A stretch of DNA of 64,000 nucleotides from Eledone cirrhosa (lineage: Eukaryota). The notes below the pieces were generated by a model. The model worked only from the letters and a program-made list of their open reading frames with translations, was not told the origin of the DNA and did not search any database. The stretch spans positions 44,268,001 through 44,332,000 of the forward strand of contig OZ024747.1 in the NCBI GenBank assembly GCA_964016885.1, in the 5' to 3' direction. Of this stretch, positions 1 to 64,000 are shown piece by piece. The position numbers and the translations under genes were made by a program. The first letter of the stretch is position 1. Every line of letters starts with the position of its first letter.

Positions 1-69
1 TGTAAGATAAAGCCTTTACTATGAAAATACAATAGTAAATATAGAATAATGTAATTGCTAAAGGGTTAA
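1..69. mobile_element. Right end of a TTAA (piggyBac-type) MITE
   Basis: Ends ...TGCTAAAGGG-TTAA, the same terminus as at 9547 and 36394. Confidence 0.5.
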
Positions 70-74
70 AGATA

Positions 75-180
75 AGTGGTAGGCAGAATTGGTTTACATC
101 CGAGTTCAAATACTGGTGAGGTCGACAGTCATCTATCTGGGGGTTGATAAAACTACGCACCAGTAGAGTACTAGAATTAA
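75..180 (+). mobile_element. Decayed SINE (family B: gagttcaaat...gaggtcgac...ggggttgataaaa...accagt)
   Basis: Similar to the reverse complement of the copies at 20455-20637 and 32169-32360. Confidence 0.55.
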
Positions 181-311
181 TTATCAAGTCAATTTCATTT
201 ATTGATTTCTATTTGTTAAGCTGATAATTAATGGAACATAAATGTACAGGAAATGAAAGTAAACATAGACAGGCAAACACAAACAAATATATATATTATA
301 TATATATATTC

Positions 312-460
312 ACAACAGGCTTTTCCAGTTTCTGTCTATCAAATTTCACCCACAAGGTATGAGTTAATTCCAGGCTATAGTAAAAGACACTTGCTTAAAG
401 TGCCACAGATTGGGACTGAACTGTAAACCATGTGAAGTGACATCCTTAACCACACTGCCA
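312..460 (-). mobile_element. Decayed SINE fragment
   Basis: ggctatagtaaaagacacttgcttaaagtgccacagattgggactgaac resembles a reversed tRNA-head/CORE SINE segment. Confidence 0.45.
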
Positions 461-655
461 ATCTTATATTAGATTTTATATTACCTTTGAAGCTAGAAAT
501 GATCCATTATTATTGTGAATAGAAATAACAACAGAGATTATGAAATAAGTACTTCATGGGTAGGAGTGGACACCACACACACACCTAACCTACCGACAGT
601 AAAAGAAACCTCAATGACTCAATAGACTGCGGCACATGATGTGAAATAACTGGAT

Positions 656-941
656 TAACTCTTTTGTGCTACATATCTCATGAAAAATGTTGTTCATGGT
701 TTTCAATAAATTTTGTAATTAATCCAAATATTTAGAGGAACCTAGTAAAATAATACATGTTGCCATTATTAACCTGATGCTTGAAATATAACTACAAAAC
801 TACCCTCCCCCCCACACACATACACATACAAATAAAACTAGATTCTTAACAAAAATATGTGGGAAAGATCCGATCAAAATAGGAACATCAAAATGAGAGG
901 ATTTTGTATCATAGAAACAGGGGTTGCCTGAAGTGGGTTAA
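656..941. mobile_element. Decayed TTAA-flanked MITE copy (family also at 5097, 11318, 23488, 27827)
   Basis: TTAActcttttg ... gggTTAA termini; internal similarity to the other copies. Confidence 0.4.
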
Positions 942-1256
942 TATGAAAAAGAAAGAAGGAAACCAAGAATGAGCGAAGAACATGACAGTAAATATCATAC
1001 TAACTGTTAAACACTCAATATCAAGTATAAAAAAAAAAATTAAAAAAATGTTAATGAGGGTTTTATTCTATGGTCATTGAAAACTACCCCCTGATAAATA
1101 GAGGTTTCAGGGAAAGAAAATGAAAAGTAGTAAGACTAACAAAAAGAACTATATTATAAAAAGCTATGCAAGTAAAACTTCCCAATGGAAAGAAAGAAAA
1201 AAAAAAAAACAGTGGACCAATTTAAAGATCACACTAACACAGTGCGTTTGTTTGTT

Positions 1257-1300
<44 letters not shown>

Positions 1301-3859
1301 CATATATGTATATATATAAAGCAGCTTCAGTTGACAGCTTGGCAATGTGCCCATGTTAAAGGGGGAGCTGCTGCTATTTGCCTCTATTGCAGTGAATTGC
1401 CAAAAAGGGCTTCTCTCTGGGTGTTCACGCTGAATCATTTCTCAAACCAGTTCTCCAATACAAAAACCAACAGACAAGACATTTTCTCCAACTGAGGTAT
1501 TTGTTAGCCATTGATGCCAGCCAACCAGCCTATTTTTTTTTTCTTCTCTTCCTGCAGCTGTCAATCTGAAGCCAATGACCTTACATTTTTCAATCTAAAC
1601 ACCTGAATGTGAACACATCTGACACCATTAGAAGGCCATCTCAGTCATGAAAATTCATCTATACACTCAGTGAAGAAGTTGTCAATATGAAGTGGTAATA
1701 AATAGTAATAACATTAATAATAACCTGTGATTCAGACCAACAGAAATCGGCATTGACACCTTTTCTAAGGAAGTGCACAATGCAAAACGAAAGATGTATT
1801 TAAATGTATACATATATACATTTATGCGTGTGTACACCAGTCAAATCATGTCAGAGATAAAACTACTCTATAATGTAGAATACTAAAGAAATACAAATAC
1901 ACACACACACACACACAGACAGACACGTGTGAAAGTATACATGCATATAGAAACAAATTACTACCACAACACTAGAAAATGTGTTAAGGAAATCAAAGTA
2001 GATATTTTATGGAGAAAATAGAGTAAATGAATAAATAGTAACTTTTAGTGAGGTTTGGAATAGAGGGTTGAAGGGCAGCAGGGTTGACAACTCACTTTAC
2101 GTGGTGTGTGTGTATATATTTACATAAGAATAGCGCTTGTTAAGCAACTCAACTAATTCTATTTGCAGCAAGACATTTTATATATATGGAAAAAAACGGA
2201 TGTAAAACGATGGTATACACCACCCCACTCACCGACACTTATCATGCCATGCCTGTCAATTCTAACAATGCCACTGCCAATGAAGATGATTTGTCACTTA
2301 AAAAGAAAACCACAAATCTTGGGAGGAATGTAGAAATGATGAAAACTTGGCGAGATTTAAATTCGGACTAAAAAGGGCCGTTACAAAATACCACAAAGTA
2401 TTTGTTAGGAGCACTAGCTATTAACTCATAAGTACAATAATAATAAAGTTTCTAATATATGTACTAGGGCACAAATAGTCTGGTAATAATTAAATCAACA
2501 CCAGTACTTGAGTGGTATCTTATTTTATCAACTCTGGTAGGACGAAAGGCACCATTTACCTCAGAATATAGAAATGAAATACAATAAAGAGTGTAATGGG
2601 CTACAGTACATGTACGCCTATATATTATATTAAAACAAGAGTAGGGGTAAAGACATTATACAATAGATGAATTAAAATTCATAACTACATGAATGGAAAT
2701 AGTACCAATTATAATAGTAATGGGTATTGTCTCAATATCCAGTTAGTTGTTGACAACAGTTATACAATTGGTTCAGGTGACTCCAACTTAGTGCAGGTGA
2801 TTTCATTGCTCCCAGAACCATGGAAAGCAGAAAACTAAAATGATTTATTCCAGTACTTTCACATTTCTGCTTTCCATGGTTCTTTTTCAACCATAATTTC
2901 CCACATTTGCTAACTGGTTCTTACTTTTATCAACTTTGATTTTGGTGGAAATTAAATTCAGGTAGGTGAGAGAGAAAAAGACACACAAACACAGACTTAA
3001 ATACTTTTTAGGCTTTTTTTTTCCCCAGCATACTGATGCTGCTACCTTGAAGGCATTTCATTAAATGCACAATCATTTCCGCAACTCTTCTGTCTTAACC
3101 CCTAATCACAAGATATCTTGTGACAAATTAAAATGGCAAAGTGCCACATAACAAGATATCTCCAGCAAGAAAAATACCTGCCTACAGTCAATCATAAAAT
3201 ATTTCGTGATTATATATCCCTTTATAAAGCTTGTATTTTATTGGTTTATATATTTAGTTGCCATAGAAATTTCTTATATTGGCCAATTGAAAAACATTTT
3301 ACAATTGATATCATTAACTTTCGGCATACAATTTTAGTACATAATAGCTAGCTTTGGTCAATTGTTTCTTGTACATTTTTCACTATTTGATTGACACCAA
3401 GCAGTTCCAATGACAAATTTAAAATTTTTCTCTCTCAGTATGTTGAAAATAGGAGAAAATGTTTCAATTTTATCATAGGCAATAGAAACATCAGAATTGA
3501 AAATGACACAGACAAACAAATGCTATAAAATCTTATCAGGGTTGGCGCCAGAATTTATCCCAAAATTGGATAGAGATAAAATACAATTTTTAAAAACAGT
3601 CTCCACGTATAATTTATATAAAATAACACCACCAGAAAATGTTATGGAAAATTACACCAAACTGAAAATGGCATGATACTAATGAAGCCGAGAAGAAAAT
3701 AAACCCAGTGTCAGTATATGGTATGTACAGAATCACACACTCAATGACAGAGTAAACTTGGAAAAAAACCAAAGTAAGTCGGAAAGAAGACAGGACCCTG
3801 GTGCCATCAGGAAAGTGGCCATGCTCGCTAGACAGAAAAAGAATTGGTAGAAACTCCAT

Positions 3860-4480
3860 ACAATGAACAACAGGATAGAAGGCAGACTAACAGAAAAAGT
3901 AGATTTTGTATTGTAGAAGATGCACAGGGATAGTTGGTCGTAAGAGCTTCAGTAAAATAAACTGTTTCTAATTCCTGGAAGGATCCATAGATGTGATTGG
4001 TAACTTGATACCTAGATGATCTAATTAGCAGTAGAGGAGGTTGCTAATTACAATAACAAGTGGAAAGTTCATGGAGCTACTATCCCTGTTGACAATAAAA
4101 AAGGTCAACTGTATGATGCAGGTGTGTGAAGTGCATTGTTGCATAACAGTGAGATATGGGAAATGAAGCAATCATGCATTGATGGATATGCAATGTTAAT
4201 ATGCATAAACAACAAAGCATGGATGATGAGCTGGGAGAAAAATTATGTATACAAGAAAACAGATGCAATGTGCTGGAGAGAAGACTGCATTGATATGGTC
4301 ATGTTATACATATGGATGATAATTTCTGGATGAAGAAGTACCAAGAAATCCTAGTGGAAGGAAGCTGCAGTAGAGGGAGACCTGATCTAAAATCAGCTGA
4401 AGCTCACCAAGGAGATGATAAAGGACCACGAGTGGGGGGGATGCTGTACTAGAAAAGACCCTTTCAAAACATGAGACCAT
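3860..4480 (+). mobile_element. RTE-clade LINE relic, 3' part of ORF (post-RT region)
   Basis: Broken frames give YL(G)DLISS.GG, W.KF.ELL.LL, LH(N)SEIW and VEGSCSRGRP motifs typical of RTE C-termini; many stops. Confidence 0.65.
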
Positions 4481-5096
4481 GGGAAGTAAGCAAAATGCAG
4501 GCTCTTCCGGCCTCTATGAGGTCTGCAGCTGTGCTTGAGTACTGATTAATACCCCCACCATCATCAGTTTTTACATCAACTTCTTCAAGCGAGTATGAAG
4601 GAGTTTGTCTATAGCTGGATGCCCTTCCTGATGCCGAGCCATACTTTATATAAGTATGATATATACCACTCATCTCCACTGTACTGCTTTATGTTTCTTT
4701 ACAGTTTCACATTAAAATATATAACACCACAATGTCTTTTAGAAATGAGAGGAGGGGGGGCACATTGCATAATGCAGTCCTGAAGAAAAAAAATGGGATG
4801 AACCTGGCTAGAATACCTCATCTATTCTGAGATGACCTGAGGTCAAACAGCATTATAAACAAACCAACATAGTAGATCGACCTGCTAGAAATAAAAGGCA
4901 AATTGCCATATATCAGACCTACAATCTTACAAAAACTGACATGTCAAATAATAAGGTTCTAGTAAAAGACAGGATATCCATAGCTCGGATGCTTCTGATC
5001 ACAAGTATGCTTGCTCAACACTTATCCGTGGCAACACAACAACAATAACAGCAGCAATGACAACATCATTATAAAGTTTGTTTGCTTCTTTGCATT

Positions 5097-5340
5097 TTAA
5101 CCTTTCATTACCATATTTCTAATGAAAGACACTAACTATGATTTACAAATAATCTTGAAAGTAGCCAAGAATCTGGAGAGATTTAGTAACTTTGATATGA
5201 AGCTGGTGTATAGAACATAAAAATGGTTCTTACACAAAATTATGATGGAAGATTTATAGATAATTATATACACTTTAAAACAAACAGTTTTGAATTGTAG
5301 AGCCAAAAGGAGTTTTAGGCAGTGCTATCAAAAGGGTTAA
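5097..5340. mobile_element. TTAA-flanked MITE (piggyBac-type non-autonomous)
   Basis: TTAAcctttcattacc ... gctatcaaaagggTTAA; reverse orientation relative to the copy at 27827. Confidence 0.55.
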
Positions 5341-6094
5341 AAATGCAAGAGCATACAAGTACAGGCTATAGGAAAATAATATAAGCAAATTAATGTTACT
5401 GACCCACCTCAACAAAGCTAATAACAAAATGAATATTTGATATGATAGCAAGAGATAATTCTTCATTTTTTCCCTTCTCTTTTTAATATCAGAAGAGAAA
5501 CTGAAGACCAGAAATTGAGCAATTTCTTTATCTTTTTGATTTAATTTCTACAGCAGCACCACCACATTTTTTTAACGAAAACTTTATTGCTATATCGACT
5601 AGAAAATAATCTACATCTATTTTTTTTTGTTATTAATATTGTAAGCTGATAAAATGGCAGAATTGATAATGATCTGGATAAAATGCTTTGCAATATATTT
5701 TGTTACATACATTACTTTTATATCCCAAGTTCAAACACCACTAGAGTTGGTTTTGCCTTTAATAGTGGGATTGCTCTAATTGACTATATTTAAAAAAAAT
5801 TTCTTTTGGCAATATGCCAATCATGAAAAATTGTCACTATCAAGATTAACAGCATAAACCTTTTCAATACAAACGCACTCCAAAACTGGCTTTGGTTCCA
5901 TGAAAGATAACCACACATTGTAAAGGGTATTTATTTAACACTTTCTCAATTTGATATCTTAAATCTTAAAATCCTGAAATGATTTAGCAGAAAATATATT
6001 TTAAAAAAGCAGGTTTGTGACTTAAATGTTTATAGTATTTTTACTAGTGGACAGATTGTAGTAAAATTTTGTAGCAAACTAAATCAGCATTTGC

Positions 6095-6520
6095 TATCTT
6101 CAATTCAGTATTCGTACCAAACCCTACACGGGTCTTGGGTAATGACCGAAAGGTTATGATCATGAATACAAGTGGCTGAAATGGGGTTCCTCCGAAGTCT
6201 TTGGAGTAATATTACTCAATAGACTTCTGATGATGATGAGACTTTGAAGCTTGGAGATCAGACACTCACCCCAGATAGAGCCGCTACTTCCCTAAATTGA
6301 GAGATCACAGCTTCGATACTATGAGCACGTGGGTAGCAGGAAAGAATTGGTAGGAGACCCAGGGGTAGACTCCAAGTAAGATAGTTGCATAACATCCATG
6401 AGCTTGGCTGGTCTCACTTGGGGATCTAGTTGGACCAGTTGGAGATGGTTGCTTCTGACAGAACCAGCTGGAAGAAGTGTTTGAGGACTCTGCCCCCACG
6501 ACCCTTTCAGGAATAACTGA
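6095..6520 (+). mobile_element. RTE (Rex3/Expander-like) LINE 3' fragment, decayed
   Basis: Frames read SWVMTER...IQVAEMGFLR...EPLL..IERSQLR...GRPRGR...W...L.TLPPRP. Confidence 0.7.
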
Positions 6521-6639
6521 GTGAAGAAATAGATGATTTTGAAAAAAGCTACTACAGAGGCATGGGATCGTGGTTTCTGGATGGGAGAATGAAGGGATAG
6601 GGTTGCAACCATACCAGATAGTCCAGCTGCTATCCTTAC

Positions 6640-7290
6640 CTTCATCATCATCACCGTTTTACGTCCGTTCTTCCATGCTAGCATGGGTTAGACGATTATC
6701 CTTAATTGCTTTGTCTATTATCACGCTGTCAATTGTTAAGACTTGGATCTCCATGTTGAGAGGTGCACTCTTCTCCAGGGAAAGACTTGGCATTTATGAC
6801 TATTTACCCATCTCGCTTCTTTGTGCGAACAAAGTTCATTTGACATGCATGCCTCCACTAAGATAAGTAATCAGATACATATCTGGTTTCCTGAAGTCTG
6901 TGTTGCTGAAGGTTAGGCCAAAAGCATTGCAGGGAAGCTGTTGCAGTTTGCTAACATGGCTATTGAAGTTGACAGCCACAATAATGATGTCACCATCATT
7001 TGTCGTTGAGTTTGTCTGCAAGCCCAACTTGTGAAGCTTAAAGAGATTATGGTAGCTGTTGTATTGCCTTCCATCCACTAGCCTATGCTTAATTATCCTA
7101 TTACTCCCCTTGACAACTTCAATTAGATTATCCACCCATTTCTCAGCCAGAAAAATTGCTACCCCATCTACATCATCATTGCTACCCACCCAAAAGAATT
7201 TTTCACATGCTTTTTTCCTAATAGGAGTCTGCCCGATGAGCCTCTTTCACACTGCACACAATTCTACACCTCTAATCTAGGATCACCACA
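6640..7290 (-). mobile_element. RTE LINE relic: AP-endonuclease fragment plus (ATG)n-tailed 3' end
   Basis: ORF 6836-7189 contains GVAIFLAEKWVDNLIEVVKGSNRIIK (APE GV(G/A)I...SDRII motif); 6640-6693 is the reversed tail shared with SINE ends (cf. 54600-54651). Confidence 0.65.
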
Positions 7291-7642
7291 ATCTCAGCTG
7301 TGTTGACATTGACAGTAGTAATCTGGAATCTGGTAGGAAGTGGAGGGTAAAGGTGGTATGTTGTTCTTTAGTCCTGAAGGATATAGGATGTTTTTTTTAT
7401 TTTTTGACAATATATTGTACTGTTACTTTCTTCTGCGTCACTGTATTTCTGGAACCCAGCACTTACCCACAGGCTACTACCTATATGTCCATAGGCCACT
7501 AATTAGGGAAATGGTAAAAGAGATAATGTGGACAACAGATGACATGCAAAGATATCTGCTCATAGTACACACCTGTATGTACCTCCAGCTCCCAACATTC
7601 ATATACATATGTACAGAAGTAGCGCGCGCGCGTGCGTGCGTG

Positions 7643-7678
<36 letters not shown>

Positions 7679-7681
<3 letters not shown>

Positions 7682-8016
7682 GCACATGGTTTAGTGGTTA
7701 GAGCATTGGCCTTGCAATCGAAAGGTTGTGAGTTCAATTCTCAGACCGGGTGATGTGTTGTTTCCTTGAGCAAGACACTTTATTTCACATTGCTCCAGTT
7801 CACTCAGCTGTAGAAATGAGATGATAGGGACCTCAGTCCCTATCATTCCACTGCAAAGTGGCCGTGGAGGTGCCACGGCAAAAAAGCACCCAGCACTCAC
7901 TGTAAATGAGGTTGGTGTTAGGAAGGGCATCCAGCTGTAGAAATCAAAGCCAGAATCAGTTCCCGTCCCACCCTTGCAAGCAGGGAAAAGCGGACGTAAA
8001 ATGATGATGATGATGA
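7679..8016 (+). mobile_element. Full-length tRNA-derived CORE-type SINE (family A), inserted in (TA)n
   Basis: A-box TGGTTTAGTGG, B-box GAGTTCAATTC, CORE-like ccttgagcaagacactttatttcacattgctccagttcactcagctgtagaaatg, internal hairpin, (ATG)n tail; near-identical copies at 25941, 27881, 42649. Confidence 0.9.
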
Positions 8017-8039
8017 TATATATATATATATATTAGAAA

Positions 8040-8505
8040 AGGGAAGTGAGGTTCTATACAAAACAGTGGGTATAGAGAAAAGATAAAGTTAGAAATAGCA
8101 CGGGAAATATATTTAAGGGTGTTTTTCTTTTTTGATTCGTCAAAGTGACATTATTGAAAAGATAGTGTTATTAAAAAGATAATGTTATTAAAAACGAGAG
8201 GGACAATTCGTTTTCGAAAATCTTTTTATGAAGTATATAAAGTATATGAGAAAATTACCGGTTTCGATGTATTAAGATCCAACTTATCAAATTCAGTGAA
8301 AAAAGTTAATTAAAAAGAGTTGGAAGGAGTAAAAAAAGGTTTAAAATTAAAATCAAAATCGAATGTTTTGAGTAAAATTTCTTCCATCATATATCCTGAA
8401 AAGTTGGCTGGGAATGAGGGCAAGTTGTTTTGTTGATGTGAGAAATATGGTGTGACTGTATTGTTGGCTGTACGTAGAGAGAGTTATTAATATACTCTTA
8501 AATAA
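8040..8505 (-). mobile_element. Putative Penelope-like element relic with degenerate minimal hammerhead
   Basis: Minus strand 8251-8295 reads TTGATAA-gttg...catc-GAAA-CCGG-TA (two core mismatches; palindromic helix III). Confidence 0.35.
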
Positions 8506-8514
8506 ATAGTTTAA

Positions 8515-9547
8515 CCCTTTAATTTTAATGTTCAAACCGCCCCATAACACCCACACTAAAATATTGTTCTAAAAATAAACAATACCGTCATCAAAATCTC
8601 GTCAATTCGAGATTAGGCCTTTACCGTGAAAATTAACACTTAATATAGTGAAACAACTTAAAACAACACGTTTTTGTAACGTTGAAAGTAGAACAGATTT
8701 TTTTGTGTATCAACATGGCTTGTGAAAGTAGCAATACCGACTTTGAAGGTTTTACACACGACGACATTCAGAATGAACAAGAAACAAAAGATAATATTAG
8801 TGATTTATCTTCAAATGAATCAAATGTTTACATTTCTGAAATTTCATCCAACGATGATTGTTTTGAAAGCGAAAATCTCCAGGACACCATTGAAAATATT
8901 ACAGCAACGTGGTTAAAAAATACCACACCAATATATTTTCCGATTTTATTCAAAATACTGTTCCACAACACATTAGCTCCCGATGTTAAAGCACTGGATT
9001 ATTTCTTTTTGTTTTTACCACAAACTTTCTTCAAAGTTGTGGCAGAAGAGATTAATCGATATGCCCAACAACAGATTTCAAATCAAGGAAAACCCGATCT
9101 GTTTGGTGACCGACAGATGCTGCGGAAATGCAAGCATTTTTTACCGTAAATATTATGTTCCTTATAAAACAATTTCCAAGACTGTGGAATTACTGGAGCA
9201 CTGATATAAGGTTTAGTGATCCTTATATATCAAGTATTGTGCCGAAAACAACGTATTTAAAATTAAACCAGTATTAAACTGGTTGATACTTCAAATGCCC
9301 CTATTAATTAATTTCACCTGCACATAAAAACCAAATTTAACAAAAAAAAAACAAAAAAAAAAACAGGTAAAATTATATAATTGTAAATTATTGATATTTA
9401 AACATCTGACAAAATTTCAAGCCTGCACATAGAAAATTAAGAAAATTACAAACAAATAAAGTTGATAACCCTCTTGAGTACGATTAACTGAAAATAATGT
9501 GAACAGATAAACATGACATTTGACAAATTAATGTGAATGCTAAAGGG
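8515..9547 (+). mobile_element. piggyBac transposon relic, internally deleted (PGBD4-like transposase N-terminus)
   Basis: TTAA at 8511-8514 and 9548-9551 flanking CCCTTTA...TAAAGGG; ORF 8682-9149 has an acidic N-terminus and LDYFFLFLPQTFFKVVAEEINRYAQQ; after a frameshift, NYWSTDIRFSDPYISSIVPKTTYLKLNQY. Confidence 0.85.
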
Positions 9548-9903
9548 TTAAACATTAAATAGTTGGTTGTATGCACACTTAGTTAAGGAGGAATATTATA
9601 TAATCTTAAACAATTTAAACAGCACATCTGAATGATATTAATAATTGAAACAATTTGTGGGATTAACTTTAGTAAATCCCACAAATCGTTTCAATAATTA
9701 ATTCAAATACAGTGTATTTCATTATAAATACGGTAACAAAAGGGTTAATATTCTTATCTTACCAATTTCTTTTTACGCAGATGGTGTGTAAATTAACTAT
9801 CAAGTGTAGCTAAACAACATTAGGAAAGATAGAGAAAGAATAAGCAAATGTCCTTACTAGTTAATGCAGGATGTACTGAAAAGTTAGGTCCATAGTAACT
9901 AAC

Positions 9904-10135
9904 TTCATTTCTGCTCTGTTCCTCAATTTTTTGAAACTGTAGAGACTCTCGCCTTTCACGATCCTTCTTTTCTTTTCGTTTTGCTTCTCTTTTGATTCGT
10001 CTCTCTTCTTCAAGTTTGTTCCTCTCAGCCTCCTCTTTCAGCTGTTGAGCTTTCTTTTCCTCCAAAGATTTCTGTCGATCAGAAAAGGTCCTCTTTCGTT
10101 CTTCAGTCTCTTTGTTATTACTTTCCTCTTTTGCC
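9904..10135 (-). CDS. Internal coding exon of an unidentified host gene; highly charged (E/K/R) coiled-coil/single-alpha-helix-like segment
   Basis: Polypyrimidine tract and acceptor tttgtttttcctttgtgtag|G at 10136/10135; donor GAA|gttagt at 9904/9903; 232 nt (phase 2 to phase 0), open: AKEESNNKETEERKRTFSDRQKSLEEKKAQQLKEEAERNKLEEERRIKREAKRKEKKDRERRESLQFQKIEEQSRNE; not TE-like. Confidence 0.8.
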
Positions 10136-10525
10136 CTACACAAAGGAAAAACAAAAGAAATAGTCAGTTTGTTAATTAGACAAGAGCACTTGTTGAAACA
10201 TAAATAGTATATTACCACTGGTATTTTCCAGAGTCAACAAAGCAACCATTAAGTGGTTGCTCAACTTGCAAGAAATAGCAATCAAATCTCCTTCAAATCA
10301 CATCTTACTGCTTTAAAAATGGATACATTGATGTGACCATGGGAGTAAATGGCATGGACATGGGTGGGATGCTTTTGAAGGTCCGAGGTCAATTAATAAT
10401 GCTGACTTGGGGCTGCCTCTACATAGTTGCCCAACCTGCTAAAATTAGTAGCTAAAACTCTTAAATCACACCCTTCAATCTTAAATAAGAAAGGACACAT
10501 TTGATATGGGTAATGAAGTCCTAAA

Positions 10526-10905
10526 GGAAGATTAAAGTTGGAGGAAAAGGGGTGCAGATATCAGTGTGTTATATCTAGTAGAATAGTATAGAACAATCCT
10601 AAATATTTGTTATTTCTTTGTTCAAAAAATATAACAAGTAGAGGAATAATTAAAAAAGAAAATATATATATATATACAATATACAAGTGGAACCCGTTTC
10701 TTCTACAACAACTACAACGGTATGCGATGGGGCCCACCCACAGGCCCGGCAGACAGAATGGAGAAGGCGTTTCCCCAGAGGACAGCGAGGGAGACGCGCT
10801 GAAAGAGCCACCCCAACTCGCACCTGCAGCTGGCCAGCTCAGCGTATATTGTATATATATATATATATTTTTTTTTAATTATTCCTCTACTTGTTCTATT
10901 TTTAG
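10526..10905. mobile_element. 380-bp insertion with 13-bp TSD and internal ~60-bp inverted repeat
   Basis: ATGAAGTCCTAAA at 10513-10525 and 10906-10918; arms 10625-10684 and 10844-10903 around a GC-rich core. Confidence 0.7.
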
Positions 10906-11317
10906 ATGAAGTCCTAAATGTATTTTGTCTAAAGAAATCTTTGATGATAGGTTTACTCAATCAGGGTTGACCTGATACTAAACATAGGTAATAGTCTTAC
11001 CAGCGTTTATAGCTCTATTTTGAAACTATCTCATCCTCTCTCACATACAGACTAACATATATGCATAAGACAAGGAATCTAAATATGTTCCCGACTACTA
11101 GATCTATATATACGATAGTAGTGCTCGTGCCATGACAGATTGAGTCATTGCAAAGACAATAGTTTGGAAGAAGCATGTGAATGGGTTGTGGGTCTTGGTA
11201 CAATATTTCAACCTAAACCTTGAAGTATCTTATCTTTCTAAATAAATTAAAATAACAAAAGACTACCCACCAATGTGAAAGCTAGTTGCATTTGAATATT
11301 TCAAGACACATAGTTTG

Positions 11318-11622
11318 TTAATCTCTTTGGTACCAAGCTGCCAGAAATTGGTCCTGGTTCTATGATAGAGCTGTATATTTTCATGCATTCATATTCATCT
11401 AAAAACATTCCACATTAATTCTATGTAAGATCTCTTGTTAAGTTATTTATGTTCCAAACACCAGCTTATTAAATCCCTCCACATTCTTATTTTCAAAATG
11501 ATTTTAAAATCATATTTTTATCCAAAGACCTTCCAGCACAATTTTGTGTTAGATACTTTAAGTTATGTTCCAAACACCATATGAAGTGCCTTTCTTTAGA
11601 AATGCGGTAACAAAAGAGTTTA
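11318..11622. mobile_element. TTAA-type MITE copy
   Basis: TTAAtctctttggtacc ... ggtaacaaaagagttta; shares aagttatgttccaaacacca with the other copies. Confidence 0.5.
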
Positions 11623-12993
11623 GAGCAACAAACAATGCAAATGTATGATTTGCTGGGAGAGGTATCCAGTATACAGCAGATGCAATGTTCAATTCTTACA
11701 GACAGTGCCATCAGATTTATAGTTGAACTCTTGCAAGCAGGGAAAACAAATGTTAAATGATGATGATGATGATGATGATCAAGGGTTTCTACTGACAACA
11801 GAAATAACAGGCAATTTCCTTATTTTATTTTGTTTAAAGTTTATTTATTGTTTTCTCTAAAGACTACCCAATATGCCTGCTATTTGTAAGACAAGACAAG
11901 CCATATCATTCATATCAATAGAGAACACAAATGGATAGCTGCTCAAGTCAAGTATGGATAACTAGCTAGTGAGGTCCCTATGGCCAAAAACTTATCTTGT
12001 CATTTTTATAAGAACCACATTGCAATTGAGCTTACATGCCATCAGTCAAAATAACAAGCAATATTTGAAAACAACCAAAAGAAATCTACCAAAAAAATAT
12101 TAATGGCAGCTGAAGCTGCCAACAACAAAACTTTATTATTTCTTTACGAAGTCAGTAAAAATCCACTGTGGGAGGAGGGACAACCATCCACACACACCTC
12201 TCCACATTTAAAGAAGCTCTCCTGTCCAAATGAACATTCAAGTTCACTCAAGTGGATAGCCAGATCATTATATCTATTATATTTCCTTATCTTCTTACAA
12301 GAGTCTTTCCTATTCTTCAAACACTCAACATAGACATTATGTTTGAGAAATGAAATTTCTACAGAACAACAGATGTGTCAATCAAACTAAATTATATGGC
12401 TACAGAAGTATTTATTATTATTATTATTAATGATTGCTGTTTTTTGCTGATGTTATAGTGTAGAATGGATTTATTATGACAGTAACTAAGCAATATTGTT
12501 GTCAAGGGTCAACATAGACAAAAATATATGTAAAAAAAAAGGGTAAAATAGAATATAAAATGCTGAGCTAAAAAGATTATATATGTCTGTGTGTCTATGT
12601 AAGCAAATGTATAAAAAAAAAAAAGAAAATAATGAGGAGTGGAGAAAGAAACACACAACCAACAAAAGCTAATTCCATAAGAAATCAGAAAATGAAATAA
12701 AACAAGAATAAAAAGAACCTTGTTGGTTCAGAGCACACTTACTCCTAGTCAGTCTTTTCGATTTTTGATATGTAATATCAAAGAGGAGAGAAGAAAAGTT
12801 GTAGGAGATATCTGTTATAAAACACATGGATTCCACAAGACATGAATAAATGAATGTAAGTATATGAACCTTGGAAATGTGTAAGTGTATGTGTGTATGT
12901 ATATGTAGTACAGTATTTTCATGAGAAAAATAATACACTTTACACACATAAGTAGAGACAAGTATACTCCCTGATATCAAAAATAGGATTATC

Positions 12994-12994
<1 letters not shown>

Positions 12995-13069
<75 letters not shown>

Positions 13070-13086
13070 ATTATATATTATATATA
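12995..13086. repeat. (TG)n(TA)n microsatellite
   Basis: Direct reading. Confidence 0.95.
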
Positions 13087-16000
13087 AAGAAGGATATAAT
13101 GTTGGTAGATATTCTCGGAGTAAATCAAAGCAAGTTTAATGAAGTCTAATTGGCTGGCAAGTAGCAAGAATTGAAAGAAATATTCGATAAAAAAAATTAC
13201 CATCTTATAAAATTTTCAAGCAATCGAATTTTTGTCAATTTTAAACAGAAAAAGAATTAAATACAAAACAAAAAATATAAACTACGTATAAATTGCCAAA
13301 AAATAGATAAAATGTAAAAAAAATTTTTTTTTAACCTCGGGAAAAGGAAGATATTAAAAAATACATCTATGTGTATATAATATATTATGTTATATTACCA
13401 GTAGTGAGATATTGAATAAAATCTAATAAGTATTCTCACCAGTAAACTATATTGACTGACAATCTACATTTCATACATAATATAGCATTTTTTTTGCATT
13501 TAATCAAATTTCTGCTAATATTACTTCATACACAACAACTATAACCATCATAGGTGATGGTAGTGATGGTATTGTTAGAATGGGGTGGAGTATTGAGGAA
13601 GAAGGGAATAAAGTATGAGGAGAAGTTTAGAGGAGATGAGTGAAAGAAAGAGCAAAGAAGATGGAAGTGAAATACAAGATAAGAAAAGAAGGGAGAGAAG
13701 ATGTAATAGAGAAAAACATTGGCCAATCCACCAAATACTGGAGAAAAAAAACATCCATCACATTTGTTACTTTCAGCAAACCTAGTTGAAAATAATAATC
13801 AAAAGCTTCACTCGTTAATTACCAATGCATCATTATAATGATTCAAAATAAACAATAACTGATCTATTTTCACCAAAAACCAAATTCTCAAATTAAAGTT
13901 TTCAAAACTTGTATTTTTAGGGAAAAGAAGAACATTTAGTAAATTTAAATATTTATTTTGCTGTTTTACATCAATTTTTAATGCTTTCATGGGGGCATGA
14001 TGGCTGTTTTTGTTTGCAAGAATTTTCTGAATTTTTTTTTATATTTATTTTTTTATATGAACTGAAATGGAAATTATCAATCAAGCAAACAGGAACAAGC
14101 AGTGTTCTGTGCTTTTGAACACCAGCAAAACAGTCAGTTACAGTTCAAATTTGATATTAAAACCACATGGTAAGCTATCAGTTACAGTACTTTAATAGTA
14201 CACGGATATTTTAACTAATATGGAATACACCGATTAAAGTTTCAATTGTCATCAATTAAAAATAGATTTCTCCAAAGATCTGCTAGTCAGTTTCAAATAC
14301 ACTTTAGAAATTCATGCCATGTTATCTGACAAAATTTACTGATAGAAGACCAGCAGAGGTAGTGTAGGGGAAAGTCTGTTGAATGCTTTACACAAAATAT
14401 AACTGAGGGAGAGACCAGATATTTAAGGTTGTGTGAGTGTGAAAGAAAGGAAGGGAAAATGAGAGATGACTAAAGCATGCTAAGCTATGATTAAACATTG
14501 CACCATCTAATTAATGCAAAGATGATCACAGTTGGAACAGCTTTGTGCAACTAAACAATTACCACGAACATTAAATGCATCAATCGGGGTTGACCCGAGA
14601 CTAAACAACAACTATCATACACATTAAATACAAAGTAGTAGTAGGCACCACTTCCAAAATTGGTGGATTTTTAAATGGTCAGCATTAAGAACATTTTGAA
14701 AATGGAAGTAAAAATAGAAATAGTAAATTTCTAAATTTACAGAATCATCACACCCATATTAATGTGGTAAAATATAATGTAGGGTCATTAAAATATATAG
14801 AAGTCAATTCTAAACTGAGCTGATGACAATAAGAAGTAGAATTATGATAAAAAACAAGATGATACATGTACATAAAGAGACATCTTGTGGAATCCTAGAT
14901 TTTTTTAAAAGAACCAACTTAGCAAAAGGTTGGTATAGGGAATACTAAGCCACAGAATGCAAAACTGATCAGCAGTGAAAGAGTTAAAGAGTATGTTTTC
15001 TAAAATACAAGCTGCTATCAAGGGAAGATACTTAACACTAATTTCCTGACGTGTAGCTGCCAATATAAATAATTCTCTGATCTATCATAGCTAATATTTC
15101 TTGCTGATCTGCCACCTATTCCCAACAGCTGGCCAAACTGGGAGCTTTACAATTATGCTCACAGCCCAAATTCACAATGAAATGTCCACAGTAAATTTAA
15201 ACTAAGGGGTTTATTGAACTGCTATACAACATATCTATGAATGCATTTCACTTCAATTGTACCTGATGGCGATGGGAGAGTTAAAAAGCCATAAATAATT
15301 TGATTGGCCTACATAAATGAAAGCAACAAGAACTCTTTTGGGAATCGGATGAGCCTTCATTAAGAAGACACGAAGATTCACCTCTATAAAACAGACAGAT
15401 TAGTGAAACAACCCAAAGTATTCTGAAGTAATCAAGCAGCTTATTAGAAATTAACACACATAATGTGATGATTACCAGTCTGCTTCAGTCTTTACATTTA
15501 CAGTATAACACCTTCAATCTATTTTTCTTCATATTAACTGACTCCATGCGACCTTCCTAAAGACTTGTCTGGAGTGAATAATCAAAATAATTTGCCTAAT
15601 TCAAACACAACACCACCACTCAAACCTTCCTCTTAAGAATGGTTGCAATAAGCTGGAATATTAATAAATCACTAAGACATGGCTGATATGTAATTATTAA
15701 TTCTTGTAACTCTGTGAATTTTAAGCTAAAACTTATACATAAAATAGAAAAGCATAGAATACAGTACAAAAATCTCAACAGAATCTAAGTGTATTAATAC
15801 AGTTAATATAATCTCATAGAAAGAATAAAAATCATTGCTTCCTATCTCTCCAGTTCACAACATAACTATAGCTACGCATAAATTATTCAGCTATTTATGG
15901 ATAGTTTCACTTTTACAGTTCTAAAATATTCATATTATTATTTTAATTTAGTTATTCCTGATGGAAAGGGTTGTTGCTGGCAACAAGTACCACCATGTAT

Positions 16001-16796
16001 ATATATTAAGTTCAATATTAAAAAAGATAAGTAAAACAAAATTTAATATATTTAGATATGATTGGTTTTACTTAGAGAGAATCAGGGAAGTACACCACAC
16101 AGCTACTTAAAATGAGCATTAATATAGAAAAGTAATAAGGACATTTTTTCTTTCTTTAAACAACAGTGACAATGAATAGACAGTGACTAGGTGGTCTCTT
16201 TATTGTATGAAGGTAATAGATCTACCAAACTGCTTAAATACATACAAGTTTGTATATACATATTTACACAAATGGAGACATGTTACACCTCACAACTGTC
16301 CACTTATAAGGTTGCAGCCAAGAATATATATTCCAGGTGACAGGCATGATTTGAACTCAGAATGCAGAGCTAGAACAGATACCAAAATTCTTCCACTAGA
16401 AAAGATTCTATAAATCTTACTAACCACATTAGCAGTGCACTTTTGAAAAATACAAAACACCACTATGACTATCATATTAAAAATTACTATTTTACTGCAA
16501 ATTTTCATGTTTACTACTATAATTATTTTAAATTAGGCAACTCATTTTTCAAAGATATTTTCTGCTAAATTATTACAGGATAAGAGTTAAATTCTAGATA
16601 CACTGCCATCATCAAGGGAATCCTATTATTTTCCCTACCAACATACAATACTATGTAGCATTTAAAAAAAAAAGAAAAAAATTATAATAAAGCAAAATTA
16701 AAGTGAAAATTTTCAAGTGGTTTTCAGGAAAAGCTAATCAAGTTCATCTATATAAATAGGAGATGTCATACAAAATACTTTAAATTACTTGATATG

Positions 16797-16886
16797 TAGG
16801 TTTGTCTATTACTCTCTAGGTTTGTCTATTACTCTCTCTCTCTATATATATATATATCTATATATATCTATATATATCTATATATA

Positions 16887-16947
<61 letters not shown>
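16797..16947. repeat. 20-bp tandem duplication followed by (TC)(TA)(CA) compound microsatellite
   Basis: taggtttgtctattactctc x2, then dinucleotide runs. Confidence 0.9.
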
Positions 16948-17648
16948 CCCAAAAAGAAAACGAAAACAAAAGATAAGGAATGTGAAAGAAACACCTCTTC
17001 CACCTCCCAACTTCATATTCTGTGTTACAAAAGTGAAGACATTAAAGTTGTCTGATTTTTAACCTCCAATTTTCTAATTTCACTTTTGAATTTTTCATGA
17101 ATTTTAACACACTTTCCATTAATATAAATTCAACCACTAACAATAAATACCAATGAGGCCTTACAAATTATATATATTCAAAAGTTGTAATTAAAACTTT
17201 CTAATCACAATTAGAAGTATCTTCTTGTGTGTATGTGTGTGTGAATGTTTAAAACCAAGATATTTTCACATCAGACCATAAAGATATCTATTTGTGACAT
17301 TAGCTTTTAATGCCAACTGTATGAAAAAAAAAGAGGCAAAGTACAGTTAGATGCATATCTTGCAATACCTTTTTGGTGGCAAGATATATAGCTATATATG
17401 TGACATGTTTCAAGAAGGATGCCAATCACACAGGCAATCAACACTATGATTGCAACACATGAAAAATTAAAGTCTTTACTTTAGTTTGCTGCAAATTTTC
17501 AATGTGTTCACTTGTAACCATCTGAATAAACCTGTTTTTAGATATTCTCTGCTAAGTGTTAACTCAGTATGCCCAATTGACAAGTTCCACTTCTACTGAA
17601 ATGGTTAGCAATCACAGAATACATAAATACAATTTGTAATATCAAAAC

Positions 17649-17742
17649 CAGCCCAGTTAAGGACATACTACCACATCACAAACATCAATTTGTTATATGA
17701 CAATCAGCCCAGTTAAGGACATACTACATCACAAACACCAAT
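17649..17742. repeat. Short local direct duplication (~56-bp period)
   Basis: cagcccagttaaggacatactac...atcacaaaca occurs twice. Confidence 0.85.
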
Positions 17743-20454
17743 CAATGTCCAAATTTGCAAAATCCTACCTCACCAATGTTAACATCAAATTGAGTGTAAA
17801 ATCAGAAAGACACAAAACTATATTTTGGAAGAAATTTTTAAGATTTGGCTATGCTAATAAGAAAAACAGAAAATGAAAAATTAACTAAAATATAAAAAAA
17901 AACAGCTTTCTAGTGAAATTTTGAAATTATTCATTATTCATATAATATAAGAGGAAAACAATTTCCAACAGATTAGACACTTAAGTACATTATATATATA
18001 TATATAGTGAGATATTCTAAGGAAAATGTAGACCACCGTCTGAATAAGATGTAAACAGAACATTAGATATAAATACTGAAAAAGTATAAGTAACCAGATA
18101 TATATGGTCAGCTCCACTGAGATATCTTCAGACATGAAAGAGTTAAATGAATTCCCTCGAGTGTAAGATTTTATCAAAATATACACTTGAAACACTGAAC
18201 TTTGGATATTCCTATCTTTAGCAATGTAGACAAACTAATTGAAAAACTATTCTCTAAAAAAAAATCTGTAAAGAAAATAATCATATCTTATAATTTTTAT
18301 TTAACATTTTTTCTTTCTTTTTTTAAGATTAAATACAAGAAAGGAATTTTTGGATTAAGGGAAAATAGAAAATAATGTTGAAAATTAGTTCCTTGAAATC
18401 TTTTTCAAGGAATCAGAAAAGTTTGGCAAGCAACTTGATCTCCAAGACCTTGCATTGAAAATAAAATGATTACATCATCAAAGAGTGATTTAAAAAAAAA
18501 AAGAAGCTAGAATCAAATTGCTTGAGTTAGTGACCAAGGTTACAAAGGGAGCTATAATAATTTACCCTATGAAATAAGTGAAAAGCGAATTTTAACAAGT
18601 TTTGAATGTTTTTTAATGGTCAAAATGACCCTTATAATGTAATTGCATTAACTTATCTATTTATTTATCAAGTTAAATTTAATAAATATGTAAATAGAAC
18701 ACAGTTCTGTTTAATAAATTATGCTTAAATTTTTAGAAGTTCCAGATGAAGCCACATGACAAAATGATTAGGGTCTTGGACTCACAATCATATGGTTGTG
18801 AGTTTGATTTCTGAATCTGACAGTGCAATGTGTTCTTGATCAAAACAATTCATTACATGCTTCTTTTCATGATAGGACCAGAGCCCCTATCATTAAAATT
18901 CTCAAGACACCTTCTTTGAAATACAATCTCATAGGAGGCTGTGAATAATGAATTTCATCATTCATTTTAAGTTCCAAGAGACCATGAAGTAACAAACTCC
19001 CAGTAAGCTGATATGGATTCAAATCAACCAGTGGAAACCTATTTTCATTTTTATATGACCACAACTATCACTAATGACATTACCTCAATAGAGAGCACTT
19101 ACAATGAGTAAAACCTAATTATTTTTTGAAAAAATTCTTTACTCATGGGAAAAAGATAAAAGTTTTACTAAATGAGTGGAGGTAACATTTTAAAGAGAAC
19201 CAGCAATTTATATTTGCTCAAATTAAAAGTATATACTAAAACAACAAATAAAAACAATAAAAAACAAGTTTCAACAAAACCAAGTCTATATTATAGTTGC
19301 CAATATTGTGACTATTTCAAACAGGCTGCATTTTCAAAGAATATTAACCACATCTAAAATGGCAATGATAATCAATATATTCTTTTATAAATATATCCTA
19401 ACCGTTTCAAGAACTGGAAGATTCGCTAAAACTAAGTTTTCAACTGTTGATACCATGTTTTTAATCAAATATTTGGAGGAAATAACTCATCAAAGACTGA
19501 GTAAGCACTCAAGCAGGGCCACTGACTTTTCAGATGAACCAGAAGACTCCATCTTACTTATGTTCCTGCACTAAACCAGGTGCTCAGGCAGGCTAGAGAC
19601 CTGCATCTTACAAGATATTATAACATTCTACCAAGTGCAATTTATCATGGCACCAGCACTAGAGAGGTTATCATGTCTAACACAACTAATAATACTGCCC
19701 AACTCTTTGCTTTCTACAGCTGGATGTCCTTATCCCCAATGACTTTACAGAGTGTATTGGGTACATTTATCATAAAACCCAACAACATTATCGAAGCTGT
19801 CATGTCTTTGACACAACTGAAGACAATAGATTGCAATTCATACCAGTACTCTAACTTATTTTACTGCACTTATCCAGCAAGAAAAATGAGTTAATATCAA
19901 ACTTGGTGAGATTTGAACTTATAATGCAAAAGGAAACAAACAAAATACACAAGGCAATTTACCCAACAACAATACACCAAAACTGATGATACCCCACCAA
20001 TATTTGAGAAAAGTCCAACTTCACAAGAAACAATATTTATTAAATTTAATTTACCCCAGAGCTATCTAAATGTGTTAGATTTTTATCATCACTGCTATAA
20101 GGAGATTTACCATTTTTTAAAACAATGAGTTTGAAATTTTAAAACATTTACTTGAATAAAAAAAAAAATAATAGATATAACATTTAATTGAACAAGATAC
20201 AAATTAATCTTAGAACAGCAATTACCTGAAATCGGTAGAGTTTATGTTACTTTTTTTCCTTAAAGACCACAAAATCAATAAAGAGGTAAGGTGGAGAATG
20301 GTGGTATGGGGGCAATAGTTGAAGAATCAGTCTTATTCTTTTCCTAGTTTCAGTCATTAGATTGTGGCTATGCTGGGGCACTGCCATTTAGAATATAGTC
20401 TCTAACATCAACCCCAATACATATTCTCTAGTGGGTCTAGGTAGAACTTGAACT

Positions 20455-20637
20455 AATAATTGTTTCTATTTTTGGCATAAGGCCAGCAATTATCCCAGTG
20501 CATTACTGGTACTTTATTTTATCGACCCCGTAACGAAAGGCAAAGTTAACCTCGGCGGGATTTGAACTCAGAATGGCAAGGGCCGTAACTCTGTGTCAAA
20601 TCATGGCATCCGACCCTCTACCGATACTGCCAACCCA
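20455..20637 (-). mobile_element. SINE family B copy
   Basis: Near-identical to 32169-32360 and 24367-24470; reversed B-box-like gagttcaaatcccgccgagg. Confidence 0.8.
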
Positions 20638-21128
20638 CAATGTATGATAGTAAAGGTGTGCAGAAACAAATACCACAAGATATGTTGTCTGATACTCTAT
20701 TCATATTGCCATGCCTGCTAAAACAAAATCACCACCATAGTCATTTTATTTTAAAGTTTTCACACAAAAAAAAAAAAAAAAAAAAAGTGTACATGCCATG
20801 CTCACTCACTAGCAAATGACACCAGTCACCCATGTCAAATAGTGACAAGGCTTTTACAGATTTGTGTCTGCTTTCTAACAGTAAATAAATTTAGCTGAAA
20901 TAGCTTTTAAGAGAAAGCAGTTTTGCAAATGTAGCAATGCAATAGTTAATTGCTTTTAAAAAGAGTGCTGTGGCTGGAATTCAAGTTATATTATATCCAG
21001 CAGCAAATCTTTAACAAAACAACATCATTATAAGCATTCTCTTCAACATTTTTCAATTTATCTTATCAGCTGAGGCTTATGTCAACAGTAAAATAAAATT
21101 AAAGACATTCTTTAGGGCAGTTCAATAT

Positions 21129-21251
21129 GTAATCTACCTACTAATTGAAAAGCAATGAGTGAAAATTAGAGAGGGGGAGAATTAGAAAGAGTAATCTACC
21201 TACTAATTGAAAAGTAATGAGTGAAAAATAGAAAGGGGGAGAATTAGAAAG
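21129..21251. repeat. 62-bp tandem duplication
   Basis: gtaatctacctactaattgaaaag.aatgagtgaaaa.taga.agggggagaattagaaag x2. Confidence 0.9.
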
Positions 21252-21450
21252 TGTGGGAGAGAGAGAAATACAAAAATATAGAAATTAAGTGAGAAACAAA
21301 AGCGGTGAGTGGGAAAGATAGAAAAGAAGATAAAAAGATGAAAAAGAAGTTTGAGCAAAATGTTAGGAAATAGTTTTTTAATTTAACAAAACATATATAC
21401 TAAACTAAGAAAGACAAGAATTAAGTGAAATACACTAAGGTTTTTAACTA

Positions 21451-22712
21451 TTGGATTGAGCCATAAATAACTCCTGCTTTAGTAAAATAATTTATTCTTG
21501 AATAATTTAACAATAAATTAATTTCAATCAATAGTATATTTGCCATTATTTTGAATCACCTCTTGCCATTCATCAGGTAGCTTGTAGATTCCTCTCTAGT
21601 AAAATTCAGCTGGTTTCGTGCTCAAGAAGTTTTCCACAAACATTTTCATCTGATCTTCTTGAGAAAATTTTTTGCCACTCAGAGTATTTTGTCAAGAACA
21701 AAAAAGATGGAAATCACTTGGTGCAAGTTTGTGGTGAATATGGTGGACGGAGTAGAACAAACCAGCTTAAATCCAATATTTTTTATTGCGTGATTTTTGC
21801 TGAATGTGGCTTTGCATTATCATGGAGAAGCACAACGTTTCTCCTGTTAACGAGTGAATAGCGTTTTCTTAAAAGATTTTCATGCACATGTTGCAGCTGT
21901 TGAGAGAATAAGTCTGCATTGAGTGTACAATTGCAGTTTAAAAACTAAAACACAAAATGAATAATACTGCAGTGATCCCACCATACACACAGCATAACTT
22001 TTCTTTCAAGAAGTTCAGCTTTGGGGTAGGCTACAGAAATTTATCCTTGTCAATCCATTACATTTTGCATTGAACATTGTCATAAAAGACCCACTTTTCC
22101 TCACCTGTAATGATATTCTTGAGAAACAGGTCATTTCTCTGCCTTGAAAGAAGACTTGTCATTATGTATATATGATCTTCCTTATTCTTCTCACTAAGAC
22201 TAAGAGTATGAGGAACCCAAACACCCAGCTTGCACACTTTTCCTATCTTTCCCAAATGACAGCAGTCATGGATTGGAGTGAGTTGAGGTCAAGTGTTAAT
22301 TCTCAAGTACTTTTGCACAGATTGCATTCCACCAATTCTCTTAAAGCATCTTGATTGATGTCTGGGTTCATCTCTCAATGACATATCCCCAGAATGAAAC
22401 TTTGAAGACCAGTTTTGGACTTGGCAGTTAGTAATGAGACCTTGGCTATAAACACTATAAATTTTCTTAGCTTTTTTGTTATTCTTAAATTCCCACATTA
22501 CATCTCAAATATGCACTTTCAGTTCCTCCATTTTAAGGACATGAAATTATAGATTAAATTATGATGCACACTCTTTCTCTAATGAAATAAGAATGACCAA
22601 TGAAGACTCTCTAATCAGGTAATTTCCGGTTGCGTTTAAAACATTAGAAGTTTGAAATGCATAGTTACAACTTACTTTTAAAACAACGGAAATTATTTAT
22701 GATTCAACTCAA
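21451..22712 (-). mobile_element. Full-length decayed mariner (DD34D-type) transposon
   Basis: TA flanks; imperfect TIRs ttggattgagccataaataa / ttatttatgattcaactcaa; motifs GVWVPHTL, ITGEEKWVFYDN, HDNAKPH, PPYSP..DFHLF; ~1.26 kb; frameshifted. Confidence 0.92.
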
Positions 22713-23487
22713 TATTTCCTCTTTTTAGTTACTGTTATCAAAATTACTATACTTAGAATTAACAGAGGAAAAGAAAAACCAGCAACATGGAAGCTGGAGA
22801 TAATGTTGTTTATCAGATGTCTAGGGTGGCTTACACCATTACCCTAGCTTGCCTTGTATTGAAGCTGACAATTTTAATTTCCTAAAAGTTTGGACATCAG
22901 TCACTTAGATGTAATTATCTTCTCACAGACAAATTGACAGAAATTCTAAATTCCACAGAAAAACCACAAGAATGCATATCCTCTGTTTGTTTGTTTGTTT
23001 CTTTTTATAAGAGAACATCACATTTCTGCCACTGCTGCTCAACAATGCATTGGTGACTCATTAACTAGATGTTCCATGTTTCAAACCTATGTAAATATGA
23101 GCTTTATCAGTTCAAATGTATGTTAGAAAAAAAAAACAAATAAAAAATAGCTGCTATGCTTAAAAGGCAAATTCATACGCTTCAAATTATTATAAGGTTG
23201 AAAGGCAAAGTTGATCATGGCTTGATTTGAACTTGGGGAAACAACTAAATAATACATAAAGCTGTAGTGTTTATATATATACACACACCCAGACAATATT
23301 TTAATGTATATTTGGGATAAAGGAAGGGAAGTAACTACATGGAAACTACAAAACACTAGAATAGGAATAGAAGAATCACTTCCTCAAACATTCTTGTCTT
23401 TTATAAGGCTGTGGGGGTGAGAGGATAAAACAAAATGTATTCCAGATGAAGAGTAAGATGCAAGGGAAGCAAATTCCATCAACAGAA

Positions 23488-23911
23488 CTAACCCTTTTCA
23501 TACTAAACTGCTTGAAACACTTACTGGTTCTACAAAGCAAATGTTTATTTTCAAGTGTTTATATTGATCTAAAAATGTTTATTCTAAGTGCTAATATTTA
23601 TCTAAAAACCTCCCATCATAATTTTGTGCAACAGTCTAACAGTAAGTTATTTTACTATATCCCTCCAAATTCCTCATTTTCAAAATAATCTGAAAATTAG
23701 GGACAGTGTCTGACATTAGATATATAGTAACAAAAGAGCTTAAATGTTTATATTTATCTGAAAGCACTATCATAGATTCATGTAAGAACTTTTAAAGTTA
23801 TGTTTCAAACACCAATTTAATAAGAAATCACATCGAGTGTTCTTTATTATTTTCAAAATCATTTGAAAATCACATGGTATTTTTCATTTGAAATATGTTA
23901 ACCAAAGGGTT
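23488..23911. mobile_element. TTAA-type MITE copy with a duplicated right end
   Basis: aacccttttcatac start; right ends gtaacaaaagagcttaa (~23743) and aaccaaagggtt (~23911). Confidence 0.45.
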
Positions 23912-24366
23912 CTAGTATTAAGACTAAGGAAATTCTGCTGCTCAATTGATAATAATCAAAGATAAACTGCCATTTCCTTTCAGTTTATTTCAATAGACTA
24001 AAAAGAATTCAATAAAGAAAAATGAGGAAACAAAGACAAACATTAGTTTAATAAAATTGCAATGTTGGCTTAATAAAATGAAAACAGCCATAAAGAAGAT
24101 ATTATTAAAGTAGATTTTGAGATATAGTAGACCAGCACTGTCTTTAAGAGTAATCATTAAAACAAACTTTCATGCTGACACAACTGGTTCACTTGATTAG
24201 ATTCAAATATTTACTTCAGAATTATTCAATAAATTACATGATTGCAAGATCTTGCTTTCTATGAATTACCACATTTTTCTTTTGCCTTTTTAGTTAATGA
24301 AGAACCATATAGACATTTAAATGTACAGTTGTTCCAGTTGCCAACAGCTTAAGCACCATCAAAAGA

Positions 24367-24470
24367 TAATTGTTTCTACTTTTGGCACAAGGCCAGCAAT
24401 TACCCAGTACATTACTGGTACTTTATTTTATCGACCTCGTAAGGATGAAAGGCAAAGTTAACCTTGGCAT
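24367..24470 (-). mobile_element. Truncated SINE family B copy
   Basis: Near-identical to the start of 32169-32360. Confidence 0.8.
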
Positions 24471-25129
24471 ACTATTAACACTTAATGTCCAGTAACATAT
24501 GTGACTGCAAGACAATCTTAAACAGTTGAAAACTGTACTATGACAGCATCACATAAAAAATGAAAGTATCTACTTCTGTTTACTGCAAATTTTCACAGAA
24601 ATCTGTCCATTTATAAAAATACTATTAACATTGCAATTAGCAGATCGGCTTGAAGACTTATGGAAACTGTGTTAGCCCATTGTTAGTATGTGTATCTCAA
24701 TTTATACCAGTGAAATGATGTGGGTGGTTGGGTTGTACAGGTCTCAAAGACTTGTCTGCATCATCAAGCAATTTTTTTAGAAAAAAAAAATTAATACAGC
24801 AAAAAGGATATGAAGGAGATTATGAGCACAAACCACCACAAAAAAGCCTTAAATTTTAATCCTATTGCTACCAACCAAGCCAAAACCAGCCTTGGTTCAA
24901 TGATACAAAACCACCCATTTTAAATTTCTATTTAAAATAAATTTTTCCAATATAATTTTATACTGATGGAAGCTCTCTCAGACAGTGCAACTGGATCGAG
25001 ACCTTTGGCGCTATGCAGTAATACAGAAAACCTGCCTTCCCTTACGTACAAAATTGAAAAATTGAACCTACATTCAGTAGACATCTCTTAACTAAACATA
25101 CTCCCCAACCCACTACCCCTACTCCCACT

Positions 25130-25402
25130 TCCACCACATCCAGTCCACACTAAAGTGGTCATGTAGGTGTCACCACAAAAAACACCCAGTCCACGCTGTA
25201 AAGTGGTTGTGTAGAAGACCCGGTAAAAAGGCTCCCAGTCCACACTGTAAATGTGGTTGGTGTTAGGAAGGGCATCCAGCCACAGAAAACCTGCCAGATA
25301 CAGTTCTATACAAGCGAGACATACTCACCCAATCAATCTTGCCTCAAGTGGGACAATTCCCGTCTAACCCATGCTAGTGTGGAAGATAGATGATGAGGAT
25401 GA
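25130..25402 (+). mobile_element. Decayed SINE 3' body with internal ccagtccacactgtaaagtggt repeats
   Basis: Similar to SINE A body and tail (gttggtgttaggaagggcatccagc; ccgtctaacccatgctag). Confidence 0.6.
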
Positions 25403-25940
25403 GACTCATGTTAAGAATCTTGGTAATGAAATATTTAATAATTTTGATAAATCCCTCAAAGCTTTTTTTTTTAATCAAGTAATTGAAATAGAGTGTTTTT
25501 CATTAGAACTACTGTCATGAAAGGTTTAAGTTTATTCTTTCAAGATATATGAATTACAAATTTCTGATTCTATATATCATGGTTTTTATCTTTTTACACC
25601 TGATAGGACACAGATGTTTCCAACTATTTAATAGCGACATTAGCACAAACACATGCATTCAGGGACAGAGTAGAGTCATTTAAATAATTCACAACATTTG
25701 AATAGTGTTTATTTTAACAATATTGGAATTATAAAAAGTGAAATTCAACCACAGCAGAATTTGAACTTAGAAAGTAAAGAAAATCAAATGAAGACAATTC
25801 AGTGATTAACAGACAATGTGATAGGAAAAATCCTACACAAAGAATTAGATATAGTATGAAGCAAAATCATTCACACTTCTAGTAAATTAGTTAAATCTTT
25901 GTAAAATTGTAATACATTGCATACTTTATAGTAACAATAT

Positions 25941-26332
25941 AGGCACATGGCTTAGTAGTTAGAGCATTGGGCTTGCAATCAAAAGGTTGTGAGTTCAATT
26001 CTCAGACCGGGTCATGTGTTGTTTCCTTGAGCAAGACACTTTATTTCACATTGCTCCAGTTTACTCAGCTGTAGAAATGAGATGATAGGACTGGGGTCCC
26101 TATCATTCCACTGCAAAGTGGTCGTGGAGGTGCCACGGCAAAAAAGCACCCAGCCCACACTGTAAAGTGGATGCGTAGGCACCAAGGAAAAAAAAGCACC
26201 CAACACTCACTTTAAATGAGGTTGGTGTTAGGAGGGAATCCAGCTGAAAAAAAATCAAGCCAGAATCAGTTCCCGTCCGACCCTTGCAAGCAGGGAAAAG
26301 CGGACATAAAATGATGATGATGATGATGATGA
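25941..26332 (+). mobile_element. SINE family A, long variant (extra internal repeat unit)
   Basis: tRNA head, CORE, hairpin, duplicated aaaaagcacccag.. unit, (ATG)n tail. Confidence 0.9.
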
Positions 26333-27826
26333 AACAGTTTTTAAAAAATCTGTATGTAGTTGATGAAAGGAAGGGCATCCAGCTGTAGAAACCATACCAA
26401 AAGGGATTGAGGACACTTCAGTTGTGTCAGAGACATGGCAACACGATAAATGCACCCAGTTGTAAAGTGGTTGGTGATAGTAAAGGCATCCAACCATAGA
26501 AAATTTGCCAAACAAAGGATCAGGAGGAGTGTTCAGTTGTGTCAAAGACATGACAATCTCCTTAATGTTGGTGCATTGATAAAATGCATCTGGTACACTC
26601 TATAGAATGTGAGAACATACGTGAAATCCCACCCTGGCGAATTTGAAAGGTCAGTAGCCCCCATCAAATACTGTCAACCCATCCTACCCCTGCCAGCAGC
26701 GAGAACGACATTAAATGATGATGATGATAATGATATTGAAGAACATTTAAATATTCAATTATTTTTTTTTAATTAAAGACTACTTATAATTAGTAAAGTA
26801 CAGTCAGAAAACTAAAGTAAATTCTAGTTGGTAATTTTTAACTACCATGACAAACTTTACAAGGCTTGGGCAACAATGACAAGCCTAAGGATACATGATC
26901 TTAAAGAATGAAGACATAAAAGAAGCAGGAAGATGTATAACATCCAGCAGCTAAAAGATGTGAGGCATGATATATATATATAAATGACACAGATTCAATA
27001 TAGAGAAGAATTATGAGTAGGACTTAACATATTTGTAGATGTTCACTCTCTGTCCAAATTCTACCAGCTGTTGTAGTTGGCAAAAAATGAACTTTATATT
27101 ACATAAAGGCTCTAAGTACTAACATAAATATTAATGACCTCATGAGACAAGATAAAACACTTTAGATTAGGGTAAACACTAACTGACCTTCACATATATA
27201 CAAACCTATTAAATAATTGTCTTTAAGTAAGTAAAACAAACATTTTTTCTGGCTAATGAATGGAGAGTTTAAAGTGGCAATGTTTTGCTTGGCAAGAATG
27301 TCAGACCAAATATTCATTTATTCCAGTTTTGCTTGTGGCTGTGTTAATGCTAGGTGAAAATTAGCTTAACTACTGGCTCTGGCATTACAATATTCAGACG
27401 AAGAAAGTTAAGTTCTTTTACCAGAAAAGCTGTAATTTACCTCCAAGTTATAGAAATTTAAGAGACTAGCCAACAAGGAAGTTTCATCAATATAATCACT
27501 TGGCTTGCTCAATAGAGGCAGCCAAATCTCTTTCAACAAATTCCCTACTGTCTTTAATATAAGGGATGACATGATTAAGTCCTAAATCTTAAGAAAAACA
27601 AGCTCACAATAACACAAGAGCTGCAATTAGAAATAGCAACCATAGGTATGCAGCTTAAGCAGAGCTGGCCCTAGGGCTATACAACAACAACTGTAACTAA
27701 AATCCTTATCTACTACTTATAAAACTTGTGTTTACAAACCTTCCAACTTGTGTGAAAACATTTCACACACACAATTTGTCATTCAAAGATAACAAATAGT
27801 TTATCCACAATATAAGCCATCCTTAA

Positions 27827-28436
27827 CCCTTTTGATACCAAACTGCCTTAAACTGCCCATATTTCAACGATATAAATCTGTTTCATTTCATTTTCATCAT
27901 TTCATTTTACATCCGCTTTTTCCCTGCTTGCAAGGGTGGGACGGGAACTGATTCTGGCTTGATTTCTACAGCTGGATGCCCTTCCTAACACCGACCTTAT
28001 TTACAGTGAGTGCTGGGTGCTTTTTTGCCATGGCGCCTCCACGACCACTTTGCAGTGGAATGATAGGGACCCCAGTCCCTATCATCTCATTTCTACAGCT
28101 GAGTAAACTGGAGCAATGTGAAATAAAGTGTCTTGCTCAAGGAAACAACACATGACCCGGTCTGAGAATTGAACTCACAACCTTTCGATTGCAAGGCCAA
28201 TGCTCTAACTATTAAGCCATGTGCCTCCACTATTTGAAAATATCATCCTCATCATTTATCTAAAAACCTTCATTCATAATTTTATGTAGGAATCTTTCTT
28301 AAGTTATGTCCCAAACACTAGTTTAGTAACAATAAAACTAGTTATATTATTAAATACCTCAAATTTCCTGATTATTTTCAAAATTATTTAAAAATTACAA
28401 ACAGTGTGTTTCATTAGAAATATGTCAACAAAAGGT
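27827..28436. mobile_element. TTAA MITE interrupted by a SINE
   Basis: TTAA 27823-27826 then cccttttgatacc; right end gtcaacaaaaggt-TTAA 28437-28440; SINE nested inside. Confidence 0.65.
27881..28228 (-). mobile_element. SINE family A, full length
   Basis: Reverse complement of 7679-8016 at high identity. Confidence 0.9.
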
Positions 28437-29149
28437 TTAATAGCCACAAATTTGGTGGAAAGAAGAATCAGGGCTGATTACATCAATTCTAGATTGTAAC
28501 AGCTTTTTACTTTATTCACTACAGAATGATAAAAGTTAAGTTGATCCCAGTAAGATTTGAACTCAGAATATAAAAGGACATAACTAAATACTTGCTGCAA
28601 GGCATTCAGTCTGTCTACCATTTTACACCATCTAAAACATCCATACATAAAAAAAATTAAAGATCCATCATTTTAACCTCAACTTTTCATTTGCTAATGG
28701 CTTTTTGAATATAGAATATATTTTTCCTCTCTCTCTCACACATGTCTTGATTTTACATTTCTTTCACCAACATATAAAAACTGTCTATTTTCAATTATAT
28801 AAACAATGAATAACTTGATGCATTGAGTTAAAATAAATAAATAAATCATGTCATTATGAGTTATATTTATGTAGTGTTTTTGTATTTTGCCTTTTTTACT
28901 TCAAGTAGATAAAATTTTGATGAGGATGTAATTAGAAGTTGAAAGTACAATATTGCATATGCTTTAAAGTTATCATGGAAAATATACAACATACATCATA
29001 TTTGAACTCGTGCATAGAAGAAAAAAGATTTGATAAAAAAGAAAAAAAGATTAAACTGAACAAAAATAAACATCACATTCTGAGATAAATATCTGTTAGA
29101 TTTAGACCTTTTGCATGACAAAATTAATAAACATACTGTATAATGTACG

Positions 29150-29185
<36 letters not shown>

Positions 29186-29307
29186 CACACCTACACACAC
29201 ATATGCGCAAACATTAATACAAGCCACTAATGGTTTTTCTCATTCATGTGTAAATAAAAATATCACGCTTTTTAGAGCCAAGAGTTCACAATTCAAATGC
29301 ATTTTGA

Positions 29308-30093
29308 AATATATACATACATACACATATATGTAAATATATATACATACGTACAAATACATATAATATATATATATATATACATACACATATATGTAAA
29401 TATATATACAAACATACAAATACATATAATATATATATATATATATATACATATATGTAAATATATATACAAACATACAAATACATATAATATATATATA
29501 TATATATATACATACACATATATGTAAATATATATACAAACATACAAATACATATAATATATATATATATACATACACATATATGTAAATATATATACAA
29601 ACATACAAATACATATAATATATATATATACATACATATGTAAATATATATACAAACATACAAATACATATAATATATATATATATACATACATATGTAA
29701 ATATATATACAAACAGACAAATACATATAATATATATATATATACATACATATGTAAATATATATACAAACAGACAAATACATATAATATATATATATAT
29801 ACATACATACATACATACACATATATGTAAAATATATACAAACATACAAATACATATAATATATATATATATACATACATACAAATACATATAATATATA
29901 TATATACATACATACAAATACATATAATATATATATATACATACATACAAATACATATAATATATATACATATATACACTATATATATATATATATATAC
30001 ATATATACACTATATACATACATACATACATACATACATACACTATATATATGTATACATACATACACATGTAAATATATATACATACATACA
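29308..30093. repeat. Minisatellite built from TA/CA units (~55-60-bp higher-order repeat, ~9 copies, then shorter units)
   Basis: Recurring atatgtaaatatatatacaaacatacaaatacatataat(at)n. Confidence 0.95.
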
Positions 30094-32160
30094 TTGCTGG
30101 CAGTCCCGTGCCAGCTCCTTTGCATCCCCCAAGGCGATGGCGAGCCTCCAGAGATGATCTGATGGCATCCAGCCATCTAGTGTGGGGCTTGTCACAGGGC
30201 TCTATTCCAGCCTGCAGCCGCTGCACTGAATGAGAGTAAGGCCCTGGTAGGATAATCAGGTGGAAAGCAGAGGACATGTCCGTACCATGTCCTGTTTTAG
30301 CATAATACTGAGAAATAAGAACAAAGTTGGAGTGAGAACACAACCCTGCTTCACACTGTTAGCGATTTGGAATAGCTGAGACAGGTCAATTCCAAGTCTG
30401 ATCCTACCAAGTGGTCCATCATTGAGCTGGGCAATCATGGTATGGAACTTAGGTGGGCAGCCCAGCTTTTCCAGAATGTGCCAGTCCTTTTCTGCTCACG
30501 GTGTCAAATGCTTCTGTCAGGTCGAAGGTAATAAACAGACCTGTTTGGTTCACAGCAATTCTTCTTGAGCAGTCTCAAAGCAAACACCATGTCCACGGTG
30601 CTTCGGTTTGCTCTAAAGCTGCACTGGCTCCCAGGAAGATGGTCCCCAACAATGATGTGCCAGTCTGTTGAGCAGTATTCGGGTCAGGAATTTTCCTGTG
30701 GTGGAGAGCAGACTGATGCCTCTGTAGTTGGAGTAGTCAGCCTCTTCCTCTTTGTTTTTATATAAGGTAATGATGATGGTATCTCGGAGGTCTGGAGGAA
30801 GTGTGCCATGTCCCCAACAACTGATGAAGAATTCATAAAGTCTGGAATGAAGGGATGGACCGCCATTAATCCAGACTTCTGGGGAATTCCGTCAACACCT
30901 GCAGCTTTGCAGGTTTTCATCGTCTTAAAAGCTTGTATAGTTTCCTGGAGTGTTACAGGTTTGTCAAGTACATCTTTCACAGGCAGCTGTGGTATGTATA
31001 TAGAGTCAACCGCCGTGTCGTGGACCGTGTGATTGGCATTAAAGAAACTTTGGAAGTGTTCGGACCAGCAGGTCATGATGGAACCCCCGTCACTTAGCAA
31101 GACCCCCTCCATGTTAGGTACGATAGACCAGCTTGGATTTTCTCAGTAAGACCAGTCCACTACTTATTTTGAAGTTCCCAGAGCCTGCACTAGAGCTCAC
31201 CACAGGTGAGGCAAAAGGCTACCGTCTTCTGAGAACAGGAAGGCTGATCCAAATAAGCTTGGTATGCTGACCTCTTCCATGCAAAGAGCTCATGGGTTTC
31301 CCTGTTATTCTCATCAAACCAATCTTGGTTTTTCTTGGAGTGAAATCCAAGCAATTCTCGGGCAGTCTGCAGGACAATGTTCTTAAGGTGGTCCCAAAGT
31401 GGTTCAGGTGGTACGTCTAACTGGGTAGACATCACCCTCAAGTTTAAGCTGCACGACATGCTAGATTTTGCCCTGCTCGCACCAGTGAAGAGCCTGCCAA
31501 TGCAGTTTCCTCCGAGAGCAGCTTCCCACACCATGTTTCCCAACCACATCCCTCCAGGTCTCAGCATTTCGGCCTACTCTTGCATTGAAGTCCCCGTATG
31601 ATGACTTATGAACGAGGAAGACTCGGAGGACATTCCTCAGATCTTCTGAATAGAACCTGTTTTTGTCCGCCCTGAAGTGTTGGGAGATAAATGCTGCCAG
31701 CCATAAAGAGGAAGGCACATGGACATGATGCAGTCACTGTAGCTTGTTGGATGGTGGTGGGACAGTTTGGAGGCAATGGAATTCTGACGATGATGCCCAC
31801 CCCTGCAAACCGCTTCTCCTTTGGCCTTCCGCTCTAGTAGACCGTATAGCCTGCAACATGTTCTGTCAGGCACCCTCTTCAAAGAGACAAACTTCGCTGA
31901 GAGCCGCACCATCTATGCGCTCAGAGCAGTTGCTATTTGGGACATCAAGCAATGTTCTGACGGTCTACCATGCCACAATTAATTTAAGCTTGGCACCAAT
32001 TTTGGTCACGTTTGGGGTACACTTTTTGAGGCTACATTTTCTAGACCCTCCTCCATGTGCAGCAAGCAGCGCTACCCTAAAAAGGGTTGCTCAGACATTC
32101 AGAGAACTGCCGAATGATGCCAAGCATCAGACGACCTTCTACTCCAAGCTTAAACTTTAA
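30094..32160 (-). mobile_element. RTE (BovB-like) LINE, decayed and internally deleted; endonuclease, linker and partial RT
   Basis: [64 protein letters not shown] across shifted frames. Confidence 0.9.
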
Positions 32161-32168
32161 TCTGTACT

Positions 32169-32360
32169 AATAATTGTTTCTACTTTTGGCACAAGGCCAG
32201 CAATTACCCAGTGTTTTACTGGTACTTTATTTTATCGACTCCGTAAGGATGAAAGGCAAAGTTATCCTCGGCAGGATTTGAGCTCAGAATGGCAAGGGCC
32301 GTAACTCAATGCGTCAAAGCCTTGCATCCGCCCTCTACCGATACTGCCAATCCACCGCCC
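32169..32360 (-). mobile_element. SINE family B copy
   Basis: Matches 20455-20637. Confidence 0.8.
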
Positions 32361-32406
32361 ATAATAATAATAATATATATGTATATATACATATACACAC
32401 ACACAT

Positions 32407-32443
<37 letters not shown>

Positions 32444-33019
32444 ATACATACACAATTCATATATACACACATAAATAGAAATAGCTTACTGACAACCACA
32501 AAGAGTACTACCAATATTTTTCTAAACAGTGTTTGATTTTCGATTATTTAAACTTTTTTTCTTTTTCTTTTAAATAAGGAAACAAAAAATGGTGAAGACA
32601 GAAAGCAAGAGATTTGTTTGAATGTATCAAGAAAAATTTCTACAATCAATTCTTAACTTTATATTATAATAAATGCAGCTGTGAAAGATATAAAAATACT
32701 AAAAAAAAAAATAATAAAAATCTGCTAATAGACTGTCATCATCATCCCTGATGATGATGTCAATAATGGAAATAAATTTGACATGTAAGAATTTTTAAAG
32801 ATTAACTACATATAGTGGCACCAATAATACATTTAAAGTAAAACAAAACAAATATCAAAATAGGCAAATTGTTTTCTAAAATATGTAGTATGTAGTTTTT
32901 GAAAGGCAGGCAGATGCAACCATGTATGAGAAAACTGAATAGATAAAACAAGAAAACAAACATCTTTGTAATATACAGGCCAATCTTTATCAAACTTTCT
33001 GTTTGCATATATATATATA

Positions 33020-33363
33020 CAATGATATTAAATAAATGGAAACTATATTTATAAAACCATATTTATTTTATTATATATATTTCAAGGGTACCAAGACAAC
33101 ATTGGTACGCTTTCAGATAAAATACAAAGTTTGTTTTATACATAGAGACATACTCATGAAAAGCATACCTTATCGGTTGGAAATTCACTGGATAGTGAAT
33201 TTCCAACCGATAAGGTATGATTTTCATGGGTATGTCTCTATTTATAAAACAAACTTTGTATTTTATCTGATGAAAGCGTACCAATGTTGTCTTGGTACTC
33301 TTGAAATATATATAAAATAAATATGGTTTTATAAATATAGTTTCCATTTATTTAATATCATTG
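33020..33363. repeat. 344-bp near-perfect palindrome (~170-bp arms, 4-nt loop), probably a Penelope-like inverted pLTR
   Basis: caatgatattaaataaatgg...ttcact-GGAT-agtgaa...ccatttatttaatatcattg; unique tail to ~33455; TA runs on both sides. Confidence 0.95.
33259..33320 (+). ncRNA. Type I minimal hammerhead ribozyme motif
   Basis: tattttat-CTGATGA(33267-33273)-aagcgtaccaa-tgttgtc-ttggtactctt-GAAA(33303-33306)-tatata-TA-aaata. Confidence 0.65.
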
Positions 33364-33690
33364 AATATTTACTCCAGTAACTTGTTGAGTGTTCTAAATC
33401 AGTTATAAACATTTATATTTGTCGGACTTCCAACAAATTAAATACCCCTTCTACTTATATATATATATATATATATACACACCATATATAATGAATATCA
33501 TCCACATCATATTAACAGTCCTGTCCTTATTGAAAGCTTTTTGAAAAGAGAAGCAACTTCTGCTGTAAGAAGAGTCTCCATTTATAATGTGTGTGTGTAT
33601 ATATATAAAAAGATTCAGGACCCCGATGGTCCACCTGGTATCTTACCACACCCTCTTTGTTATATATATAAATATATATATATATATGTG

Positions 33691-33810
33691 AAGGCGTGTG
33701 GCCGAGTTGGTTAGAGAATTGGGTTCACACTCGTGAGGTTATGAGTTCGATTCCCAGACCGGGTGATGCGTTATGTCCTTGAGCAAGACCCTTTATTTCA
33801 CATTGCTCCT
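33691..33810 (+). mobile_element. SINE 5' part (tRNA head and CORE), truncated
   Basis: ggcgtgtggccgagttggttagag...gagttcgattcccagaccggg...ccttgagcaagaccctttatttcacattgctcc. Confidence 0.8.
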
Positions 33811-35254
33811 TCTACCTGGAGTTGCGACCGATAGATAGTATCAGCAATTGGAAAGACCAATGGAAACATTGTTTTCTTGGTCTGATTTGACTAAAGTCGA
33901 TCGAAAGAAAAAAAAAATATATATATATATATATATTATCCAGGTTTTTAGAATAGGTACACTCTATGCCTAAATATCATAAGAGGCAACTAAAAGGATT
34001 GGCATCGAGAAGGGCTGTAAAACATTCTCAAAACATCCTGTCCAATCGATGCTAGTATGGAAAACCAGACATAACAATGATATATATATATCTGTATAAA
34101 TATGCACATAATCAGTTTTTTTTTTAATGCTTGCATGGGATAGATGGGTTGTCATGCAAAGGTCATACAAGCAAGTCAGGCGACTGTCTTTTGCTCATAT
34201 GTTCTATTTTGGCATGGTCTCTACAGCTGGATGATTTCCTAATGCCAACCACTTCATGGCATACTTCAGGCTTGTCTTCTTGTGGTACTCGCACTACAAC
34301 CTGTCAGGGTAGACTGTGTGCTTTTTTTCATGGGCACCCGCACTGCCACTTGACGGTGTGTGCAGGGAGCATTTTATCATGTCCCCAGCATTATCACTTT
34401 ACAGAGTGGGCTAGGTGCAATCTTTATTGTGGTACAGTACTACCACATTTGCATCCTTGGCCAGGCTGGGAGTTGTGTGTGTGCCTGTTAGTAGAGGGAG
34501 ACTGTATTAGCTTCCCATGTGGATATGATTGGGAACAGAAGTGGGGAATTCAGGGATAAGTTTGGAAGTGTTGGGTTATAGATAGAGGGTAAGGAGTGAG
34601 CAAGCAGCATCTAGCAGTACAATGAAGGGGCATCTGTCTTTAGGTAAGAATCAGGGATGTGAGAGGGAGGGAAAACTAGGTGGGTAGAAGGACTATAATG
34701 AGTGAGATCATGTAAGGGGCAACCTAAGTGCTGTTACATCTCTCTACCTTTTAAGATCATCCTTCCCATGCTCATGGAGTCAGGTATGTGAATGGAGGGG
34801 GAAGGACTAGGTGCAGAGATGCAGGATATGTAGTGGGGGTTGATAGATGGTGTTGTCTAAGTGTTGTTGCATTTTACTGATTTTAATGTATGATTGACAT
34901 GTGGCACACAAGAAGCAATAGAAATAAATTATGCAATCCAAATTTAATTTACTTTTCAGTTGTGCCAAAGACAACATCTTCCCTAGTGTGGGTGCCATGA
35001 TAAAAATACACAGTATACTCTGTGGAGTGAATGATGAGTTAGTGGCACCAATTGAGTACTGATCTATGTGTGTGTGTGTGTGTTTATTCACCAATGTCCT
35101 CTGGGTTTATGTTTGTGTCTATGTCCTGCAACTTAGCAGTTCAGCAAAAAAAGAGATCAATAAAATAAGTACTAGATTTGAAAAAAAAGTTCTGGGGAAA
35201 TATGATCACCTAAATCAAGGTGGTGCCCCAGCATGGCACCACAGTCAAATGACA

Positions 35255-35311
<57 letters not shown>

Positions 35312-35945
35312 CAAATTCAATACAATATCTCAAGTAATTCCATTTATAGTCAATCTTATTTGAGGTTGGCCAGCAACCTTGCAGAGAAAAAAAGCAGTAT
35401 TAGCATATATCCAGATTTCAGATTTTGAGGGAAAGTTTGAAATAAAATGAAAAAGGAATCACATCATTATATTCTTAGGCACAAGCATACAAATACATAA
35501 GGATGTGATGGTTGCCAATAGCCACCTGCAGGGGTTTCAATATAATGATGTCTATGGCTTCTGCAGAGGTTAAGTCAACAATGGATTAGTTCACAATGAT
35601 TTCTGAATATGGGAGAGGAGGGCATCTGCCAAGAAATAAATAATTTGAGCCAGAGAAATTTTTCACTTTTGTGCAAGAAAAGTAAGAAAAATTCTATAGC
35701 AAAGATATTCATATATTCTTTTGCCTCTCACAGCCTACTGCTAATTCAAACTTATACACCACACCTATTAGTGCATTAGTTAAGACTGCTGAGAATGCAT
35801 GCTGAAATGCTTATGGGCATTATATATGTGCACGAGTGTGTGGGGGTTTGTAAAATAATGTTAGGCAAGGGAAAGAAATTAAAATAACACCTGAACATTT
35901 TCTATGACAAGTTTGACAGATTGGTGAATAAAGTTGTAATATAGA

Positions 35946-36580
35946 CAGGGTGAGTCATAAGTAACCAGGCAGTCCACCATCTATATTCCAAATGATATTT
36001 ACTAACATTCTGGTCATACAGAATGAAATTATAAATAAATGAATCAAACAAAAGTAGTTAAAAGAAATATAATTGAAGAAAGTGTTTGAAAAGCTGACCC
36101 CCGTTCCTCAATACATTTTGAAACTATCAAGAACAGAGTAGCACACACGTCAACGACATTGATTTCTGCAAAAGAATTCACTATACTTGCTTTAACCCTT
36201 TAGCATTTAAGCCAGTCATATCAAGCCAGAATTCTCTCACCTCTTTCTGTTCAAACTGGTCACTTATGGCGACGTTTAAGTATTGTTCTCAAAATAAATA
36301 ATATCAAAATCTCATAGATTCGATATTATGTGAGATAAAGATTTTACCATGAAAATATAATAGTAAATATAAAGTAATGCAAATGCTAAAAGGGTTAAGC
36401 TGCTGAACACTTCTCGGTTTTTCAGTGTAGACAGAATTCTTCTGTAGCACCCCGGCTCCCAAGTCAAGAGGTAAAATCAGAAGATCAAGAAGGATACTCA
36501 ATAGGACCATGGTATCTAATCCATCTACGTGTAAAGTATTCATCAAGCCAGTTGCGTACAACAATGCTCATACATAAACA
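35946..36580 (-). mobile_element. Tc1/mariner-superfamily relic (transposase C-terminus and terminal CAGGGTG)
   Basis: RWIRYHGPIEYPS*SSD..PLD..G..KNSVYTEKPRSVQQ|LKASIVNSFAEI resembles RWIGRRGPIEWPPRSPDLTPLDFFLWG; split by a MITE. Confidence 0.7.
36196..36394. mobile_element. piggyBac-type MITE with TTAA TSD
   Basis: TTAA-CCCTTTAGCATTT ... AAATGCTAAAAGGG-TTAA; terminus shared with the piggyBac relic at 9547. Confidence 0.85.
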
Positions 36581-36659
36581 AATTTTCATACTACTCATAA
36601 ATATATTGAAATGTCTAAAACCATTTTAGATTTATTTTCCAAGCTTGCATGAGTTAAAC

Positions 36660-37212
36660 AATTATTGGTTCTATCAATAATAGGTTCTTCTGCAAACAAG
36701 ACCATGGTAGAGAGATCTTTATACAAGCAAGTATAGATAGAATTTTTTTTTTTTTTTAATCTGGCCTGTACTCAAATAGTTTTTTCTCAGTTAAATTTAA
36801 TATATAATATTGCTTCTCTGAGTGATTCCACTCATTGAGATGTTTAAGTATTAGAGATTAATTAACCATTAATTAATATTAAAGCACTACATAATTTGTT
36901 GAGTTGTATCAGACGGTCTTTTGGCTACTATTTCTAGCGGCATTATAAACAGAAGTATTTTGATTATTTAATACTTCAATTACACATGTGCTCTTGTTCA
37001 CCATGCGGCCTCGGCAAAGAAACGGTATGTATAATTTCATGGTCATTATATCCTTATCTTTTTTAAGAACTAAAACTCCCTTGAAGAGTATTGCAGATTC
37101 TGCAATTATTGGTTCTACCAATAATAGGTTTTTCTGCAAACGAAACCATGGTAGGGAGATCTTTATACAAGTGAGTATAGATAGAATAAATAGAGTTTTT
37201 TCTCAATTAAAT

Positions 37213-37215
<3 letters not shown>
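36660..37215. repeat. Diverged direct repeat (~85-110 bp, copies starting ~36660 and ~37104)
   Basis: aattattggttcta.caataatagg...accatggtag.gagatctttatacaag..agtatagatagaat occurs twice. Confidence 0.8.
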
Positions 37216-37244
<29 letters not shown>

Positions 37245-37251
37245 TACATAA

Positions 37252-37462
37252 TAAAAGGACAATTAGTTATGTCTTCATTACGTTTATTGAGTAGTGACGC
37301 GCGTTTCGCTATTGATCAGCTCAAGGTTTGATCTGTCATTACCACAGAAGTCCAATGAGCTTTTGATTCCAGAGTCGGGCTAGATGGAACCTTCAGCTGA
37401 TCAACAGCAAAACACGCGTCATTACTCAAACGTAATGAAGACATAACTAATCGCCCTTTTAT
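37252..37462. repeat. Imperfect ~75-bp inverted repeat with ~55-bp spacer; each arm carries a hammerhead-like motif
   Basis: attagttatgtcttcattacgttt..gacgcgcgtttcgctattgatcagct / agctgatcaacagcaaaacacgcgtc..aaacgtaatgaagacataactaat. Confidence 0.85.
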
Positions 37463-38563
37463 TATTATAATTACACTCTGCTTAGTTCTACCTCTTTGCA
37501 GACTGGAAACTACGCATCGAGTGCTCACTTGGGTGAACCTGCAGTAACTGCATGTTACACTCCCTAGATACATACATACATATATAAACACAAACACCAC
37601 ACACACGTGTATGTGGTGTGTGTGTGTTTATATATGTATGTTTACACAAATGTTGCAGATATTGCCAGTTAATCATTGCTTGCTCTAATTAACTCTTTAG
37701 CAGCGTTTTGCTCTAGGCAATATAACAGCAACACTGGGATGTGAACTTGCGTTACTTTGAACCACGAGACATCTTAGTCACTTTATCACTGTAACTGTAA
37801 ATATCTGAATGATTTAATATATGAGCTGACTTGTTGGTATCCACATTGTAGTGAAACTTGACATTGTTACAAAAACTGATGCCATGAGCACCACACCAAC
37901 ACATACTTACAAACATACACAGAAAAAAAAAAGGTCAAGAAGTGTGCATATGGCCTGCAGATGAAATCTTACTGATGGCAACAGTCTTCCTTTGATTTAT
38001 GCATGGCTACTTACTGAAGAAATTTTATAAGACTTTCAAGAAAAGAAGGTAAAGTCAATCAATTTAGCCCGTGGTCAAAATCAATCCATTTAACAAGGTC
38101 TGTTGTCATTCTGTAATTCAATGGTCCAAACAGATTCTTAACAAGGGTATTTCAATGAAAGAGTCTCTCAGCTGAGGTTATGTTGAGGCTAATGTTATAC
38201 TTCAAACTTAACACAATAATAATGAAGGATACTCTGAGGAAGAATGAGACGTAGTGGAGAGGGAGGAGAAGGTGACTGGCTACTCATCTGAATTTCTTTC
38301 TTTTATGTTACTATATACCTCTAGCAATATAAAAGCGAACATTTCTAACATTATCTAGCTTCTGATTGTTGAAATTCCTACTATATTCATAAGTGATAAT
38401 AAATAAATAAATAAAAACATGATTTTTTTTTTTTAAGTGTGTACAATACATACATAGGAGTTCTCAAGCTGACCACAATCTACTAGATGAAACCAGTAAA
38501 ATTGTTACATTATTATCATATATATTCATACATATAAATAATGCGTGTATGTGTGTGAGAGTA

Positions 38564-38830
38564 TATGGCTTAGTGGTTAGAAAATAGCGCTTACAATATT
38601 GATGTTGTGACTGATTGCTGGTACAAAATATATTGTCCTAAAGCAAGACATTATTTCATGTTGCGATATCACTGGTGCCACACTGTATCGGCCTTTGCCT
38701 TTCTTTTGGACATCAATGGTGTGAAGAAGGGAGACAGGTATGCATGGGCGATTGTTAGTCTTTCACAAAAACATCTTGGACCACAAGTTTCTAGATACAC
38801 ACCTGTGGTCATTTATGATTAAAAGGAACC
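38564..38830 (+). mobile_element. Old SINE copy (tRNA head and CORE remnant)
   Basis: tggcttagtggttag...agcaagacattatttcatgttgc. Confidence 0.6.
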
Positions 38831-58477: not shown

Positions 58478-59080
58478 TGGTGGCTGCCAACTCGTTTTCG
58501 AGTACGGCCACTACTTTATATCCATGTAGGAGAACCCCCACTGATGCGCTGAACGAGTGTGACTTTTTAGTCTAGCCAGCGACTTGAAAGCTCTGGTACA
58601 AACACTACACTTGTGACAATTATTGACACATAGTGCTGGGCCCATGGCACCATGCGACGACAAACGCAGAGAGATCTCCAGATATAAAGCAATGCCTGTG
58701 CCGTGAAGCTTTTATAGTGAGCAAAGGCACTGCACAAAGCCAGTCCCACTCTCTTAACCAAGATGATATTTACCAAAAAGAAGAACAAGTCAACATCATT
58801 GGATACCATCAGGGTTGCAGGTGTTATATCAGAGTTTTCCTTCTCCTAGAATTCTGCCTTGACAAAGGCTAAGGGGTCATCTCTCCCGGTGATTTTGGAT
58901 GGCCATTGACTCTTAAGAGCTCCTTTGCCTTTTGACAGGTTTTGTTTTTAGTCCTGCAGGATGTCCAAAGTCACCCTCCAAGAAACCTTGGTGGGGTTGC
59001 CAGTTTAGTCGCCAACGACCCGACCATGGGACAGGTTGTACTGGAATACATGTTACCAGTAGCACCAACTGGTGACCTGA
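58478..59080. mobile_element. Unclassified ~600-bp GC-richer island in the array, probably a retroelement fragment
   Basis: Abrupt composition shift with microsatellite on both sides; no protein motif recognised. Confidence 0.35.
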
Positions 59081-59091
59081 CATATATATAC

Positions 59092-59124
<33 letters not shown>

Positions 59125-59125
59125 C

Positions 59126-59260
<135 letters not shown>

Positions 59261-59265
59261 CATAC

Positions 59266-59326
<61 letters not shown>

Positions 59327-59581
59327 CATACATACATACATATATATACATACATACATACATATATATACATACATACATATATATATATATATACATA
59401 CATATACATACATACATATATATATATATATACATACATACATACATACATATATATATATACATACATACATACATATATATACATACATAATACATAC
59501 ATATATATATACATACATACATATATATATATACATACATACATATATATATATACATACATACATATATATATATATACA

Positions 59582-59613
<32 letters not shown>

Positions 59614-59878
59614 CATACATATATATACATACATACATATATATATATATATACATACATACATATATATATACATACATACATATATATATATATATAC
59701 ATACATACATATATATATACATACATACATATATATATATACATACATACATATATATATATACATACATATATATATATACATACATACATACATATAT
59801 ACATACATACATATATATATACATACATATATATATATATATATATACATACATACATACATATATATATATATATAC

Positions 59879-59911
<33 letters not shown>

Positions 59912-60260
59912 CATACATACATATATATACATAGATATATATATACATAGATATATATATACATATATATACGTACATACATATATATATATATACATAC
60001 GTACATACATACATATATATACATACACATATATATATATATATATATACATACACACATATATATATATATATACATACACATATATATATATATATAC
60101 ATACACATATATATATATATATACATACACATATATATATATATATACATACACATATATATATATATATATATACATACACATATATATATATATATAT
60201 ATACATACACATATATATATATACATATATACATACACATATATATATATACATATATAC

Positions 60261-60299
<39 letters not shown>

Positions 60300-60394
60300 C
60301 ACATACATACATACATATATATACATACATACATATAGATACATACATACATATACATACATATACATACATACATATACATACATACATATAT

Positions 60395-60456
<62 letters not shown>

Positions 60457-60467
60457 ATATACATACA

Positions 60468-60667
60468 NNNNNNNNNNNNNNNNNNNNNNNNNNNNNNNNN
60501 NNNNNNNNNNNNNNNNNNNNNNNNNNNNNNNNNNNNNNNNNNNNNNNNNNNNNNNNNNNNNNNNNNNNNNNNNNNNNNNNNNNNNNNNNNNNNNNNNNNN
60601 NNNNNNNNNNNNNNNNNNNNNNNNNNNNNNNNNNNNNNNNNNNNNNNNNNNNNNNNNNNNNNNNNNN
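60468..60667. other. Assembly gap (200 N)
   Basis: Run of N. Confidence 1.
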
Positions 60668-61042
60668 AATTCTATGTGATATTGATGTAAATATAGGAAT
60701 TCATCATATTTCTTCCAATATGTATTTTATTCAGATCACTGAGCATTGGATAAAATAATAAACATCAGATCCTTTCCAGAGAGAAAAAAAAAAATCTGGT
60801 ATTATATCCACTTTTACAAACAGATTTTTTATTAGTTTACTCCGTAATTTACTAAATTATAGTAATAAAGATTTAGACAAGAAAATGTAGCCATTTTCAA
60901 TGCAATAAGAAAGAACAATTAACTGTAAATCCTTGTTTTTCTTTTGGTTTCTCCCCCTTCCCCCTATTAAAGTTGAAAACTTTAGCCTTGTCAACGAAGT
61001 CCTTTCATCGTTAGCATATCCCCTAGATAGTGAAAGTGTGTG

Positions 61043-61345
61043 TGTGGCTTAGCGGTTACGGTAATCGCTCACGATTGTAGGATTGTGAGTTCGACTCCTG
61101 GCAGCGCGTTGTGTCCTTGAGCAAGACACTGTATTTCACGTTGCTCCAGTCCACTCAGCTGGTAAAAATGGAGTTATACCTGTAATTCAAAGGGCCAGTC
61201 TTGTCAAACTTGCGTCATGCTGAGAGAACTACGTTTGGTCACGAGTCTGTGGAATGCTCAGCCACTTGCACGTTAATTTTTAGAGCAGGCTGTTCCGTTG
61301 GGCGATCGTCTGGCGACACTCGTCGTCGGAAGTGACGGAGGTCCA
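61043..61345 (+). mobile_element. CORE-type SINE with a different 3' body
   Basis: tggcttagcggtta...gagttcgactcc...gtgtccttgagcaagacactgtatttcacgttgctccagtccactcagctg. Confidence 0.8.
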
Positions 61346-62334
61346 ACAGCCTTCCCCAGACACCCAACACAAGATGACAGGTGTCTGGGAACGTTAAAAA
61401 AAGTCATTTTTTTTTTTCAGGTTGCTTTTAATGAAAGATATCATTAGTTTTTCAGTTGCTTGCCAAACAGATATATCCCCCCCCCCCCGAACTGTATATT
61501 GAGAGTGTGTACATGTGTTTACTGATGTTTTTCTTTTTTTCTTTTCTTTTCTTTCTTTTTTTTCTGTGGTAGTTGTGCATGTATACGTTAGTCATCCAAG
61601 TTAGCAGGTTGTTGTTGCTGGTGTTAAATAAAGAAGGTGGTTGTTGTTTTTTGTCGGTGGACTTAGTTAAATGTATGGTATGAATGAGGGAGGTACCTTT
61701 GGCATCTCTTGGCGTCTGCTGTCCTTTTGTCACTCCTCCTTCTCCACCCTCCTCCCTCTTTCACAGGATTTTCCTCCTCTCCCCCTTCTTATATTATTTA
61801 ACACCATACATAGGCTGGCCTCTCCTCTCCATTGGTAACAACTGTTGGCATTGAAACGATGTAGCGGTTCCTTAATAAGATATTCCCATGTAATGTAGTC
61901 GGTTTGCAGTGAGGTGTTTCTTTTCTCTATTACCACTGCCAGATTTTATCCAATCTAAAAGCGACAACCATTCCAGCAACTAAATATTCCTGCTATTACA
62001 ACCGTCTATTGTCAGACCGGTTTCTCCTCCATATTATATTATTATATGTAACTCAGTCGGCAATCTTTCCTACTGCTTTTGTGCGCCGCACTATACTGTT
62101 ATACTACTTCTCACACTCCCAGATAGATTTCCCTCCCTCCAAACAGGGAGTCATGGGAAGAAGAGTTTATTGGCTCCACTTAGTGTTGTTCCACTCATCT
62201 TTGATTCACCTGCTGCTACTGCTCTTACTGTTGTTGTTGTTAGTATTCACTAGGACTGTAGTAACAACACCACTGTACTCCACCCCTGCTGTCTATCTCT
62301 CTAGCCATGTCTGAAGTGTGTATTTGAAATCATT

Positions 62335-62492
62335 TCTGTGCCTGGTGACCGGCAGGCAGGCAGGTGATGGTGCCTCTTAATTCCAGATGTTGACCGCGGT
62401 GCCCGAGTGAGGTAAGTTTTGAATGGGGAAACTCCCACCGTTACCATCAAACATACACACACACACAGACAGAATCCCTTTTATTTATAGAT
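62335..62492 (-). mobile_element. Possible short non-autonomous Helitron-like repeat
   Basis: Minus strand starts aTCTATAAATAAAAGGG followed by (GT)n, as in many Helitron 5' ends; 3' CTRR end not clear. Confidence 0.3.
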
Positions 62493-62627
62493 ACACACAC
62501 ACACACATATAGAGATAGATATATACACACACGGGATTGCTAATACAATCTCTCATTCATGCAGCAGTGTCTAGTGCTGAACATCGTTCATATTTTACAG
62601 ATAGCTCGTTTATATACACACGCAATC

Positions 62628-62663
<36 letters not shown>

Positions 62664-63287
62664 TTCTATCGTACCTCAGTATTATTTTTAGGATTATTTA
62701 TCTATAATGATTTCACTACATGAAAAGAAGAAAATGTCTCTATTTCTGTACTGTTTTTAATTTCCAAGTTATTGTGAAAATTGTGAAATTTTCTTAATAT
62801 TTTTTTTCATTATCTCCGTCGATCAAATTAGTGTTTGCCATAAAAAAAAAAAAAAAAAAAAAAAAGTACCGTACACTTCCATATCTGTCTGACATGAATA
62901 ATTATATCCCTAGTGAACGTTTTGCTAACTTATCATTTTTCATAATAGTTTAAATTTTAATCGAAACTAGATAATGAAGTAATGTGTCAAGCTATTAGCT
63001 AAATACTAATGAATTAATGGTTGATATGTATAATAATTTTGTCGGATCGTGTATTGTGCTGACGGCTGTCGTTTTATCAGAGGGTTATCTCCCTTTACTT
63101 TGAAGCAGGTCGACATGGAAGAAGCTATTGAACAGAAATCATGCACAATGTAGACTTTAATAAAACTTCTTTTTTACACATAGCTTCCATATAGTCTTTC
63201 GCCTCTGCATATTGATTTATATTTCATTCGTCTGCGTCATTTTACGTCTTATTTTTTTTTTTCCACTATGATAGCTGGAAATACGTA

Positions 63288-63318
<31 letters not shown>

Positions 63319-63809
63319 TATATTATCTGTTACCTTTATGCAGGTAAATTCTGTGGGTGGTCGTCGTGTTATTGTATATATATTCTATTGAATCATTGAG
63401 AAGCAGTGGCAGGCATTGATTGAGCTGGTCTCATTACGACACTTTTTACGCATTTATTTAAAATCTCTTCTTTTTTCTTCCTCAACTCTCCCTATTTAAA
63501 GATTTCACCTTTATTTTTATTCTTTAGCTTCGGTCTATTGTATTTATATTAAATTAACTAAGCTACACACGCTAAACTTAGGGCTTCACCTCTGTTTTTG
63601 TTCATTTTCTTATCATTACTGTACATTCCATCAGACTGTTCGTCTCTCGTTAATAATATAGATAAATAAATATAGAAAAACATTACTAGATAATAACATA
63701 ACTAACTAATTAATAGTAATTATTACTTGTGTTTTATTGATTTTACTTGTCTCTTACTTGGATATATTAACTGATTATAAATTGTAAGATTAAATGACGT
63801 TTGTAATAG

Positions 63810-64000
63810 GTGTGTGTGTGTGTGTAATTATGCGTGCGTGTAGAGAGAGAGAGAAAGAGAGATTATATATATCGAGAGAGAGGAAAAGAAAGGTATATAT
63901 ATGTTATATATATATACATATATATCGAGATAGAAAGAGAAAGGTGTATATATATATATATATGTATATATATCGAGATAGAAAGAGAAAGGTGTATATA
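63810..64000. repeat. Compound microsatellite and ~45-50-bp tandem unit x3
   Basis: atatcgagatagaaagagaaaggtgtatata repeated. Confidence 0.9.

What the first reader, a model, noticed from the sequence alone, without database searches (positions are those of the whole stretch)
33020..33455. 344-bp palindrome whose two arms hold complementary damaged copies of one hammerhead
Seen: ~170-bp arms around a 4-nt loop. The right arm (+) has an intact CTGATGA core, a long helix II and GAAA, but lacks 3 nt at the cleavage site/helix I. The left arm (read on -) has the proper GAAA-TATATA-TA^ATAAAATA junction pairing with TATTTTAT, but lost 'TGA' from the core. Their consensus is a complete minimal HHR with palindromic helix III. 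A ~90-bp unique tail follows and the unit sits in TA runs. Known: PLE insertions often carry an inverted pLTR. Inference: a hairpin-forming PLE-derived unit that would yield long dsRNA (ADAR/Dicer substrate) from either strand.
Basis: partly seen in the sequence, partly recalled or inferred. Interest (0 to 1): 0.75.

Follow-up and report, generated by a model that had tools for sequence, protein, structure and literature searches.

The report
Head-to-head Penelope retrotransposon stump
This 344-base palindrome is real, but it is two short ends of a very abundant Penelope-like jumping gene joined head to head in a TA repeat, an already described arrangement, and the different small deletions in its two hammerhead motifs are likely independent slips in a copy predicted to be dead.

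Summary
The palindrome (33020-33363, loop GGAT), the two different 3-nt deletions and the ~92-bp tail are all there. The right arm plus tail is the 3' end (pLTR) of a high-copy family: 2,597 and 4,688 exact matches to two hammerhead halves, against 4 and 61 with this locus's deletions. Longer copies carry an RT plus C-terminal endonuclease ORF with Hydra-clade Penelope motifs. An inverted truncated copy with a one-sided tail in (TA)n is the published insertion form. 17 of 30 position-ordered matches have such an arm. Of 46 head-to-head pairs, 37 join one long end to one short end and none joins two long ends, which fits priming from both cut DNA ends. The same joint recurs at 16 loci with the tail on either arm, so the hairpin is not itself an amplified unit. 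Complementary damage occurs in 1 of 27 two-hammerhead pairs, this one. Reads did not confirm the deletions. This scan reported the same kind of stump before, in this and other genomes. Ordinary.

The parts
33008..33019 (.). (TA)n target repeat, left side
   Evidence: family arms end in TA runs
33020..33189 (-). Left arm: inverted 5'-truncated pLTR copy ending at the family's short end (family position ~171)
   Evidence: short ends at positions 168-183 in 89 of 204 distinct arms
33064..33124 (-). Left-arm hammerhead: cleavage junction and helix I strands intact, core lacks TGA (predicted inactive as ribozyme core)
   Evidence: 4 such copies in the genome against 2,597 intact
33186..33197 (.). 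Joint CACT-GGAT-AGTG: reverse complement of the element's own CACT-ATCC-AGTG mini inverted repeat; 4-bp microhomology
   Evidence: identical 34-mer joint at 16 loci, reversed-pattern control 0
33194..33363 (+). Right arm: 5'-truncated pLTR copy, sense strand
33259..33319 (+). Right-arm hammerhead: CTGATGA, helix II and GAAA intact; 3 nt missing at helix III/cleavage site, so no U-H before helix I (predicted not cleavable)
   Evidence: 61 such copies against 4,688 intact
33364..33456 (+). Tail: family sequence between the short end and the long end (family position ~264)
   Evidence: in full-length L031 the element runs on past this point into the ORF start
33457..33477 (.). (TA)n target repeat, right side; no target-site duplication can be discerned

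Best explanation
The unit is two 5'-truncated ends (pLTRs) of a high-copy Penelope-like retrotransposon family with Hydra-clade motifs, joined head to head in a TA repeat, likely made in one insertion event and predicted to be dead. Shown: family membership, copy number, the RT-endonuclease parent, the two fixed 3' ends, the recurrent joint, and the rarity of both deletions. Inferred mechanism: the endonuclease cuts both strands of a (TA)n target; one DNA end primes reverse transcription at the short end and the other at the long end, ~92 nt downstream; both cDNAs stop near the element's CACT-ATCC-AGTG mini-hairpin and anneal through it, giving a palindrome with a one-sided tail. Afterwards each arm likely lost one unit of a trinucleotide doublet, (TGA)2 on the left and (TAA)2 on the right, by independent slippage. 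In read-through RNA the sense hammerhead is always in the second arm and is predicted to be buried in the hairpin, damaged or not.
For: Family: 2,864 candidates, 40 scored, 96-100% identical; exact motif counts 2,597 and 4,688. Parent: L031 holds pLTR-ORF-UTR-pLTR (~3.7 kb) with an inverted truncated copy at its 5' end; open frames of 689 and 699 aa show DKT, Y(R/H)DD, CxCX5C and a C-terminal VVYK...YVG endonuclease, as defined for Hydra in PMC8557442 section 11. Structure is common: 17 of 30 position-ordered matches, 12 of 25 distinct insertions, have an inverted arm. End pairing: 37 long+short, 2 short+short, 0 long+long and 7 unclassified of 46 pairs; P=1.3e-9 for 37 of 39 under random pairing. 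At 16 identical joints the tail lies on the loop-carrying arm in 6, on the other arm in 7, on neither in 3; simple fold-back of one cDNA cannot give both. In 13 of 35 measurable pairs the partner arm is closer than any other sampled arm. A purified Penelope protein cuts and extends both strands and starts at two sites that bound the tail (PMC11167929). Hammerhead covariation among 126 haplotypes: helix II pair 86-104 T-A 87, C-G 21, T-G 10; helix I pair 70-125 T-A 80, T-G 26. Helix II pairing probability 0.0 in the full plus-strand RNA.
Against: The exact pair of deletions is expected only 0.02-0.16 times genome-wide if there are 500-4,000 two-hammerhead loci (number assumed), so the coincidence is somewhat unlikely, although chosen after the fact. 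This locus's arms share no private variant (10 differing columns; 41% of other arms are as close), so a single template is not shown here. The pair sample is not random: the loci were chosen for having a long arm, which depresses short+short but not long+long, and many loci were picked by hammerhead patterns, which inflates core conservation. Pfam finds no family for the long ORFs (a weak RVT_1 match, E 0.024), so clade assignment is by motifs and by eye against published sequences, not by a tree. The element is longer than the typical <3 kb Hydra element, and its tail (~92 nt) is longer than the usual 30-40 nt.
Confidence: 0.87

Rival explanations
1. Same element, but the palindrome arose by fold-back self-priming: one cDNA (or antisense template) folds at the mini-hairpin and copies itself, and the tail is added by a later template jump.
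For: The joint is exactly what a cDNA ending in CACT-GGAT-AGTG would give on snapping back. Arms often share rare variants, for example 0 differences in L071 and L074. Self-priming was proposed for such head-to-head palindromes in PMC3846280 (passages).
Against: In 7 of 16 identical-joint loci, including this one, the arm without the loop extends ~92 nt beyond the start of the arm it would have copied; in 6 others it stops exactly at the short end. Both outer ends sit at fixed family positions, and no long+long pair was seen in 46.
Confidence: 0.2
2. One or both 3-nt deletions are assembly errors caused by the long hairpin; the real arms are more alike.
For: No contig or read laid here showed either deletion. 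Long palindromes are error-prone in some long-read chemistries (own knowledge).
Against: The TAA deletion is not enriched in hairpin loci (14 of 30 against 17 of 30 baseline). 15 of 27 two-hammerhead pairs have both motifs intact. Both deletions recur in solo copies.
Confidence: 0.1
3. A non-autonomous fold-back (MITE-like) hairpin element that multiplies as a unit.
For: The identical 34-bp joint occurs at 16 dispersed loci.
Against: Those loci differ in which arm has the tail, in arm length and in subfamily variants; variants are shared between the arms of a locus rather than among like arms of different loci. Most other pairs have other joints.
Confidence: 0.03
4. A split hammerhead: divergent transcripts from the centre supply the catalytic strand (right arm) and the substrate strand (left arm), and the pair is kept for a function.
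For: Cut out of the hairpin, the two pieces co-fold into exactly the trans hammerhead, with intermolecular helices I and III, as their minimum-energy state (-25.9 kcal/mol). The coincidence has a low chance expectation.
Against: 1 of 27 pairs shows it. Thousands of intact family motifs exist. In read-through RNA both motifs are predicted to be buried. The locus is young and shows ordinary private changes. Metazoan Penelope hammerheads cleave weakly even as dimers (PMC4209133).
Confidence: 0.02

Closest known systems
Hydra clade of Penelope-like elements, e.g. Hydra-1_Obim and Penelope-13_HM (Craig et al. 2021, PMC8557442; passages, section 11, supplement passages and part 2 of 59 seen)
   Same: C-terminal endonuclease, DKT, CxCX5C, CxxC and CxH motifs, hammerhead in the pLTR, (TA)n target; Penelope-13_HM is listed with a 5'-truncated inverted copy and a hammerhead on both strands
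   Different: A different family from Hydra-1_Obim (other hammerhead and protein sequence, by eye); ~3.7 kb with a ~1-kb 3' UTR and an asparagine-rich linker; RW followed by R or C rather than K in the two copies read
Inverted pLTR plus one-sided tail of endonuclease-bearing Penelope elements (PMC3846280, passages seen; PMC8557442 section 6 passage and Fig. 2 legend)
   Same: Head-to-head inverted truncated copy, tail at one end only, palindrome at the joint
   Different: No ORF is left at this locus; the tail is ~92 nt rather than 30-40 nt
Poseidon element of Anolis studied in vitro (Frangieh et al. 2024, PMC11167929; parts 1-2 of 4 seen)
   Same: Both target strands cut and extended, AT-rich target, two internal start sites that bound the tail, hammerhead not needed for insertion
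   Different: Other clade; that paper saw no difference in start site between strands, whereas here paired arms are long+short in 37 of 39 classified pairs and never long+long
Minimal Penelope hammerheads (Cervera and de la Pena 2014, PMC4209133; parts 1-2 of 4 seen)
   Same: Type I motif with long helix II and palindromic helix III; pairs ~100-700 bp apart on opposite strands were reported
   Different: Here both copies carry a disabling 3-nt deletion

Membership tests
Hydra-clade Penelope-like element | Single ORF, RT followed by C-terminal GIY-YIG-type endonuclease | tested here: met
   689- and 699-aa frames with Y(R/H)DD then VVYK...YVG, in copies linked to this pLTR; read by motif, Pfam gave no family
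Hydra-clade Penelope-like element | DKG modified to DKT | tested here: met
   KSDKTNN in L050, L051, L053, L068
Hydra-clade Penelope-like element | Linker CxCX5C, no CCHH in the endonuclease, CxxC and CxH near the C-terminus | tested here: met
   CNCRIKSNC, FCKLC, SCRH in L055 and others; no CCHH seen by eye
Hydra-clade Penelope-like element | N-terminal RWK motif | tested here: inconclusive
   RW present at the matching place, followed by C in L068 and R in L031 DNA
Hydra-clade Penelope-like element | Hammerhead in the pLTR and insertion into (TA)n | tested here: met
Hydra-clade Penelope-like element | Generally under 3 kb (typical, not absolute) | tested here: not met
   L031 spans about 3.7 kb from pLTR to pLTR
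Hydra-clade Penelope-like element | Placement in an RT phylogeny with reference clades | not tested
   Reference proteins were only seen as text in a supplement; compared by eye
Naiad Penelope-like element | N-terminal endonuclease, no canonical hammerhead | tested here: not met
   Endonuclease is C-terminal and a hammerhead is present
Type I hammerhead ribozyme (family form) | CUGANGA, GAAA, UH site, helices I and II with covariation | tested here: met
   sample partly chosen by hammerhead patterns and related by descent
Type I hammerhead ribozyme (this locus) | Complete core and cleavage site in one arm | tested here: not met
   Left arm lacks TGA of the core; right arm lacks the UH site
Type I hammerhead ribozyme (family form) | Self-cleavage | not testable with these tools
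   needs an in vitro assay
Fold-back or MITE-like unit | Copies share one fixed structure and descend from one palindrome | tested here: not met
   16 identical-joint loci differ in tail side and variants
Non-LTR retrozyme | Direct tandem array of hammerhead-bearing monomers | tested here: not met
   One inverted pair, no direct copy in the window

The most novel reading that the evidence does not exclude
A naturally split hammerhead: internal pLTR promoters fire outward from the palindrome centre, giving two sense RNAs that are not complementary to each other, one with only the catalytic half intact and one with only the substrate half, which cleave in trans as the predicted heterodimer.
Probability: 0.02. 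Interest if true: 0.7.

Novelty: new member of a known kind. Interest (0 to 1): 0.17.

Why it matters
The locus itself matters little: it is one decayed stump among thousands. The family statistics have some value for how Penelope elements insert. Paired arms almost always join one long and one short end and never two long ends, and they often share rare variants. This predicts that the two cut DNA ends use different start sites on the same or sister RNAs, which can be tested with the existing in vitro system. Thousands of such 170-bp hairpins would also be a source of double-stranded RNA if transcribed, which was not testable here.

Tried and rejected
Rfam: whole-window scan listed only microsatellite-driven miRNA matches among the 150 of 425 shown; local scan gave no hammerhead family at E<=10. 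Expression: no RNA holder listed, so transcription, editing and small RNAs are untested. Read check: contigs of X1-X3 (one sample) run from the left flank only 11-14 bases into the element, short of the tool's 31-letter rule, and none listed spans the centre or a deletion; RAD-seq reads of three other samples gave almost no depth over 33110-33194 at 99% likeness; neither supports nor contradicts the deletions. Idea that the 5' ends mark a transcription start near the mini-hairpin: 35 of 92 arms start within -20..+16, but exact 22-mer counts across that point were 782, 278 and 490, not monotonic and confounded by subfamily variation, so inconclusive. Host gene context: none of 14 window ORFs tested had a Pfam match. 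No solved-structure match for the 689-aa ORF. Literature search for Penelope + twin priming + inverted found 2 papers, neither on this topic by title and abstract start; that single search does not show the idea is unpublished. PMC13282606 (passages) and bioRxiv 10.64898/2026.07.22.740005 (passages; supplements closed) added nothing specific. Look-ups of earlier findings by place and by sequence returned nothing.

Full report
Observation. The window shows a 344-bp palindrome: left arm 33020-33189, loop GGAT 33190-33193, right arm 33194-33363, then a tail to 33456, with TA runs on both sides. The arms differ by 4 substitutions and two 3-nt gaps. The right arm keeps CTGATGA, a long helix II and GAAA but has 5 instead of 8 nt before the helix I 3' strand, so no U-H cleavage site is in register. 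The left arm, read on the minus strand, keeps that junction but lacks TGA from the core. Rfam does not recognise the motif at E<=10.

Family. The right arm plus tail has 2,864 candidates in the own genome (G000, 3.0 Gb); the 40 scored matches are 96-100% identical over the full length. Exact pattern counts: intact core half 2,597 against 4 with the TGA deletion; intact cleavage half 4,688 against 61 with the TAA deletion; reversed-pattern controls 0. Both deletions remove one unit of a trinucleotide doublet, TGATGA and TAATAA, which is what slippage does (sequence; own knowledge). Among 126 distinct motif haplotypes, helix II pair 86-104 reads T-A 87, C-G 21, T-G 10, and helix I pair 70-125 reads T-A 80, T-G 26, while loop II is the most variable part. 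This supports a real hammerhead fold in the source lineage, with the caveat that many loci were picked by hammerhead patterns and are related by descent.

Parent element. Locus L031 holds an inverted truncated copy, a pLTR, a frameshifted ORF, a ~1-kb 3' UTR and a second pLTR ending in TA repeats, about 3.7 kb in all. A search with its endonuclease piece gave 151 matches from 150 scored of 60,097 candidates. Of 20 of these fetched, several have open frames of 500-700 aa with RW, DKT, Y(R/H)DD, CNCRIKSNC, VVYK...YVG, CKLC and CRH. These are the features listed for the Hydra clade in PMC8557442 section 11, which also lists (TA)n targeting and hammerheads. By eye the protein resembles, but is not, Hydra-1_Obim. 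Pfam names nothing (weak RVT_1, E 0.024), and I built no tree, so the clade call rests on motifs. That the host is a cephalopod is my inference from repeat content and earlier notes, not a tool result.

The arrangement is routine. PMC8557442 describes an inverted 5'-truncated copy next to the pLTR and a tail at one end only (passages); its supplement lists Penelope-13_HM with such a copy and a hammerhead on both strands. PMC4209133 reports hammerhead pairs 100-700 bp apart on opposite strands. PMC3846280 describes head-to-head palindromes and proposes self-priming (passages). In this family, 17 of the first 30 position-ordered core matches (12 of 25 distinct insertions) have an inverted arm, 13 of 30 one that covers the hammerhead.

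How it likely formed. Arms end at two fixed places, near family positions 171 and 264. Of 46 distinct head-to-head pairs, 37 are long+short, 2 short+short, none long+long and 7 have an end that could not be classed; P=1.3e-9 for 37 of 39 under random pairing. The loci were chosen for a long arm, so the absence of long+long is the robust part. The joint CACT-GGAT-AGTG is the reverse complement of the element's own CACT-ATCC-AGTG. The identical 34-bp joint occurs at 16 loci; the tail is on the loop-carrying arm in 6, on the other arm in 7 and on neither in 3. That excludes one amplified hairpin unit and is hard to get from fold-back of one cDNA alone. A purified Penelope protein cuts and extends both target strands and starts at two internal sites bounding the tail (PMC11167929). 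I therefore infer priming from both target ends, one at each site, with the two cDNAs joined at the 4-bp microhomology. In 13 of 35 measurable pairs the partner arm is closer than any other sampled arm, which suggests one template or sister templates; at this locus the arms share no rare variant, so that is not shown here.

Complementary damage. Only this locus shows it among 27 pairs with both motifs; 15 pairs have both intact by pattern (the sample was enriched for deletions by design). The exact combination is expected 0.02-0.16 times for an assumed 500-4,000 two-motif loci, so it is a mild coincidence picked after the fact. The TAA deletion is not enriched in hairpin loci (14 of 30 against 17 of 30), which argues against a hairpin-specific assembly error, but neither contigs nor RAD-seq reads confirmed the deletions. 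Cut out as short pieces, the two damaged motifs are predicted to co-fold into a trans hammerhead (-25.9 kcal/mol). In full read-through RNA the hairpin dominates (-252.6 and -247.1 kcal/mol; helix II pairing probability 0.0; uninterrupted duplex runs of 21-90 bp). Because the arms are head to head, the sense motif is always made second and would be masked. Only outward transcription from the centre would free both, and there is no evidence for it.

Earlier notes. A word search of this scan returned seven similar findings, two in this genome, all read as Penelope head-to-head stumps; one already proposed priming from both cut ends and said joints differ at nearly every site. My counts agree on the mechanism and add that one joint recurs 16 times.

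Verdict. Real feature, known kind, probably an undescribed family of the Hydra clade, dead at this locus. Interest 0.17. The long+short pairing rule is the one point worth a genome-wide count and an in vitro test.

Noticed in passing
window 56282-56237, minus strand: A second, unrelated type I hammerhead motif (CTGAAGA core, short helix II, GAAAC, short helix I) followed by ~25 nt and then TA repeats; likely the 3' end of another Penelope family.
   Followed up: partly
window 33688-33890: Directly after a TA run, a stretch with tRNA-like A- and B-box wording; looks like a SINE by eye, not tested.
   Followed up: no
window ~39600-60700: About 20 kb dominated by TA/TACA-type microsatellite arrays with extreme GC skew, interrupted near 50500-52100.
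   Followed up: no
L013 ~1420-1500 (as oriented): The mini-hairpin motif at the family's joint hot spot is reiterated about four times in tandem upstream of the arm, suggesting repeated template jumps at this motif; similar short reiterations in L010, L022, L070 and L127.
   Followed up: partly
L071, L074, L075, L076, L083: The two arms of one insertion share rare variants, including a core-breaking change in both arms of L076; this points to one template copied twice or to conversion between arms.
   Followed up: partly
L031 4140-4550: Asparagine-rich linker between RT thumb and the CxCX5C motif, and a ~1-kb AT-rich 3' UTR; N-rich inserts are also described in rotifer Penelope elements (PMC3846280 passages).
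   Followed up: no
L002 ~1926-2453 (as oriented): A family copy lies just upstream of an exon-like frame with a RING-finger-like CPVC...CGHTVC motif (by eye); such intronic copies would be the ones to check for double-stranded RNA.
   Followed up: no
L022 1-748, L031 749-1039, L032 2176-2721, L057 4021-6099: Other retroelements next to family copies: endonuclease frames of other Penelope families and a 693-aa LINE-like RT frame (by eye).
   Followed up: no
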